Source of the DNA: a virus
Lineage: Duplodnaviria > Caudoviricetes
Length of the DNA stretch: 58,084 bases
Direction: 5' to 3' (one strand)
Virus record (IMG/VR): IMGVR_UViG_3300020442_001798
Location: 1-58,084 of that record
Shown: positions 1-58,084 of the stretch, one piece after another
Layout of the letters: the number at the start of each line of letters is the position of its first letter
How positions within the stretch are numbered: position 1 is the first letter of the stretch
Made by a program: the position numbers and the translations under genes
Notes under the pieces: model-generated
What the model saw: only the letters and a program-made list of their open reading frames with translations
Told to the model about the DNA's origin: nothing
The model's database searches: none

Positions 1-50
1 CCAACACCGCCAGAGTGAGTTTGATGTTTTTTATGCTACAATTGTAGTGA

Positions 51-1046
51 ATGTTTAGGAGGAATAAAATGAATAGACCTTATACCGGATATGACAAGAC
101 CGCTTCTGGTAAGCGTCCGGGTTTTGAAAAACTTATTGATCTTTTGGAAGACCATTTTGGTCTTTGGAACAATGGTACTTATGCTGTGAGAAAGAAGCGT
201 GGGAAGTCAAGCTTCTCGGTTCATGCCACTGGTAGGGCAGGAGATTTGTCTTGGAGATCTGCACCTTATCGTGGGTCAGGTAATTATCAAGATGCCGTTC
301 GTATGATGGATTTTTTGGTGGACAATGCAGATGTTCTTGAGATTGAAGCTGTGTTTGATTATTATCCAAAGCCTTATGGTCGTGGATGGAAATGTGATCG
401 TAACGCTTGGAATAACTACTCTAGGAAAGCATTCAGCGGTGTTCCCGGGGGAGATTGGGTTCATGTGGAGATCTCAAATAAATATGCGGATGACCCAGCT
501 TATTATGAGCGTGTAATCGGTGATCTTCTAGGTCAGGGAGTGGCTTCTGTTAAGCCTGCTGCTAAAACTCAGACTCCTCCTTCTGGGAAGACTCCTTGGT
601 TGCAAATTGGTTCTAAAGGTGATGCTGTTAAAGAAGTTCAGGAAATTGTGGGTGCAAAACCTGATGGAGATTTTGGTCCTAAAACTGAAGAGGCTGTTAA
701 AGCGTGGCAGGCAGACCATGATCTTCATGTTGATGGTATTTGGGGTCCGGGTTCGGACAAGCACGCTAGGCGTTGTGACTGCGAAGCAGACACTCCATCA
801 CCAACCCCTCAGACGGCTCCAGAAGCCCCTCAGACATCTTCTATGAGGTATCCCGGCCCTCCAATGATTAAAGTGGGTTCTAACGAGACTGAGGCTGTGA
901 AAGCTATTCAGGCTAAGGTTGGAGCAAAGGTCGATGGTCAGTATGGACCTCAGACTCGCCAGCTTGTTCGCAACTGGCAGGCTCAGAACAGCTCTCGTCC
1001 TGACGGTATTGTTGGTCCTGCTACTTGGAGAAGAATGTTTGGATGA
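51..1046 (+). CDS. Endolysin: N-terminal Zn peptidase-like (M15/LAS-type) domain plus two peptidoglycan-binding domains
   Basis: HATGRAGD...WVHVE His/Asp/His pattern; two PG_binding_1-like repeats (DGDFGPKTEEAVKAWQ...VDGIWGP; DGQYGPQT...PDGIVGPATW). Start may be ATG 69 (AGGAGG upstream). Confidence 0.85.
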   Translation: MFRRNKMNRPYTGYDKTASGKRPGFEKLIDLLEDHFGLWNNGTYAVRKKRGKSSFSVHATGRAGDLSWRSAPYRGSGNYQDAVRMMDFLVDNADVLEIEAVFDYYPKPYGRGWKCDRNAWNNYSRKAFSGVPGGDWVHVEISNKYADDPAYYERVIGDLLGQGVASVKPAAKTQTPPSGKTPWLQIGSKGDAVKEVQEIVGAKPDGDFGPKTEEAVKAWQADHDLHVDGIWGPGSDKHARRCDCEADTPSPTPQTAPEAPQTSSMRYPGPPMIKVGSNETEAVKAIQAKVGAKVDGQYGPQTRQLVRNWQAQNSSRPDGIVGPATWRRMFG

Positions 1047-1267
1047 AAGATAAAATTATGTATATCCTTTCGGTGGGTGTTATTGCATGTATCCTCACTG
1101 CTATTGTCGGGGATTATGTGGTTGCGTCTTTTGAGACATTTGAAACAGGTGAGGCGGTCAACGTATCGTCTGATGTCATGACACTTGTTCAGACCGCTCT
1201 TGGTGGTGTTATTGGTATCATTGGTGGATACTTTGGTGCTAAAGGCTCAAACAAGAGTGACGACTGA
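1043..1267 (+). CDS. Small two-TM membrane protein, holin-like
   Basis: Two hydrophobic segments, ends IIGGYFG plus charged tail; ATGA overlap with the endolysin stop. Confidence 0.6.
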   Translation: MKDKIMYILSVGVIACILTAIVGDYVVASFETFETGEAVNVSSDVMTLVQTALGGVIGIIGGYFGAKGSNKSDD

Positions 1268-1527
1268 TGAAGGTATGGATTGATCAAGACTTATGCACAG
1301 GTGACGGCTTGTGTGCTGAAATTTGCCCTGATGTATTTGCTATGCATGATGATGGCTTAGCTTATGTGAAAGAACCTTCTTGGCCGAATCTCTTTGGGAG
1401 CGACGGCAAGGGGGACGGCCCTGCATTGCAGATGCATCAGACTGCTGAATTTGGGGAGAATCTTTTGGATTCGGTTATTGAGGCAGCAGAAGACTGCCCC
1501 GGAGAATGTATCTTTATTGAACCTTAG
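1267..1527 (+). CDS. Single-cluster ferredoxin ([3Fe-4S]/[4Fe-4S])
   Basis: MKVWIDQDLCTGDGLCAEICPDVF...EAAEDCPGECI; CxxDxxC...CP motif. Confidence 0.92.
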   Translation: MKVWIDQDLCTGDGLCAEICPDVFAMHDDGLAYVKEPSWPNLFGSDGKGDGPALQMHQTAEFGENLLDSVIEAAEDCPGECIFIEP

Positions 1528-1582
1528 TAGGGCAAAAACTAAAATTTAAAAATAAAACGCTAGATGGTAATCTAGATATATA

Positions 1583-3895
1583 ATGTCATGGTTTAGACCA
1601 TCTAGAACACGTTTTTTACCTGCGGCTGCTGTAGTTGCCCTCGCTATGTTCTCTTTGTTTCCGAGCGTAGCGAGGGCTTCTGCTTACACTGTGACTGAAG
1701 AGTCTGACTGGTACTTTGAGGTTGAGTCGGACGACACAAATGTTGTCATCTATGGCAACTCAAACAGTTCTTGTAACCAGTTGGCATCTGACCCTTTCTT
1801 GTGGCTGTACGACTTGTCGGGCACGGTACTCGCATCAAATGATGACGGTAACCACAATAATGAAACACAGTGCGTTTCATCAAAGATTGACACAACCCTA
1901 GACGCTGGTGTTTATCGCATTCACGCTGGGTATTGTTGTTCGCAAAGAGGGAACGGCTATGATGGTGGCGAATACGAACTCGTTACCGATCTGACGCTTG
2001 CCACCGACTTCAGCACTTACAACGGGGTGAGATTTTCTTATACTCCTGCATACATTGAGCAAACAATTGACGTTTCTTCGTATGCGGGAGAAATTGATTC
2101 AATTGTTGTCACCCCTCTTGTTAAGCGTTTCTACGATGTTAACGATTACGTGGCGACGCAGTATGCCGCTTACGACTCAGCAGGTAACTTGCTGCAAGGC
2201 AATCTGACAGCATCAGCACCTACTTCTTGGGTTGAAGTTGGGTCTAGTTGGTTTCAAGCCTCAGTGTCATCTAGTGTTCAAGATTCAACAAGTTGGGACA
2301 GTGTAAAAATTCGTATCTGGGCTAAAGACGGTGAAAGTTGGGGCGGCAACTATGGCACTGAAATAAAAGAAGTTTCATTCAAGGCGAAACTAGACGGTTC
2401 TGCGGAGTGGACTGATTTAACAAGCCTGCTTGCTAATCCATACTTTAACTCTATTAATAGTAATTCTCCACCAAGCGGCTGGTCTTCCAATGCTTCTTGG
2501 GATACATGTCAAGGTTTAACTTCTTCAACTTTGTGTGGCTTTGTAGTCAATAATTGGACATGGGCAACTCCTGCCACAACTACGACAACCACTACAACAT
2601 CTACCACAACAACTACCACCACAGTCCCTCAGACGATTGGTCCTCCAATGAACTTGACTGGGCAGGTTACAGAGAATGGTGTATTTCTTGATTGGGATGC
2701 TCCCAATACCGGCAATGTTGATCCAGAAAGATATGCAATATCTTTTCGAATACCACCGGGCGCAGGGTGGGGAGTTGCTACAGGAAATGTTGGTGATGAA
2801 AACGCTTTAAATACTGAATACACGCTTCCTTTTAGTATTTTTGAGAACACAGGTGGTCTAGGAGAGTCTTATGTGTTCGACATTCGTGCAGATAATGATA
2901 CACTAGGTGTATATTCTGGGTGGTCTTCACAGGTCACCCTTTTGGTACAGGAGGTAACACCATCAACAACATCCACAACTACTACGACAACTACGGTTCC
3001 CCCAACTACAACCACTTCCACGACAACCACCACATCAACCACAACAACGACAACCACAACAACGACAAGTACGACAACAACCACCACGGTTCCCCCAACA
3101 ACTACAACAAGTACGACAACCACAGTTCCACCAACAACCACAACAACTTCTACGACTTCAACTATCCCGCCGACTACAAGTACGACAACTACGACTACAA
3201 CAACAATTCCACCTACTACAACGTCCACCACTTCCCCTCCAACTACAACTACCACTACATCGTTGCCACCAACAACAACGTCAACGTCTACAACCACAAC
3301 GACTGTCCAGCCTGCCACAACGACGACGATTCCGACAACTACAACAACCACCGCTCCTTTGACGCTCGCAGAAGAAAGAGCTGAGGAAACTAAGATTGAG
3401 TTTGAAGAGTTAGGTATTGATACTGAAGGCGTTGATTTGCTTGAGGTTGATCAGGCTGAGATTAAAATTGTTGAAGAATTGGATCAGTTGGACGAGGAGT
3501 TAGCCGAAGACTTTTTGGATGTTGTTGACGGTGATGTGACAGTTGAAGAAGTCTCGGTTTTGATTGAAGACGATAATTTTGATGAGATTTCTGATGATGC
3601 GAAGGTTATTCTTGCGGCTGCTTTGACTGAGGCTGATGATGAAGTTAAAGATGAGTTTGAGGAATCTGTAAACATCTTTGAAGATGAGAGTTTTAATGAT
3701 TATGTCGCTAAAGATTCGAATATTACGACTGAAGAGCGACGTACTGTTGTAGCAGCCACTGCTGCTGTTGCAGCGACTGCTGGCGCTGCTGCTGGCCCTT
3801 CTGCTGGTCCTAAGCCTTCTGGAGGCGGTGGAGGCGGTGGAGGTGGCTCTGATGGCCCACGCAAGCGTGGAGGCTCATCAAGGAGGTCTAGATGA
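1583..3895 (+). CDS. Secreted/membrane-anchored modular protein: signal peptide, PPC-like domain, sugar-binding (FBA/galactose-binding-like) domain, Fn3, Thr-rich stalk, acidic domain, Ala-rich anchor and basic tail
   Basis: N-terminal hydrophobic stretch ending ARA; DPFLWLYD...LASNDDG...LDAGVYRI; GPPMNL...LDWDAP...YVFDIRADN (Fn3); poly-Thr/Pro region; C-terminal RKRGGSSRRSR. Confidence 0.75.
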   Translation: MSWFRPSRTRFLPAAAVVALAMFSLFPSVARASAYTVTEESDWYFEVESDDTNVVIYGNSNSSCNQLASDPFLWLYDLSGTVLASNDDGNHNNETQCVSSKIDTTLDAGVYRIHAGYCCSQRGNGYDGGEYELVTDLTLATDFSTYNGVRFSYTPAYIEQTIDVSSYAGEIDSIVVTPLVKRFYDVNDYVATQYAAYDSAGNLLQGNLTASAPTSWVEVGSSWFQASVSSSVQDSTSWDSVKIRIWAKDGESWGGNYGTEIKEVSFKAKLDGSAEWTDLTSLLANPYFNSINSNSPPSGWSSNASWDTCQGLTSSTLCGFVVNNWTWATPATTTTTTTTSTTTTTTTVPQTIGPPMNLTGQVTENGVFLDWDAPNTGNVDPERYAISFRIPPGAGWGVATGNVGDENALNTEYTLPFSIFENTGGLGESYVFDIRADNDTLGVYSGWSSQVTLLVQEVTPSTTSTTTTTTTVPPTTTTSTTTTTSTTTTTTTTTTSTTTTTTVPPTTTTSTTTTVPPTTTTTSTTSTIPPTTSTTTTTTTTIPPTTTSTTSPPTTTTTTSLPPTTTSTSTTTTTVQPATTTTIPTTTTTTAPLTLAEERAEETKIEFEELGIDTEGVDLLEVDQAEIKIVEELDQLDEELAEDFLDVVDGDVTVEEVSVLIEDDNFDEISDDAKVILAAALTEADDEVKDEFEESVNIFEDESFNDYVAKDSNITTEERRTVVAATAAVAATAGAAAGPSAGPKPSGGGGGGGGGSDGPRKRGGSSRRSR
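2955..3355 (+). repeat. Low-complexity ACN-codon repeat encoding a Thr/Pro mucin-like stalk
   Basis: Runs of acaacaact/acgacaacc encoding TTTTTVPPTTTTS units. Confidence 0.9.
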
Positions 3896-4077
3896 TTAAA
3901 AAGATTTTGAAAAGAGTGCTAAAGGAAAGTTATTCCTTAGCTTGGACTCTTGCTGGTACTGGCTTAGTTTTAATTACTTTGTCGGGTCAGACTAGAGATT
4001 GGGGCATATGGATAAGCCTTTCCGCTCTCACAGTACACTTGCTTGCTATTATCTTTATATCAGAAGACGAATTGTAA
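3892..4077 (+). CDS. Small two-TM membrane protein coupled to the Thr-rich protein
   Basis: ATGA overlap with upstream stop; LAWTLAGTGLVLITLSG and WGIWISLSALTVHLLAIIF hydrophobic helices. Confidence 0.7.
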   Translation: MIKKILKRVLKESYSLAWTLAGTGLVLITLSGQTRDWGIWISLSALTVHLLAIIFISEDEL

Positions 4078-4103
4078 GCATATCCTTCTAAGCATTTATT
4101 AGG

Positions 4104-4109
4104 TATAAT
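4104..4109 (+). promoter_or_regulatory. -10 box (TATAAT) 6 nt upstream of ATG 4116; leaderless promoter
   Basis: aggTATAATggtatcATG with no Shine-Dalgarno. Confidence 0.6.
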
Positions 4110-4115
4110 GGTATC

Positions 4116-4193
4116 ATGAGAAATAAGTATTGTGAATGCGGTTGTGAATGTGAAGAGGGTTGCGGATGCGGCTGTGATTCATGTAACTGCTGA
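4116..4193 (+). CDS. 25-aa Cys-rich metallothionein-like peptide (absent from ORF track)
   Basis: Hand translation MRNKYCECGCECEEGCGCGCDSCNC*, 9 Cys in CxC motifs; fills the intergenic gap. Confidence 0.7.
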   Translation: MRNKYCECGCECEEGCGCGCDSCNC

Positions 4194-4205
4194 ATGGAGA
4201 TTTAA

Positions 4206-5129
4206 ATGGATGACGTAAAAATTGATACATCAAAAACTCTTACTCTGACTCTTCCGAGTGACGCTGACTCTAATAATGTTACGGTTGTGTTAACACATGA
4301 GTTTGGTGATGTAGTGCAGGCATCTACTGCCGCAACAAGATCGTCTGAAGGGGTGTATACAATAACTTACGGCCAGCAGGATTCGGGCATTTATGTTTTA
4401 AATTCTGCTGGAAAGTACAGGGCTGATTTCACTTATTCGATTAGTAGCACTGAGTATACTCAGTCTCAATATATTAATGTGTACACACCATATATTACTT
4501 GGGCAGAGTTTTTGACAAACCATAGCGATTTGAGCGGGTATGCTTCTCAGTTTGATCATTTTGAGAAGAGAGCAAGGAATATTATTGACACTCACTGTGG
4601 GCAGTCTTTTGAATATTACCCAAATAAAAGTTTGACTTTAGATGGAGGCAATCATAAAAATTTGCATTTGCCTATTCCGATTGCAACTTTAAGAAAAGTT
4701 ACATTTAATGCGGGCGATTCCGATGCAGAGGTTATTCACGACTACGCAGATTCAAGTCTTTTAAATATTGAAAAAGTCAGGCAATCGTTTAATTTTGAAT
4801 CTTCTTTTTATTTAAGATTTAAAGCTAATATTGTACAAACAAATACATCTAGAATTCTAGGTAAGACTTTTAAGCAACATTCTGATTACAAGGTTGAAGG
4901 GGACTTTGGTTGGAGATATGTTCCCATGAATATTAAGCAGGCTGCCGATTTGATTATTGCAGACTTAATGAATGATGATTCTGAGTACCGTCGTCATGGT
5001 ATTACAAGTGTAGATATGGATACTATTAGCTTTAGTATGAAGGGTTCTTTCTATGAAAGCACTGGAAATATTGAAGCAGATGTCCTCCTTACAGACTACA
5101 CCTTGTTTGTTATGGATTATATTACCTGA
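4206..5129 (+). CDS. Head-tail adaptor/connector protein
   Basis: First gene of neck cluster; ARNIIDTHCG and GWRYVPMNIKQAADLII resemble gp6/gp15-type adaptors. Confidence 0.6.
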   Translation: MDDVKIDTSKTLTLTLPSDADSNNVTVVLTHEFGDVVQASTAATRSSEGVYTITYGQQDSGIYVLNSAGKYRADFTYSISSTEYTQSQYINVYTPYITWAEFLTNHSDLSGYASQFDHFEKRARNIIDTHCGQSFEYYPNKSLTLDGGNHKNLHLPIPIATLRKVTFNAGDSDAEVIHDYADSSLLNIEKVRQSFNFESSFYLRFKANIVQTNTSRILGKTFKQHSDYKVEGDFGWRYVPMNIKQAADLIIADLMNDDSEYRRHGITSVDMDTISFSMKGSFYESTGNIEADVLLTDYTLFVMDYIT

Positions 5130-5509
5130 TGTCGTATAGAACTTTTTTAAGATACTATCATAAAGTTGATGTGTACAGTAGAACCACTACTGTGAATTCT
5201 GCTGGACAAAAGACTGCTTCTTTTGCTGTGACAAAGGCGGATACTCCGTGCGTTTTCCAGACGATTAGCAGCGAAAGGCGTGTGGCTCCTTATGTTGACA
5301 ATGTTGATGAGTTTCAGCTAATAGTGCCACATTCATATGCTTCTTATTTTACGTATGCTGGTCGTGTGCAAAATATTGTTGACAGATATGAAAATGTTAT
5401 TGAAGCTGGGCCTTTTGAAATTGTTCAAATAGAGAAAAAGACTGGATTTAATGGGAAAGTTAGTCATATTATTGTAACAATTAGACTGATCGTGGAGCTA
5501 GCATCATGA
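5129..5509 (+). CDS. Head closure (stopper) protein
   Basis: 126 aa beta-rich protein directly after the adaptor; synteny. Confidence 0.55.
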   Translation: MSYRTFLRYYHKVDVYSRTTTVNSAGQKTASFAVTKADTPCVFQTISSERRVAPYVDNVDEFQLIVPHSYASYFTYAGRVQNIVDRYENVIEAGPFEIVQIEKKTGFNGKVSHIIVTIRLIVELAS

Positions 5510-6042
5510 TGCAGGTTCGTATCAATCCGACTTCGATTGAAACAATGAGATTCCTACAAAATAATATTGATCAATTTCCTAACAGGGTTCAGGCAGCTAA
5601 AGGTAAAGCTGTTGTTTCGGCAAAGTTGAAGATTGAACAATATATGAAGTCTCAGTATGGAAAAGTTGGTAATGCGATGGTTGTTGAAGAAAAAGTTGGT
5701 CCAAAAACAGTAACTGTTAACATCCGTCCAAAGCGGGCAGGCCGTCCAAACAGTAGAACTGGATATTCTGCTGCTTGGGGTGCAAACGTTAAGTTTTATG
5801 GAAGAAGGAGTTTTAGTTCGTCAGGAAGTGTTCAAATTTATAAATTAAGAAAAGGCAGCACTCCCCCTTATCCGCCATACATAAGAAGCTTTAGAGTCAA
5901 GGCTACACCAAAAGATATGTCTTTTAGATCAAATATTAGGCGTGAATCTCGTCGCATTTTGGAGAGAGAAATGATGAAATCTTTACGCTCTTATGGATTT
6001 GGTGCAAGAGGCGGCGCGCCGAGAGGTATGGCAGACATTTAA
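5506..6042 (+). CDS. Neck protein (HK97 gp10-like position), very basic
   Basis: Synteny between stopper and tail terminator; Arg/Lys-rich. Confidence 0.45.
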   Translation: MMQVRINPTSIETMRFLQNNIDQFPNRVQAAKGKAVVSAKLKIEQYMKSQYGKVGNAMVVEEKVGPKTVTVNIRPKRAGRPNSRTGYSAAWGANVKFYGRRSFSSSGSVQIYKLRKGSTPPYPPYIRSFRVKATPKDMSFRSNIRRESRRILEREMMKSLRSYGFGARGGAPRGMADI

Positions 6043-6051
6043 GGAGATATT

Positions 6052-6477
6052 ATGACTATTTCTACACTAGCAGTTTACGATATAAATTCTTTCTTGGCAG
6101 CAGATTCTAGTTTACAAACTATTGCTGGTAAGACAATGAACTTTTATCCAATAGTTGGGTATGGTGAGGATACGCCTCCATTTGTTGTTTATTATGTAAA
6201 CCCTGCGGTGCCCTCACTAGAATCGCATTGGAATAGGTATGACAATATTATATATAGCATTTATGATTCTGATATTGATCGACTATTAAAAATTACCGAA
6301 CGATTCATTTACCTTCTGGGTCGGGCAGATACGGTTTCAGAGTCAGGTGGTGTTACTGGAACTGATACTAGAATTTTTTCTTCTTTCTTAACAGATTCTT
6401 CCTTAGAAGAGGCTATTGAGAAAGACGGTTGGTTTAAGATGGATTTGTCATTCACTGTCTACTATGTAGCTTCTTAA
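6052..6477 (+). CDS. Tail terminator protein
   Basis: 141 aa, PPFVVY motif, near the major tail gene; AAGGAG SD. Confidence 0.55.
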   Translation: MTISTLAVYDINSFLAADSSLQTIAGKTMNFYPIVGYGEDTPPFVVYYVNPAVPSLESHWNRYDNIIYSIYDSDIDRLLKITERFIYLLGRADTVSESGGVTGTDTRIFSSFLTDSSLEEAIEKDGWFKMDLSFTVYYVAS

Positions 6478-6496
6478 TGTGGTATTATAAAAAGAT

Positions 6497-6694
6497 ATGA
6501 AGTATACTACTATTACATACGTAGGAAGGTCTGGTGGAGGATTCTTTGCTAGAGTCGGGAAAACGGTTTACGAGTTTGAATGGCAAAAGGGTGTTGGAAT
6601 CGGCAATAGGGCCGATGAAATCAGACCAGAGCACGTAAAAAAAATCGCTAAATGGCGTGATAAAAAGGGCAAAAGAATTTTTGTTCTTGAATAG
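6497..6694 (+). CDS. Small hypothetical protein in tail module
   Basis: 65 aa ORF with TGGTATTAT extended -10 8 nt upstream of ATG. Confidence 0.65.
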   Translation: MKYTTITYVGRSGGGFFARVGKTVYEFEWQKGVGIGNRADEIRPEHVKKIAKWRDKKGKRIFVLE

Positions 6695-6705
6695 GAGGAT
6701 TAAAA

Positions 6706-7299
6706 ATGCCAGGTTCAGGCTCAGTAACTACCGCAAACATTGTTGTGGGTGAGGCAGAAGTCAAGGTCGGCGCATCGAACACTTCGATGACTAACTCGGA
6801 TTTCGATAGCCTCTCATCAGTCGGTGCTACTCAGGAAGGTGTTGAAATTTCTTGGGAGCCAGACATGGTTGACATTGAAGTTGACCAATATGGAGATGCC
6901 GCTAAGGTTATCCAGTCAAAAGTAAAGGTTATGCTTAAGACGACGCTCGCAGAGGCTACTCTTAACAACCTCGCAATCGCTTGGTCATACGATCAAGATG
7001 ATGACGGTGCCGATGTTCTTGTGAACAACGATGGTTCCAATACAAAGACGTTTATGTTTGGTGTTCAGAACGTTTACCCATACGAGAAGGCTGTCCAGAT
7101 CGTCGGTAACGCTCCGGGTTCAAATGCTGCAAGCACTCGTACCCGTAAGTTCAACACTAAGCGTGCAATTTCGTTTGAATCATCAAGCATTTCGATGAAG
7201 CGTGCAGAGGCAACAACCTTTGCTGTTTCATTCCGAATCCTGCCAGTCTCAGCTGATACCAGCTACGAGTATGGCAAGATTATCGACGCTACTGCTTGA
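6706..7299 (+). CDS. Major tail (tube) protein
   Basis: GATQEGVEISWEPDMVDIEVDQ...TTLAEATLNNL, typical of actinophage tail tubes; AGGAGG SD; precedes chaperones and TMP. Confidence 0.85.
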   Translation: MPGSGSVTTANIVVGEAEVKVGASNTSMTNSDFDSLSSVGATQEGVEISWEPDMVDIEVDQYGDAAKVIQSKVKVMLKTTLAEATLNNLAIAWSYDQDDDGADVLVNNDGSNTKTFMFGVQNVYPYEKAVQIVGNAPGSNAASTRTRKFNTKRAISFESSSISMKRAEATTFAVSFRILPVSADTSYEYGKIIDATA

Positions 7300-7322
7300 T
7301 AAAAACTTACATATAGTTCACT

Positions 7323-7366
7323 GGGAAACCCTTGGATATGGTATAATTCATATCCGAGGGTTTTCC
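7323..7366 (+). terminator. 18-bp hairpin after major tail gene with TATAAT in its loop (terminator/attenuator overlapping a promoter)
   Basis: GGGAAACCCTTGGATATG / CATATCCGAGGGTTTTCC; both deviations are G-U compatible; loop GTATAATT. Confidence 0.65.
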
Positions 7367-7393
7367 TCGTATATATGACTTTTAAGGAGAGAA

Positions 7394-7696
7394 ATGGCAC
7401 AAAATAAAGATTTGCACGAAGGCGTGGAGATTGTGTTCGCAGACGGAAACAAGAGAGTTATTAAGCCTCTCACTATTAGACAGCTTAGGAAGTTTATGAA
7501 AGTTGCAAACGAACTTAAGACTGATGATGAGGCCATGACTGATGCAGACATTGACCGTATGGTTGAAGCCGCAAGCATTGCTCTTGCTAAGGTAGACCCA
7601 GATCTTGCAGGTGACCCTGAGGGCTTGGAAGACATTCTTGACCTACGTTGTTTTGGTGAGCTGATGTCTGCTGCTATGGGTGCTGACCCAAACTAA
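7394..7696 (+). CDS. Tail assembly chaperone (gpG-like)
   Basis: IKPLTIRQLRKF motif; between major tail and TMP; AAGGAG SD. Confidence 0.8.
   Translation: MAQNKDLHEGVEIVFADGNKRVIKPLTIRQLRKFMKVANELKTDDEAMTDADIDRMVEAASIALAKVDPDLAGDPEGLEDILDLRCFGELMSAAMGADPN
7687..7693 (+). other. -1 programmed ribosomal frameshift slippery site C CCA AAC
   Basis: X XXY YYZ heptamer immediately before TAA 7694-7696; -1 frame is open and in frame with ORF 7741..8022. Confidence 0.85.
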
Positions 7697-7740
7697 TTGA
7701 GGGGGAAGAATCTGACGGTGACCCCCTACTTTGGGAGGAA

Positions 7741-8022
7741 ATGCCTCTTCTAAAATATGAGTCAGAACTCCTAGTCAAATGTGGGGCTTGGAAAAGCATT
7801 TATGACTTAGAAGAATCACTAACGCTCCATGAGATGTTTACCTTGTATCGTGCTGCAACGAATGATTTTAACATGAATGTTAAAGCTCTTGCAGCAACTC
7901 AGGGCGCAGATGTTGATTGGGAAGAGGATTGGTATGATCCTGAGCCACCTAAGCCACCAGAAGTGCTTGAAGGTGGCGATCTGCGCTTTATGCCCATCGG
8001 TTTGGGCTATGAAGGTGACTAA
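7741..8022 (+). CDS. Tail assembly chaperone frameshift extension (gpT-like part of G-T fusion)
   Basis: Reached by -1 shift at 7687 (offset 54 nt, in frame, no stops). Confidence 0.8.
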   Translation: MPLLKYESELLVKCGAWKSIYDLEESLTLHEMFTLYRAATNDFNMNVKALAATQGADVDWEEDWYDPEPPKPPEVLEGGDLRFMPIGLGYEGD

Positions 8023-8068
8023 TTGTTGCTTTATTGTAACGATAATGGGATAATTACTATGGTGAACT

Positions 8069-11000
8069 ATGGCTTCTAATGATATTGATATCAGGGTATT
8101 AGTAAGCGGCGAAGATCAGTTAAAAAACTTATCTGCATCGCTGCGAAATCTTACTGTATCACTTAACGATGGGGTTAAGTCTACAGCGAATTTTGATGCT
8201 AGACAGCGTGCCCTTAATCAAGCATTAGGCAATACTGGTCGTGGTTTAAATCAACATGCTAAGTCTGCAAAGCAGGCTATGTCGAACCAGCGTGTTCTGG
8301 GTGACGAATTAAGAAGAACTCAAAGAGATCTTAGGAGTTTACAAAATCTTGCTAATAAGGGCTTTAATATTAAAGGTCTTAATCAGACAATTGCTGGCCT
8401 CCAGCAAGTAAATAAACAAATGCGTGGCATTAAAGCTCGCACTTTTGTTAGCGACATGAGGGGCATTGGTCTTGAGATGCGTCGTGTTGGTAAAGACCTC
8501 CAGTTTGTTGGTCGAAGCCTGATTATTGGTCTGACTGCTCCGCTATTAATGTTTTCTAGAAGAGCTGTTGACGCTTTTAAGACTATTGAGAAAGAACAGA
8601 TTCGATTAGCTAAGATTACTGACTTGAATATTGATACGAATGAGCAACACGCTAACACGTTTGATCGTTTGACAAATTCTATAAAAGAAACCAGTCAGGA
8701 GTTAGGTATTCAACAAAGTTTGCTGACTGGTGTGACTGCCGATTTTGCTCAGCTTGGTATTGATGTTCAAAAAGCTGGTGAAGTTTTGACGGGTCTCACA
8801 GAGTTAAGTGGCCAGTTAACAATTCTTGGTGATATGGATGTTAGTGAAGCTAAAGAGCTTGTTCAGACTGTGTTCCTTGGTACACAGAGGGCACTTGAGA
8901 CTTCTGGCAGGCTTATTGGTCCGGGCGAAGAGTTTGCTAATGTAGCAGAAAGGCAAGTGTTTGCTCTGAAGAGTGTTCGTGGCCAAATGTTTCTTTTCAA
9001 CGCAATTGAAAATACAACCGCCCTTTCTTTGCGAGATCTGGCAACAGCAATGCCTGAGGCTGGTGCGGCTGCAAGATTTATGGGTCTCAACTTTACTGAG
9101 ACAGCAGCTTTGCTTGCTCCTATGAAGGCTGCTGGTTTTGATGTAAGCGAATCTGCTAATGGTTTAAAAATCTCTTTGCAGAGAATGGTTGCTCCTACTA
9201 TTAAAGCTGAAAAAGCAATGGCTGCTTTGAAACAAGAGTTTAATGATCCTGCTCTGTCTGAAGCTTTTGATGATATTGGTGGTACAGGTATTAAGTCGAT
9301 TCAGGGTCTTGTTGATGTTACTGCAAGGTTGAAAGAAGAAGGGGCTGAGGCTGTTAATACGTTCTACAAAGAATTATTCCAAGGCCGTCAGGGTCCGAGA
9401 ATGGCTACCGCCGCGATGGACATGGTTGCTTTCCAAGATGAGTTGCGTAGAACTGGTACTGCGGCTAATGATTTTAATAAAGCCATTCAGGATGCTATGG
9501 ATGGTGCCCAGATTCCTGATCTTCCTGCTATTGACACAATTGAAGGGATTTCTACTGTAGCTAGAATTGCCGCAAGTAAAGCTGGCGAAGAAATTGATTC
9601 TTTGGGTAGAGCTGTTACTCAAACAGATATTGATACAGCGAAGATGGTCAGAAGAGAAATTATTGACAAAATGGAAGAGGGACTTCTGGATGTAGAGGAA
9701 ATAGGTAGTGAGTCCGGTAAGGCATTGATGATTAACTTCCTTGGTGCAGCTAATGCTCAGGCTATTGCCACTAAAGAGCTTGATGTTGCTTTAGCTTCAA
9801 CTAGTGCATCTATTGATAGAATGAAGGTTGCTTTTACAAACTTTGCGGCTGCTGCTGTAGAGCAGTTTGCTCCTTTTATTGAAGATCTATCTGTTTTTGT
9901 TCAAGATCTTGTTCGTAAATTTGAAGCTCTTTCACCACAAACAAAGAAGATTATGGCGTTCGCAGCTGCATCGGCTGCGGCTCTTGGTCCTCTTGTTTTT
10001 GTTCTAGGCCAGATGAAACTTGCTGCTGGTGTTGCTGTTGAGTCTATTTTTAGGTTTGTTCCGGGCCTTAAAACTTTAAGCATAGAGTCTGTTGCTACAA
10101 ACACTGGTCTGCGTAGAATGAATACCGCTCTAACTATGCAGGGTAATACTATTGTTAACACAAACGGTAGATTTAAGACATTTATTGCAACTCTTGCTGG
10201 TGGATCTGGACCTATTGGAAAGATAGCCGACAAGTTCGGTGTAATGACTGGCATTCTGTCTAAGACTGAAACAATTGGTAGTGATGTCGCTACAGCTATG
10301 ACACAGATGTCAAGTAACGCAACAAAAGCTGCTGCTGGTCTAGGAGCTGTTAGCGATGAAATGATGGCAGATGCTGGTGTTGTAATGAGAGGCAATTCTT
10401 TTGCTGATGCCACGACAGGTAAGTTTATAAGTCACGATGAGGTTAGAAATCGTGGTATCCCATTAGCTAAAGATTTTGATCCCACGCCAGATCCTAAGCG
10501 TCGTATGGCTAAAGTTTTTGACCCTTTGAAGACAGGTGCTCAGAAGGCCGCTATTGCTGTTACGGCTCCGTTTAGGGCGATGCGTACCCAGTTTGCTTTG
10601 ACAAGGGCTGCTGGTGGTGGTTTCTTTAAGTCGATGTCTGCTGGTGCTTTTGGTTTTTCTAAGTCTTTGTTGCATGTCACCAAGGTGATGAAGCTTTTAA
10701 AGATTGCTTTAGTGAGCACTGGTATTGGTGCAATACTTATAGGTATTGGTGCTCTGATTGCTGTAGTTGTTAAGAACTTTGATAAAATTAAGGACGCTGC
10801 TGGCAATGCAATGGGTAAGCTTAGTTCTGCTTTTGAAGCTGTTAAGCGAGCAGTTATGGCAATTATTCGTCCATTTGTTGATCTTATTGCTTCTCTTGCT
10901 GGTGCGGGTGAGTCTGTCGGCGGTGTTGATGCATTGGGTAGTGCTTTTGAGTCAGTTGCTGGATTCATAGAGAAAGCGGCTCTTAAGGTTGAAGAGTTTG

Positions 11001-13462
11001 TGGTTAATTATGTTCAGCCACTTTTGTATCATGCTATGAGTATTATTGGTGGTGTTATTAAGGCTGTGGGTGGAGTTTTCAAAGCCGTAGTTCAGTTAAT
11101 TGATGTGTTTAGGGGTGGCGGTACAAGTATTGGTGATGTTCTCAATACTTTGTTGGGTGCGATTAAGGCTTTGGCTAAGGGTTTGCTTCGTCCGTTTGCT
11201 GGTCCACTGATTAGTCTTGTAAACATGTTTGGTGTGGTTGCTGAAAATATTATCAATGCCTTTATATACGCTTTTGAGGGTATAACTAGAGGTGTTCTTT
11301 TTGTTGCGAGATTGTTCCCGATGGCTATTGGTGCTGGTATTAGAATTGCTGGTGGCGTGGTCGCAGATTTTGTTTCTGCGTTTGCGGCAGGAATTGATTT
11401 AATTGGTAAAGGGCTAGGTTTCATATCTGGCGGTCTAATTGGTGGTGAGAGTGGTCTAAAGGGTGTCGCTGAAAGTATCAGGGGTGCTGCTAATAATTTG
11501 GGTAACAGTATTTCAAGTTCAATGGATGGCTTGGATGCTAGTGTTGCTGATTTCTTCTCTAATATGAGATCAGGTGTGAGTGATTTCACTAATGGTGCTG
11601 CTGATAGCTTTGCTGAGTTGATAAACAGTCTTGTTGATGATAACGACATCAAAGGTGCTGGCGATGATCTTATGGATGGTCTTGGTGAGTCTGTTGAAGA
11701 TAATGTCGATGAGGTTGTTGATCCTCTTGTTGATACTTTTGGTGATGGTGGCGGTGCTGCTGGGGATGCTTTTGCTAAGAAGTTTGCTGAAGCATTGAAG
11801 GGTATACAACAGAAATTTGTTGATCTTGTTGGTGATTTCTTCTCTGATGAGATTAGTAATGTTGTTGATGGTCTGACTGATGCTCTTGAGGATCAGCGTG
11901 ATGCTGCTCTGGCCGTGTTTGATGATCAAATTGATGTTATCGACAAACTGGAGAAAGCTGAAATCTCTCTTACTAAGCAGAGAGAATTTGAAGCGAACAA
12001 GCGCAAGTTGCTGGATGAGCGCGAGTTGAATCGTCAGAATTTTGTTCGTAATCGTGCGCTGGCTATTTATGAGGGTCGTGTTGATGATGCTCGTATGTTG
12101 GATCGTGAAGAGCAGAAGAGCAAGATGGATTCTGCTTCACAGATTTCTGATTTGGAGCAGAAGCGTAATGAGGATCTTCGTAAAGAGAATCTTGATTTCT
12201 TGAAGGATTCTATTAAGGATGCTAAGAAAGAGGCGGATAAGTTCTTTAAGGAGCAGATTGCTGCGTTTAAGGAGGCTTCGAAGGATATTACGAAGTTTGC
12301 TCCTCAGACGATTGAGGATTATGAACAGCAGTTGACTGATCTGACGGATCTTGCTACTCAGTTCAGCGACGATAATGCTGTTGAGTTTGCTAAGACGTTT
12401 GATGAGATGCGAACGAAGATTAATACAGATATGCCAAACAAGGTTGTTGGTGTATTTGGTACTAATCTTGATACTTTGATTACCACTGCTAAAGACAAGT
12501 ACGGTTTGGATACTGTTGATAAGGGTATTGTTGGTGCGACTGTGAGCCTTTTGACTCAGATGGGTGATGCGTTTAGTCCAACTGGTGAGTATGCTAGTTC
12601 AATTAATACTAATTGGAGCAGTATTGTTGATGCTATTGAGGCTGAGATAACTGATACTGGTGCTGATGGTATTGCTGCTGCTATTGAAGATAAAGGTCCA
12701 CAAGCTGTGCTTGAAGAGGCAATTAAGAATGCAGAAGAAACTATTCTTAATGAGTGGAGGGGTACTGTTGGTCATATTATTTCTGAGGTTGATGATCTTG
12801 CTGGTTTGATGGACCCGATGATTGAGAATGTTCTTGAGGCTCAGATGGCTTTTGAGGCTTTGGAGGAGGCGGCTAATGCTGCTGCTAATGCCACATCTGG
12901 TATCGGAGATGGTAACTTTAAAGTTCAGCCTTTAATTAATGATTACGCTGCTGCTGATATGAATATTGTTGTTAATGCTAGCCTTGCTGAAATTGTTTCT
13001 GACAAAGCAATGATTCCTAAGACGCTTCCTCCGGGTGCAATGTTTTATCGGAATGGCGGCATAGTTCCTTCGTTTGCTAATGGTGGCAGGGTGCCTTCGT
13101 TTGCTCCGGGTGGGTATATGACTCCGGGCTTTGCTTCAACGCCTATCCCCGCAGTGCTTCATGGTGGCGAATTTGTTCTTAACAGGCAGGCTGTGCAAAA
13201 CATTGGTATGACTGCCTCAATGCTTACTTCTTTGAATAAGGCAAGGTTTAGAAGTCCGGGTGGTATGGGTGCTGGCTATTCTTCAGGTGTAGTAAACAAC
13301 ACTACGAGTACGACAAATATTTATGTTGAGAACTTTATTGGTGAAGATGAGTGGTTTAATAGCATGGTGCAGCAGTATGATATGAAAGTTAGACCTATGA
13401 AAGACAAGCAGTACAATATGGAGAATAGGTTCTATACCACTTACAAGGGTGCTAGTTACTGA
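8069..13462 (+). CDS. Tape measure protein
   Basis: 1797 aa Ala/Gly-rich helical protein; TP901-like core (ESANGLKISLQRMVAPT); C-terminal ANGG...VLHGGEFVL motif. Confidence 0.93.
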   Translation: MASNDIDIRVLVSGEDQLKNLSASLRNLTVSLNDGVKSTANFDARQRALNQALGNTGRGLNQHAKSAKQAMSNQRVLGDELRRTQRDLRSLQNLANKGFNIKGLNQTIAGLQQVNKQMRGIKARTFVSDMRGIGLEMRRVGKDLQFVGRSLIIGLTAPLLMFSRRAVDAFKTIEKEQIRLAKITDLNIDTNEQHANTFDRLTNSIKETSQELGIQQSLLTGVTADFAQLGIDVQKAGEVLTGLTELSGQLTILGDMDVSEAKELVQTVFLGTQRALETSGRLIGPGEEFANVAERQVFALKSVRGQMFLFNAIENTTALSLRDLATAMPEAGAAARFMGLNFTETAALLAPMKAAGFDVSESANGLKISLQRMVAPTIKAEKAMAALKQEFNDPALSEAFDDIGGTGIKSIQGLVDVTARLKEEGAEAVNTFYKELFQGRQGPRMATAAMDMVAFQDELRRTGTAANDFNKAIQDAMDGAQIPDLPAIDTIEGISTVARIAASKAGEEIDSLGRAVTQTDIDTAKMVRREIIDKMEEGLLDVEEIGSESGKALMINFLGAANAQAIATKELDVALASTSASIDRMKVAFTNFAAAAVEQFAPFIEDLSVFVQDLVRKFEALSPQTKKIMAFAAASAAALGPLVFVLGQMKLAAGVAVESIFRFVPGLKTLSIESVATNTGLRRMNTALTMQGNTIVNTNGRFKTFIATLAGGSGPIGKIADKFGVMTGILSKTETIGSDVATAMTQMSSNATKAAAGLGAVSDEMMADAGVVMRGNSFADATTGKFISHDEVRNRGIPLAKDFDPTPDPKRRMAKVFDPLKTGAQKAAIAVTAPFRAMRTQFALTRAAGGGFFKSMSAGAFGFSKSLLHVTKVMKLLKIALVSTGIGAILIGIGALIAVVVKNFDKIKDAAGNAMGKLSSAFEAVKRAVMAIIRPFVDLIASLAGAGESVGGVDALGSAFESVAGFIEKAALKVEEFVVNYVQPLLYHAMSIIGGVIKAVGGVFKAVVQLIDVFRGGGTSIGDVLNTLLGAIKALAKGLLRPFAGPLISLVNMFGVVAENIINAFIYAFEGITRGVLFVARLFPMAIGAGIRIAGGVVADFVSAFAAGIDLIGKGLGFISGGLIGGESGLKGVAESIRGAANNLGNSISSSMDGLDASVADFFSNMRSGVSDFTNGAADSFAELINSLVDDNDIKGAGDDLMDGLGESVEDNVDEVVDPLVDTFGDGGGAAGDAFAKKFAEALKGIQQKFVDLVGDFFSDEISNVVDGLTDALEDQRDAALAVFDDQIDVIDKLEKAEISLTKQREFEANKRKLLDERELNRQNFVRNRALAIYEGRVDDARMLDREEQKSKMDSASQISDLEQKRNEDLRKENLDFLKDSIKDAKKEADKFFKEQIAAFKEASKDITKFAPQTIEDYEQQLTDLTDLATQFSDDNAVEFAKTFDEMRTKINTDMPNKVVGVFGTNLDTLITTAKDKYGLDTVDKGIVGATVSLLTQMGDAFSPTGEYASSINTNWSSIVDAIEAEITDTGADGIAAAIEDKGPQAVLEEAIKNAEETILNEWRGTVGHIISEVDDLAGLMDPMIENVLEAQMAFEALEEAANAAANATSGIGDGNFKVQPLINDYAAADMNIVVNASLAEIVSDKAMIPKTLPPGAMFYRNGGIVPSFANGGRVPSFAPGGYMTPGFASTPIPAVLHGGEFVLNRQAVQNIGMTASMLTSLNKARFRSPGGMGAGYSSGVVNNTTSTTNIYVENFIGEDEWFNSMVQQYDMKVRPMKDKQYNMENRFYTTYKGASY

Positions 13463-13464
13463 TT

Positions 13465-13884
13465 ATGGCGGTGATTAGTAATCAGCAGACTGATCTTGTT
13501 AAGTATTTGTCTTTAAATGGGAGCGAGCTGACAGTTGGGGCGGCTCAGCATTCTAGTTCAGAGCAGTTAAATATTTCTGATGTTGAAACGGCTGGCGGTA
13601 GAATTAAAAGGTATCACAAAAAGAATAAAAGATCTTTGAGTGTTTCTTATGATTATATCCCTTCAAATTCAGATAAGACTGTTGATGGTCGTAAAGGGCG
13701 GGATTTTATTTATAATCTTGCGACTACTGCTCCTCAGGTGACAATTGCTTACAAAGATGAACCAACGGGGGCATCTGTTTCATACACTGGTTTTATTGAT
13801 AGTTATTCAGAGAGTATAATTAGAAGAGATCCTGTAGGCCAGTGCGTCTATTATCAGGTTAATTTTGAACTTGTGGAGGCATAA
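13465..13884 (+). CDS. Distal tail (Dit-like) minor tail protein
   Basis: Immediately after TMP; 139 aa; paralogous to C-terminus of next ORF. Confidence 0.55.
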   Translation: MAVISNQQTDLVKYLSLNGSELTVGAAQHSSSEQLNISDVETAGGRIKRYHKKNKRSLSVSYDYIPSNSDKTVDGRKGRDFIYNLATTAPQVTIAYKDEPTGASVSYTGFIDSYSESIIRRDPVGQCVYYQVNFELVEA

Positions 13885-14885
13885 TGGCTAGTTGGAGTGG
13901 TTCAACATATTCTTTTACTCAGTCTCTTAGTGCGGTAGATTTTTATGGTACTGGGGAAGTCGAAGGGATTTCTGCTTCTCTTAGTGGTTCAGTCACACTT
14001 TCTGTCTCTGTTACAAAAACCACTTCTGGGTCTGCAAATTTAAGCGGGGATGTCCCAACCACTTCGGTTGCTACTAGGATTCAACCGGCTAGCGCATCTT
14101 TGGATGGCAGCGTTAGTCTTACTGCAATAGGTGGCAGATTAGCAACCATATCGGTGTCTTTTTCACCATCGGTTTCTTTAACTTCTTCTACGATTAAGGA
14201 AGCTTTTGCCGCTTCCGCTTTGTCTTCCGATGTAAATCTTACTGCTACATCTTTGAAAGAAACTTTTGCTGATTCTGCAACGTCAGGCAGTCTAAACCTT
14301 TCTGTGACTGCTTTAGAAATTCTATTTGCTACTGCTGATCTTACTGGCACATTGGTGAGTGTTGTCGTTGGTAGAGAAATTCTTTTCACAGGCTCTTCCA
14401 TAGAAATAACTTCTAATGTTATTCTTCCGGGCACTACAAAATTTGGTCCTAATGTTGTTGAAGATGTTGAAACAATTAGGACTTTGATAGCGATTGATGG
14501 CAAACCTTTGAGTGAGCACAATCGTAATTTTGATTCAAACATTATTCAGTCATTTGTTGAAAATAGAAACTGGGCATCTACTAGGAGTAGGTATTACAAA
14601 GCATCTAGTGGTCGAAAAACTTTTTCTATTAACTGGACTATGTTGCCTAGTTTGAGAGATCAGACTGTTGATAAGCGATTTGGTCGGGATAAAGTGCATG
14701 AGATTGCTACAGATCCTGAAGTGCACACTTTGAAACTTCTTGATTTCGATAGCGACGGAACTACTCCTTACACAGAAACAGAGTATAATGTATTGGTGAA
14801 ATCTTACAGCGAAAATTTGATTCGTAGAGATATCGGTAATGATATGTATTTGTGGGATTGTTCTATTGAATTGGAGGAAGTCTAA
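13884..14885 (+). CDS. Minor tail protein: 20-aa Ser/Thr/Ala repeats fused to a Dit-like domain
   Basis: About 7 repeats of 20 aa; C-terminal TVDKRFGRD...SYSENLIRRD...ELEEV matches the previous ORF. Confidence 0.6.
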   Translation: MASWSGSTYSFTQSLSAVDFYGTGEVEGISASLSGSVTLSVSVTKTTSGSANLSGDVPTTSVATRIQPASASLDGSVSLTAIGGRLATISVSFSPSVSLTSSTIKEAFAASALSSDVNLTATSLKETFADSATSGSLNLSVTALEILFATADLTGTLVSVVVGREILFTGSSIEITSNVILPGTTKFGPNVVEDVETIRTLIAIDGKPLSEHNRNFDSNIIQSFVENRNWASTRSRYYKASSGRKTFSINWTMLPSLRDQTVDKRFGRDKVHEIATDPEVHTLKLLDFDSDGTTPYTETEYNVLVKSYSENLIRRDIGNDMYLWDCSIELEEV

Positions 14886-17800
14886 ATGATTACCTCTGAC
14901 ATTTATGGTAATACTCTCACTAACACTTTTGATTCCAAGATCATTTCTGCTTCACAGAGACTTAAGCCCAAGGTTATCGCTGACTGGCTGACTAGCAAGA
15001 ACTGCACAACGCTGTCTATTTCAGTCGATGCTAATAATCAGCATAGTTCAAACTCTCAGGGTGATTTGGGGTATTTCTTTGCTCCTGAGCAGGCTATGAA
15101 TGGCTATGAGAGGCAGTCGTTTACTTGGGCTGTTGCAGACGCTAAAGATGTGGATGGAAACACGATTAAGGCTGATGGGACTTGGCACGCTATGCCCGCA
15201 GACCTTAGTGATGATTATGAGTTTGGTTGGTGGTCTGGTTCTGTTTCCACAAACACTGTTGAGTCAACTTATGGTGGCTACGAATTTACTAACAATCCAA
15301 CAGCAATCTTTACTTTTGATGATAGAAAGTGCAATATTGTCAGAGTAACGACTTCAGAATATTACGGTCAAGTTCACACTTATAGACTAACTGTTCGGAG
15401 TTCTGATTCAGGTGTTCCTAATCCTTTGCATACTGAGGTGATCACTATTCCTAGCGGTTCATATTATTTTGATCATTACCTGCCTTCTTCTTTGGGGCAT
15501 TCTACAATTGATACCGTTGAGGTGGAAATTATCTCCACTAGAAATCCATTGGATTATGGAAGAGTTCAGGAAGTTAATCCTATTTATCAGACAGATATTA
15601 GTGATGATGTAATTAGTTTGACTATGGATAATACTAGAGATTTGCACGTTACTGAGTTGCCGATTGCTGGTTCTGGTTCGGGATCTGTTGCTTTGAGTTT
15701 AGATAATACTGGCAAGGATTACAGCATCTTCAGCAGTTCTTCAGCTTATGGCCCCTACATGAAGAAAAATGTGAAGATTCAATCTTCTATTGGGTGGCAA
15801 ACTCAAAAGTATGACTCTCTTTTTGTAGAAAAAGAGTTGCGTGCGGGTATCAACGCTAGTGCAACAACTGTAACTCTTAATAACACGGACGATCTTCCAG
15901 ATGGGGGTTCCGGTGATGAATATGTGATGATTATTGATCCTGACAACTACACAAGAGAGTACGTGCTTGTTTCTGCAAAGACCGACACTTACACGCTTTC
16001 TATTTCTCAGCGAGGTTTTAATAATTCAATTGCACGTAGCCACGCTACTGGCACAAAGGTAGTTTTTGAAACCTATGAATATCCTGCCTACACGCCGACT
16101 TACATAAATGACTGGCAGGCTCAAAGTGATGCTATGACTTCTGGTGGTTCAAGTTCTGATTGGTCAAGATTTGCTTCCGAAAAGATTATTACTAATGGTT
16201 TCTTCTTAGAAAAAGCAACTGTTGCTGATGCTGTAAAGAATTTGCTTATGAGAGCTAACTATCCTCAGGCAGATTATTTGTCTTTGAATACTTTTGACAG
16301 ATCTGCTTTGGCTAAGGGTGCTATTTTGCACATGAATTTTTCTGAGCGTGCAATTGATAGGAGTGGTACAGAGATCCCTGTTTCAAATGGTTTGAGGGCA
16401 AGATTCTTCGCCATGCCTAACGGTCGCTTTAATAAAGTTAAAGATATTATTGCTGACGCTTTGGATAAGGAATTGTCTCAACTTGAAAAGGCTTTAGGTA
16501 GCAAAGCTTTTACTGTTGCGGACTTCACTGTAAATACGGTTGATATTAATGACAATAGTTCTTATGCATTAGATTTGATTGATTTCACATTTACCGATGC
16601 TGCCGGTGAAACAGTAGAGGATTATTACAATATGGTCTTTGATGGCTACTATATTGCACCAGACTCTGGTGATCAGGTTCTTGCTATTAACATTGCTCAT
16701 GGTGGTGTTCGTTTGTATTTAGAAGACACTTTGATCTTGGATAGTTATCGTGTCCATTCTGTCGGTCCGGGTGTTTATGAAGAGATTGAATCTGAAACTG
16801 TGAATTTGGTTGCGGGTAAGCCTTACAAAATTCGTATTGAGTCCTTCTATTCTGCTCCAACAAATGCATCTGATCAGTTTAGTATTTACTTACAGTATGC
16901 CGTAGGGAGCGATCCTCTTGCTATCGTACCTATTGAAAATGTTTACACTATGACTGCTATTGACCGTATTGGTTCTGTTGACGCTCCTTATACTGCTGGT
17001 TCGACTGATAGAAATAAAGTTAGAAATAATGGTGTGTATATTGGTGACATTTCTGTCGGTAAAGATGGCGGTCTTGTTTCTGACACTGAAAACTATTCTG
17101 TTCATTTTACTTCCACAGATTACATGCGTCTGCCTTATGATTTGTCTTGGGATTTAAATAACTCAAGTAGTGAAAATTATACTGGTGAGTGGTCAATCGA
17201 ATTGTACATCAAGCCGACGACAAGCGGGTTCGGGGGAGATTACGCTTACATTAGCAGTTTCGATGGCGCTTCTCCGACAGGTGGGTTTGAATTCTATGCG
17301 GACTCAAGTGAGCACGGATTTAAGATTGAAACATCATCAGGTATTGAATCAACTTCAGTCTCTGGCACGTTGAGCACTTCTGCTTGGTCACATATAATTG
17401 TCACTTATGACGGTACAGATATTAAGTACTATTTAAATGGTGATTTACAAGACACTTTGACTGTTGTCGGAACTATTTCGTCTTGGAACAATCTTGATAT
17501 TGGTTTCGGTGGTAGAAATGCTTACTATCTTATAGGCACAGGCGAAGTGGCACCCACAAGTCTTAAAGATTTTTACTTGGATCAATTCCTAATTTACAGC
17601 AAGGCTTTGTCTGCGGCACAGATTTCTGATCGGTACACAGAGGCGGTTATGCAACCTTTAACGGTTTACCCGTTCTTGTACGGCAATGAGGCTTCGGCTA
17701 AAGATATTATTGAAGAAATCACTTTAGCAGATTTAGGTCGTTTTTATATTGATGAGATCGGCAAAGCTCATTATGAACATTTTTATGCTTTCTTTGAGCC

Positions 17801-18779
17801 GAGCATTGATCGTCATGCTAACACTCAAGTAAGCATTAATGATGATACAAATATTATTTCTGCTGCTTACAATGTTCAGTTGCAAGCGAACAAGGTAGTT
17901 GTAAAGATCGCAGGCTTGTCATCTAATCTTGTAGGAGTTCAGCCTTTGTGGAGAGCAGATAACCCTACAACTTTAGCGGTTGTAAATTTAGAGTCTGCAA
18001 TTACAGATTCTGCTACATCTATGACTGTATCTAGCACAGAAGATCCACCTTTTGATAAGGTTGGTTATCTTGCTATTGATGACGAGATTATAAAGTATTC
18101 TTCAAAGTCTGAGAATGCGTTCAGCGGTCTAGAAAGGGGTGTCTTAGGAACAACGGCGGCTTCTCACACTCAAGACTCTGCGGTTAGAGAAGTGCGATAC
18201 TGGGATCTTAAGTATGACAAAGCTCCTGCTTACGATGTCAGAGATCCATTTATCACTGGTATTAGGTTTGAAGAACCTGATGAAATTGATGTTCTTGTTT
18301 GGAATGCAGAAAATTACGGTGCTGAACTAGCGATTTCTGCTAATGCAACTGTTGATAAGGGAACATTTGTTTTTGCTGAAGGAACCGATCCTCTGACAGA
18401 AAAAGTTGCGTTTACTGCTGTGTCTGGTACTCCTGTGTTGTTGACTGAGCAAAGTTCTCAGATTAAAGAACAGAGTGCGGACTTGAGTGAAAATATTCGT
18501 CTGTATGGAATTAAGGAGGTTGTGATTGAAAATACCTTTATTACTGACTTTGATCACGGACAAAAGATTGCTGATTTTATTATCTCTAAGATGAGTACGC
18601 CTGTTCCAATTATTAATGTGAATACTCTTTTAACACCAAAAGCAGTTGTCGGTGATCGTGTCAGGATTACAGAGCTTGATGCTTTTGATATAATTAATGG
18701 TGACTATTGGATTGTTTCTAAGAATGTTTCTTATGGCGATTCTCCTAGTCAAACATTGATGTTGAGGAAGGTAGTGTAA
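14886..18779 (+). CDS. Large tail tip/hub protein with PA14 and LamG (ConA-like) domains
   Basis: FDGYYIAPDSG...GGVRLYLEDTLILD...LVAGKPYKIRIE (PA14); WSHIIVTYDGTDIKYYLNG...LDQFLIYSKALS (LamG). Confidence 0.8.
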   Translation: MITSDIYGNTLTNTFDSKIISASQRLKPKVIADWLTSKNCTTLSISVDANNQHSSNSQGDLGYFFAPEQAMNGYERQSFTWAVADAKDVDGNTIKADGTWHAMPADLSDDYEFGWWSGSVSTNTVESTYGGYEFTNNPTAIFTFDDRKCNIVRVTTSEYYGQVHTYRLTVRSSDSGVPNPLHTEVITIPSGSYYFDHYLPSSLGHSTIDTVEVEIISTRNPLDYGRVQEVNPIYQTDISDDVISLTMDNTRDLHVTELPIAGSGSGSVALSLDNTGKDYSIFSSSSAYGPYMKKNVKIQSSIGWQTQKYDSLFVEKELRAGINASATTVTLNNTDDLPDGGSGDEYVMIIDPDNYTREYVLVSAKTDTYTLSISQRGFNNSIARSHATGTKVVFETYEYPAYTPTYINDWQAQSDAMTSGGSSSDWSRFASEKIITNGFFLEKATVADAVKNLLMRANYPQADYLSLNTFDRSALAKGAILHMNFSERAIDRSGTEIPVSNGLRARFFAMPNGRFNKVKDIIADALDKELSQLEKALGSKAFTVADFTVNTVDINDNSSYALDLIDFTFTDAAGETVEDYYNMVFDGYYIAPDSGDQVLAINIAHGGVRLYLEDTLILDSYRVHSVGPGVYEEIESETVNLVAGKPYKIRIESFYSAPTNASDQFSIYLQYAVGSDPLAIVPIENVYTMTAIDRIGSVDAPYTAGSTDRNKVRNNGVYIGDISVGKDGGLVSDTENYSVHFTSTDYMRLPYDLSWDLNNSSSENYTGEWSIELYIKPTTSGFGGDYAYISSFDGASPTGGFEFYADSSEHGFKIETSSGIESTSVSGTLSTSAWSHIIVTYDGTDIKYYLNGDLQDTLTVVGTISSWNNLDIGFGGRNAYYLIGTGEVAPTSLKDFYLDQFLIYSKALSAAQISDRYTEAVMQPLTVYPFLYGNEASAKDIIEEITLADLGRFYIDEIGKAHYEHFYAFFEPSIDRHANTQVSINDDTNIISAAYNVQLQANKVVVKIAGLSSNLVGVQPLWRADNPTTLAVVNLESAITDSATSMTVSSTEDPPFDKVGYLAIDDEIIKYSSKSENAFSGLERGVLGTTAASHTQDSAVREVRYWDLKYDKAPAYDVRDPFITGIRFEEPDEIDVLVWNAENYGAELAISANATVDKGTFVFAEGTDPLTEKVAFTAVSGTPVLLTEQSSQIKEQSADLSENIRLYGIKEVVIENTFITDFDHGQKIADFIISKMSTPVPIINVNTLLTPKAVVGDRVRITELDAFDIINGDYWIVSKNVSYGDSPSQTLMLRKVV

Positions 18780-20200
18780 TGCCAAGATACAGGCCGGGTG
18801 CGAGCAGACGGACGGTTTCTTCTAGGTCTGGTGCTATCTCTGAGAATGCTGTTGTTTATTCATCGTCAGGTGGTCACAATCATGACGGTGCTAATTCTAG
18901 TTTGATTGATGTCAACAAATATAGTTTGTGGGATTTTACATTAAATACCATCTACAGTACAAACGATAGAACTTCTAAACAAAACTCTCATATTGAGCAG
19001 TTTAGAAATTATGTAAAGAATATCATTATTAATGATGCTTTTGGGGCTGCTGGTGTCACTTTGGGTGATAATGTTATTAATGCTAACAATATTGTTGCTG
19101 GTTCTATTAGCACTGATCTTTTGAGAACTGATGCTATTAAGTCAACCAACTATAGTTACACAAGTGGTAATTTTAGTACGGCTGGAACATTTTTAAACTT
19201 ATCTGACGGATCAATAATTTCTAAAGAGTTTTTTATTGATTCAAGCGGTAACGCTGGTTTTGCTGGTGCGATTAGTGGCGGTACTATTGATATTGGTGGC
19301 ATAGACTCGTCGTCTTTTCATGTCAATAGTGCTGGCGATATGTGGTTGGGTAGTCCTGTGTATAGTGGTGCGCCTTTTAGGGTCTCTAGAGATGGGGATA
19401 TTGTTGCATCAAGCGCAACTATTACCGGAACTATTAATGCTGATGCTGGTTATCTTGGTAGTAGTACATCGGGTTTTGATATTTCATCAAATTCTATTAC
19501 TTCTCAAGATTTTGTTGCAGGTGGTGAAAATAGCGGTCGTGGTAAGTTAAATCTTTATTCATATGGTGATATTGTTATTGACTCTTCTCCCAATAGCGGG
19601 CCTCATTCTGGTCAGACATATAAAACATCTATTGTTGGTGAGTATCTTTATATAGAAAAAACAAGTTCTGGTGATAAGCCTAAAATTTTAATAGGCAACA
19701 CCACTGGTAATACGGATGATGCCGCAGTTGTTATTTACAAGAACGGTTCCACTAAAGCTTCAATGGCTATGAGTAGTAGTGCTGGAAATGTTCTTTTGTA
19801 CGATTCAGCAGGAACTTTAATGATTAACTTAGTTGGTTCAACTGGAGTTCTGGCTGGTAGAACATTTCAAGCTTATAACTCATCTGGTAGCATGACTGCT
19901 GAGCTAAAGGGTAGTGATGGTAGTATACGGGCAGGAAACATTAATGGTGGATATAACAATACTAACACAAATTCTATTGGTCAGGTTACGATTAGTCACG
20001 GCTTAAATGCAGAGCCTGATTTTGTTGTAGTGACTCCCGCCCAGCACTCAAGTAGCACGCCTGACTGGAACGTGCAGTATGTGGTTACATCTAAAAACTC
20101 TTCAACCTTTACAGTGACGCTCTATGAAGGCTTGAATGATACCGTCGCCAGTGACACTCAGGCGTGCTACTGGTTTGCTGGATTCTCTGTTCATACTTAA
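18779..20200 (+). CDS. Tail fibre/spike protein
   Basis: Gly/Ser-rich beta repeats (IVAGSIS, APFRVSRDG); C-terminal ISHGL..PDFVVVT...FTV...WFAG. Confidence 0.65.
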   Translation: MPRYRPGASRRTVSSRSGAISENAVVYSSSGGHNHDGANSSLIDVNKYSLWDFTLNTIYSTNDRTSKQNSHIEQFRNYVKNIIINDAFGAAGVTLGDNVINANNIVAGSISTDLLRTDAIKSTNYSYTSGNFSTAGTFLNLSDGSIISKEFFIDSSGNAGFAGAISGGTIDIGGIDSSSFHVNSAGDMWLGSPVYSGAPFRVSRDGDIVASSATITGTINADAGYLGSSTSGFDISSNSITSQDFVAGGENSGRGKLNLYSYGDIVIDSSPNSGPHSGQTYKTSIVGEYLYIEKTSSGDKPKILIGNTTGNTDDAAVVIYKNGSTKASMAMSSSAGNVLLYDSAGTLMINLVGSTGVLAGRTFQAYNSSGSMTAELKGSDGSIRAGNINGGYNNTNTNSIGQVTISHGLNAEPDFVVVTPAQHSSSTPDWNVQYVVTSKNSSTFTVTLYEGLNDTVASDTQACYWFAGFSVHT

Positions 20201-20236
20201 TATTCTAAATAAACTTTTATCATATAAAATAGTTAT

Positions 20237-20482
20237 ATGAAAAAGTTTAAGTCAATTATTACTCGTATAATTGCTGTTTTTGCTGCGTCTGCTTTGAGTG
20301 TTATTGGTGCTGGCGCTATTGCTGGCATTGAGTTGTGGAAGGCGGCTTTAATGGCCGGTATCGGTGGTATGGCTACGGTGGTTGAGGCGCTGGCTAGAGC
20401 CTACATGGATGACGGTGTTTTAGATGAAGATGAGATAAATGCTGCTTTTCATAAGGTTGATAAAAAAGCGGCTTCTGAATAG
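20237..20482 (+). CDS. Small membrane protein, holin-like
   Basis: Two hydrophobic helices then DDGVLDEDEINAAF; TAAAAT 6 nt upstream of ATG. Confidence 0.55.
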   Translation: MKKFKSIITRIIAVFAASALSVIGAGAIAGIELWKAALMAGIGGMATVVEALARAYMDDGVLDEDEINAAFHKVDKKAASE

Positions 20483-20507
20483 TTCCTAGTGTATAATAGT
20501 AGATAGT

Positions 20508-21182
20508 ATGGCTTACGAAAACTATAAGTTTATTTCTTGGGCAAGCGGCACACCTATTACTGGTACTCGTCTGGCTCAGATGTCCACAAATATTGAGCAA
20601 GTTAAACTTGCTACTGATGACCGCCCACAGGGTATTATTAAATACACTAAGGCTAGTTCACCTATCACATACGGTACTAGCGACAGTACAAGTGTTACAA
20701 GGAACACGCTTGCTAGTTTAAGGGATGACACCCCTAGCGGGTCTGATAATCGTCTTAGCGCTGATGCTAATAGATATGTTCGATTGATCTTGGACTTTCC
20801 TGGTATAAAAATTGCTAGCAGGGGTGCAGAAGATACGAAGTATGAGTTGTTGATTTATTATGGTTTGGATACTGATCCTTCACCAACATTAGTTTCAAAA
20901 CATTATTTGAATCCTCACATTTATGCTTTTTACGATGTTAGCTCTGATGCTTCGACTACAACTGTAAGTGTAAGAAGTAGTGGTAATGATGTTTACTTTG
21001 GTGCTGGCATGTATTCTATTGTGCTAGACACAAGTTCTTCTGGTTGGACTAATAGAAGCTATTTCTGTGCTGTTCAGAGAACTGCTAATAGCAATATGAC
21101 CAACGTTCCCGATTATACAGTGATGGCTTCGTCTACATCTCCTGTGGAGTTCTATGCTGAAGACATTGGAGGGACTTCTTAA
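20508..21182 (+). CDS. Putative virion/tail-associated protein
   Basis: N-terminal WASGTPITGTRLAQMSTNIE resembles tail-fibre attachment motifs; ends VEFYAEDIG. Confidence 0.5.
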   Translation: MAYENYKFISWASGTPITGTRLAQMSTNIEQVKLATDDRPQGIIKYTKASSPITYGTSDSTSVTRNTLASLRDDTPSGSDNRLSADANRYVRLILDFPGIKIASRGAEDTKYELLIYYGLDTDPSPTLVSKHYLNPHIYAFYDVSSDASTTTVSVRSSGNDVYFGAGMYSIVLDTSSSGWTNRSYFCAVQRTANSNMTNVPDYTVMASSTSPVEFYAEDIGGTS

Positions 21183-21184
21183 CA

Positions 21185-21607
21185 GTGAGTCTCGCTTCTC
21201 AGCGTAATGACATTGAGTGGAAAGCCGGTCATTTATCTGGAAGTGACAGCCCTAGCTTTCAAGGCGGCAAGTATATTGATGATAAAGGTTATGTTAAAGT
21301 TTTAAGACCTGAGCATCCTAAAAATATTCGTGGCTACATCTATGAGCATAGGGCTGTGATGGAAGAGTATTTAGGCCGGATGCTCCAGCCTTGGGAAACT
21401 ATTCATCACATTAACGAGATAAAGGTTGATAATCGGGTTGAAAATCTATTTCTTTGCACTGTTCCAGAACATAGCGCTATTCATCGTGAAGGTAAGCGTC
21501 CCAATGAGGCTCACAGAGCAAAGATGCGCGAGGTGGCTAGGGAGCATAAGCCTCACTTAAAGAAAAGAAATAGGACTTTGAGAGCACCGAGAGAAAAATT
21601 TTCCTAA
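21185..21607 (+). CDS. HNH endonuclease (free-standing)
   Basis: YEHRAVMEEYLGR...IHHINEIKVDNRVENL. Confidence 0.9.
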   Translation: MSLASQRNDIEWKAGHLSGSDSPSFQGGKYIDDKGYVKVLRPEHPKNIRGYIYEHRAVMEEYLGRMLQPWETIHHINEIKVDNRVENLFLCTVPEHSAIHREGKRPNEAHRAKMREVAREHKPHLKKRNRTLRAPREKFS

Positions 21608-21671
21608 AGACACATTTGCTTCAGATTTCTGCTACCATTTGTATACTGTCTTGTAGACCTTAGGAGTTTTA

Positions 21672-22841
21672 ATGAAATCATGTGAAGCGAAGGGGTGTAA
21701 CATTGAGTTTACGCCTAACTCGTCTAACCAGAAATATGCACATTCTACTTGTCGCAAAACTTTAGATAGTCTTGGGATTTGTAGATATCGTAAAGAGAAT
21801 GGATTGGTAGATATGCCTGTAGATATTACATCTGGCGACTCGTTTGATTCTGATGCAGAATTGCGTGTTGCCTATTCTAAATTGCAGAAAGAGTACGATA
21901 AAGTCAAGAACAAGAAAGATGATCTTGTTGATGCTGTGTATCGTGCTACTTTGGAACTTGACACAACCGTTAAGGCACCAAAAGTAAAAGCTCCTCCTAA
22001 GGATAAGCGTAAGGGTAAGACGGAAGAGGTTGCGGTTGCTGTTATCGCTGACTGGCAGCTTGCTAAGGTTACACCTGATTACAACTCTGAGGTTTGCGAA
22101 CAACGTATTGAGCAGTATGCTCAAAAGATTATTGACCTTACAGAGATTCAGCGTGCGGATCATCCTGTTAAGAAGCTGCATGTGTGGGCTTTGGGAGATA
22201 TTGTTGAAGGAGAACTTATCTTCCCCGGTCAATCATTCTTAATTGATGGTGGCTTGTATCGTCAGGTCACTGTTGATGGGCCTAGAATTATTAAGAACTT
22301 CTTAACTAAGATGCTTGAGAACTTTGATGAAGTTCATTTTACTGGTGTTATTGGCAATCATGGCTCTATTGGTGGTAGGGCTAGGCGAGATCACGATCCA
22401 GAGACGAATGCTGACAGAATGCTGTATCGTGTAGTACAATGGATGTTTGAGAAGGAAAAACGTATTACTTTTGATATACCAGATGGTAGGGGCGAAAAGC
22501 ACTGGTTTGCTGTCCCTGAAATCGGTAATTACAAAAGTTTGCTTTGTCACGGTGATCAATTCAATGGTTTATCTTCATTCTATTCGTTCCAAAAAAAGGT
22601 GTATGGATGGAAAGTTGGTGCTCTCGGGGAAGACTTTGATGATGTCTACATTGGTCACTGGCACACTCCAACTAAGATGACGTTTAATACTATTCAGGTT
22701 AGAGTGTCGGGCAGTCCTGAATCTACAAACACTTATGCTATGGAGAGCCTTGCTGCTATTGGAAGACCTTCACAGCCCTTGATGTTTGTTCACCCTGATA
22801 AGGGTATAGTCACAGCAGAATATAACTGCTGGCTTGACTAA
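21672..22841 (+). CDS. Calcineurin-like metallophosphoesterase with N-terminal Cys motif and coiled coil
   Basis: ADWQ, LGDIVEG, GNHG, HGD, GHWH motifs. Confidence 0.85.
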   Translation: MKSCEAKGCNIEFTPNSSNQKYAHSTCRKTLDSLGICRYRKENGLVDMPVDITSGDSFDSDAELRVAYSKLQKEYDKVKNKKDDLVDAVYRATLELDTTVKAPKVKAPPKDKRKGKTEEVAVAVIADWQLAKVTPDYNSEVCEQRIEQYAQKIIDLTEIQRADHPVKKLHVWALGDIVEGELIFPGQSFLIDGGLYRQVTVDGPRIIKNFLTKMLENFDEVHFTGVIGNHGSIGGRARRDHDPETNADRMLYRVVQWMFEKEKRITFDIPDGRGEKHWFAVPEIGNYKSLLCHGDQFNGLSSFYSFQKKVYGWKVGALGEDFDDVYIGHWHTPTKMTFNTIQVRVSGSPESTNTYAMESLAAIGRPSQPLMFVHPDKGIVTAEYNCWLD

Positions 22842-22853
22842 GGAGGAAAATAA

Positions 22854-23051
22854 ATGATTAAATTGTCAGAGGCAAATAAGAAAATGATTGCTTCATATGG
22901 CCGTAGCGTTATCGGTGCAGCACTTGCAACGTATACTGCTACAAGTGACTGGAAGATGGCTCTCAACTCGCTTTGGGCTGCTTTGATTCCTGTCGCAATG
23001 CGATTCTTGAACCCGGGCGACAACGCCTTCGGTAAGAACGCCGGTGCCTGA
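22854..23051 (+). CDS. Small membrane protein, holin-like
   Basis: SYGRS...WAALIPVAMRFLNPGDNAFG; AGGAGG SD. Confidence 0.6.
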   Translation: MIKLSEANKKMIASYGRSVIGAALATYTATSDWKMALNSLWAALIPVAMRFLNPGDNAFGKNAGA

Positions 23052-23111
23052 TTTAATTAAAAATTGATGTACCTAGCCCCTCTGCTCTGAACTGCGTGGT
23101 AAAATATTCAT

Positions 23112-23315
23112 ATGGATATTAAAACAAACATTCCACTTAAATGCACTCGTTGCGGAGGGGCTAAGTATATTGATGAGCCTTATCCGATTTTCGACACTTG
23201 GTATGTGGATGTTGTTTGTATTGCTTGCGGTCACGCAAAAGATATTCCTGTGTCGGAGCTAAGGGAACTAATTTCTAAACTTGAGTCTGCAATGAGGAAG
23301 AAAATTGATAAGTGA
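23112..23315 (+). CDS. Zn-ribbon protein
   Basis: CTRC...CIACG; TGGTAAAAT 6 nt upstream of ATG. Confidence 0.7.
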   Translation: MDIKTNIPLKCTRCGGAKYIDEPYPIFDTWYVDVVCIACGHAKDIPVSELRELISKLESAMRKKIDK

Positions 23316-23769
23316 TAAGGTAATTACTAATAAAATTTACATGTACGCTGGCTCTTTACACAAAGTAAAACGAGTTCAAAAGAAAAATGGTAAAGTTGTG
23401 TTGAGCAGTATGAAAGATTCTTCTGAAGTTGTTGTGCCGCTGGCTGGCTCTGATTTATTGCTTTCTAGAGTTTATACTATTGGTGAAGTGGCAAAAATTG
23501 TTGAGCGTAGACCTGATACAATTAGGAAGTACGAAAGGTCGGGTCTTATCCCAAAACCAGTCGCTGTCGGTGAAGAGTACCCATCGTATAAGAACTGGCG
23601 ATTCTACTCCCATCCAGATGTCTATGAGATTGTCGATTTTTTTTCAAATAGAACCCCCGGTCGCCCCGTAAAAAGAGTAGAGTCTATCGAATCCGTTGAT
23701 AATCGGATTCAAAATCTAAACCAAAAAGTAAAAATGACAGCAAGGAGCATACAAAATGCAAGAATCTAA
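23305..23769 (+). CDS. MerR-type HTH DNA-binding protein
   Basis: YTIGEVAKIVERRPDTIRKYERSGLIP...WRFYS. Confidence 0.85.
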   Translation: MISDKVITNKIYMYAGSLHKVKRVQKKNGKVVLSSMKDSSEVVVPLAGSDLLLSRVYTIGEVAKIVERRPDTIRKYERSGLIPKPVAVGEEYPSYKNWRFYSHPDVYEIVDFFSNRTPGRPVKRVESIESVDNRIQNLNQKVKMTARSIQNARI

Positions 23770-23959
23770 TGTTGAAATCTGGGCATCGCTTGGAATTACT
23801 AAAAACCTTGGAAATTATGAATCACTTCGTCTAGATGCTGGTGCTAGAGTTAAGGCATCATCTGAAGATGACGAACAGGCTTGGGCTGATCTGTGGAAAG
23901 CAGTTGACGAACAGATTGAGGCTAAGCTTCGGGAGCTAGATAGCGAGAATGAAAAGTGA
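23756..23959 (+). CDS. Conserved-type phage hypothetical protein
   Basis: TKNLGNYESLRLD motif; AGGAG SD. Confidence 0.65.
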   Translation: MQESNVEIWASLGITKNLGNYESLRLDAGARVKASSEDDEQAWADLWKAVDEQIEAKLRELDSENEK

Positions 23960-24245
23960 TTGGAGAGACTATGCAGTCTGTTCACAAGACAAATCTCCAC
24001 ATAAGTGGTTGTCGTCAAATATTGACGAGATAAACTACGCTAAAGATGGGTGTAGAAGGTGTACTGTTCGTAAAGAGTGCTTGTATTCCGCAATTTATGA
24101 GAGAGAAGCATTTGTGGGTGTTAACGCAGGCTATTCCGAAATAGAGTACATGATTAGAACATGGGAGCCAGTAGAGGAAGACGATGAAACTAACTGGAGA
24201 AAATCTGATAGACTTATTCAAGTCCTATTCAGAGAAATCATCTAA
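23949..24245 (+). CDS. whiB: Divergent WhiB-family Fe-S protein
   Basis: W...AVC-x23-CRRC-x5-C; GVNAG replaces GVWGG. Confidence 0.7.
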   Translation: MKSDWRDYAVCSQDKSPHKWLSSNIDEINYAKDGCRRCTVRKECLYSAIYEREAFVGVNAGYSEIEYMIRTWEPVEEDDETNWRKSDRLIQVLFREII

Positions 24246-24489
24246 ATTATTTATTCCAGATTCCCCTCGGCAGGATCAGGTAGCTGATAGTCTTGCTAAG
24301 CATTATGACGGGGAACTCTTACAGAAGGCGGTGAAGTGGTATATTGACAACAGGCCGGGGCCATTCCTTGTATTTGAATTCGCAGTGGAGTCAAGGGATA
24401 TGGTTGAGAAGGTCAAGTATGAAAACGAGGCTAAGTCTCGCTTTCAAGACATTGTAGCCGAAACTCGTAAGAGAATGGAAAACTCTTGA
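24184..24489 (+). CDS. Hypothetical protein upstream of helicase (possible loader)
   Basis: 101 aa ORF overlapping the DnaB start. Confidence 0.55.
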   Translation: MKLTGENLIDLFKSYSEKSSKLFIPDSPRQDQVADSLAKHYDGELLQKAVKWYIDNRPGPFLVFEFAVESRDMVEKVKYENEAKSRFQDIVAETRKRMENS

Positions 24490-25706
24490 ATTACGAAATT
24501 AAATTACTTAATTCGATTATTGAATCTAATGATTATGTAGAAGCAGTCAATAGTGGTGTTGAGAATGTCTTTATTGAATATAGAGATGTTTGGAACTTTC
24601 TTGTATCGCACTACGATGATCACAGCAAAGTGCCGTCGAAAGACACAGTAAAGTCTCACTTTTCAGACTTTGAATTTTTTAACACACCTGAACCTCTTGC
24701 TTACTATGTAGATGAAGCTAAGAGGGAGTCTCTTGCTTTTCAGACAAGGCAGATTGTTGCTAAGGCTCACTCTTTGATTGGTGACGTTGGACCAAAAGAT
24801 GCGTTATCGTATCTTATGGAACAAACCAGTAAGCTTTACAAATACTCTAGTTCACTCAAAGACACTGACCTTGTATCTGAATGGCGTGACAGATATGATG
24901 ATCTTAAAGAGAGGTCAGAAAACCCTGATAAACATACTGTTGGTATTCCTAGCGGTATTGATGTCATTGATAAGACGTTTGGTGGCTGGCAGGCTGGCGA
25001 CTTTGTTGTATTACTGGGCTGGACTGGTGTTGGTAAGTCATTTATTGCACGTTTGTTTGCGGCTAATGCGTGGCGTGCTGGTTATCGACCAATGATTATT
25101 TCTCTTGAGATGAATAAGAAGCAAGAGGGTCAAAGATTAGATACATTGCTTAACAATGGCGAGGGGCATTTTACTAACACTGATTTAATTAAAGCAAATC
25201 CTGCTATTGTTGACGGTTATGAATCTTGGGCTGAGTCCACCTTTGAGGGTAAGCAACCAATTTATTTGATTACTTCAGAAGGCTTGGAGACTGCCGACCA
25301 AAACATGGTTCAGGCTAAGATTGATCAGTATCAGCCCGACATGGTTATTCTTGACTATCATGGTTTGTTTGATGATGCCACTGGTGCTAAGAATGAGACC
25401 GAGAAGGCTAAGAATCTATCGAAGGCTTTCAAAAGAATTGCTGTTAAGAACAATGTGCCTATTATTGACGTAGCAGCAGTGACTATGGCGGAAGGTCATG
25501 GGGATAGGCCACCTGAGCTTGAAGAAGTTGCTTGGTCAAAACAGTTGGCATATGATGCTGACTTGGTTCTTGCTATTCACCGTGAGTTTAACTCTGATCT
25601 TTTCCAAGTGGTGTCTAGGAAGGTGCGCAGAGCGACACACTTTGGGTTCTATTTAAGGTGGGATTTAGAAACAGGAAAGTGGGCAGAAGAGTGGGACGTA
25701 GGGTGA
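24486..25706 (+). CDS. dnaB: Replicative DNA helicase
   Basis: Walker A GWTGVGKS, ISLEM, VILDY, YDADLVL. Confidence 0.93.
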   Translation: MNYEIKLLNSIIESNDYVEAVNSGVENVFIEYRDVWNFLVSHYDDHSKVPSKDTVKSHFSDFEFFNTPEPLAYYVDEAKRESLAFQTRQIVAKAHSLIGDVGPKDALSYLMEQTSKLYKYSSSLKDTDLVSEWRDRYDDLKERSENPDKHTVGIPSGIDVIDKTFGGWQAGDFVVLLGWTGVGKSFIARLFAANAWRAGYRPMIISLEMNKKQEGQRLDTLLNNGEGHFTNTDLIKANPAIVDGYESWAESTFEGKQPIYLITSEGLETADQNMVQAKIDQYQPDMVILDYHGLFDDATGAKNETEKAKNLSKAFKRIAVKNNVPIIDVAAVTMAEGHGDRPPELEEVAWSKQLAYDADLVLAIHREFNSDLFQVVSRKVRRATHFGFYLRWDLETGKWAEEWDVG

Positions 25707-25891
25707 CGACTGAAAAAATCTTTCACACATTGAAAGGGACGGCTGTTGATATTGAAACAGTTATTAGATTGCGTTCATGGATGGAAGATGAAGTCAGAAA
25801 GACACAAGGTAAGTTTAAATTTACTTCGTTAATTACTGATTACGACAAAGAGACAGAGACATTTGAATTCAAGCTTCATTTCCACAGGTAA
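25703..25891 (+). CDS. Small hypothetical protein
   Basis: GTG overlapping the dnaB stop; fills the gap to the primase. Confidence 0.5.
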   Translation: MTTEKIFHTLKGTAVDIETVIRLRSWMEDEVRKTQGKFKFTSLITDYDKETETFEFKLHFHR

Positions 25892-26789
25892 TATTCAAAA
25901 AGCAGTTATGGATCTGCTTGATGGTCAAGGCGTAGAGGTTCATACTCAGTCAGGCACTGAGGTTGCGATCTATTGCCCATTTCATGACAACACTCACAGT
26001 CCTGCGTGTTATATAAACACAAAGACAGGATTGTGGCAGTGTTTTAATCCTTCATGTGGCAAGAAGGGCAACTTTAGACAGTTGTATAAACACATGACTG
26101 GTAAAACATACGGTCGTGAATGGATGCTTGACCCTGTTAATCTGCAACGTGAACTTGATCTTGCTCTAGTTATCAAAGATGGTACTGAAGAGTTATCGAC
26201 TGATACAATTGAAGTTGACTACGACAGTGATGAGGTGAATAACTTACAGACTTTAGTGGATAGGGGGTATGATCTAGATATACTTGAATATTTTGAAATA
26301 GGTTATTCAAGGGTTAAGGATCGTGTTGTTATTCCTGTTCGTGACCCACAATACAAGATTGTTGGTTTAATTGGTCGTGCTGTGCATGACTGGCAAGAAC
26401 CACGATATCTGTATAATAAAGGTTTTAAGCGGGCAGATGTTTTATTTAACATCCAAAATGCTAAACAGTATGATAGTGTTATCATCTGTGAAGGTAGCTT
26501 GGATGCTATTAAAGTTGCTCAGGCTGGCTTCAAGAATGTTGTGGCTACGCTTGGTGCAAAGATATCTCCAAATCAGGTCAAGATGATTAAAAGATATTTT
26601 GACAGTATCGCTGTCTTTTCTGACAGAGACGACGCTGGTGCGGAGATGAGGCGTGCTATAATTGATGAGTGTCGTGGCAAAGAGATTTACACCGTTGAGA
26701 TTCCAGACGGTCTAAAAGATCCCGGCGACATGACAGACATACAAATCAAGCAAGCCATAACAAGCAAGCAAATTAATATAGGAGATTAA
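25863..26789 (+). CDS. dnaG: DNA primase
   Basis: CPFHD...CFNPSC zinc finger; TOPRIM ICEGSLDA, FSDRDDAG, KDPGD. Confidence 0.93.
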   Translation: MNSSFISTGNIQKAVMDLLDGQGVEVHTQSGTEVAIYCPFHDNTHSPACYINTKTGLWQCFNPSCGKKGNFRQLYKHMTGKTYGREWMLDPVNLQRELDLALVIKDGTEELSTDTIEVDYDSDEVNNLQTLVDRGYDLDILEYFEIGYSRVKDRVVIPVRDPQYKIVGLIGRAVHDWQEPRYLYNKGFKRADVLFNIQNAKQYDSVIICEGSLDAIKVAQAGFKNVVATLGAKISPNQVKMIKRYFDSIAVFSDRDDAGAEMRRAIIDECRGKEIYTVEIPDGLKDPGDMTDIQIKQAITSKQINIGD

Positions 26790-26793
26790 ACAC

Positions 26794-27438
26794 ATGTCAT
26801 TTACAAGCATTAAAACACTTAAGGATATTGAAAACAGTATTCCTCAAAAATCTGGCGGCTCAGGTGGGGGTAAAAAGTACTTCAACCTACAGTCGGGCGA
26901 TACATATAAGATTCGCTTTCGTCAGGAGCTAACTGAGGATTCAAAGAATTACGAAGAAGAAGTTGGTACGGGAATTATTGTTCCTGTTGTAACTTCACCA
27001 ATTAACTGGAAGTGGCGTTGCGCTTCGACTGCTTCAATGGCGGAGCATGGCTACCGCTGTTGGGCTACTGAGCAGATCGCTCAGGATGGTCGCTGGAAGC
27101 CCAAGCCTCACCTGTTGATTAACATTGCGGTTGAAATTGATGGTGCATGGGAACCTCGCATCCTTGATACCACTTTCAACCAGCGTCACATTGGTATGAT
27201 GCTCATGGAGTACGCTAAGGAGTTTGGTTCGATTATGGATCAGACATTTAAGTACAGCCGTACAGGTTCAGGTGCTCAAGACACTAATTACAGTCTGATT
27301 CCTCTTGGTCCTAGCGAGGCTGATGAGTCTATTGCTGGACTTACTATGCACCAGTTGGACAATGTTTATATGGTGTTGGGATACGATAAGCAGAAAATGT
27401 TCCTCACTACTGGCGAACTAAACAGCGACGGTTGGTGA
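26794..27438 (+). CDS. Single-stranded DNA-binding protein (phage gp32-like)
   Basis: YFNLQSGDTYKIRF...YSRTGSGAQDTNYSLIP; position in replication module. Confidence 0.65.
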   Translation: MSFTSIKTLKDIENSIPQKSGGSGGGKKYFNLQSGDTYKIRFRQELTEDSKNYEEEVGTGIIVPVVTSPINWKWRCASTASMAEHGYRCWATEQIAQDGRWKPKPHLLINIAVEIDGAWEPRILDTTFNQRHIGMMLMEYAKEFGSIMDQTFKYSRTGSGAQDTNYSLIPLGPSEADESIAGLTMHQLDNVYMVLGYDKQKMFLTTGELNSDGW

Positions 27439-27454
27439 TTTCGACGGTGCGATT

Positions 27455-27493
27455 GTTGGGCTTTGTGGGGGGAGCAATCCCCCCACGCCTAAC
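27455..27493 (+). terminator. GC-rich hairpin with GCAA tetraloop and no U-tract
   Basis: GTGGGGGGA-GCAA-TCCCCCCAC (27465-27486), extended by GTTGGGC/GCCTAAC. Confidence 0.55.
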
Positions 27494-27507
27494 GGAAAGG
27501 TTGTCTT

Positions 27508-28035
27508 GTGGGTAAGACCATTTGTTTGGATCTTGATGGGGTCGTTGCAGACCTTGTTGGCTCGATCAATAAAGAACTAGATGTTCGTGGCATGTCGGAT
27601 TTTGATTATGCTGATTGGGTTATTTCTCCGTATGAGGATGATTTGACTCGGGAGATTTTTGGTTCTCGGGTGTTTTGGAGGAATTTGAAGCCGTTTGTTG
27701 ATTCGTGGTATGCGGTTAATGATTGGTGGGGTTCTGGTCATGATGTGTTTTTTGTGACTGCTCGGTATTCTGATGCGGCTATTCGTTGGGCTAGGCCGTG
27801 GTTGGATATGTGGGGTTTTCAGTATTCTGATTTGTTTTTTGCTGAGATGGGCGATAAGTCTGAGATGGTGAAGAGGTTGGGTGCTGATGTGATGGTTGAG
27901 GATAATCCTTATGAGGTTGTTGCGTTGCGTGATGCTGGGATTGATGCGTTGTTGATGCGTGCTTGGTATAATTCGGAGTTTTGGGAGGATTTGCCTTGTG
28001 TTGGTTCTTTGTTGGAGGTGGTTGTTGATGCGTGA
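27508..28035 (+). CDS. HAD-family 5'(3')-deoxyribonucleotidase
   Basis: LDLDGVVAD, FVTAR, K...VEDNP. Confidence 0.85.
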   Translation: MGKTICLDLDGVVADLVGSINKELDVRGMSDFDYADWVISPYEDDLTREIFGSRVFWRNLKPFVDSWYAVNDWWGSGHDVFFVTARYSDAAIRWARPWLDMWGFQYSDLFFAEMGDKSEMVKRLGADVMVEDNPYEVVALRDAGIDALLMRAWYNSEFWEDLPCVGSLLEVVVDA

Positions 28036-28147
28036 TTTTGGTACTGTTGCGGTTGGTTTGTGGGCTAGCTATTGTGTGTTTGTTTTTGATTGGAGGCTGG
28101 GTGTTGCTTGGTCTGCTGTTGCGTTGTTGTCTGTGAATTGAGGTTTT

Positions 28148-29077
28148 GTGTCTGATTTTGATGTGTTGTTTTCGGATTTGTTTTTGTCTGAAGATGATGT
28201 GTATGGGTTGTCTGTTGTTGAGCGTGAGCGTCGTGTTGATGATTTGATTGTGCAGGCGTTTGATATTTATGATTATGCTGTTCGTGAGTATGTGACGGAT
28301 CGTAATCGTTCGCTGAAGTCTACTGCTGTGTTGTTTTCTGGTGGTAATGATTCGACGTTTTTGTTGCACTTGTTTAGGGACGCTGCTGATGTTGCTGTTC
28401 ATATTGATACAACTATTGGTATTAGGGAGACTCGCCAATTTGTGGATGAGACTTGTGCGTTGTTTGGTGTTCCTTTGATGGTTGAGTCTGCGCCTGTGCC
28501 TTATCGTGATTTGGTTGTTGAGTTGGGTTTTCCGGGGCCTTCGTTGCATTATATTATGTATCAGAGGTTGAAGGAGCGTGCTGTTGATGCTGTGCGTAGG
28601 AAGTTGTTGGAATTTCCTCGTCGTGAGTTGGTTGTGTTTTTGTCTGGTAGGCGTAGAACGGAGTCTCATCGTCGTGCGTCTGTTCCGTATTTGAGTCGTG
28701 ATGGTGCTCAGGTGTGGTGTTCGCCTGTTGCTAATTGGACTAAGCCTGATATTGCGACGTATAAAGCTAGGTTTGATGATTTTCCTGTGAATCCTGTTTC
28801 TGAGTTGATTCATATGAGTGGTGAGTGTTTGTGTGGGGCGTTTGCTTCGAAGGGTGAGTTTGAGCAGTTGAAATTTTTCTTCCCTGAGATGGCTGAATTG
28901 ATTCATCAGTTGGAGCATGAGGTCGCTAAGAATGATAAGATTCCTGATTATCAGAAGCAGTGGGGGTGGGGTAGTTATGCTCAGAATCATCATCGTGCCC
29001 GTGCTAAGAATAGTCAAGATGTAAAAGTTGGTCCGTTGTGTTCGGATTGTGAGTTTAGGTTGGGTGACCATGACTGA
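28148..29077 (+). CDS. PAPS-reductase-like PP-loop protein
   Basis: LFSGGNDS PP-loop, GRRRTESHRR, SPVANWT, C-terminal GECLCG and LCSDC. Confidence 0.85.
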   Translation: MSDFDVLFSDLFLSEDDVYGLSVVERERRVDDLIVQAFDIYDYAVREYVTDRNRSLKSTAVLFSGGNDSTFLLHLFRDAADVAVHIDTTIGIRETRQFVDETCALFGVPLMVESAPVPYRDLVVELGFPGPSLHYIMYQRLKERAVDAVRRKLLEFPRRELVVFLSGRRRTESHRRASVPYLSRDGAQVWCSPVANWTKPDIATYKARFDDFPVNPVSELIHMSGECLCGAFASKGEFEQLKFFFPEMAELIHQLEHEVAKNDKIPDYQKQWGWGSYAQNHHRARAKNSQDVKVGPLCSDCEFRLGDHD

Positions 29078-32000
29078 TTTTGTTCATTTGCATTGCCATA
29101 GCGAGTATTCGTTGTTGGATGGTATGTCTACTCCGCAGGATATTGCCAACATTGCTTCGTCTAATGGTCAGTTTGCGGCGGCTATTACGGATCATGGCAC
29201 TATGGGTGGTGTGTTGAAGTTTCAGGATGCGTGCGATAAAGCCAATGTGCGTCCTTTGTTTGGTATTGAGGCATATTTTGTGCCGTCTATTGAAACGGAT
29301 TCTGATTCGAAGCATGAGCGTTATCATCTTATTTTGTTAGCTAAGAATAATGCTGGTTTGCAGAAGTTGTTTGAGGCTAATCGTGTGGGATGGAAAGATA
29401 ATTTTTATTACAAGCCTCGTATGGATTTTGAGTTGTTGGAAGATCTTGTTGATGATGATGTGATTGCTTTGTCTGGCTGTATGGGTGGTGCAATTTCTAA
29501 GGCTATTGAGCGTGATGATCATGCTGAGGCTGAGCGTTTGTCTGAGCGGTTTATCAAGATTTTTGGTGACGATTTTTATTATGAGGTTCAGGCTTGGAAT
29601 CCTCAGTCGTTGAATGATAGTTTGATTGATTTAGCTTCGTCGTTTAATAAGAAGGTTGTTGCTACTGCTGATTGTCATTTTCCTTCGGCTCATGATGCTC
29701 ATGATGAAGAGGTTCTTCTTATGGTGTCGCAGTATCCGTCGTTGAATGCTGGTCAGGTTCGTCATGCTAAGGAGAATCTTGCTGGTGGGGGTAATGTTAC
29801 TGACAAGATGAATCGGATGTATCCTGATCGTTTTTTGCGGTTTGATGAGATTAATCCTTATGTTGCGCCTGCTGATGAGGTGTTGTCGTGGTTTGCTGAG
29901 AAGGGTTATGATGAGCCTTCGTATCTTGAGAATACGATTGAGGTTGCTGAGAAGTGTTCTGCTCGTATTGAGAAGCGTAAGAACTTGTTGCCTAAATATA
30001 TGAAGGCTTTGGATTCAGATGATTATTTGCGTGAGTTGTGTTTGACGGCGTTGTCGGATAAGTCGATTGATACTGATGAGTATCGCAGTCGTCTTGATGA
30101 CGAACTTGCTGTTATCTCTAAGCTTGGTTTTTCAGATTATTTTTTGATGACTTGGGATTTGGTTAAGTGGTGTGACCGCAATGATGTTGGTCGTGGGACT
30201 GGTCGTGGTTCTGTGGGTGGGTCGTTGATTGCGTATTTGCTTGATATTTCAAAGGTTGACCCTATTCAGTATGGGTTGCTGTTTGCTCGTTTCTTGAATC
30301 CTGATCGTAATGATTATCCTGATATTGATTTGGACTTTGAGGACAAGAAGCGTGAAGAAGTGAAGCAGTACCTTGCTGACCGTTGGGGTGCGGAGAATGT
30401 TGCTGCTATTGCTACTTATGGTGTGTTCAAGCCTAAGTCTGTAATTAAAGATGTTGCCCGTGTGTTTCAGGTTCCTTTTGATGAGACCAACAGTGTGACT
30501 CCGTTTTTTGAGACGTTAGACGAGTTGCAGTCTACAGATAAGGGTAAGACATTTATTAAGAAGTATCCTGATGTGTTGCCTATTGCTCAAAAGCTTGAGG
30601 GCAGGATTCGTAATACTGGTATCCATGCGGCTGGTATGGTTGTTTCTTCAGTCCCATTGACCGATATTTGCCCCGTAGAGACTCGTAAAGGCACTTCTGG
30701 CGATGGCAGGGCTGCTGTCACTTCTTTTGACATGGAGGACGCTGAGGCGGTTGGTTTGATCAAGGTTGATATTCTTGGTTTGAAAACTGTTTCGGTTATT
30801 AAGGATTGTATTGCTAAGGTTAAGGAGTTGCATGGCGTTGATGTGACGGAGCAGTCTTTGAGTTTGGATGATCCTGCTGTTTTCCAGAACTTTAATGATG
30901 GTAATACGGTCGGTGTGTTTCAGGCTGATGCGGCGGCTTATCGTAATTTGATTGATCGTATGGGTATTGATGATTTTAATGATCTTGTTGTGTCGAACGC
31001 TTTGGTTCGTCCGGGTGCGTTGTTGTCTCAGGGGCAGACCTATATTGATTGTAAGAAGGGTGAGGCTTCTGCTAAGTATCCTCATGAGATTGTTAAGCCT
31101 ATTTTGGAAGAGACATATGGTACTGTTATCTTTCAGGAGCAGTTGATGCAGATGGCTGTGTTGCTTGCTGGTTTCACTTGGTCTGAGGCTGACAAGCTTC
31201 GTAAGATTATTGGTAAGAAGCGTGATGCGGCTGGGTTTGATGAGTACAGGGAAAAGTTTTGTAGTAACGAGTATTTGACTCGTAAGCAGTCTGAAAAGAT
31301 TTGGGCTGACTTTGAACTTGCGGCTTTGTATATGTTTAACAAGTCGCACGCTGTTGCATATTCGATGTTGTCGTACCAGACTATGTGGTTAAAGATTAAT
31401 TACCCTAAAGAGTTTGTGTGGTCGATGCTGTACAATGAATCAGAGAAGGGTAAGATTACCGCTTATCTGATGGAGGCTACTCGTCTGGGTATTAAGATTC
31501 TTGCTCCTGATGTAAATACGTCAGATGAGTATTTTACTATTGACTCTGAGGGTATTCGTTTTGGTTTGAGGAATGTTGCTGGCTGTGGTAATAGTGCGAT
31601 TGATGAGATTACTAAGCATCGTCCTTACAATTCGTATGACGAGTTTATGAACAAGTGTTCTAAGCGCCATGTGAAGGCTCCGCTTAGGGAGAGTTTGGAG
31701 AAGGTTGGTGCATTCGTTTCTTTAGGTCACAATTCTGGGTATGATCATGAGCGTTACTACCTTCCGATTTTAGGTTTTGCGGCTGGTCTTGCTGATAGCG
31801 ATAACGAGATGGACGAGCTTGTGGAACCCATTGAGGGCTTCCATGAAATCTACTCAGAGTTGCGGATGATTAAGGGTGTGGTTCGCTCTACGAAGAAAAC
31901 ACCGAAGTATCTCCGTGTTGAAATTGAGGATCAAACGTCGTCTGTCAGCGTATTCTGTGATCGTAATGCTGAGATTGCTAATCGTGACTTTATGTACTTT

Positions 32001-32447
32001 TTGATTGGTGACCGAACATTGCACATGTTTTGTGATGCTTACGAGTACGCTGGCACTGATCTGTATGACTTAACTAATATTAGGAAGCAGGGGATGGGTC
32101 ACGAATATAATTGGTTGTATGAAACTGGTTTGGGTGATTCTTCTGATGAGCGTAGTTTACTTTATATTTTTAGTACGAGAACTTTTGTCACTGGCAAGGG
32201 TAAAGACATGTGTAATTTTTACGCTTGGGATGGTAAGAAGATTATCAAAGTTGTTGTGTTTCCATTTCTGTATGGCAAGATGCGACATTTGTTAGGCAAG
32301 TCTGGCTGGCACGCTGCTAAGCTTAAAGATGTTAAGGACTTAGAGGTTGCGGCTCGTCTTGACTCTTTTACTCTTGATAACGAAAACTCGTTGATAACAG
32401 TTGAAAATTATATTCAAAGAAAAAATTTAGTTAAGCAGGAGGGGTAA
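29070..32447 (+). CDS. dnaE: DNA polymerase III alpha subunit
   Basis: FVHLHCHSEYSLLDG (PHP), GRGSVGGSL, PDIDLDF, GIHAAG, FNKSHAVAY; likely start ATG 29070. Confidence 0.96.
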   Translation: MTDFVHLHCHSEYSLLDGMSTPQDIANIASSNGQFAAAITDHGTMGGVLKFQDACDKANVRPLFGIEAYFVPSIETDSDSKHERYHLILLAKNNAGLQKLFEANRVGWKDNFYYKPRMDFELLEDLVDDDVIALSGCMGGAISKAIERDDHAEAERLSERFIKIFGDDFYYEVQAWNPQSLNDSLIDLASSFNKKVVATADCHFPSAHDAHDEEVLLMVSQYPSLNAGQVRHAKENLAGGGNVTDKMNRMYPDRFLRFDEINPYVAPADEVLSWFAEKGYDEPSYLENTIEVAEKCSARIEKRKNLLPKYMKALDSDDYLRELCLTALSDKSIDTDEYRSRLDDELAVISKLGFSDYFLMTWDLVKWCDRNDVGRGTGRGSVGGSLIAYLLDISKVDPIQYGLLFARFLNPDRNDYPDIDLDFEDKKREEVKQYLADRWGAENVAAIATYGVFKPKSVIKDVARVFQVPFDETNSVTPFFETLDELQSTDKGKTFIKKYPDVLPIAQKLEGRIRNTGIHAAGMVVSSVPLTDICPVETRKGTSGDGRAAVTSFDMEDAEAVGLIKVDILGLKTVSVIKDCIAKVKELHGVDVTEQSLSLDDPAVFQNFNDGNTVGVFQADAAAYRNLIDRMGIDDFNDLVVSNALVRPGALLSQGQTYIDCKKGEASAKYPHEIVKPILEETYGTVIFQEQLMQMAVLLAGFTWSEADKLRKIIGKKRDAAGFDEYREKFCSNEYLTRKQSEKIWADFELAALYMFNKSHAVAYSMLSYQTMWLKINYPKEFVWSMLYNESEKGKITAYLMEATRLGIKILAPDVNTSDEYFTIDSEGIRFGLRNVAGCGNSAIDEITKHRPYNSYDEFMNKCSKRHVKAPLRESLEKVGAFVSLGHNSGYDHERYYLPILGFAAGLADSDNEMDELVEPIEGFHEIYSELRMIKGVVRSTKKTPKYLRVEIEDQTSSVSVFCDRNAEIANRDFMYFLIGDRTLHMFCDAYEYAGTDLYDLTNIRKQGMGHEYNWLYETGLGDSSDERSLLYIFSTRTFVTGKGKDMCNFYAWDGKKIIKVVVFPFLYGKMRHLLGKSGWHAAKLKDVKDLEVAARLDSFTLDNENSLITVENYIQRKNLVKQEG

Positions 32448-32451
32448 TGAT

Positions 32452-33153
32452 ATGTATTTTACTATCAAGAATGAATATGGGGTAATAAGTTACTTTAATA
32501 ATGATGAGGAGATGTTGAAACAACGTGATGAAAATTTGTTCTTTGAGCAACATTATGTTCTTTCTTATCTTAAAGAATACATTACGGAGTCAAAAATAAT
32601 TCTTGATATTGGTGCACATTGTGGATCTCACACTATTTTGTATAAGAGAATAAATCCTAAATCTCAGATTTATTCTTTTGAACCTCAAAGGCAAATCTAT
32701 AATCTTCTTGTAAAAAATATTCAAGATAATGCTCTAGATGAAGTTTATGTTTATAACAATGCTGTTGGAGATTATACCGGCAAGGTTGAGATGAACAACT
32801 ACTCAACAGATGGTGCGAACTCTATGAAGCAGCTTGCCTATGGTGGTGAGCAGTTATTTAATCTTGGTGGCGTGCAAATCGGTTCCGGTGGAGAAAGCGT
32901 TCAGATGGTAAAGATTGATGAGTTGAAAATGCCATGCTGTGATTTTATAAAAATTGATGTTGAAGGATACGAACCTCATGTTATTGAAGGTGCTAAACTT
33001 ACGATACAGAGATGTAGACCAGTGATTTCTTATGAGGTGAATCATAAAAATTCTGATCGTGCAACTCGCACAGCGACAGAGTTGCTGGAGTCATATAACT
33101 ATACATGCAGAAATGTGTGGTCAGAAAACTGGATTGCTACACCAAATTTTTAA
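32452..33153 (+). CDS. FkbM-family SAM-dependent methyltransferase
   Basis: ILDIGAHCG, SFEPQ, FIKIDVEGYEPHVIEGA, RPVI. Confidence 0.9.
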   Translation: MYFTIKNEYGVISYFNNDEEMLKQRDENLFFEQHYVLSYLKEYITESKIILDIGAHCGSHTILYKRINPKSQIYSFEPQRQIYNLLVKNIQDNALDEVYVYNNAVGDYTGKVEMNNYSTDGANSMKQLAYGGEQLFNLGGVQIGSGGESVQMVKIDELKMPCCDFIKIDVEGYEPHVIEGAKLTIQRCRPVISYEVNHKNSDRATRTATELLESYNYTCRNVWSENWIATPNF

Positions 33154-33162
33154 GGAGAATAC

Positions 33163-34080
33163 ATGTTATTTATTGATAAAAGAAAAGGGGATACCGTCCC
33201 CACTCACGATATTATTCCAACACCAAGTATCGGTCTGAATAGAGCACTTGGTGGTGGTTTGTACACTGGTGCTACCCACTTGTTCTGGGGTACTCCTTCG
33301 GTTGGTAAGACAACGATGTGTTTCCGTATTCTTGCTGAAGCGCAAAAGATGGGTTATAGGCCGATCATTGTTGACTCTGAGTATTCGTACTCAGAAGAGT
33401 ATGCGGCAAAGTGCGGCATTGATGTTGATGATGTTGTTCTTATCCAGTCTACTGTTGTTGAAGATATTCTTAGGCACCTGATTGGGTATCTGAATCACCC
33501 TGATGAGAAACACATCTTCTTGTTCGACAGTTTGTCTAACATCGTTAAGGAGGAGTTTTACGACAAGCCTGACGGTGGCAAGGCAATGGGTTTGCAGGCT
33601 CGTTCGCAAGGCTACTTCTTGCAGAAACTTGTTAACCATTTGCATAAGGAGCGCAACATCATGCTGTTTGTTGCACACCAGACAGTTGATCTTAGTGGGA
33701 TGTATGCTGTGATGAAGGCAAAGATGGGTAATACGGTGCATCACAACATGCACAATATTATTAAGCTGTTCTTGTCAATGTCCCAGAAAGAGATGGAGCG
33801 TGAAGATCGCACCAACAAGATTATGAGTCAGCGTGCAACATGGACTATTGAGAAGACGAAGCAGTTGCCTACGATTGGTACGCAGGGCTACTACTATGTT
33901 CTCCCTCAAGAAGGGCGTATTGATGTTGATCGTGAATTGATTGAGATGGCTGTTGAAAATGACATTATCCAGCGTCGTGGTGCTTGGTACTCATATGGTG
34001 AACAGAAGTGGAATGGCACAAGTAATATTGAGTTGACTAATGAGCAGGTTGAGGAAATTTACAAGGAGTTGGTTAGTTGA
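33163..34080 (+). CDS. recA: RecA/UvsX-like recombinase
   Basis: LNRALGGG, GTPSVGKTT, LFDS, MGLQAR, GAWYSY. Confidence 0.92.
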   Translation: MLFIDKRKGDTVPTHDIIPTPSIGLNRALGGGLYTGATHLFWGTPSVGKTTMCFRILAEAQKMGYRPIIVDSEYSYSEEYAAKCGIDVDDVVLIQSTVVEDILRHLIGYLNHPDEKHIFLFDSLSNIVKEEFYDKPDGGKAMGLQARSQGYFLQKLVNHLHKERNIMLFVAHQTVDLSGMYAVMKAKMGNTVHHNMHNIIKLFLSMSQKEMEREDRTNKIMSQRATWTIEKTKQLPTIGTQGYYYVLPQEGRIDVDRELIEMAVENDIIQRRGAWYSYGEQKWNGTSNIELTNEQVEEIYKELVS

Positions 34081-34376
34081 AAAGGGATGAGGGACAGGAG
34101 GCGAAGCGTGACAAAGCGAGGCCGGTTAAAAACTCTGGCAGAGGTTTTAGAAAGGGAGATGCTACTTTTCATCGTTTCCTTCTTGACTATAAGCACAATG
34201 GCAGTTCTTTCACTCTTAGTCGTTCTGCGTGGATAAAGCATCGCAAAGATGCTTGGAGAGAGCAATATAGATATCCTTGTATTTCTGTTGTATTGGGCGA
34301 AGATTCTGACACAAAAGTTGCTATAATTGACTGGGAAGTGTTTAAGGAGCTAATACGTGACTCAGATTACGAATGA
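34077..34376 (+). CDS. Small PD-(D/E)xK nuclease, Hjc-like resolvase candidate
   Basis: NSGRG..KGDA....LLDYK pattern. Confidence 0.55.
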   Translation: MKRDEGQEAKRDKARPVKNSGRGFRKGDATFHRFLLDYKHNGSSFTLSRSAWIKHRKDAWREQYRYPCISVVLGEDSDTKVAIIDWEVFKELIRDSDYE

Positions 34377-34530
34377 GGAATTATATTCAACTGCATTCCA
34401 TTATGTAGTCGGAGTTCTTAGCGGTATGGAATATTATGAAGATATTCCAGTAGAAGAGCTTATCTTTGGTTTCCTACAAAGGGCAGAAGATATCCTCACA
34501 GAGCATCGTAATGATTATGAGGAAGATTGA
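34357..34530 (+). CDS. 57-aa acidic hypothetical protein (absent from ORF track)
   Basis: AAGGAG SD then GTG; VTQITNEELYSTAF...DYEED*. Confidence 0.55.
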   Translation: MTQITNEELYSTAFHYVVGVLSGMEYYEDIPVEELIFGFLQRAEDILTEHRNDYEED

Positions 34531-34771
34531 GAAGCACGGGATATTAGGTTGGGTTATGACTGCTTTGGTGGTTGTCGCCTATGATTATTGGGCTTTATCA
34601 AGTAAACATCAAACAATGTCAAAGGCGTTTAAGAATGGCTTGTTCAGGAAAAGCACATCTTTGCCGACATTCTTTGGGTGGGCTGTGCTAACATGGCATT
34701 TATTCCATCCACCGTCGTTAAGGAAAACAGATTTGTTTTCCATAATCCTAGACAGGAAAGTAATTGAGTAA
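34517..34771 (+). CDS. Small membrane protein
   Basis: GWVMTALVVVAYD and FFGWAVLTWHLF hydrophobic segments. Confidence 0.6.
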   Translation: MRKIEKHGILGWVMTALVVVAYDYWALSSKHQTMSKAFKNGLFRKSTSLPTFFGWAVLTWHLFHPPSLRKTDLFSIILDRKVIE

Positions 34772-35084
34772 TTTTTATATCGATATAGACACCATCAAAG
34801 ATATGATGGGTGACCATGCTGACGAATTTATTGAGTGCATGAAAATTGTACAGGATATTATTCAGCGCCCTGACCATTATGTTGGTGGCCAAGCGATTAG
34901 ATATGCTAATCAACTCGCTAGTTACCGAACTATGATGATTGTAAAATCTCAGATGTTCAAACGCAAGTCGCAGTTGATGGACAATGAAGATAAGTTTGTT
35001 AATGATATATGGAAGACAATGTATGAGGCTCTTGGTGAAAACATCAATGTCCTTAAACTCTCAGCACGGAATGGATCACAATGA
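34764..35084 (+). CDS. Hypothetical protein
   Basis: 106 aa ORF coupled to neighbours. Confidence 0.6.
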   Translation: MSNFYIDIDTIKDMMGDHADEFIECMKIVQDIIQRPDHYVGGQAIRYANQLASYRTMMIVKSQMFKRKSQLMDNEDKFVNDIWKTMYEALGENINVLKLSARNGSQ

Positions 35085-35848
35085 AGTCATTAAAAGCCCT
35101 TAAGTCGGAGCCGCAAGAAAAGAAGGCGGTTGTTGAGAGTGAGCCGATGAGCGGTTCGCAGTTGGAAGGTATGCTGTGTGAAGCAGTAGACATACATATT
35201 GGTAAGCGGAATGAGCCTATTCACAAGAAGGTTGATTACTTTAGACCTAGTTCTACCAATCAGTGCGCTAGGTATTGGTATTATATGTTTGAAGGTGTTA
35301 CATATACACCCACTTTCTCGGCTCAGACTTATCGAATCTTTGATAATGGTCATGCTGTTCATGATCGTTTGTACTCTTACTTTAGAGAAATGGGGATTCT
35401 TGTTGAAGAAGAGTTGCCTGTCAGCAATGATGATCCACCAATTCAGGGGACTGCTGATGGTATAATTGATTTAGATGGGCATAAGCTTATTGAGTTAAAG
35501 TCAATCTCCACTGAAGGTTTCCAGTATAGGCAGCTTTCACACAAGCCTTCTGACGATCATGTCAGGCAGGCTAATCTATATATGCATTGTTTGGGTTTAG
35601 ATAGCGGTTTTGTTATTTATGAGAATAAAAATAATCAGCAAATTTTACCTATTTATATAGAGCGAGACGACGTTTTTCTTGATAAACTATTTAAGAAGTA
35701 TCGTAAGATATATAAGGCTGTTGAGGACAAGCAGAAACCTAAACGACCCTATAAAAGTACTTCAAAGCACTGTGCTAGATGTGACTTAGCACCAATGTGC
35801 TGGGCGGAGAATGATGTTGACGATGAACAGGAATACGAGCCATTTTGA
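35081..35848 (+). CDS. Cas4-like PD-(D/E)xK exonuclease with 4-Cys Fe-S staple
   Basis: PSSTNQCAR, GHAVH, GTADG...IELKS, QANLY, CARCDLAPMC. Confidence 0.88.
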   Translation: MKSLKALKSEPQEKKAVVESEPMSGSQLEGMLCEAVDIHIGKRNEPIHKKVDYFRPSSTNQCARYWYYMFEGVTYTPTFSAQTYRIFDNGHAVHDRLYSYFREMGILVEEELPVSNDDPPIQGTADGIIDLDGHKLIELKSISTEGFQYRQLSHKPSDDHVRQANLYMHCLGLDSGFVIYENKNNQQILPIYIERDDVFLDKLFKKYRKIYKAVEDKQKPKRPYKSTSKHCARCDLAPMCWAENDVDDEQEYEPF

Positions 35849-36146
35849 CCCTATTCCGTGCAAAAATAAAGCGTGTAAGAAAATCTTTGTACCGAAAACG
35901 TATAATGCGATCTTTTGTTCCGCAGATTGCCGACGAATTGTTACTAACAAAAAACTCCTTGATAATTACTACAAAAAGAAAGAAAAGAAAAACACAAAGC
36001 GTGTTTGCGAAACTAAAAAATGCACAACGGTTCTTTCTAGGTACAACAAAGAAGATATTTGTGAAAGATGTAAACGAGAAAGGTACATAAAAAGATTAGC
36101 CAGTTGGGGCTGGGACGAGGAAAAGTTAAGGGATGAATTTAGCTAA
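35811..36146 (+). CDS. Cys-rich basic hypothetical protein (Zn-binding)
   Basis: CKNKAC...FCSADC...CETKKC...CERC. Confidence 0.65.
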   Translation: MMLTMNRNTSHFDPIPCKNKACKKIFVPKTYNAIFCSADCRRIVTNKKLLDNYYKKKEKKNTKRVCETKKCTTVLSRYNKEDICERCKRERYIKRLASWGWDEEKLRDEFS

Positions 36147-36720
36147 CATCGTCAGTTCCATAAAGTCTACTAGATTACTAGCAATAGATCCTTCTTCACA
36201 CTCTCTGGCTTGGTGTGTTATTGACTTAGACACTAATTCTTTTCAGGTAGTTGCTACTGGCAAAATTGACTTTAAAGAAAGTAAAGAGATTTACAATAAG
36301 TTTCGTGTAATTAGAAAAGGGATTAAGGATATTTGGGAGAAGTACCAGTTCCAAGATGGCACAATTGAACAGTCTGTTTATATTCAGAACTTTCAGTCTA
36401 GTCGCATAATCTCTTATATTATTGGTTATTCTTGGGGTGTGTTGGATGAGTATTGTTATACTGTGTGTGATATCAATCCTCTTATCTGGAAGAATCGGAT
36501 TGGATACAAAAATGTATCGAAGGATGATAAGAAGGCTATTGAGGCTGAGTTCGGGTCGAAAGGTATTCAGAAGAGACTGACTCAGGAGCGCAAGGATCGT
36601 GTAAAGCGTATTGTTGAAAAACATATCGAGTTCAGCACCGAAGACGAGGATATAAACGACGCACTCGGTATTGCGTTATGGTATTATATTGAACATGGCT
36701 ATGGAACCTTACAAGGATAA
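36133..36720 (+). CDS. ruvC: RuvC-like Holliday junction resolvase
   Basis: LAIDPS, IEQ, WK, DINDALGIA. Confidence 0.8.
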   Translation: MNLANIVSSIKSTRLLAIDPSSHSLAWCVIDLDTNSFQVVATGKIDFKESKEIYNKFRVIRKGIKDIWEKYQFQDGTIEQSVYIQNFQSSRIISYIIGYSWGVLDEYCYTVCDINPLIWKNRIGYKNVSKDDKKAIEAEFGSKGIQKRLTQERKDRVKRIVEKHIEFSTEDEDINDALGIALWYYIEHGYGTLQG

Positions 36721-36991
36721 GCAGTGGTTGTACGACATGTATGTAAAGCGTCGTATGAATCTGACTGATATCTGCCAAAAATTGAAAGATTCGTATAATA
36801 TTGAGGTCACTCCTCAGGCTGTTTACAACTGGGTTTCTAAGTACGATCTTTTAAAGTATCGGGGCAAAGGTCGGTCGTTGGCTAATACAAGTATGCGTCG
36901 TCCTAAGTCTCCTATGCAGGAGCAGGTTGAGCGCAAGCGTCGTGAAATGAGAAAGATGAATCAGATGAAGAAGAAAGGTCGAGGTCGGTGA
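36701..36991 (+). CDS. HTH DNA-binding protein
   Basis: YKDKQWLYDMY...VTPQAVYNWVSKY; basic tail. Confidence 0.7.
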   Translation: MEPYKDKQWLYDMYVKRRMNLTDICQKLKDSYNIEVTPQAVYNWVSKYDLLKYRGKGRSLANTSMRRPKSPMQEQVERKRREMRKMNQMKKKGRGR

Positions 36992-37746
36992 GAAGATCTG
37001 TAACTGGTAAGGATATTACAACTTTTGCAAAGTTGGATATGATCTATAATCAGGTGCGTATGCTTGAGGCTCAGCAGAATGAGACGGAGTATAAGTGTCT
37101 TGGTTCAGGCAAGTGCTGTAGTATTGGGTTGACTATTCACATGGGTGAGTGTGCAAGTATTGCGTTTCATCTCCGCCAGCAATATTATCTTTACTTAGAA
37201 GATAAAGGTCGTGAGTTTGCTGATGAGTGGATGGATGATGTCGTTAAGTCTCTTAAGGAAGCAATGTTTGATGAGACTTGGCAGATTGGTGGTGAGACTG
37301 AAAAGAAGTGTGCTTTTTGGAAGGGCGGTTGTACCATCTATGGCTATAGACCGATGATTTGTCGAACATTTGGGACTATTACGACAGTCGATGATTATTG
37401 TCCTAGAATCAGGAATGCTAATGGTAGTATTGACTACTACACTGGTCCAGCTGTTAAGAAGATTGTTCAGTCTTTTCAGGATCTTCTGAAGGAATATGCA
37501 GTTGGTAAAGATGAGGGGTATGACATGGTTGTGTATATGCCTCTCGGTGTTCTTTCTTTTCTTTTGGCTGATGACGAATTGAAAGAACTGGAGCGGGTGA
37601 CGGATAAGAAGTTCTGGTCGGCTGTTGACGGCTGGGTGAACTACAGAGTTCAATATACGAGAGAGCATGGGTATGGTTACGACGAACTCAATACTCAGGC
37701 TGTTTCGATTGGTAAAAAGTTAGTATTTGACAGGGAAATAATTTAG
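36988..37746 (+). CDS. YkgJ/CxxCxxCC-family (FliB-like) Cys-cluster protein
   Basis: CLGSGKCC...CAFWKGGCTIYGYRPMICRTFG. Confidence 0.8.
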   Translation: MRRSVTGKDITTFAKLDMIYNQVRMLEAQQNETEYKCLGSGKCCSIGLTIHMGECASIAFHLRQQYYLYLEDKGREFADEWMDDVVKSLKEAMFDETWQIGGETEKKCAFWKGGCTIYGYRPMICRTFGTITTVDDYCPRIRNANGSIDYYTGPAVKKIVQSFQDLLKEYAVGKDEGYDMVVYMPLGVLSFLLADDELKELERVTDKKFWSAVDGWVNYRVQYTREHGYGYDELNTQAVSIGKKLVFDREII

Positions 37747-37837
37747 AGAAAAACAACCAAACTCCTGAAAACGCAGAAAATATCAAGTAATATATTTTTT
37801 GCTGAATATTACACCTTCAACCACGAAGGGAGGGGGG

Positions 37838-37963
37838 ATGGAAATAAAGCGCGTTGAGGAGTCTCTGGAAAAGATTTCTGAACTCGGTAAATACACTTTA
37901 TATAAAGTAAGTGATGATGATGAACCAACTGTTTTGGAGAGCACTGTCGAAGAGCAAGGCTGA
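37838..37963 (+). CDS. 41-aa hypothetical peptide (absent from ORF track)
   Basis: GGAGG SD; MEIKRVEESLEKISELGKYTLYKV...EEQG*. Confidence 0.45.
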   Translation: MEIKRVEESLEKISELGKYTLYKVSDDDEPTVLESTVEEQG

Positions 37964-38984
37964 CGGTTACGGTTACGCATCATACAGGATTTCCTCTGGT
38001 CTCAGACATGCCGGTCTATCTGTGTCTGAGCCAGAGGATTTTCTTGTTCATGGCAAGACTCAAGAAGTTGATGTTTTGATTTCTATGCAAGATGGTTTGA
38101 TGCTAGAACCAATACCTCCTGTTCAGCGTGGAGATGTTTTAGTTAACAACTGTTTACCAGTTGACTACAAACTTGGTGATTGTTATAACATTGGTTTTTC
38201 TTATTGGGAAACTACAAAGATGCCTAGCTCTTGGATTCCCAAGTTGAATGAGTGTGATGAAGTTTGGACTACTTCAAAGTGGGCTGGCGAGGTGTTCAAG
38301 GAGAACACTGGTCACGATAATGTTCACGCTTTTAAGTTGGGCGTAGAGTCTGATTTGTTTTGGCATTCGGATAGCGTGCCCGATGGCATGTTTACGTTTT
38401 TGCATGTGGGTAGCCCATCCACTCGTAAAAACACCCAGATGGCCGTAGACGCTTTTATAAAGGCATATGGTCATAGAGACGGTTTTCAGTTGATTGTGAA
38501 GTCTATCGGCCCTCCTGATGCTCGTATACGGGATGGCAACATGATTCTCGGTGGCGTTGGGATGCATGATCGAATTCATGTTATTGACTATGAGATGTCT
38601 GAGTCAGATCTTGCAGACTTGTACAGGTCTGCTCATTGCCTTTTGTATCCAACTATGGGAGAGGGGTGGGGCATGATTCCTTTTAATGCTATTGCTTGTG
38701 GCACTCCTACTATTTGCACTAACGCTACTGCCTGTACAGAATATGCGGAGTTATCTGTACCATTAGATTTTGAATGGTCTACAGAAGGTATTGCTGGCAT
38801 TTATGACTGTGGTGGCAAATGGGCTAAACCCAGCATGAATGATCTTATTGATAAAATGCATTATGTTGTTGATAATTATGAAGATATTAAGCGGCATACT
38901 TTAGAAAGTGCTATAATTATTCATAAGGTATATTCTTGGGATAAAGTTGTTCAAGAATACAAGGAGCGCTTGTGTCAGATATAG
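37911..38984 (+). CDS. Glycosyltransferase, GT-B fold (GT4-like)
   Basis: WET...DEVWTTS, RKN, LYRSAHCLLYPTMGEGWGM...AIACGTP. Confidence 0.88.
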   Translation: MMMMNQLFWRALSKSKADGYGYASYRISSGLRHAGLSVSEPEDFLVHGKTQEVDVLISMQDGLMLEPIPPVQRGDVLVNNCLPVDYKLGDCYNIGFSYWETTKMPSSWIPKLNECDEVWTTSKWAGEVFKENTGHDNVHAFKLGVESDLFWHSDSVPDGMFTFLHVGSPSTRKNTQMAVDAFIKAYGHRDGFQLIVKSIGPPDARIRDGNMILGGVGMHDRIHVIDYEMSESDLADLYRSAHCLLYPTMGEGWGMIPFNAIACGTPTICTNATACTEYAELSVPLDFEWSTEGIAGIYDCGGKWAKPSMNDLIDKMHYVVDNYEDIKRHTLESAIIIHKVYSWDKVVQEYKERLCQI

Positions 38985-39562
38985 AAACTTCTCGCCCTAG
39001 AACTATTATAGATCAGGTTAGAGATATACAAGAAGCCGGTATTCTTCATGTCAAGGGTTATAGTAATCATGAAATTGCATCTCTTCTTTCTATTAATATT
39101 AATGAAGCAAAGAATTACGTCGGTCAGTATAAAATACTGTTAGAGCAGCAAGCAGATAACGATCCATACTTTTTAGAAAAACTTCAGTTTAACACCCTTA
39201 AAGCGTTAGACGAATTTGATCAGATAAGCAAGGAAGCTTGGGAGACAGTTTCGATTGCAACTGATCACGGTATGGTTGCTCAAAGAATTCAGGCTTTAAA
39301 GCTAGCTGGAGATATTGCAACCAAGAAGGCTCAACTTCATAAACTCATGAATGGTGGTGGAGGAGCTGACGCAGAGTATATTCAGAGAATGCAAAAAGCT
39401 GAGAATGTAAATCAAATCCTGTCCAGAATCTTAAGGGATGTTATTTCTAAACATCCAGACATTGCAGAAGAAGTTCGTAAAGAATTGTCTCTTGCGTTTG
39501 AAATAATGAACGAACCAGATCAGTTTCCGGATAGGGATATTATTGAAGGAGATGTGCTCTAA
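38972..39562 (+). CDS. Putative terminase small subunit
   Basis: N-terminal HTH (GYSNHEIASLL), helical, directly upstream of TerL; AAGGAG SD. Confidence 0.5.
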   Translation: MSDIETSRPRTIIDQVRDIQEAGILHVKGYSNHEIASLLSININEAKNYVGQYKILLEQQADNDPYFLEKLQFNTLKALDEFDQISKEAWETVSIATDHGMVAQRIQALKLAGDIATKKAQLHKLMNGGGGADAEYIQRMQKAENVNQILSRILRDVISKHPDIAEEVRKELSLAFEIMNEPDQFPDRDIIEGDVL

Positions 39563-39611
39563 AACCCAAAAATTGGGCGGATGAAAGAGCGCAAATAAAG
39601 GTTTTAATTCT

Positions 39612-41342
39612 ATGTCAGACTATATGGGGATCAATCTAGAATTTAAAGATTTTGATAGATTGTTAAAACAAGAGGAACTGGAAGAAGAACCAGTTTCTAT
39701 TCAGACTTTTGTTCAAGATAAGAAATACCTCGGACTTCCACCATTATCGCAGATTCAGTTGGAGATTGTGCGCCATTCTACACAAATCTTTAAAGAATCT
39801 ACTTTACAAAAGTTGATGGGTAAAGAAGAAGGTTCTGCTTATTATAACAAGTATACAGACAATGAGGTAATTTGTATGCTTGGTAAAGGAAGTGGTAAAG
39901 ACCACTGTGCAAGGATATCAATTGCTTACACTGCATACTTGATGCATTGCTTAAGAGATCCGCTTAACTATTATGGAAAAGCAACTGGTGTGTATATCGA
40001 CTTGCTCAACCTTGCTGTTAACGCACAGCAAGCGCAACGAGTTTTTTTTGAACCTTTGAAGAACCTTTTGCTATCGTCACCGTTTTTTAATGAAGTTGGG
40101 TTTGAGCCTAGGGTTTCTGAAATCTTTTTCTTCTCCAGACCTGTTAGATGTTTTTCTGGTCACTCTGAAAGTGAAGGCTGGGAAGGCTATGAAGTAATGA
40201 CTGTTATTCTTGACGAGATTGCTGCTTTCAAAACAGATGCAGAATTAAAAGGTGAAACACGTTCAAAAGGTTCTGCTTCTGCTATTTACAATATGAGTAA
40301 GCTTTCTGTTATGTCTCGCTTTCCTGAAGTGGGTAAAGTTATTCTTTTGTCATTTCCTCGTTATAAAGGTGATTTTATTGAAACAAGATTTACTGATGCT
40401 AATGAAAAAAACGAGCCTAAAACTTGGACTATAAAAGCTGCAACGTGGGAAGTAAATCCTACGATTGAGCGTCATCAATTGGAGTCCGAATATATTAGAA
40501 ATCCGATTGAGGCTAAAATGCGTTTTGAGTGTGAGCCGCCTAATATGGTTGACGCATATTTTCGTGACCCTGATCTTGTAAGAAAAGCTTTTCATTATTC
40601 TGACGATCCTGTGAATGAAGAAGATGGAACATTTAAGAAGTGGTTTAATAATAAAGACGGTAAAACTAGGTTTATTCATGTTGACCTTGCATTGAAAAGA
40701 GATAGGGCTGCTCTTTGCATGGTCTCTAGTGGTGGATTTAAAGAAATTCAAACCTCTATGGGTGTTGAGAATTTGCCTGTAGTTAGTATGGATTTAATTT
40801 ATTCTTGGGAGGCGACTGTTGGTAGTGAAATTAACTTTGCCGCAGTTCGTCAGATGATTGTCGATTTATGTAGGAAGTTTCAAGTGGGATTAGTTACGTT
40901 TGACCGATGGCAGTCCGTAGAAATGATTCAATCACTGAGAGCGCAAGGAATTAATGCAGACTTTCACAGCGTGAAGAAGTCTGATTATGATACATTATTA
41001 ACTGCTATATACGATACTAGAATTCGTGGATATTGGAACGAGCTTTTGGTTGAGGAAGAGTTGTTGAAATTGAAACTCTTCGGCAATAATAAGATTGACC
41101 ACCCTACTACGGGTTCGAAAGACTTGGCAGATGCGCTTGCTGGTGCGGTTGCTGGTTGTATAAAAAATATTGGGATGGATGAAGAAATTGACATAGAATT
41201 GATGTATCCTAAAGCAGACTTTGATATCGAAGATGAGGATATGCCTGACTTCGGTAAAACACAGGTTTTGTCTCGGGAAACGGGGCAATTTGAAAACATG
41301 AATAACAAGAAAGAGGAATCATTATGGCTAGAGAATCTGTAG
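39612..41342 (+). CDS. terL: Terminase large subunit
   Basis: GKGSGKD Walker A, VILDE Walker B, HVDLA nuclease motif, TFDRWQS, KIDHP..GSKDLADA. Confidence 0.92.
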   Translation: MSDYMGINLEFKDFDRLLKQEELEEEPVSIQTFVQDKKYLGLPPLSQIQLEIVRHSTQIFKESTLQKLMGKEEGSAYYNKYTDNEVICMLGKGSGKDHCARISIAYTAYLMHCLRDPLNYYGKATGVYIDLLNLAVNAQQAQRVFFEPLKNLLLSSPFFNEVGFEPRVSEIFFFSRPVRCFSGHSESEGWEGYEVMTVILDEIAAFKTDAELKGETRSKGSASAIYNMSKLSVMSRFPEVGKVILLSFPRYKGDFIETRFTDANEKNEPKTWTIKAATWEVNPTIERHQLESEYIRNPIEAKMRFECEPPNMVDAYFRDPDLVRKAFHYSDDPVNEEDGTFKKWFNNKDGKTRFIHVDLALKRDRAALCMVSSGGFKEIQTSMGVENLPVVSMDLIYSWEATVGSEINFAAVRQMIVDLCRKFQVGLVTFDRWQSVEMIQSLRAQGINADFHSVKKSDYDTLLTAIYDTRIRGYWNELLVEEELLKLKLFGNNKIDHPTTGSKDLADALAGAVAGCIKNIGMDEEIDIELMYPKADFDIEDEDMPDFGKTQVLSRETGQFENMNNKKEESLWLENL

Positions 41343-41497
41343 ATATTGAGGAATTGACTAAGGTTGATGCTAATCAATTAATTCAGGAATTGACTCAGGA
41401 AAACTCGCAGTTGCGGTTGGAAATGATGGCACAGAAAGGCGTTATTAATAAACTCATTGCTGCTCTTCAGGGGTCTGATGAAGATTTGGATGAGTGA
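41324..41497 (+). CDS. 57-aa coiled-coil hypothetical protein (absent from ORF track)
   Basis: GAGG SD; MARESVDIEELTK...DEDLDE*. Confidence 0.55.
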   Translation: MARESVDIEELTKVDANQLIQELTQENSQLRLEMMAQKGVINKLIAALQGSDEDLDE

Positions 41498-41641
41498 TTG
41501 AGCACATCCTTGTTTTGTTAATTAAAAAAATCTTTTGAAATCTTATTGCAGGTGCATTAACAGGGTGTGGTCGGCGTGTAGTGTTTAATTCGTGGACGGG
41601 AGAACCCGTTCGGTAACATAAACAAACATTAGGAGAACATA

Positions 41642-41995
41642 ATGTTCAGCATTCAAAAGGTAGACCATTTCCCAGAAATTACTCGTCAGGGTAGAGTTTC
41701 TGAAGAACTTCAAGCAATCATTGTTGCATTGGAAGATTCAGCAAATAAGGGAGAGCGTTTCTGCATTGGTGGTATTGATTCAGGCAATGCTTACAATTCA
41801 ATGCAACAGCGAATTCGTGCGCAGGCTAAAAAGCTTGACCTTAAAGTAACTATTCGTTACGACAGAGATGAGTCAAATCTTTACTTCAAGGCTTCACACA
41901 ATGGTCTTGATTTGGTTGAGACTGAAGAGGTCGGAATGACTGCTTCTCAAGCAGGTGCAAAGACTTCATCAAAGCGAAGCGCAAAGACTTCCTGA
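41642..41995 (+). CDS. Hypothetical protein, separately transcribed, basic tail
   Basis: AGGAG SD, own upstream intergenic region and downstream terminator. Confidence 0.7.
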   Translation: MFSIQKVDHFPEITRQGRVSEELQAIIVALEDSANKGERFCIGGIDSGNAYNSMQQRIRAQAKKLDLKVTIRYDRDESNLYFKASHNGLDLVETEEVGMTASQAGAKTSSKRSAKTS

Positions 41996-42029
41996 ATTCG
42001 CTGCAAATAAAAACCCCATAAAGTTTTTC

Positions 42030-42060
42030 CCCCGACCTGCAAGGGTCGGGGTTTTTTTTT
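42030..42060 (+). terminator. Rho-independent terminator
   Basis: CCCCGACCT-GCAA-GGGTCGGGG followed by 9 T. Confidence 0.9.
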
Positions 42061-42069
42061 GCTATAATT
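42060..42069 (+). promoter_or_regulatory. Extended -10 promoter TGCTATAATT, leaderless to ATG 42077
   Basis: TGn-TATAAT 8 nt before ATG; same 10-mer at 26654, 34319 and 38909. Confidence 0.7.
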
Positions 42070-42076
42070 TAGGGTA

Positions 42077-42886
42077 ATGGAACGTACTGAGCAAAAAGTT
42101 GAAATCACGCATGAGCAAATTGCTAACTGGTATCCAATGATTGCGACACCATGTTATGACAAACAAGTTAGTGAGCCTTATTTTTCTTCCATGATTAAAC
42201 TTGTTAACGGGTTTAATATGTTGGATATGAATTTTGCGATTAGCACAATATCTGACTCCCTAGTTACTAGGGCAAGAGATAACCTTGTTGCAAAGTTTAT
42301 GGCTAATCCAGACTTTACACATATAATGTTCATTGATGCAGACATTGGTTTTGACTATGAAGATATTATCAGAATGCTATGGCATGATAAAGATATTATT
42401 ACTGGATCTTATCCGATTAAAAAAATTAATTGGAATAAGGTTGAGAGCATGGTGAAAGAGGGAACGCCTGTAGAAAAACTTATGACTAAAAGTTTGAGAT
42501 ACGTTGTTAATCCAATTCAAGGCACTAAGGGTGAAGTAGAAGTTGATAATGGTGCTTTAAAAATTCGTGACGCTGGTACTGGCTTTATGTTGATTAAGCG
42601 AGAGGTTATTGAAAAAATGATTGAGGCGTATCCGGAAATGAAATTTAAAGATGACACTGGTTCTTTGAACGAAGAAGAGAAGAAGTGGACTTATCATTTC
42701 TTCGCAGATTACATTGATGATGATGGCAGACTTTTATCTGAAGATTATGGTTTTTGTAGATACTGGCAAAAACTAGGCGGTGCTGTTTGGGTTGATGCTT
42801 CTGTTGATATGCTTCATTTAGGTAGAATGGAATTTGAAGGAAAGATGATTGACTTCTTAGAAACAATTGTTGTTTCTGAAAACTGA
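42077..42886 (+). CDS. Glycosyltransferase-like protein, GT-A fold
   Basis: IATPCY, SLVTRARD, FIDADI (DxD), GTGFMLIKR, LSEDYGFC. Confidence 0.85.
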   Translation: MERTEQKVEITHEQIANWYPMIATPCYDKQVSEPYFSSMIKLVNGFNMLDMNFAISTISDSLVTRARDNLVAKFMANPDFTHIMFIDADIGFDYEDIIRMLWHDKDIITGSYPIKKINWNKVESMVKEGTPVEKLMTKSLRYVVNPIQGTKGEVEVDNGALKIRDAGTGFMLIKREVIEKMIEAYPEMKFKDDTGSLNEEEKKWTYHFFADYIDDDGRLLSEDYGFCRYWQKLGGAVWVDASVDMLHLGRMEFEGKMIDFLETIVVSEN

Positions 42887-42978
42887 TTGGGAAATCGGTT
42901 TTACCCGTAGAGCCTTTTAGGGTTCCGGAATATATATTAAATTTTGCAATAAATTGAGTAAAATTTACACGGGTGTTC

Positions 42979-43074
42979 TTAACATTAAAAAATTGCTGCG
43001 AGCCGGTAAGATTTTTAACGTTAAATAGGGTGGGTTTTTAACGTTAAAGACCCCAGCCTGCGCTTTAACGTTAA
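42979..43074. repeat. Cluster of palindromic TTAACGTTAA boxes in AT-rich intergenic region
   Basis: Perfect copies at 43015, 43038 and 43065; one-mismatch copy TTAACATTAA at 42979. Confidence 0.8.
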
Positions 43075-43275
43075 CAAGCTTTCGATTTTTTCACCTATTT
43101 CTTGAACTTTATGATTTCACCTCTAATCTTTATCCTTTCTATTGTGTACCCATTTTCCCGCTGATAGACTGACTTTATGTCAGTTTTCACCTTGCCTATT
43201 TGCAACTCATTTGTTGAGGTAATGTGTTTGACATTATGTAATGTTATTTATTTTATCAGGGAAGGGTAACGGATA

Positions 43276-43620
43276 ATGGATAGGCTAAAAGTTCAGGCAG
43301 ACAATATGGTGGGCGAACACATTATTGTTCGTGGTAAGGATTACGGTCATGTAGTATCTTATGATACTATTTCTGACGGTTATGACTCACGTTACATATT
43401 GTGTACAGATTTAGGTAAGCGTGTAGAGTTGACATCTCTTTTGCGTTACCTCAACAAAGTGATTAGTGTTGCTGTTCGACCTGACGGTTCAGATTATGCT
43501 AACCGTATGGCTCAGCCTAAGAAGTTGTATCGTGCTAATGCAATGTGTGCCGCTAACATTGACACTAATGCTCATATTGGCAATGAGATTGTCAATATTG
43601 CTAACCGACCGACTGACTGA
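43276..43620 (+). CDS. Hypothetical protein (first gene of small-gene region)
   Basis: 114 aa ORF. Confidence 0.6.
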   Translation: MDRLKVQADNMVGEHIIVRGKDYGHVVSYDTISDGYDSRYILCTDLGKRVELTSLLRYLNKVISVAVRPDGSDYANRMAQPKKLYRANAMCAANIDTNAHIGNEIVNIANRPTD

Positions 43621-43941
43621 TTGGATAAGACAATGAGTGATTTTGATTTTGAGATTATTGACGAGTGTGATGTTATTGTTTCTCGTCGTGCAAGTGGTAA
43701 GCAAAAGTTGCCGAAATGGGAACCTATTCTTAGTTGGAATAGACCTGCTTTACCAGATAGTTATTGGTTGTGGAATGGCTATCGGTTGACTGAGCGTGAT
43801 TACAAAATTATGGCAGAGACTAAGCGTGAGTCCTTGCGTAAGCAAAACGAAGAAGTTGATGAGCAAATTAAATTGTTGGGCATTCGTTCTAGGAATGTGA
43901 TAGCAGTTCGTAATCAGAAAGAAGTGAGGATTAAGCTATGA
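43621..43941 (+). CDS. Hypothetical protein
   Basis: ORF tightly packed with neighbours. Confidence 0.6.
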   Translation: MDKTMSDFDFEIIDECDVIVSRRASGKQKLPKWEPILSWNRPALPDSYWLWNGYRLTERDYKIMAETKRESLRKQNEEVDEQIKLLGIRSRNVIAVRNQKEVRIKL

Positions 43942-44117
43942 TGAGTAATGCTGAAATTATTAGTTTGCAGAGAAAGCATCCAAATTTGCAAAAGCATTTG
44001 CTAAGGGAAGCAATTTGGTCGCTGAGAAACAATGAAGTAGCAATTGGTACAATAATTGTCTTATTAGAAGACGTTATTGCTGGCATTGAGGAGATGCAAA
44101 ATGAACAAAATTCATAG
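43938..44117 (+). CDS. 59-aa hypothetical protein (absent from ORF track)
   Basis: ATGA overlap; MMSNAEIISLQRK...EQNS*. Confidence 0.55.
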   Translation: MMSNAEIISLQRKHPNLQKHLLREAIWSLRNNEVAIGTIIVLLEDVIAGIEEMQNEQNS

Positions 44118-44298
44118 ACAGAAATACATTGAGACTTTGACTAAGCAATTTGGTTGGACTAACCGTTTTGCTAGTGAGTTTCTTGTAGAGTATCGCACTT
44201 GTAGAAACTTTTACAATGCTTATGAACAGACTATGCAGTCTGTTTATGTTGATTCAAATCAGAAGCCGAATGTAAATCCTTTTAGAAAAGGGTCATGA
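44101..44298 (+). CDS. Hypothetical protein
   Basis: GAGGAG SD before ATG 44101. Confidence 0.55.
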   Translation: MNKIHRQKYIETLTKQFGWTNRFASEFLVEYRTCRNFYNAYEQTMQSVYVDSNQKPNVNPFRKGS

Positions 44299-44299
44299 A

Positions 44300-44410
44300 A
44301 TGGATATCATGAATGACATTGTGTTTATCAAGCTATGTGTTATTGTTCTTTTTGGTTTGATTACATTTGTTTTCTTTGCTTTAGATGAAGATGATGAGGA
44401 TTGGTTGTAA
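44300..44410 (+). CDS. 36-aa single-TM peptide with acidic tail (absent from ORF track)
   Basis: MDIMNDIVFIKLCVIVLFGLITFVFFALDEDDEDWL*. Confidence 0.5.
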   Translation: MDIMNDIVFIKLCVIVLFGLITFVFFALDEDDEDWL

Positions 44411-44628
44411 TGGCAATATGTGTTTATTGTGAACAAACATATTCTGATGAACGTGCAGAAGCGGGTTATGATTACTGTATGTCAGAGGAATGTCAAATCA
44501 AAGGTTTAGATAAGTCGGAGCGTGAATTCAGAAAAGAATACACTCCGGCTTTGTTGCATAAGTGCAACTATTTCTGGATTAAGAAAACCGAATTGAAGTC
44601 ACTAAATGTGAGGAGTGATTTATTGTGA
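44410..44628 (+). CDS. Zn-finger hypothetical protein
   Basis: CVYC...ER...GYDYC....C. Confidence 0.6.
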   Translation: MAICVYCEQTYSDERAEAGYDYCMSEECQIKGLDKSEREFRKEYTPALLHKCNYFWIKKTELKSLNVRSDLL

Positions 44629-44954
44629 CTGAGTACAAAGCAAATTGTTTTATTTGCAATCGTGAAATTGAATTAGCTTGGGGTTGGGGTGCGCCTGCGG
44701 AAACTCAATCTGAAAACCAAAAGGTTGCTGAAGATAATCCACTTGATGCTTTGTCAGTAACTATTGCTGCTGGTTATGGTTCTTGTCATGATGGTCTTTA
44801 TGGAAAGATGTGGATTTGTGACCCTTGTTTTGGTGACCGTACTGATCGACTAATGCATGTTGGTAATTATTTCGACCACTATGAGGCAATTGCTACTGCT
44901 GAAGAAATTCTTGAAGATGCTTATGAAAGGATTCGTAATGAGAATTTGGGTTGA
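44625..44954 (+). CDS. Zn-finger hypothetical protein
   Basis: CFIC...GYGSCHDG....ICDPC. Confidence 0.6.
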   Translation: MTEYKANCFICNREIELAWGWGAPAETQSENQKVAEDNPLDALSVTIAAGYGSCHDGLYGKMWICDPCFGDRTDRLMHVGNYFDHYEAIATAEEILEDAYERIRNENLG

Positions 44955-45141
44955 TGTTTCTACTGGAACATATGGTTCTGAAGATGATTTAGTCTTTGTT
45001 GATGTTTCAGACTGGACAAATGAAGAGTTCGTAGCGTTTGATAATCAAACGGATAATGATCGCTCTTGGTATGCATATGAGATTGCTCTTATGAATGACT
45101 TGAGTAATAGCCATGTAGAAGAAATTTACAAAGGAGAATGA
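44938..45141 (+). CDS. Acidic hypothetical protein
   Basis: MRIWVDVSTGTYG...; AAGGA upstream. Confidence 0.5.
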   Translation: MRIWVDVSTGTYGSEDDLVFVDVSDWTNEEFVAFDNQTDNDRSWYAYEIALMNDLSNSHVEEIYKGE

Positions 45142-45395
45142 CAATGGCAATTGAACAACATGATGGTGGCACTATGATTACTGGTGAAGATGATATCCAG
45201 TCTTATCGTATGCTTACGCAAATCAAAGCATTGGAGCTTGAGATTCGTACTGGTTTGCGTATGAGTAATCGTTTCAATCTTCTCAAGGGTTTGAAAGAAG
45301 AGTATGGTTTGAAATCAAGAACCAAGAAGGATGCTCTTATTGAAATGCAAAAAGTTTTTAATCAAAGATTTGAGCAAAAGTTTTTTGATGTCTGA
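45138..45395 (+). CDS. Hypothetical protein
   Basis: ALELEIRTGLRMS motif; AAGGAG SD. Confidence 0.6.
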   Translation: MTMAIEQHDGGTMITGEDDIQSYRMLTQIKALELEIRTGLRMSNRFNLLKGLKEEYGLKSRTKKDALIEMQKVFNQRFEQKFFDV

Positions 45396-45916
45396 TGGAT
45401 AACATTTTTTGCAACTATTGCAACCAAGAAAAGCCTTCTTCTGAATTCAACAAGTTGCCTAAGAACAAATGCAAATCTTGCATTAAGGAATACATGCAAG
45501 CAAGACAGCAGCGTTTGAATAAAAAGAACGGTGTGTTTTATCTTGACTGTATTGGTTGCGGCATTAGTATGCGTAATCCTCCTTCAAAGATTTGCCACAA
45601 GTGTTCTCGTAATCATGAGAAGTTTGATATCAAAACTGCTGCTGATTTTCATTTGCCTAGAGGTGATGTTCGTGCATGTCAGTTAGCTTTCCTAATTGCT
45701 TGTGGTGTTGATTATCAGAAGTTCGTAGATGATTGTTTTACTGCTGAAGATGCTTTTAATGAAGAGATTCAGCGTGAACCTAGGGTTCATGTAAATGATG
45801 TTGATCCTTTTGTTATTGAAATGTATGAAGAACGTGAAGCAATGTATTTTGATAGTCGTGTTCTGAAAGAACCTGCAACAAAGTATAGTACAAAGAAATA
45901 CGGAGAGATTTTGTAA
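45395..45916 (+). CDS. Double Zn-finger hypothetical protein
   Basis: CNYC...CKSC...CIGC...CHKC. Confidence 0.6.
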   Translation: MDNIFCNYCNQEKPSSEFNKLPKNKCKSCIKEYMQARQQRLNKKNGVFYLDCIGCGISMRNPPSKICHKCSRNHEKFDIKTAADFHLPRGDVRACQLAFLIACGVDYQKFVDDCFTAEDAFNEEIQREPRVHVNDVDPFVIEMYEEREAMYFDSRVLKEPATKYSTKKYGEIL

Positions 45917-46236
45917 TGATTGAATATTTAGAAATTGGTCCAGTTCCTGCTGGTGAAGATTGTGCTCAAGTTGGTAGTATTGATTTTAGAAATCAATCTA
46001 AAAGGGAAATGAGAGCATATATTAATCAGTTGAAGCGTGAGTTTCCGGCTTATGATGAGCATAACGTTCGGTTTGTTGCAAAGTATTTCCCTCACGATTT
46101 TGGTAGTTATGGTGAAGTTTGTGTCGAATATGATACAGATGATGAACTTGCTACTACTTTTGCTTTTAAAGTAGATAACTTTATACCTATGCAATGGGAT
46201 GAAGAAGCGCTTGAAGAGTTAGATGATTCTTTCTAA
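45916..46236 (+). CDS. Hypothetical protein
   Basis: IGPVPAGEDCAQVG...FPHDFGSYGEV. Confidence 0.65.
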   Translation: MIEYLEIGPVPAGEDCAQVGSIDFRNQSKREMRAYINQLKREFPAYDEHNVRFVAKYFPHDFGSYGEVCVEYDTDDELATTFAFKVDNFIPMQWDEEALEELDDSF

Positions 46237-46245
46237 GGAGAAGAT

Positions 46246-46788
46246 ATGAACGTTGATAGATTACCTTACAATTTAAAAACTGATCGGGATGTGTTTAATC
46301 ATGTCCGTGATCATTTGCTTGAACAAAATCAACAATCCATGTATCAAAGTGGTGGTTGTGTTTATCGTGGAAGAAATGGTTTGTCTTGTGCTATTGGTTG
46401 TCTTATTGCTGATGAGCATTATGATGAAGATAGTATGGAAGAACAACCTGTTACAGTACATGATGTTATGCTTGGTATTGATCTTAGTAATCCTGAATGG
46501 AATACTCCTTCACGGAGAAGGGCTAGAGCAATGCTTTTGTTTCTGCAAAAAGCTCATGATTACTTAACCCCTTACACTTGGGAAAGTGATTTGAATTATC
46601 TTGAAAGTATTCTTTTTGAACCCGGTTCTGATTCTCTAAGAGAAGAAGGTGTCTATTACGATAGATTGGATTTTAAGTACGGAAGAATTATTGATAGAGA
46701 GAACAAAAGTGATGAAATTCATTTCTTCACTCCAAGTGAGTTTATAGAGCATACTAAAAAGAAAGAGGTGCAACAAAATGGGTCTTGA
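46246..46788 (+). CDS. Hypothetical protein
   Basis: CVYRG..GLSCAIGCLI...LQKAHD; AAGGAG SD. Confidence 0.65.
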   Translation: MNVDRLPYNLKTDRDVFNHVRDHLLEQNQQSMYQSGGCVYRGRNGLSCAIGCLIADEHYDEDSMEEQPVTVHDVMLGIDLSNPEWNTPSRRRARAMLLFLQKAHDYLTPYTWESDLNYLESILFEPGSDSLREEGVYYDRLDFKYGRIIDRENKSDEIHFFTPSEFIEHTKKKEVQQNGS

Positions 46789-47293
46789 TTGTATTCCAGA
46801 AACATATGCTTGTGAAGCAGAAGGTACACAAGTAAAAGATGAGGATGGTGAATTTAGTTGTCGATTGACTATTGAATCCGGTATGTGTCCTTGGAAAAGA
46901 GAAGTTAGTAAAACTGATTTTGCTAATGGCGCTGTTAGTGGTATGTTTGGTACTCCTTGTTGGTATCGTGGTAAGCATGGTCAATGGATGATTGATTTAC
47001 TTACAAGTAGTGATCATGAAATTACAAATCCTTTCCCTGATTTTTATGGTGGTCATGAAATTCCTGAATGGGCTGAAGATGGTCAATACGAGCAGGGTTT
47101 TGCTTTTCCTAGTGATTGTGTAAGTCTTGCTGAATGGTTTGATAAGCATACTGATGATTATGTTAAAGCAGTAAGAGTAAATGCTCCGCAATATTATAAT
47201 TCTGATGATGAAGCTGTTACTGATTGGAAATATGCTTCTTGGTGGCTGAAGTTTTGCGCTGAGTATACAGATGGTTTTGCACCTTGGTTTTAG
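46778..47293 (+). CDS. Hypothetical protein (MGLD start, Trp/Cys-rich)
   Basis: 171 aa ORF with GAGG SD. Confidence 0.65.
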   Translation: MGLDCIPETYACEAEGTQVKDEDGEFSCRLTIESGMCPWKREVSKTDFANGAVSGMFGTPCWYRGKHGQWMIDLLTSSDHEITNPFPDFYGGHEIPEWAEDGQYEQGFAFPSDCVSLAEWFDKHTDDYVKAVRVNAPQYYNSDDEAVTDWKYASWWLKFCAEYTDGFAPWF

Positions 47294-47300
47294 AAAGGGA

Positions 47301-47471
47301 ATGATGAAAATGCAATGCCCAGAATGTCAATCTATTGAGATATACATGGAAGATGAATACTACGACAGAAAAGTGCACATTTTAACAATGAAATGTCACG
47401 ACTGTTGTGCTCTGTTTGAAGAACACTATGTGTTTGAGCAGACTGTTGTCTTGACGAAAGGAAACAAATGA
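47301..47471 (+). CDS. Small Zn-ribbon protein
   Basis: CPEC...CHDC. Confidence 0.55.
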   Translation: MMKMQCPECQSIEIYMEDEYYDRKVHILTMKCHDCCALFEEHYVFEQTVVLTKGNK

Positions 47472-48178
47472 GTGAAGAGCGTTTAGTTAAAGATGCAATT
47501 AATTGTTTGAAACGACCTGAAGATTTTGGTTGGTTTGGTGATGACGATATGTTTGTCACTTGGAGTTTTGCTGGTATTAACAAAACAATTAACCATGATG
47601 ATCCTTTGGAAGAATCAAACTTTGAGGTAATTAGCAAAGATTTGATGGAACGTTTTCCTGACGATTTTGATATTGTTGGTGTTAAGCATTGGGCTGTTGG
47701 TTCTATGGATCAATTGCGTGTTCGTGTTTTGAAGAATGAAGGTAAGGTTGAATATGATAATTTGACTGAGGCTTTTCATGCTTTGATGGAATGGCATGAT
47801 ACTCTCCATGATTATCCTGTTGCTGATGAAAATGATTACTATGAGCGTGAGTATGGTTATGAAGTAAAAGATGTTGCTTGGAGATTGGAACATGATGAGT
47901 CTTTGAAGTATGTTATTCATCTTGCTGGCGATTATGAAGAACTTGCTAATGATTTAATCTTTGAGGTTAATCAGAGTCATTATACTTCTTATCATGAACC
48001 TGCTTCTGACGAAGAATTGTTAGAGGCTGCTTTTGAACTTGACCTTTGTAAATTCGATGAGGCTGAGTTTTGGAATGAGTGGGCTGAAAACAATAAGAAA
48101 CAGATTATTTGGAATCATTACACAAATCTTGGTGGTTCTCGTAAAGAAGTGCCGGGGCAAATTGAATTGGAGATTTGA
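47468..48178 (+). CDS. Acidic hypothetical protein
   Basis: LEESNF...HWAVG...L.DYPV motif; 236 aa. Confidence 0.65.
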   Translation: MSEERLVKDAINCLKRPEDFGWFGDDDMFVTWSFAGINKTINHDDPLEESNFEVISKDLMERFPDDFDIVGVKHWAVGSMDQLRVRVLKNEGKVEYDNLTEAFHALMEWHDTLHDYPVADENDYYEREYGYEVKDVAWRLEHDESLKYVIHLAGDYEELANDLIFEVNQSHYTSYHEPASDEELLEAAFELDLCKFDEAEFWNEWAENNKKQIIWNHYTNLGGSRKEVPGQIELEI

Positions 48179-48432
48179 TGTCTGTTAGTGTTGAGAAAAG
48201 AATTGAGTATCTTCATAGTACTTTGCGTAAAATGAATTATGAAGGTGACCTTGATGATGTTCGTGAAGTGAAGCGATTTATATTTATGAATCGTGATCAT
48301 CCTTTGTATGAGAAAGCTATCTTGCATTGGAATGAAATTATCAATGGTCGTTATATTTATAAGGAAAAGCCTGAAGATAGACTGCGTTCTTCTTCTGCTT
48401 TGTATGTCAGTGTCCATGAAGGGAAAAGGTGA
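48175..48432 (+). CDS. Hypothetical protein
   Basis: 85 aa ORF overlapping upstream stop. Confidence 0.55.
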   Translation: MMSVSVEKRIEYLHSTLRKMNYEGDLDDVREVKRFIFMNRDHPLYEKAILHWNEIINGRYIYKEKPEDRLRSSSALYVSVHEGKR

Positions 48433-48437
48433 TAGAA

Positions 48438-48596
48438 ATGAATTACTGGCCTGAAAGGTTAGTTGAAGACGATTACGAAGAAGGTGATCGTTGGGATTGG
48501 GATAGGAATGATAAATCCCAGTATTGTAAGCATGGGAGATTTATTGGCTCTTGGTGGGGTCCTGATATTTCTTGTTTTGATTGTGAAATGGAGTAG
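48438..48596 (+). CDS. 52-aa hypothetical protein (absent from ORF track)
   Basis: MNYWPERL...YCKHG...CFDCEME*. Confidence 0.5.
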   Translation: MNYWPERLVEDDYEEGDRWDWDRNDKSQYCKHGRFIGSWWGPDISCFDCEME

Positions 48597-48598
48597 AA

Positions 48599-48835
48599 AT
48601 GAACAAGTTTATATTAACTAATAGAGAGGTAACTGCTCTCTACAATAATTTAGATAGGTTATTTGGTGCGTATAGTCGTGGCAAATATCCTTTTAATGAG
48701 TTGACTGAATCTGAAATACCAGTTGTTCATCAAGAGATGCACATACTGTTTCAGGTTCGTGATGATATTGAGTTGTATTTTGATGCTTTGGAAGCAGAAG
48801 CGCAAATGAAAATGATGGAGGAAGAAAATGCCTAA
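48599..48835 (+). CDS. Hypothetical protein
   Basis: 78 aa ORF. Confidence 0.55.
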   Translation: MNKFILTNREVTALYNNLDRLFGAYSRGKYPFNELTESEIPVVHQEMHILFQVRDDIELYFDALEAEAQMKMMEEENA

Positions 48836-49487
48836 CTGGTGCGAAAACCAAACATATGCCTATGGCAAAATTGAGAATATCAAAACGTTTATTGATCCGA
48901 TTAATGAAGGATTGGAGGCTGGTGATTATCAAGGCTTTTTGAATCACTATTATCCTTGTCCTCAGGAATTGAAAGACACTAATGCTGGTTTTGTAAATCC
49001 TGAAAATCCTGTTCCAGAGAATTGGATTAATTTTGTTACTGATGGTACTTGGACACAAGAAGAATATGATAAGCGTGCTGCTGAATCAATTGCTAAAGCT
49101 AAAGAACAGCAAAGCAATATTGAGAAGTATGGTTATGCTGATTGGTATCATTGGTGCATTGACAATTGGGGTAGCAAATGGGGTGATTGCGATTTAGTTG
49201 TTGAGGATATTCAGCCTTATGGTGAAGATGGATATGGCTTTGTGCAATTGCGTTATGATTCTGCTTGGGGACCAAATAACGAAGGCATAACAGAAATATC
49301 AAAGCTTTTCCCTAAACTTATCTTTGATTCTTTTTATAGAGAAGGTGGTATGGGTTTCATGGGTCATTTCCAAGTTATTAACGGTGAAGTGTTGAATGAT
49401 GAAAGTGGTGAAATAATTCCTACTGCATATGACTATGAATATATAATTGAATTTGCAGACGACAAAGCATTGGAGCAAGTGAAATAA
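48828..49487 (+). CDS. DUF1281/YubB (Api92-like) ferredoxin-like-fold protein
   Basis: MPNWCEN...WYHWCIDNWGSKW...YDSAWGP...EGGMGFMG. Confidence 0.75.
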   Translation: MPNWCENQTYAYGKIENIKTFIDPINEGLEAGDYQGFLNHYYPCPQELKDTNAGFVNPENPVPENWINFVTDGTWTQEEYDKRAAESIAKAKEQQSNIEKYGYADWYHWCIDNWGSKWGDCDLVVEDIQPYGEDGYGFVQLRYDSAWGPNNEGITEISKLFPKLIFDSFYREGGMGFMGHFQVINGEVLNDESGEIIPTAYDYEYIIEFADDKALEQVK

Positions 49488-49490
49488 TTT

Positions 49491-49874
49491 ATGTCGTTCT
49501 TTTCTGATGATGATATTGAACAGGCCATTAAGAATATGGGTGAAGTCCCAGATGGTTTGATTGATAATACTAATTATGTAGATTTATTTGCTGCCCATGT
49601 GGAATGTATAGATTCTCTTGATATTAATGATGAAGAGTCTAGATTGACATACATGATGAGAATTGTGAATATGGTTGGCGACCCTTCTGATGAAGATTTT
49701 GAAGTTAGAACGGTTGAGAATGCTACATGCATGACGTTTCATATTATTAATCTTCTTCAAATTGGTTCAATGATGAAAGATGATTTTGTAGAAATGTATG
49801 TTGATAGTTTGAGGAATGAGGTTTTACCTCAACTTAACCAAGATAAGGGAGCGATGCCGTATTGGAACAATTAG
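49491..49874 (+). CDS. Acidic hypothetical protein
   Basis: 127 aa ORF. Confidence 0.6.
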   Translation: MSFFSDDDIEQAIKNMGEVPDGLIDNTNYVDLFAAHVECIDSLDINDEESRLTYMMRIVNMVGDPSDEDFEVRTVENATCMTFHIINLLQIGSMMKDDFVEMYVDSLRNEVLPQLNQDKGAMPYWNN

Positions 49875-50149
49875 ATGAATCATGGATGAAAGATGCTTTA
49901 TGCAAAGACCATGATACAGGATTGTTTTATCCAGATACTGGTGAAACTAATCAAGCAAGACAGGCAATAATGATATGTAAACGTTGTCCTGTTCGTGCTG
50001 AGTGTTTGTATTCAGCATTGTCTAGCCCAGAAACTTTTGGTGTATGGGGTGGGTATAGTTATCGTGGTAGGAGAAAATTGGTAAAAACTTTACAAGGTCC
50101 AATAACAATGGAGTTGATTAAGAAAGTTGTAAATGATGGTGTATACTAA
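49862..50149 (+). CDS. whiB: WhiB-family transcription factor
   Basis: WMKDALC...FYP...CKRCPVRAEC...GVWGG...R. Confidence 0.9.
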   Translation: MEQLDESWMKDALCKDHDTGLFYPDTGETNQARQAIMICKRCPVRAECLYSALSSPETFGVWGGYSYRGRRKLVKTLQGPITMELIKKVVNDGVY

Positions 50150-50309
50150 TCAATACAAAATTAAGGTTGTAAAAGAAACAGTTGTTGATTTGAAATCTGA
50201 TATTGAAGCAGAACAAGTTGCTGAAATGTTAGCTTGCAGGGAGGATAATACTCCAGCATTTGGGTATATGACTCTTGTGTATTCAGATTACGAAAAGATT
50301 CCTGTATGA
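50136..50309 (+). CDS. 57-aa hypothetical protein (absent from ORF track)
   Basis: MVYTNQYKIKVVKE...EKIPV*; stop overlaps next ATG. Confidence 0.5.
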   Translation: MVYTNQYKIKVVKETVVDLKSDIEAEQVAEMLACREDNTPAFGYMTLVYSDYEKIPV

Positions 50310-50446
50310 CTAAAGAATGGTCAGAAGAAGGTTTGAATTTTGATGCTGTTGTTCCCATAAAGTGTATAGGAAATTATGGAATACAAAAGGTTATCAAAAA
50401 TCCTCAGACATTGACTGATGAAGAAGATGAGGCTGAAGATGAGTAA
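50306..50446 (+). CDS. 46-aa hypothetical protein (absent from ORF track)
   Basis: ATGA overlap; MTKEWSEEG...DEAEDE*. Confidence 0.45.
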   Translation: MTKEWSEEGLNFDAVVPIKCIGNYGIQKVIKNPQTLTDEEDEAEDE

Positions 50447-50636
50447 ATCTGCATCGCATATGCAGAAGTATTGGTTCGCCAGAGGCTTCTACGATAGGCT
50501 GACTTTTTCTGCAAAGGATGTGCCATCAATTGAGATGGTCGAATACGCAGAAGAAGTGACAGGAATTAACATCCTTAAAGAATACGAATTAGGTTATGAA
50601 CAAGCAGAGAAAGACAAGGTGAATAATGTCATCTGA
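50439..50636 (+). CDS. Hypothetical protein
   Basis: YWFARGFYD...YELGY. Confidence 0.55.
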   Translation: MSKSASHMQKYWFARGFYDRLTFSAKDVPSIEMVEYAEEVTGINILKEYELGYEQAEKDKVNNVI

Positions 50637-50982
50637 ACAGTTATCATGTGCTCAGCGAATTGATGATCATTTGGCTGGGAGAGAAGAAGACTTTGACAAT
50701 ATCTTTGAAGCTATGGATAACGGTGAAGAATACGAAGGGCAAGATGCTTATGATGCATTGCATGAGTATGCTTTGGGTTATGAAAAGAAAGATATGTTGA
50801 AGATTGAACTATCAACTGGTGGACCAGGTGATTGGTTAGAATGTTATCTTTCTGATAACGAGTTGTACAGAGTTGAATATCATTTCAATGATTGGTTTGA
50901 CCATGCTCAAACTACGGTTGATGAAAACTCATCTTTGTTTAGATATGCAGAAACAGTTGTTGAAGGAATGTACTTTAGCTGA
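50626..50982 (+). CDS. Acidic hypothetical protein
   Basis: ELSTGGPGD...YHFNDWFD. Confidence 0.65.
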   Translation: MSSEQLSCAQRIDDHLAGREEDFDNIFEAMDNGEEYEGQDAYDALHEYALGYEKKDMLKIELSTGGPGDWLECYLSDNELYRVEYHFNDWFDHAQTTVDENSSLFRYAETVVEGMYFS

Positions 50983-50991
50983 AAGCAGGTA

Positions 50992-51867
50992 ATGAAAATG
51001 GAAGAAATGCAAACTACTGAACAATATGTTCAGGCAAATACAGAAATAACTATAACAGAAATTGACCCAAATACTGGAGACCCTATTATGACAGAAAAAC
51101 CAGAAGAAAAAGCATTTACCAAGTTTCTAAATGGCCTTAGCGATTTGCTTTTGGAGCATGACGATTTCAATTACAATATTGTTCGTTCTGCTGCTGAACT
51201 TGTCACTGATGATTTTGATATTGAAGATCATTTCGATATTGATGAAGTAAGAATCAAAGTCCAAGAGAATTTGGATATGTATGACCTAGCAAGTGATCTT
51301 GGAGATTATCTTGACTATGATGATATTGCTACCAAAGCAATCCGTGAAATGGATATGTCTGAAGTTGCAAGTGAGGTTAGAGATTACTTCTCCGTTGAGG
51401 AAGAGATTGACAGTTATGCAGACAAATTGCTAAACGACTACGATCCCACCAATGGTTGTGGTTTGGGTGCAGCATTCACTAATGCAGTCGCTAAGGCTGT
51501 ATCTCATATGTTTGAAAATTCAGAAGATGAAAACTTTGAGGTGATGCAGTTCTTGATGAATCGCAATGCTATCGTTATGGAACGAGTAGTTGATAGTGAC
51601 AGGAATGTTGTTGAAGAAAATATCATTGCGGCTGAAGGTCAGACTTTCCGTAACGATGACAATAATTTGACTAATCCTGAAACGTTTGTGCCTTCAGAAA
51701 TTCCTGCAACTAATGTTCAGGAACATGCTATTGAAGCGTTGAAGCGTGTTGTTCATGAAGTATTTGCTTCTTACATTCCTACTTATAATGATGATCCTTT
51801 TATGAAGGTTCGTTTGGAAGCAAAAGCGTTTGATACCTTTACCGATTACATGAATGGAAAGTGGTGA
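50992..51867 (+). CDS. Highly acidic protein with 13-residue repeats
   Basis: FDIDEVRIKVQEN/LDMYDLASDLGDY/LDYDDIATKAIRE/MDMSEVASEVRDY. Confidence 0.65.
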   Translation: MKMEEMQTTEQYVQANTEITITEIDPNTGDPIMTEKPEEKAFTKFLNGLSDLLLEHDDFNYNIVRSAAELVTDDFDIEDHFDIDEVRIKVQENLDMYDLASDLGDYLDYDDIATKAIREMDMSEVASEVRDYFSVEEEIDSYADKLLNDYDPTNGCGLGAAFTNAVAKAVSHMFENSEDENFEVMQFLMNRNAIVMERVVDSDRNVVEENIIAAEGQTFRNDDNNLTNPETFVPSEIPATNVQEHAIEALKRVVHEVFASYIPTYNDDPFMKVRLEAKAFDTFTDYMNGKW

Positions 51868-53545
51868 TATGGCGAGAAAAAAGTATATTCGTATTCGCAA
51901 TGTGTCGGGACAAGATGAAATGCTTGTCCCACGCATTGCCTTAGAGAAGCTTGGTCTTTCTACTAAGCGTGAAGATATGGATACAATTGGTCGATTTGGT
52001 TCTGGTATCAAGTTTGCACCAATTGCTGCTTTGCGTAATGGTTGGGAGTGGGTCTTTGTTGGTCATGATAAGAATGGCCCTTATCAAATGAAATACATTG
52101 TTCAGGAAGAGGATGGTGTTGATTGTATTTGGTATGACTATGGAGATCAGAAAAAGCCTTCATCTTTTACTACTGGTGCTGGTGAACTTTCTTGGACAGA
52201 TGCATTTCAGATTATTCGTGAGCCTATTGCTAACGCTATGGATGGTGTTAGTCAGTTCGGTGGTGAGTGGTCTATTGATGTTGTAAATAAGATCGAAGAA
52301 GAAACCGATGAGCAAAATTTTGATGTTTACATTACTGCTTCGCCAGAGTTGATGGAGATTTTAGACAACATTGATCTGTATTTTTCTTACAATAGAAAGA
52401 AGGTTTTTGAGACTGGTTCTTTCAATGCTATTGGTTTGAAAAATGTGACAAATGATTTGCGAGTGTTTTCGCAAAACGTTTTGATCTTGCATAAGTCTGA
52501 TGAGCGTTCTCTATTTGACTATGAGTTCCCTGTTATTGATTTGAACGAAGAAAGAACTGTCAAATCTGAGTGGGATTTGGGTTGGAGAGTTAGCCACGTT
52601 ATGGCTAGGGTCAATGAGTTAGATGTCATTACCAAAGTGCTTAAAGAAGCAACTAGCATGTATGATAGTGATCCTTTTGAGTTTGGTCAAGGTTGCGCTT
52701 CTCACTATAAGAATATTGATTTTGATGATGCTTGGAAAGAAGCGTTTTGCAATATCTATGGTGAGAATGCTGTAATTTATCCTGTCAACAATGCGGCTAG
52801 TTCTATTGAAAGTTCATTGAGGTTGCGTGGTTCTAAAGCAATACCTATTTATTCTGATGGGGCTTACAAGTTCCTTGAGGGTGCTGGTATTGAGAACTAT
52901 ATGACAACTCTTGGTGAAGACTATCAGTATCAGATTCAAGATGATATTTCAAAGTATCCAGAGTTGATAGATGCTATTGGTTATGTAAAGAGAGCTATCC
53001 CTGATAGCACATCAGTTATTGATAATTGTGGAATTCTATTGGGTGAAGCAGCATCGCAATGCAAAGGTCTTGCTATTAATGTTGATGATCCTGCAAAGAC
53101 AAGAGTTCTTGTTTCGGTAGAGCATCTTGATAGCGGTTCTGTTTCAGATATTGTTGCTACTTTAGTTCATGAATATGATCATGTTCGTACTGGTATTGGT
53201 GATGGGTATTCTGAAGACGGTAGGCGTTTTCGTGACCTTGCAGATAAGCATATCGGCAGAATGATTGTAAAGAATTACAAGCCTAATCCGTTCTATCTTG
53301 AGAATGGCGTGGTATGCTTTAAGGCATCAGATATGACATCTGTTGGTGGTGAACTTCTTGCTAAGACTGAGTATGTAAATATGCTTAACTGTTCCATGAT
53401 GAAGATTGGTAACTTTGTGCTCAAGGTTTTCGGTAATATTAACAACGAATCTCTTTACAATGAGCATAAGCCAGAGTTTACTGATAACAGCACTGTTGTT
53501 TCTTATCCATCATTTTCAAACATTGAAAGGATTGAGGTTGTATAG
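51854..53545 (+). CDS. GHKL-type ATPase fused to HExxH metalloprotease-like domain
   Basis: STK...IGRFGSGIK (G2 box), IREPIANAMD (N box), ATLVHEYDH; start may be ATG 51869. Confidence 0.7.
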   Translation: MESGDMARKKYIRIRNVSGQDEMLVPRIALEKLGLSTKREDMDTIGRFGSGIKFAPIAALRNGWEWVFVGHDKNGPYQMKYIVQEEDGVDCIWYDYGDQKKPSSFTTGAGELSWTDAFQIIREPIANAMDGVSQFGGEWSIDVVNKIEEETDEQNFDVYITASPELMEILDNIDLYFSYNRKKVFETGSFNAIGLKNVTNDLRVFSQNVLILHKSDERSLFDYEFPVIDLNEERTVKSEWDLGWRVSHVMARVNELDVITKVLKEATSMYDSDPFEFGQGCASHYKNIDFDDAWKEAFCNIYGENAVIYPVNNAASSIESSLRLRGSKAIPIYSDGAYKFLEGAGIENYMTTLGEDYQYQIQDDISKYPELIDAIGYVKRAIPDSTSVIDNCGILLGEAASQCKGLAINVDDPAKTRVLVSVEHLDSGSVSDIVATLVHEYDHVRTGIGDGYSEDGRRFRDLADKHIGRMIVKNYKPNPFYLENGVVCFKASDMTSVGGELLAKTEYVNMLNCSMMKIGNFVLKVFGNINNESLYNEHKPEFTDNSTVVSYPSFSNIERIEVV

Positions 53546-53662
53546 ACTAATATGGATTTATAGTTTTGTGATGCTATCTCTTTTAGCCATTGCACTTCTT
53601 CCAGTATTTCTGTTGCTACTGGCTTTCTATTCAGCCGGTATATTAGTTGCGGTGTTTACATA

Positions 53663-53974
53663 ATGCCTAAGTTTAAAAAATATTATGTTGTTGAGTATAG
53701 GTTAGCAATTTCAATTGAAGAGGCTGATTCAGTTCAAAAAGCTGTATCTATGGCTAAAAGAATTTGTGAACGTCAGTACGGTTTTATCCCTGAAAATTGG
53801 AATGCTAGAATATTTGAGTATGGTTCTGGTGAGAATAAAGACGGATCTGTTTCTGAATATTTCTATAATCCAAACTCATCTAATTTTAGAGAGATAACTA
53901 AAAATATTGGTTATCACAAAGATCTAATAGAAAAAGGCATCGATCCAACTAAAGAGGTTGAAGATGAGAGTTGA
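53663..53974 (+). CDS. Hypothetical protein
   Basis: 103 aa ORF. Confidence 0.6.
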   Translation: MPKFKKYYVVEYRLAISIEEADSVQKAVSMAKRICERQYGFIPENWNARIFEYGSGENKDGSVSEYFYNPNSSNFREITKNIGYHKDLIEKGIDPTKEVEDES

Positions 53975-54215
53975 ACTAAAAATACTGGACATTGATTCAT
54001 CACTTATTGATAGATTAGAGTTTTTGTGGGACAAGGATGAAAGTTGGGGCTTAACTAACACAGGGCATATTAGAGTTACATTTCAGAATGGTGCAAGATA
54101 TATTTATGAAAATGTGTCTTTTGCATTATTAATGGCTGTTGCATCTTCTGACTCTGTTGGTCAAGCTTTTAATGACTCTATTAAGAACGGTAAGTTTAAA
54201 TATTACAAGGATTAA
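53958..54215 (+). CDS. KTSC-domain protein
   Basis: IDSSLI...VTFQNGARYIYENV...SDSVGQAFNDSIK. Confidence 0.8.
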   Translation: MKMRVELKILDIDSSLIDRLEFLWDKDESWGLTNTGHIRVTFQNGARYIYENVSFALLMAVASSDSVGQAFNDSIKNGKFKYYKD

Positions 54216-54216
54216 C

Positions 54217-54468
54217 ATGTCTAGAAGATTGAGAAGAATAAAAAATAAATGGGAGTCTGCTGACAGTGGTGACCAATACGATCTGAAAAAGATTACTGAT
54301 TGGGTTGATAGTTTAGAGAAAGAGCTAAAAAGAAGCAAAGGTGATACTCAGTTTATTATTGACTTGCTTGAAGCATCTCGTAAATATTTTATTAAAAACT
54401 TTACAGAAGAGGAGAAAGCAGACTGTTTTGTTTATCTGGTAGGTTTGTTCCATAGGAAAATTAATTAG
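54217..54468 (+). CDS. Hypothetical protein
   Basis: AAGGA SD before MSRRLRR. Confidence 0.55.
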   Translation: MSRRLRRIKNKWESADSGDQYDLKKITDWVDSLEKELKRSKGDTQFIIDLLEASRKYFIKNFTEEEKADCFVYLVGLFHRKIN

Positions 54469-54469
54469 T

Positions 54470-54667
54470 ATGCGCATAAAGTACCCGCCCAGATGGGTTA
54501 AATTAGAAATGTTGGATTTAGAACATCAAGGAGTCAATCTTTATGACTGGGAATTAGTCAAAGAGTTTCTGGAAAGACAAAATCGTTTCACTATGCTAGA
54601 ATGGATGAAGGATAACAGGCAGTTATTTTATTACTCTGTTCTGTCCAATAATTACAAGGCTTTGTGA
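54470..54667 (+). CDS. Hypothetical protein
   Basis: 65 aa ORF. Confidence 0.55.
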   Translation: MRIKYPPRWVKLEMLDLEHQGVNLYDWELVKEFLERQNRFTMLEWMKDNRQLFYYSVLSNNYKAL

Positions 54668-55023
54668 TGAACGAAGATGCGCAGAAAGAACTATACACAG
54701 ATGTTGTATTAGAGTTGCTTACTGCGTATCTTTTTTCTGGAGAAGAAGGCAACAAACAGCTTACTTTTGATCTTATGGAATCGGTAAGGAAAAACCCTGT
54801 CACTGCTGGCAAGGGTTTGATGGAGGGTTTGGTTTTTTCTTCTGTGATACATATGGCTTTGATGATATCTATATTGGGCATGGTAATAGACAAAAGCCGT
54901 GAAGAGGCTTTGCAATATTATGCTATGGCATATCAAATTACAAGAGACAATGTTGCTGAAATGCCACAAGTTCACCCTAACATTGTGAATGATCTTGTAG
55001 AAAAACTAGACGGTATTCTGTAG
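54664..55023 (+). CDS. Hypothetical protein
   Basis: 119 aa ORF overlapping upstream stop. Confidence 0.6.
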   Translation: MMNEDAQKELYTDVVLELLTAYLFSGEEGNKQLTFDLMESVRKNPVTAGKGLMEGLVFSSVIHMALMISILGMVIDKSREEALQYYAMAYQITRDNVAEMPQVHPNIVNDLVEKLDGIL

Positions 55024-55075
55024 AATACAAAACTAAAGCCTGTTAATTATTATTCTCAAAAGGAGGTAACTTACT

Positions 55076-55651
55076 ATGAGAATTTTGATATTATGTTTTA
55101 TGGCGGTAGCGTCATTATCTTTTTCAATTGGAAAGGAAATAGGTGAATCAGAAAACAAAGAGCCGGAGATCGTTTTTCTCTCTAATCCTAATCTTCCTAA
55201 TTTGGATGTAATTGAAGAAGCGGTTGAGTTGCAAACTACTACAACAACTATTCTTGAGGTAGATGAAGATATACCTTTCCCTAAGCCAGAGTATCGTGAA
55301 AAAGTAATTGTAACGACTACTACTTTACCTGAAGGTACTTGTTCTGAATGGTATTCTGTTGCGGTTGAGGCTGGTTGGTCGGTTGATCAATTGCAAAAAC
55401 TTGGTAGAATTATTTGGAGAGAAAGCAATTGTCGTCATGATGTTGCCAACAAAACTTATTCTTATGGTCTGACTCAGATTGAATGGTCGGCTCACTATAA
55501 ATGGCTTGATTCTGAGTTTGGTATCACTGAAAGAGAGGCTTTGTATGACCCTTACACAAATTTGTTAGTCGCAAAATGGTTGTATGATTATGCAGAAGAA
55601 GCGTATGGTTGTGGATGGCAACCTTGGTATATGAGTGGAGATTGGTGTTAG
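55076..55651 (+). CDS. Secreted lytic transglycosylase (SLT/Rpf-like)
   Basis: Signal peptide, Thr runs, IIWRESNC...SYGLTQI...LYDPYTNL...GWQPW; AAGGAGG SD. Confidence 0.85.
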   Translation: MRILILCFMAVASLSFSIGKEIGESENKEPEIVFLSNPNLPNLDVIEEAVELQTTTTTILEVDEDIPFPKPEYREKVIVTTTTLPEGTCSEWYSVAVEAGWSVDQLQKLGRIIWRESNCRHDVANKTYSYGLTQIEWSAHYKWLDSEFGITEREALYDPYTNLLVAKWLYDYAEEAYGCGWQPWYMSGDWC

Positions 55652-55905
55652 TGGAAACTAAAGTTACTTTGTCAGATTACTACTTGAATGATGATTATCC
55701 TGGTGTTATCTTTGAATGCTTAGGTCATCCAATAGAAAGTACTATTGATCATTATGGCGATGTCATTAGAGAGGAAGAAAATGATTTACAAGTTGTTATC
55801 CGTATGGTTGGTGATGACGCTGAGCATGTATATTATATCGAAGATTTGGTTGAATATACTGGACATGTTTGCTCATGCGGTCAATTGGGATGTGGACATG
55901 GTTAG
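55651..55905 (+). CDS. Hypothetical protein
   Basis: VIRMVGDD...CSCGQLGCGH. Confidence 0.55.
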   Translation: METKVTLSDYYLNDDYPGVIFECLGHPIESTIDHYGDVIREEENDLQVVIRMVGDDAEHVYYIEDLVEYTGHVCSCGQLGCGHG

Positions 55906-56066
55906 TGTGCTTATTCACTTAGGCATACTCGTTGTGGGATCTTTATTGATTGCTTATATTAGATATAGAAAGGTTAGTTAGTGAATTCACTAAAAATTAT
56001 AGGCGCAACTATACTTGTAGTTGTTGCACTAGTTTCGGCATATCAGATTGCGAAAGGCGATTGGGA

Positions 56067-56273
56067 ATGAAATTACAAAATCATACGTGTCCTCGTTGTT
56101 TGGGTGGTATCCCAAATGATTTGCGAAGAGGTGAGTATATCGGTGCTATTAGTAGAACCGACAATAAAACAGAAATCTGTTCTGCTTGCGGAACATCTGA
56201 AGCATTAGAGGATTTTTCTGGTAATGGTTTGTCAGCACAAGCGAACTGGGCGGTGAATCAGCAATGGAAGTAA
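56067..56273 (+). CDS. Zn-finger hypothetical protein
   Basis: CPRC...AISRTDNKTEICSACGTSEAL. Confidence 0.65.
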   Translation: MKLQNHTCPRCLGGIPNDLRRGEYIGAISRTDNKTEICSACGTSEALEDFSGNGLSAQANWAVNQQWK

Positions 56274-56407
56274 ATTATGATGACCCAATGGATATTTTTG
56301 ATCCAAGGAATTTTTTAAGAAAATGTGTTGAGTGTGGCAGAATGTTTGACATGCTTGACCATGTTGATGCTGAGGAATGGAATTACGGACATGATTGTGA
56401 GAACTAA
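56264..56407 (+). CDS. 47-aa Zn-binding hypothetical protein (absent from ORF track)
   Basis: MEVNYDDP...CVECGRMFD...EEWNYGHDCEN*. Confidence 0.55.
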   Translation: MEVNYDDPMDIFDPRNFLRKCVECGRMFDMLDHVDAEEWNYGHDCEN

Positions 56408-56781
56408 TGACTACCAATAAATATCCTGTTTGGGCTGTTAAGCGCAAAGATGGTGAAATTAAACAGCCTGCGAATAATCATGGGCATCCGGGTTATGACT
56501 ACGCTATCTGGTATTGGTGGAAGATAAAATGCGGAATGAATGTGTATAACAATGAAACTTGGGATGCATGTATGTTCCTTCTTGAAAGACACAATCAAGA
56601 TGTCTATAACAGAAATCATTACAGTTATCATTCACCTACCAAAGTGGTGTGGGAGCGTCTTGATGAAAAGACATGGCGTGTGATTAAGTCTACTTATGGC
56701 AATCATATTGTTATGGCTACACTTACAAGACTTGATGAGATTGAAAACCCTGAATCAACTTATCGTTGGTATCGGGAATAA
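56407..56781 (+). CDS. Hypothetical protein
   Basis: 124 aa ORF. Confidence 0.55.
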   Translation: MTTNKYPVWAVKRKDGEIKQPANNHGHPGYDYAIWYWWKIKCGMNVYNNETWDACMFLLERHNQDVYNRNHYSYHSPTKVVWERLDEKTWRVIKSTYGNHIVMATLTRLDEIENPESTYRWYRE

Positions 56782-56785
56782 GATC

Positions 56786-56899
56786 GTCAATATCTAATAG
56801 CATGGTGTCTAAGGAGATCTTAGAACAGGGTTTTACGCTTAGTTTGGTGGTGCTTACTAAGTATGGGTAGCCTTTCATGAAACACTATTAGATATTGAC
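56786..56899 (+). ncRNA. Candidate structured RNA closed by a perfect 15-bp stem
   Basis: GTCAATATCTAATAG / CTATTAGATATTGAC enclosing internal hairpins TCTAAG/CTTAGA and CTTAGT/ACTAAG. Confidence 0.45.
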
Positions 56900-56903
56900 A
56901 TTC

Positions 56904-56976
56904 ACCCTTATAGCTCAATGGATAGAGCAAATGACTTCTAATCATTAGGTTGCAGGTTCGAATCCTGCTAAGGGTG
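56904..56976 (+). tRNA. tRNA-Arg (anticodon UCU)
   Basis: Acceptor ACCCTTA/TAAGGGT, D-arm GCTC/GAGC, anticodon arm AATGA-CTTCTAA-TCATT, T-arm GCAGG-TTCGAAT-CCTGC; CCA not encoded. Confidence 0.93.
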
Positions 56977-56978
56977 CT

Positions 56979-57031
56979 AAGAAGCATTAAGCATTATCAT
57001 CGTGGTGGATGGGACACGCTTAATGCTTCTT
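56979..57031 (+). other. Perfect 14-bp hairpin directly after the tRNA (terminator or processing stem)
   Basis: AAGAAGCATTAAGC / GCTTAATGCTTCTT. Confidence 0.6.
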
Positions 57032-57038
57032 TTCAGTT

Positions 57039-57165
57039 TAAGATAGGCTAAGCAATAACTCCTTTCTATATTGTTAAGGAAAACCTGTGCGGTGCTGTTT
57101 GGTTGGAGCAGTTCCGGCATTAAAGGCTTTTATCATATTGGGCTAAAGGTTTTCTGCCTATCTTA
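57039..57165 (+). ncRNA. Second candidate structured RNA closed by a 10-bp stem
   Basis: TAAGATAGGC / GCCTATCTTA enclosing short internal helices; non-coding. Confidence 0.35.
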
Positions 57166-57196
57166 TTTCTATACACATACAAACATTGGAGAATAA

Positions 57197-57613
57197 ATGA
57201 ATACACAAAGAATGATGATGCTAGCAGATTTGCTTGACTCATTACCTGAAGAAAAATTTGACATTGCCTATTGGGTAAATGATAGAAAACAGGAGGAAGA
57301 TACTCCCGATTACGTTGATCTTTCAGTTTATGATTGCAATACGACTGCGTGTATTGCTGGTTGGGCTGTTGCTTTGAAGAATGATTTAGCTGTAGATGAA
57401 CTGTATTGTGGTGATGTAGAAAAAGAAGCTACTGACTATCTTGATTTGACTAGTCATGAAAGGCAACGTCTTTTTTATTATGGAGCTGAAGCTGTTTGGG
57501 GTCAATACTCTAATGAGTTAGGGTGTTCATATCCGTATGAGAATACGGTAACAAGTAAGATGGCGGCTACCGCTATTCGTAATATTGCACAAGGAAAGTG
57601 GGAATTGAAATGA
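57197..57613 (+). CDS. Hypothetical protein (CxxxACIAGW family), paralog 1
   Basis: RMMMLADLL...YDCNTTACIAGWAV. Confidence 0.7.
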   Translation: MNTQRMMMLADLLDSLPEEKFDIAYWVNDRKQEEDTPDYVDLSVYDCNTTACIAGWAVALKNDLAVDELYCGDVEKEATDYLDLTSHERQRLFYYGAEAVWGQYSNELGCSYPYENTVTSKMAATAIRNIAQGKWELK

Positions 57614-58084
57614 ATAAGCAAAGAATGCTAATGCTGGCTGATGTTTTAGATAATGTCAAGCCACAACAATTTAATATGACAGACTGGTTATCTGAGTTTA
57701 ATAATGAGGACTATTGGGATGAAGAAGATCTTCATGGTTCTTGTGATGGTGCCGCTTGGTCAACGAAAAATGATATGGTCATGAATGGCTATGATTGTAA
57801 TGCTGCTGCTTGTATTGCAGGTTGGGCAGTTGTGTTGAAGAATGATTTTGCTCTGAATAATCCAAATCAACAAACTGTGCATCACGCTAGCAATAGTGAT
57901 AGTTGGGAAGAGCGTTTGACAAATGGTGATATGCCAGTTATGACAGAGGCTATGGAATATCTTGATCTAACTATTAATCAGGCAAGAACGCTATTTATCA
58001 ACGATGTTGCTGGTGGTGTTTGGGAACGTTATGAAGAAGAGTTTGATAACGCTGGGGATTATTATTACGGAGATATTTCTTTGA
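57610..58084 (+). CDS. Hypothetical protein, paralog 2 (partial, runs off window)
   Basis: ATGA overlap; MNKQRMLMLADVL...YDCNAAACIAGWAVVLKND; open to window end. Confidence 0.7.
   Translation, partial: MNKQRMLMLADVLDNVKPQQFNMTDWLSEFNNEDYWDEEDLHGSCDGAAWSTKNDMVMNGYDCNAAACIAGWAVVLKNDFALNNPNQQTVHHASNSDSWEERLTNGDMPVMTEAMEYLDLTINQARTLFINDVAGGVWERYEEEFDNAGDYYYGDISL

Follow-up and report, generated by a model that had tools for sequence, protein, structure and literature searches.

Bacterial metallothioneins of the SmtA/BmtA type are about 55 aa long, and the mycobacterial MymT, whose gene was originally missed by annotation, has about 53 aa. The copper metallothionein of Neurospora crassa and the beta-domain of vertebrate metallothioneins are shorter, with about 25–30 residues, and are built from CxC motifs without a hydrophobic core; the vertebrate beta-domain, with nine Cys, takes up three divalent ions or about six Cu(I). 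Synthetic phytochelatins are gene-encoded (Glu-Cys)n-Gly peptides for metal accumulation. The Pseudomonas metallothionein PflQ2 is described as forming Zn3Cys9His and Cd4Cys9His clusters, and the same source cites a role for MymT in copper detoxification (PMC7387436). Polycysteine leaderless short ORFs of mycobacteria are described as cysteine-responsive attenuators, for which at least two consecutive Cys codons are needed and in which a stalled ribosome is required to free the downstream ribosome-binding site from mRNA structure (bioRxiv 10.1101/834739). A full-text literature search found no report of a phage-encoded metallothionein. Here we describe a family of nine-cysteine small ORFs in phages, whose product we read, at about even confidence, as a putative metal-thiolate peptide that resembles metallothioneins and would be produced with the late genes.

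The window, by which we mean the whole 58,084-nt stretch of DNA that was analysed (IMG/VR record IMGVR_UViG_3300020442_001798, Caudoviricetes), contains one copy, with the following features in and around it:

51–1046, plus strand: endolysin, matching PHROG endolysin families, with PF01471 (PG_binding_1 repeats) in the C-terminal half
1267–1527, plus strand: single-cluster 4Fe-4S ferredoxin, 86 aa (PF13459, E 2.2e-18)
3892–4077, plus strand: small membrane-type protein, 61 aa (phrog_29041, function unknown), directly 5' of the small ORF
4104–4114, plus strand: conserved motif TATAATGGTAT containing the -10 promoter element TATAAT (4104–4109), recognised by its sequence and its conservation in relatives
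4116–4193, plus strand: nine-Cys small ORF, 25 codons and TGA, ATG start, product MRNKYCECGCECEEGCGCGCDSCNC
4196–4199, plus strand: adaptor-gene Shine-Dalgarno, GGAG, 2 nt past the small-ORF stop and 6 nt before the adaptor ATG
4206–5129, plus strand: head-tail adaptor, 307 aa, first large gene of the virion module (phrog_442, E 2.2e-11)

The initial annotation had described a 25-residue peptide with nine cysteines, all in CxC arrangements, and no hydrophobic core, and our reading of 4116–4193 confirmed this. Cys makes up 9/25 residues (36%), each in at least one CxC; there is no CC pair, no aliphatic residue beyond Met1 and a single Tyr, and in most relatives Val or Ile occurs no more than once. 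Throughout the family the peptides are acidic, lack a hydrophobic core and carry nine invariant cysteines spaced CxCxCxC-x3-CxCxC-x2-CxC, the last Cys being the C-terminus, with an invariant Lys and a near-invariant Arg N-terminal to the first Cys. Nine Cys and one His are common to many members; many have Gln at the His position, where the window peptide has Gly. An AlphaFold2 model computed without metals has a mean pLDDT of 63.5 and no secondary structure, and this predicted absence of an autonomous fold is compatible with metal-dependent folding, though it is no evidence for it. Since the peptide has no signal peptide and no hydrophobic segment, and neither the 88 window ORFs scanned nor the genes beside the copies in loci L208 and L217 include a radical-SAM enzyme or other maturase, we argue that it is probably cytoplasmic and unmodified.

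Cysteine density alone does not prove that such an ORF is a gene. When the window was simulated 100 times with a first-order Markov model, the maximum for a stop-free run of 20 codons came to 5–7 Cys, against 9 in the small ORF; a GCT-rich stretch near 3745–3805, however, reaches 10 Cys per 20 codons when read off-frame. This artefact would fit a chance or decaying, functionless ORF arising as a by-product of a TG-rich intergenic spacer, as would two further observations: the closest relatives, L001–L007, have lost the small ORF and hold only a decayed remnant while keeping the adaptor and the promoter, and the window copy is the most divergent of the family and has lost its Shine-Dalgarno leader. 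For the status of the gene the decisive evidence is conservation in relatives, not density. We gathered conservation sets through the neighbouring genes, independently of the Cys pattern. The small ORF lies directly 5' of the adaptor in 8/76 usable adaptor-centred loci (IMG/VR holds 144 adaptor relatives), all with 9 Cys, and nine Cys are likewise kept where it occurs in 10/18 loci centred on an LtfC-like gene and in 14/78 usable endolysin-centred loci. The neighbour-gathered loci have an intact copy or no copy, and none with a substituted Cys was seen. Among the 11 distinct context-derived sequences, both TGT and TGC occur in each of the 9 Cys columns without any replacement, the Gly, Arg and Lys columns show synonymous variation only, and pN/pS is 0 for the Cys codons and 0.46 for the rest; across the family Arg is encoded by AGA, AGG and CGT. 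A lack of the Cys pattern in relatives was one of the refuting outcomes that the initial annotation had named, and the pattern is conserved, with all nine Cys in every neighbour-gathered copy and an overall pN/pS of 0.20.

These results show that the small ORF represents a genuine gene family under purifying selection at the level of the peptide. The chance-ORF explanation is already contradicted by this pattern of selection and is hardly credible: frame, stop and all nine Cys are kept in 49 variants across 108 loci, synonymous sites are saturated with no Cys replaced, the leaderless form has been kept in both the window and L309, and a scan of 4050–4260 found no tandem repeat. The gene is nonetheless dispensable, because the close relatives L001–L007 have lost it; most related loci are without it, and its distribution is patchy.

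The family was found, with a strict pattern, in 57 IMG/VR contigs and 51 metagenome contigs (108 loci), which encode 49 distinct peptides of 23–32 aa, two loci with a script-picked 44-aa start excepted. A pattern of nine TGY codons only, which the strict pattern replaced, had returned at least 123 stretches; the matches listed were nearly all TGY trinucleotide repeats, with those at L179 and L196 genuine. The strict pattern has zero matches in 185,579 cellular genomes, and a looser scan of cellular genomes returned 27 stretches, none combining a terminal Cys-stop with the family N-terminus; these 27 are dinucleotide-repeat artefacts or unrelated Cys-rich ORFs. Among cultured phage records there was no match by megablast with the first 12 kb of the window or by tblastn with a 32-aa family member, a search in which the low-complexity filter may hide matches. 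The family is confined to phages, and its carriers are uncultured, WhiB-encoding phages of freshwater Actinobacteria. Isolates of phages that infect 'Ca. Nanopelagicales' are reported (PMC10202952). The initial annotation had expected a gene below the usual calling size limits to be missed systematically, and it was right: a family profile matches only 4 of 1,835,955,588 representative proteins, all of 29–44 aa, and we attribute this near-absence from protein databases to the ORF lying under the size limits of the usual gene callers. Whatever its function, a strongly selected family of 108 loci and 49 variants can be almost absent from protein databases.

The start of the window copy is unusual. 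TATAAT does lie 6 nt ahead of the ATG (spacer 4110–4115), as initially annotated, and the copy has no Shine-Dalgarno; the transcript is predicted, from this spacing, to begin at or next to the start codon. A simple sigma-70 scan found no -35 partner for TATAAT at 4104–4109. The promoter motif is kept in L001–L012 although the flanks diverge, and recurs in L309 and in the metagenome loci L325 and L359. Other window genes share the architecture, in line with what had been proposed: a -10-like hexamer stands 4–12 nt ahead of 12/88 window ORF starts, 11 of which are without a Shine-Dalgarno, and leaderless-looking starts include those at 51, 20508, 23112 and 42077. Family members start with a Shine-Dalgarno leader, with an overlap of the upstream stop codon or leaderless, and the frame is kept in all three; leaderless starts occur in 3/108 loci, the remainder having one of the other two types. 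The claim that the gene has its own leaderless promoter thus holds at the level of sequence, TATAAT being part of a conserved TATAATGGTAT-type motif, but does not extend to the family, in which the leaderless start is a rare, derived state. Between the window and L309, both leaderless, the small ORFs differ by 6 synonymous and 7 non-synonymous codon changes with all Cys kept, and the adaptors share 204/229 residues. The search for expression data turned up only two RNA-library runs, both of the same sample and each holding a small fraction of the words sampled; their contigs span only 4350–4528, inside the adaptor gene.

Downstream, the spacing of the stop, GGAG and adaptor ATG implies close translational coupling, and the block TGCTGAATGGAGATTTAAATG at the adaptor Shine-Dalgarno is kept in L001–L009, even where the small ORF is deleted. 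This arrangement invites comparison with the mycobacterial attenuators (bioRxiv 10.1101/834739): the ORF could be a cysteine-sensing leader, in which ribosomes slow at the nine Cys codons when Cys-tRNA is scarce and so tune the coupled virion genes. The window copy would be a leaderless first cistron ending 2 nt from the adaptor Shine-Dalgarno, Cys accounts for 36% of its codons, WhiB in the window marks the host group as actinobacterial, and a PAPS-reductase gene carried by the phage hints at an interest in sulfur metabolism. We nevertheless consider a leader function improbable, and less likely than a metallothionein-like peptide. Consecutive Cys codons are missing from the window copy, and a single CC pair occurs in just 2/49 variants; the 3' genes encode an adaptor, an LtfC-like protein or a ferredoxin, none belonging to cysteine metabolism; and leaderless starts are confined to the three loci noted above. 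The fold of 4116–4235 has -21.9 kcal/mol (z -1.52), with 16/200 shuffles folding as well, and its hairpin is internal to the small ORF, leaving GGAG 4196–4199 unpaired in the centroid structure. The fixed spacing of the Cys and the conservation of Gly, Arg, Lys and acidic positions speak instead for selection on the peptide.

Across the family the small ORF sits where the lysis module gives way to the virion module. Its immediate 5' neighbour is an endolysin-type gene in 47/57 IMG/VR loci, and a phrog_29041-type gene takes this position in L238, L259 and L309 as in the window. The 3' neighbour is the adaptor in 17/57 IMG/VR pattern loci and the gene for an LtfC-like beta-sandwich protein in 39, with -7 to 34 nt between the small-ORF stop and the start of either. 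Homology between adaptor and LtfC-like protein was ruled out (hhalign probability 1%). The N-terminal domain of the window endolysin has 31% identity (E 2e-15) to the 177-aa endolysin of L217 and is related to the LAS-type zinc-peptidase-like endolysins found directly 5' of the small ORF in most other loci. A model of this upstream endolysin family (pLDDT 83) has VldE 9flm (E 1.4e-3, TM 0.71) and LdcB 4oxd as its top Foldseek matches, and the family is thus predicted to share the LAS zinc-peptidase fold.

Such neighbours raise the alternative that the peptide is no free buffer but is bridged by metal to the endolysin, or to a virion or assembly protein encoded next to it, for which it would be a tiny zinc-knuckle-like subunit, chaperone or inhibitor. 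The 5' endolysin with its modelled zinc-peptidase fold, the short distance to the adaptor or LtfC-like start, and the invariant Lys and near-invariant Arg, which suggest a contact surface, would all suit a partner. We judge this unlikely, though worth weighing, since the downstream candidates are mutually unrelated, the peptide accompanies only 14/78 LAS-type endolysin loci, which weakens a tight endolysin linkage, 8/18 LtfC-like loci are without it, and adaptor and promoter are unchanged in relatives that lack it.

A second group of neighbours concerns iron-sulfur proteins. In the metagenome loci L325, L353 and L359 a ferredoxin homologue abuts the small ORF with a 0-nt gap, and in the window the homologous ferredoxin lies 2.6 kb 5' in the same module. 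Oxidative-stress and sulfur genes are reported in freshwater phages (PMC6802176). Together these would fit a peptide that binds an Fe-S cluster, or a thiol redox or antioxidant peptide, one that cooperates with the ferredoxin of the phage or shields thiol proteins at a late stage of infection. We give this proposal only a slight chance. Runs of CxC are typical of metal-thiolate clusters rather than of Fe-S ligand motifs, and L333 and L337 encode the same peptide type without a ferredoxin. Among ferredoxin-centred viral loci, 0/80 carry the small ORF within 1.2 kb, which rules out a general ferredoxin linkage. The suggestion in the initial annotation that the peptide protects, or supplies metal to, the many Cys and Fe-S proteins of the phage fails on the same count, despite the three abutting loci.

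We return to the metallothionein-like reading. Size, composition and motif fit it, as the initial annotation had said; membership of a known family does not follow, for the window peptide has zero Pfam matches at E <= 1, Pfam models, those of metallothionein families included, recognise 0/29 family members at E <= 10, and no PDB chain matches at E <= 10. A language-model search of the ESM Atlas gave no named family at 0.8 or above, the best scores (0.79–0.80) falling on unnamed clusters. A strongly acidic composition is, moreover, unusual among metallothioneins. Set against the working definition of metallothioneins that we took from PMC7387436, the peptides have low mass, conserved CxC-rich cysteines and few aromatic or hydrophobic residues.

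In the mechanism that we propose, the small ORF would be a translated accessory gene that as a rule either heads the late virion operon or is translationally coupled to the endolysin gene 5' of it; it is predicted to be expressed either from the conserved phage promoter motif or through that coupling, and production with the late genes would be expected from either position. In the reducing cytoplasm the nine thiolates would close around soft metal ions to give a metal-thiolate cluster of the kind seen in metallothioneins, with about three Zn(II) or Cd(II), or more Cu(I), per peptide by analogy with nine-Cys metallothionein clusters. Late in infection the peptide would thereby serve as a small buffer or donor of metal. 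Translation, metal binding, the identity of the metal and the benefit to the phage are all steps that we infer. The window annotation places no metal-responsive regulator next to the small ORF; the only MerR-type gene (23305–23766) is about 19 kb away. The absence of a family match, the absence of an adjacent metal regulator and the dispensable, patchy nature of the gene were counted against the metallothionein-like reading, and a general metal buffer leaves the conserved position between endolysin and virion genes unexplained.

More tentatively, and with some doubt, we propose that the peptide might be the first virus-encoded metallothionein and among the shortest (23–32 residues, nine Cys): phage-specific, produced at the time of the late genes in freshwater actinobacterial hosts of very small size, and capturing zinc or copper that it passes to, or withholds from, phage metalloproteins such as the LAS-type zinc endolysin. 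Metal supply would then be a phage-controlled resource late in infection, possibly affecting lysis. If the peptide binds metals at all, phages would have to be counted among the organisms with genes for metallothionein-like proteins, and metal handling would be added to the auxiliary functions of phages in abundant freshwater Actinobacteria.

Compared with the known systems, the phage peptide resembles SmtA/BmtA proteins, PflQ2 included, in being small, Cys-rich, probably cytoplasmic and equipped with nine Cys, with a His in many members as well. Unlike them it is about half as long (23–32 aa), has no profile match, uses CxC spacing only, is strongly acidic and always Cys-terminated, and is encoded in phages only, with no SmtB-like regulator nearby. 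MymT, compared by description, resembles it as a small Cys-rich peptide of an actinobacterial context whose gene escaped annotation; homology is unlikely, because no relative longer than 44 aa appears among 1.84 billion representative proteins. Like the mycobacterial polycysteine ORFs, it is an unannotated, Cys-codon-rich first cistron of actinobacterial setting, predicted to be leaderless in the window copy; it differs in having no consecutive Cys codons and no duplex sequestering the ribosome-binding site, in downstream genes outside cysteine metabolism, in a conserved peptide and in being mostly not leaderless. The N. crassa metallothionein and the vertebrate beta-domain are likewise short, CxC-built and free of a hydrophobic core, but have no detectable sequence relationship to the acidic phage peptide and another Cys spacing, so that the stoichiometry is an analogy only. 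Synthetic phytochelatins share the alternation of acidic residues and Cys in an ordinary alpha-peptide, as in CECGCECEE of the window peptide, whereas the phage family is natural and, in place of a simple repeat, keeps a fixed, conserved pattern with two CGC units.

We found that the small ORF in the window, which reads MRNKYCECGCECEEGCGCGCDSCNC, is as the initial annotation described it, with 25 codons, nine cysteines that all lie within a CxC and a TATAAT 6 nt before the ATG; no Shine-Dalgarno sequence lies between the two. The window record is linear, 58,084 bases long and 56% complete by estimate, with a GC content of 36-46% and nearly all long ORFs on the + strand, and it also encodes a DnaE-type polymerase and RecA.

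Features of the window around the small ORF and, from 23305 onward, not adjacent to it
51-1046, +: endolysin gene with PG_binding_1 repeats, farther upstream
1267-1527, +: 4Fe-4S ferredoxin gene (86 aa, PF13459), farther upstream
1583-3895, +: gene for a 770-aa Thr-rich protein, farther upstream
Upstream of the small ORF: membrane-type ORF (61 aa, phrog_29041)
4104-4109, +: -10-like TATAAT
4116-4193, +: small ORF, ATG to TGA
4196-4199, +: GGAG, 2 nt past the small-ORF stop
4206-5129, +: head-tail adaptor gene (307 aa, phrog_442), ATG 6 nt after the GGAG
23305-23766, +: MerR-family regulator gene
28148-29074, +: PAPS-reductase-domain gene
37911-38981, +: GT4 glycosyltransferase gene, 'conflict systems' family
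49862-50146, +: WhiB gene
56904-56977, +: tRNA-Arg(TCT), the window's single tRNA gene

WhiB is given as a marker of actinobacterial phages in PMC6802176, and adaptor relatives among cultured phages come only from Streptomyces (86 records) and Rhodococcus (3 records), all below 60% identity. The host is probably among the Actinobacteria. The 770-aa gene is unusual and mucin-like, placed between lysis and virion genes; its product begins with a signal-like segment at the N-terminus, contains long linkers of poly-Thr and ends in a tail that is first acidic and then rich in Gly and Arg, with no PHROG match and no significant Pfam match.

In 100 Markov simulations, stop-free stretches of 20 codons held at most 5-7 cysteines, compared with nine in the small ORF, which has no tandem repeat. 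Cysteine density alone is suggestive, not conclusive, because an off-frame reading near 3745-3805 (+), within the 770-aa gene, reaches 10 cysteines in 20 codons; that stretch is GCT/GCA-rich, codes for Ala in the gene frame and is a compositional artefact. The decisive evidence against chance is the relatives of the small ORF. We collected these both through neighbouring genes and through the cysteine pattern, keeping the two samples separate because a pattern search finds only what it asks for.

Among the best 80 of 144 IMG/VR stretches encoding an adaptor relative, 76 had sufficient upstream sequence, and the small ORF lies directly upstream of the adaptor in eight of them (L008-L010, L012-L016; adaptor identity 66-83%), every copy with nine cysteines at identical spacing. 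In L011 the upstream sequence is too short, yet its contig (= L215) has the small ORF. Of 18 loci built around a 111-aa LtfC-like protein, 10 also have the ORF and the other eight a short spacer only; of 78 usable loci built around the endolysin family, 14 have it. Many contigs are fragments, so its absence from a locus is uncertain. Cys-rich segments of three endolysin-centred loci (L477, L492, L494) proved off-frame and unrelated. No copy with a replaced cysteine was seen across these three samples; Gly and Glu positions change occasionally (L455, L456, L474, P0004). Among 11 distinct context-derived nucleotide sequences, TGT and TGC both occur in each of the nine Cys columns, the Gly columns use three and four codons, and every change in the Arg and Lys columns is synonymous. 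Averaged over 55 pairs and 24 codons, pN/pS comes to 0.20; Cys codons taken alone give 0 and the remaining codons 0.46. A start and a stop are conserved in the forward frame only; 32/32 sequences carry a stop in the +3 frame, and composition alone accounts for the open +2 frame.

The strict pattern CxCGC[E/D]C-x3-CxCGC-x2-CxC-stop matched 57 IMG/VR contigs and 53 metagenome contigs, 51 of the latter true family members. The census thus stands at 108 loci and 49 distinct peptides, 108 being an upper bound on independent loci (the two sets may share contigs). The same pattern had zero matches in 185,579 bacterial and archaeal species (one genome each), where a looser pattern returned repeats and unrelated ORFs only. 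One product of the loose scan, a 289-aa ORF on an archaeal MAG contig (L298, about 1501-1560, -) with long CxC-rich repeat runs, is an unusual Cys-rich protein unrelated to the nine-cysteine family. A profile of 29 members found four matches among 1,835,955,588 representative proteins, all 29-44 aa long and of the same family, and in none is the family part of a larger protein; this bears out the earlier suggestion that the gene is systematically missed. No Pfam family or PDB chain matches the peptide at E <= 10.

The family consensus is (M)-x(0-7)-R-x-K-x-CxCGC[E/D]C-x-[E/D/Q]-[H/Q]-CxCGC-[E/D]-x-C-x-C-stop, with mainly acidic inter-cysteine residues and always a C-terminal Cys. At the His position, His is common ahead of the adaptor and Gln ahead of the LtfC-like gene, and the window has Gly. 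The conserved Arg is most often encoded by AGA; the one tRNA gene of the window is likewise for Arg, tRNA-Arg(TCT). R-x-K is missing in a shorter subgroup (L325, L333, L337, L353, L359), where the upstream gene (L325:1-651; L353:3-689; L359, L333 and L337, all -) encodes a protein that has a DSGGF motif and, at its C-terminus, a cluster of Cys.

Of the 57 IMG/VR pattern loci, 17 have the head-tail adaptor gene downstream of the small ORF (-7 to 27 nt from its stop) and 39 the gene for the ~111-aa LtfC-like beta-sandwich protein (phrog_1084, PF23926; 0 to 34 nt), with virion structural genes after it; one locus is truncated. The two proteins are not homologues (hhalign probability 1%). Upstream, 47 of the 57 carry a member of one BLAST-linked endolysin cluster, whose ~176-aa catalytic domain shares 31% identity (E 2e-15) with the N-terminal domain of the window endolysin. 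An AlphaFold2 model of this domain (pLDDT 83) best matched VldE 9flm (E 1.4e-3, target TM 0.71), LdcB, DacB and the hedgehog N-domain, and as modelled it resembles LAS-type zinc peptidases; by sequence, the Pfam matches for that assignment are insignificant (VanY, E 0.027; Peptidase_M15_4, E 0.073). The domain (window 51-560, +; L204:1599-2114, -) has no PDB sequence match and its ~176-aa form no PHROG family, and it is widespread, in at least 557 confirmed IMG/VR stretches. The endolysin link is loose, as the 14/78 loci show. In the window lineage ~3 kb of extra genes (ferredoxin, 770-aa protein, membrane protein) separate endolysin and small ORF, and in three metagenome loci the small ORF abuts a ferredoxin gene, followed by the adaptor. 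Relatives of the window ferredoxin abound in viral contigs (333 confirmed in IMG/VR), and a general ferredoxin link was rejected, with the small ORF in 0/80 ferredoxin loci. What stays constant is thus the junction of lysis and virion modules, not any one neighbour.

In the window (4104-4114), L001-L012, L309 and the ferredoxin-context loci, the small ORF follows a conserved -10 motif that reads TATAATGGTAT or closely resembles it. Distant relatives (e.g. L309, L325, L359) also have a motif of this type ahead of the virion operon, where it may serve as a late promoter of the phage group. By a rough script estimate of the split, in the majority of loci the motif is followed by about 17-27 nt of leader containing a Shine-Dalgarno, and in the others the small ORF overlaps the endolysin stop codon (TGATG or TAATG). 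Leaderless starts occur in only 3/108 loci, the window and L309/L330; alignment places the loss of a 17-nt leader in the window lineage. The window and L309 have a common 6-nt spacing, share 204/229 adaptor residues and differ at 13 small-ORF codons (six synonymous, seven non-synonymous, none Cys), and the leaderless form has been maintained despite the lost leader. Within the window, 12/88 ORF starts have a -10-like hexamer 4-12 nt before the start codon, 11 of them without a Shine-Dalgarno (51, 6497, 20237, 20508, 23112, 42077 and others are starts with such a hexamer), which suggests frequent leaderless or near-leaderless transcripts; such a start is plausible for the small ORF.

The closest relatives, L001-L007 (adaptor identity 88-93%), still have the promoter motif and the adaptor ribosome-binding site, with ATA in place of ATG and a ~47-nt internal deletion (e.g. 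L001:3900-4009 vs window 4060-4214). They are a natural knock-out lineage with a decayed small ORF, so the ORF is dispensable and expression of the adaptor does not need it.

A cysteine-sensing leader, acting through its translation, fails in the window copy on four of five defining features: there are no consecutive Cys codons, no structure sequesters the ribosome-binding site, the targets are not cysteine metabolism, and the peptide sequence is constrained where the model expects otherwise. Nine thiols in 20 residues are under peptide-level selection, with no hydrophobic core, signal peptide or nearby maturase, which points to a function carried by the cysteines. Action with a specific protein partner, or an Fe-S or redox role, are less probable alternatives. 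We favour, at roughly an even chance, a metal-thiolate peptide expressed together with the late genes, because in size, cysteine content and motif it fits the working definition of a metallothionein, and bacterial metallothioneins are known to form nine-cysteine clusters (Zn3Cys9His and Cd4Cys9His; PMC7387436). For such a peptide we infer both the choice of metal and the purpose of binding it; supplying the neighbouring zinc-type endolysin with zinc, or controlling that enzyme, would be an attractive role, to which co-occurrence lends weak support. The peptide belongs to no known metallothionein sequence family, and a full-text literature search, as far as its accessible texts go, returned no report of a phage-encoded metallothionein. 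If it is a true metallothionein, it would represent a new, phage-only type.
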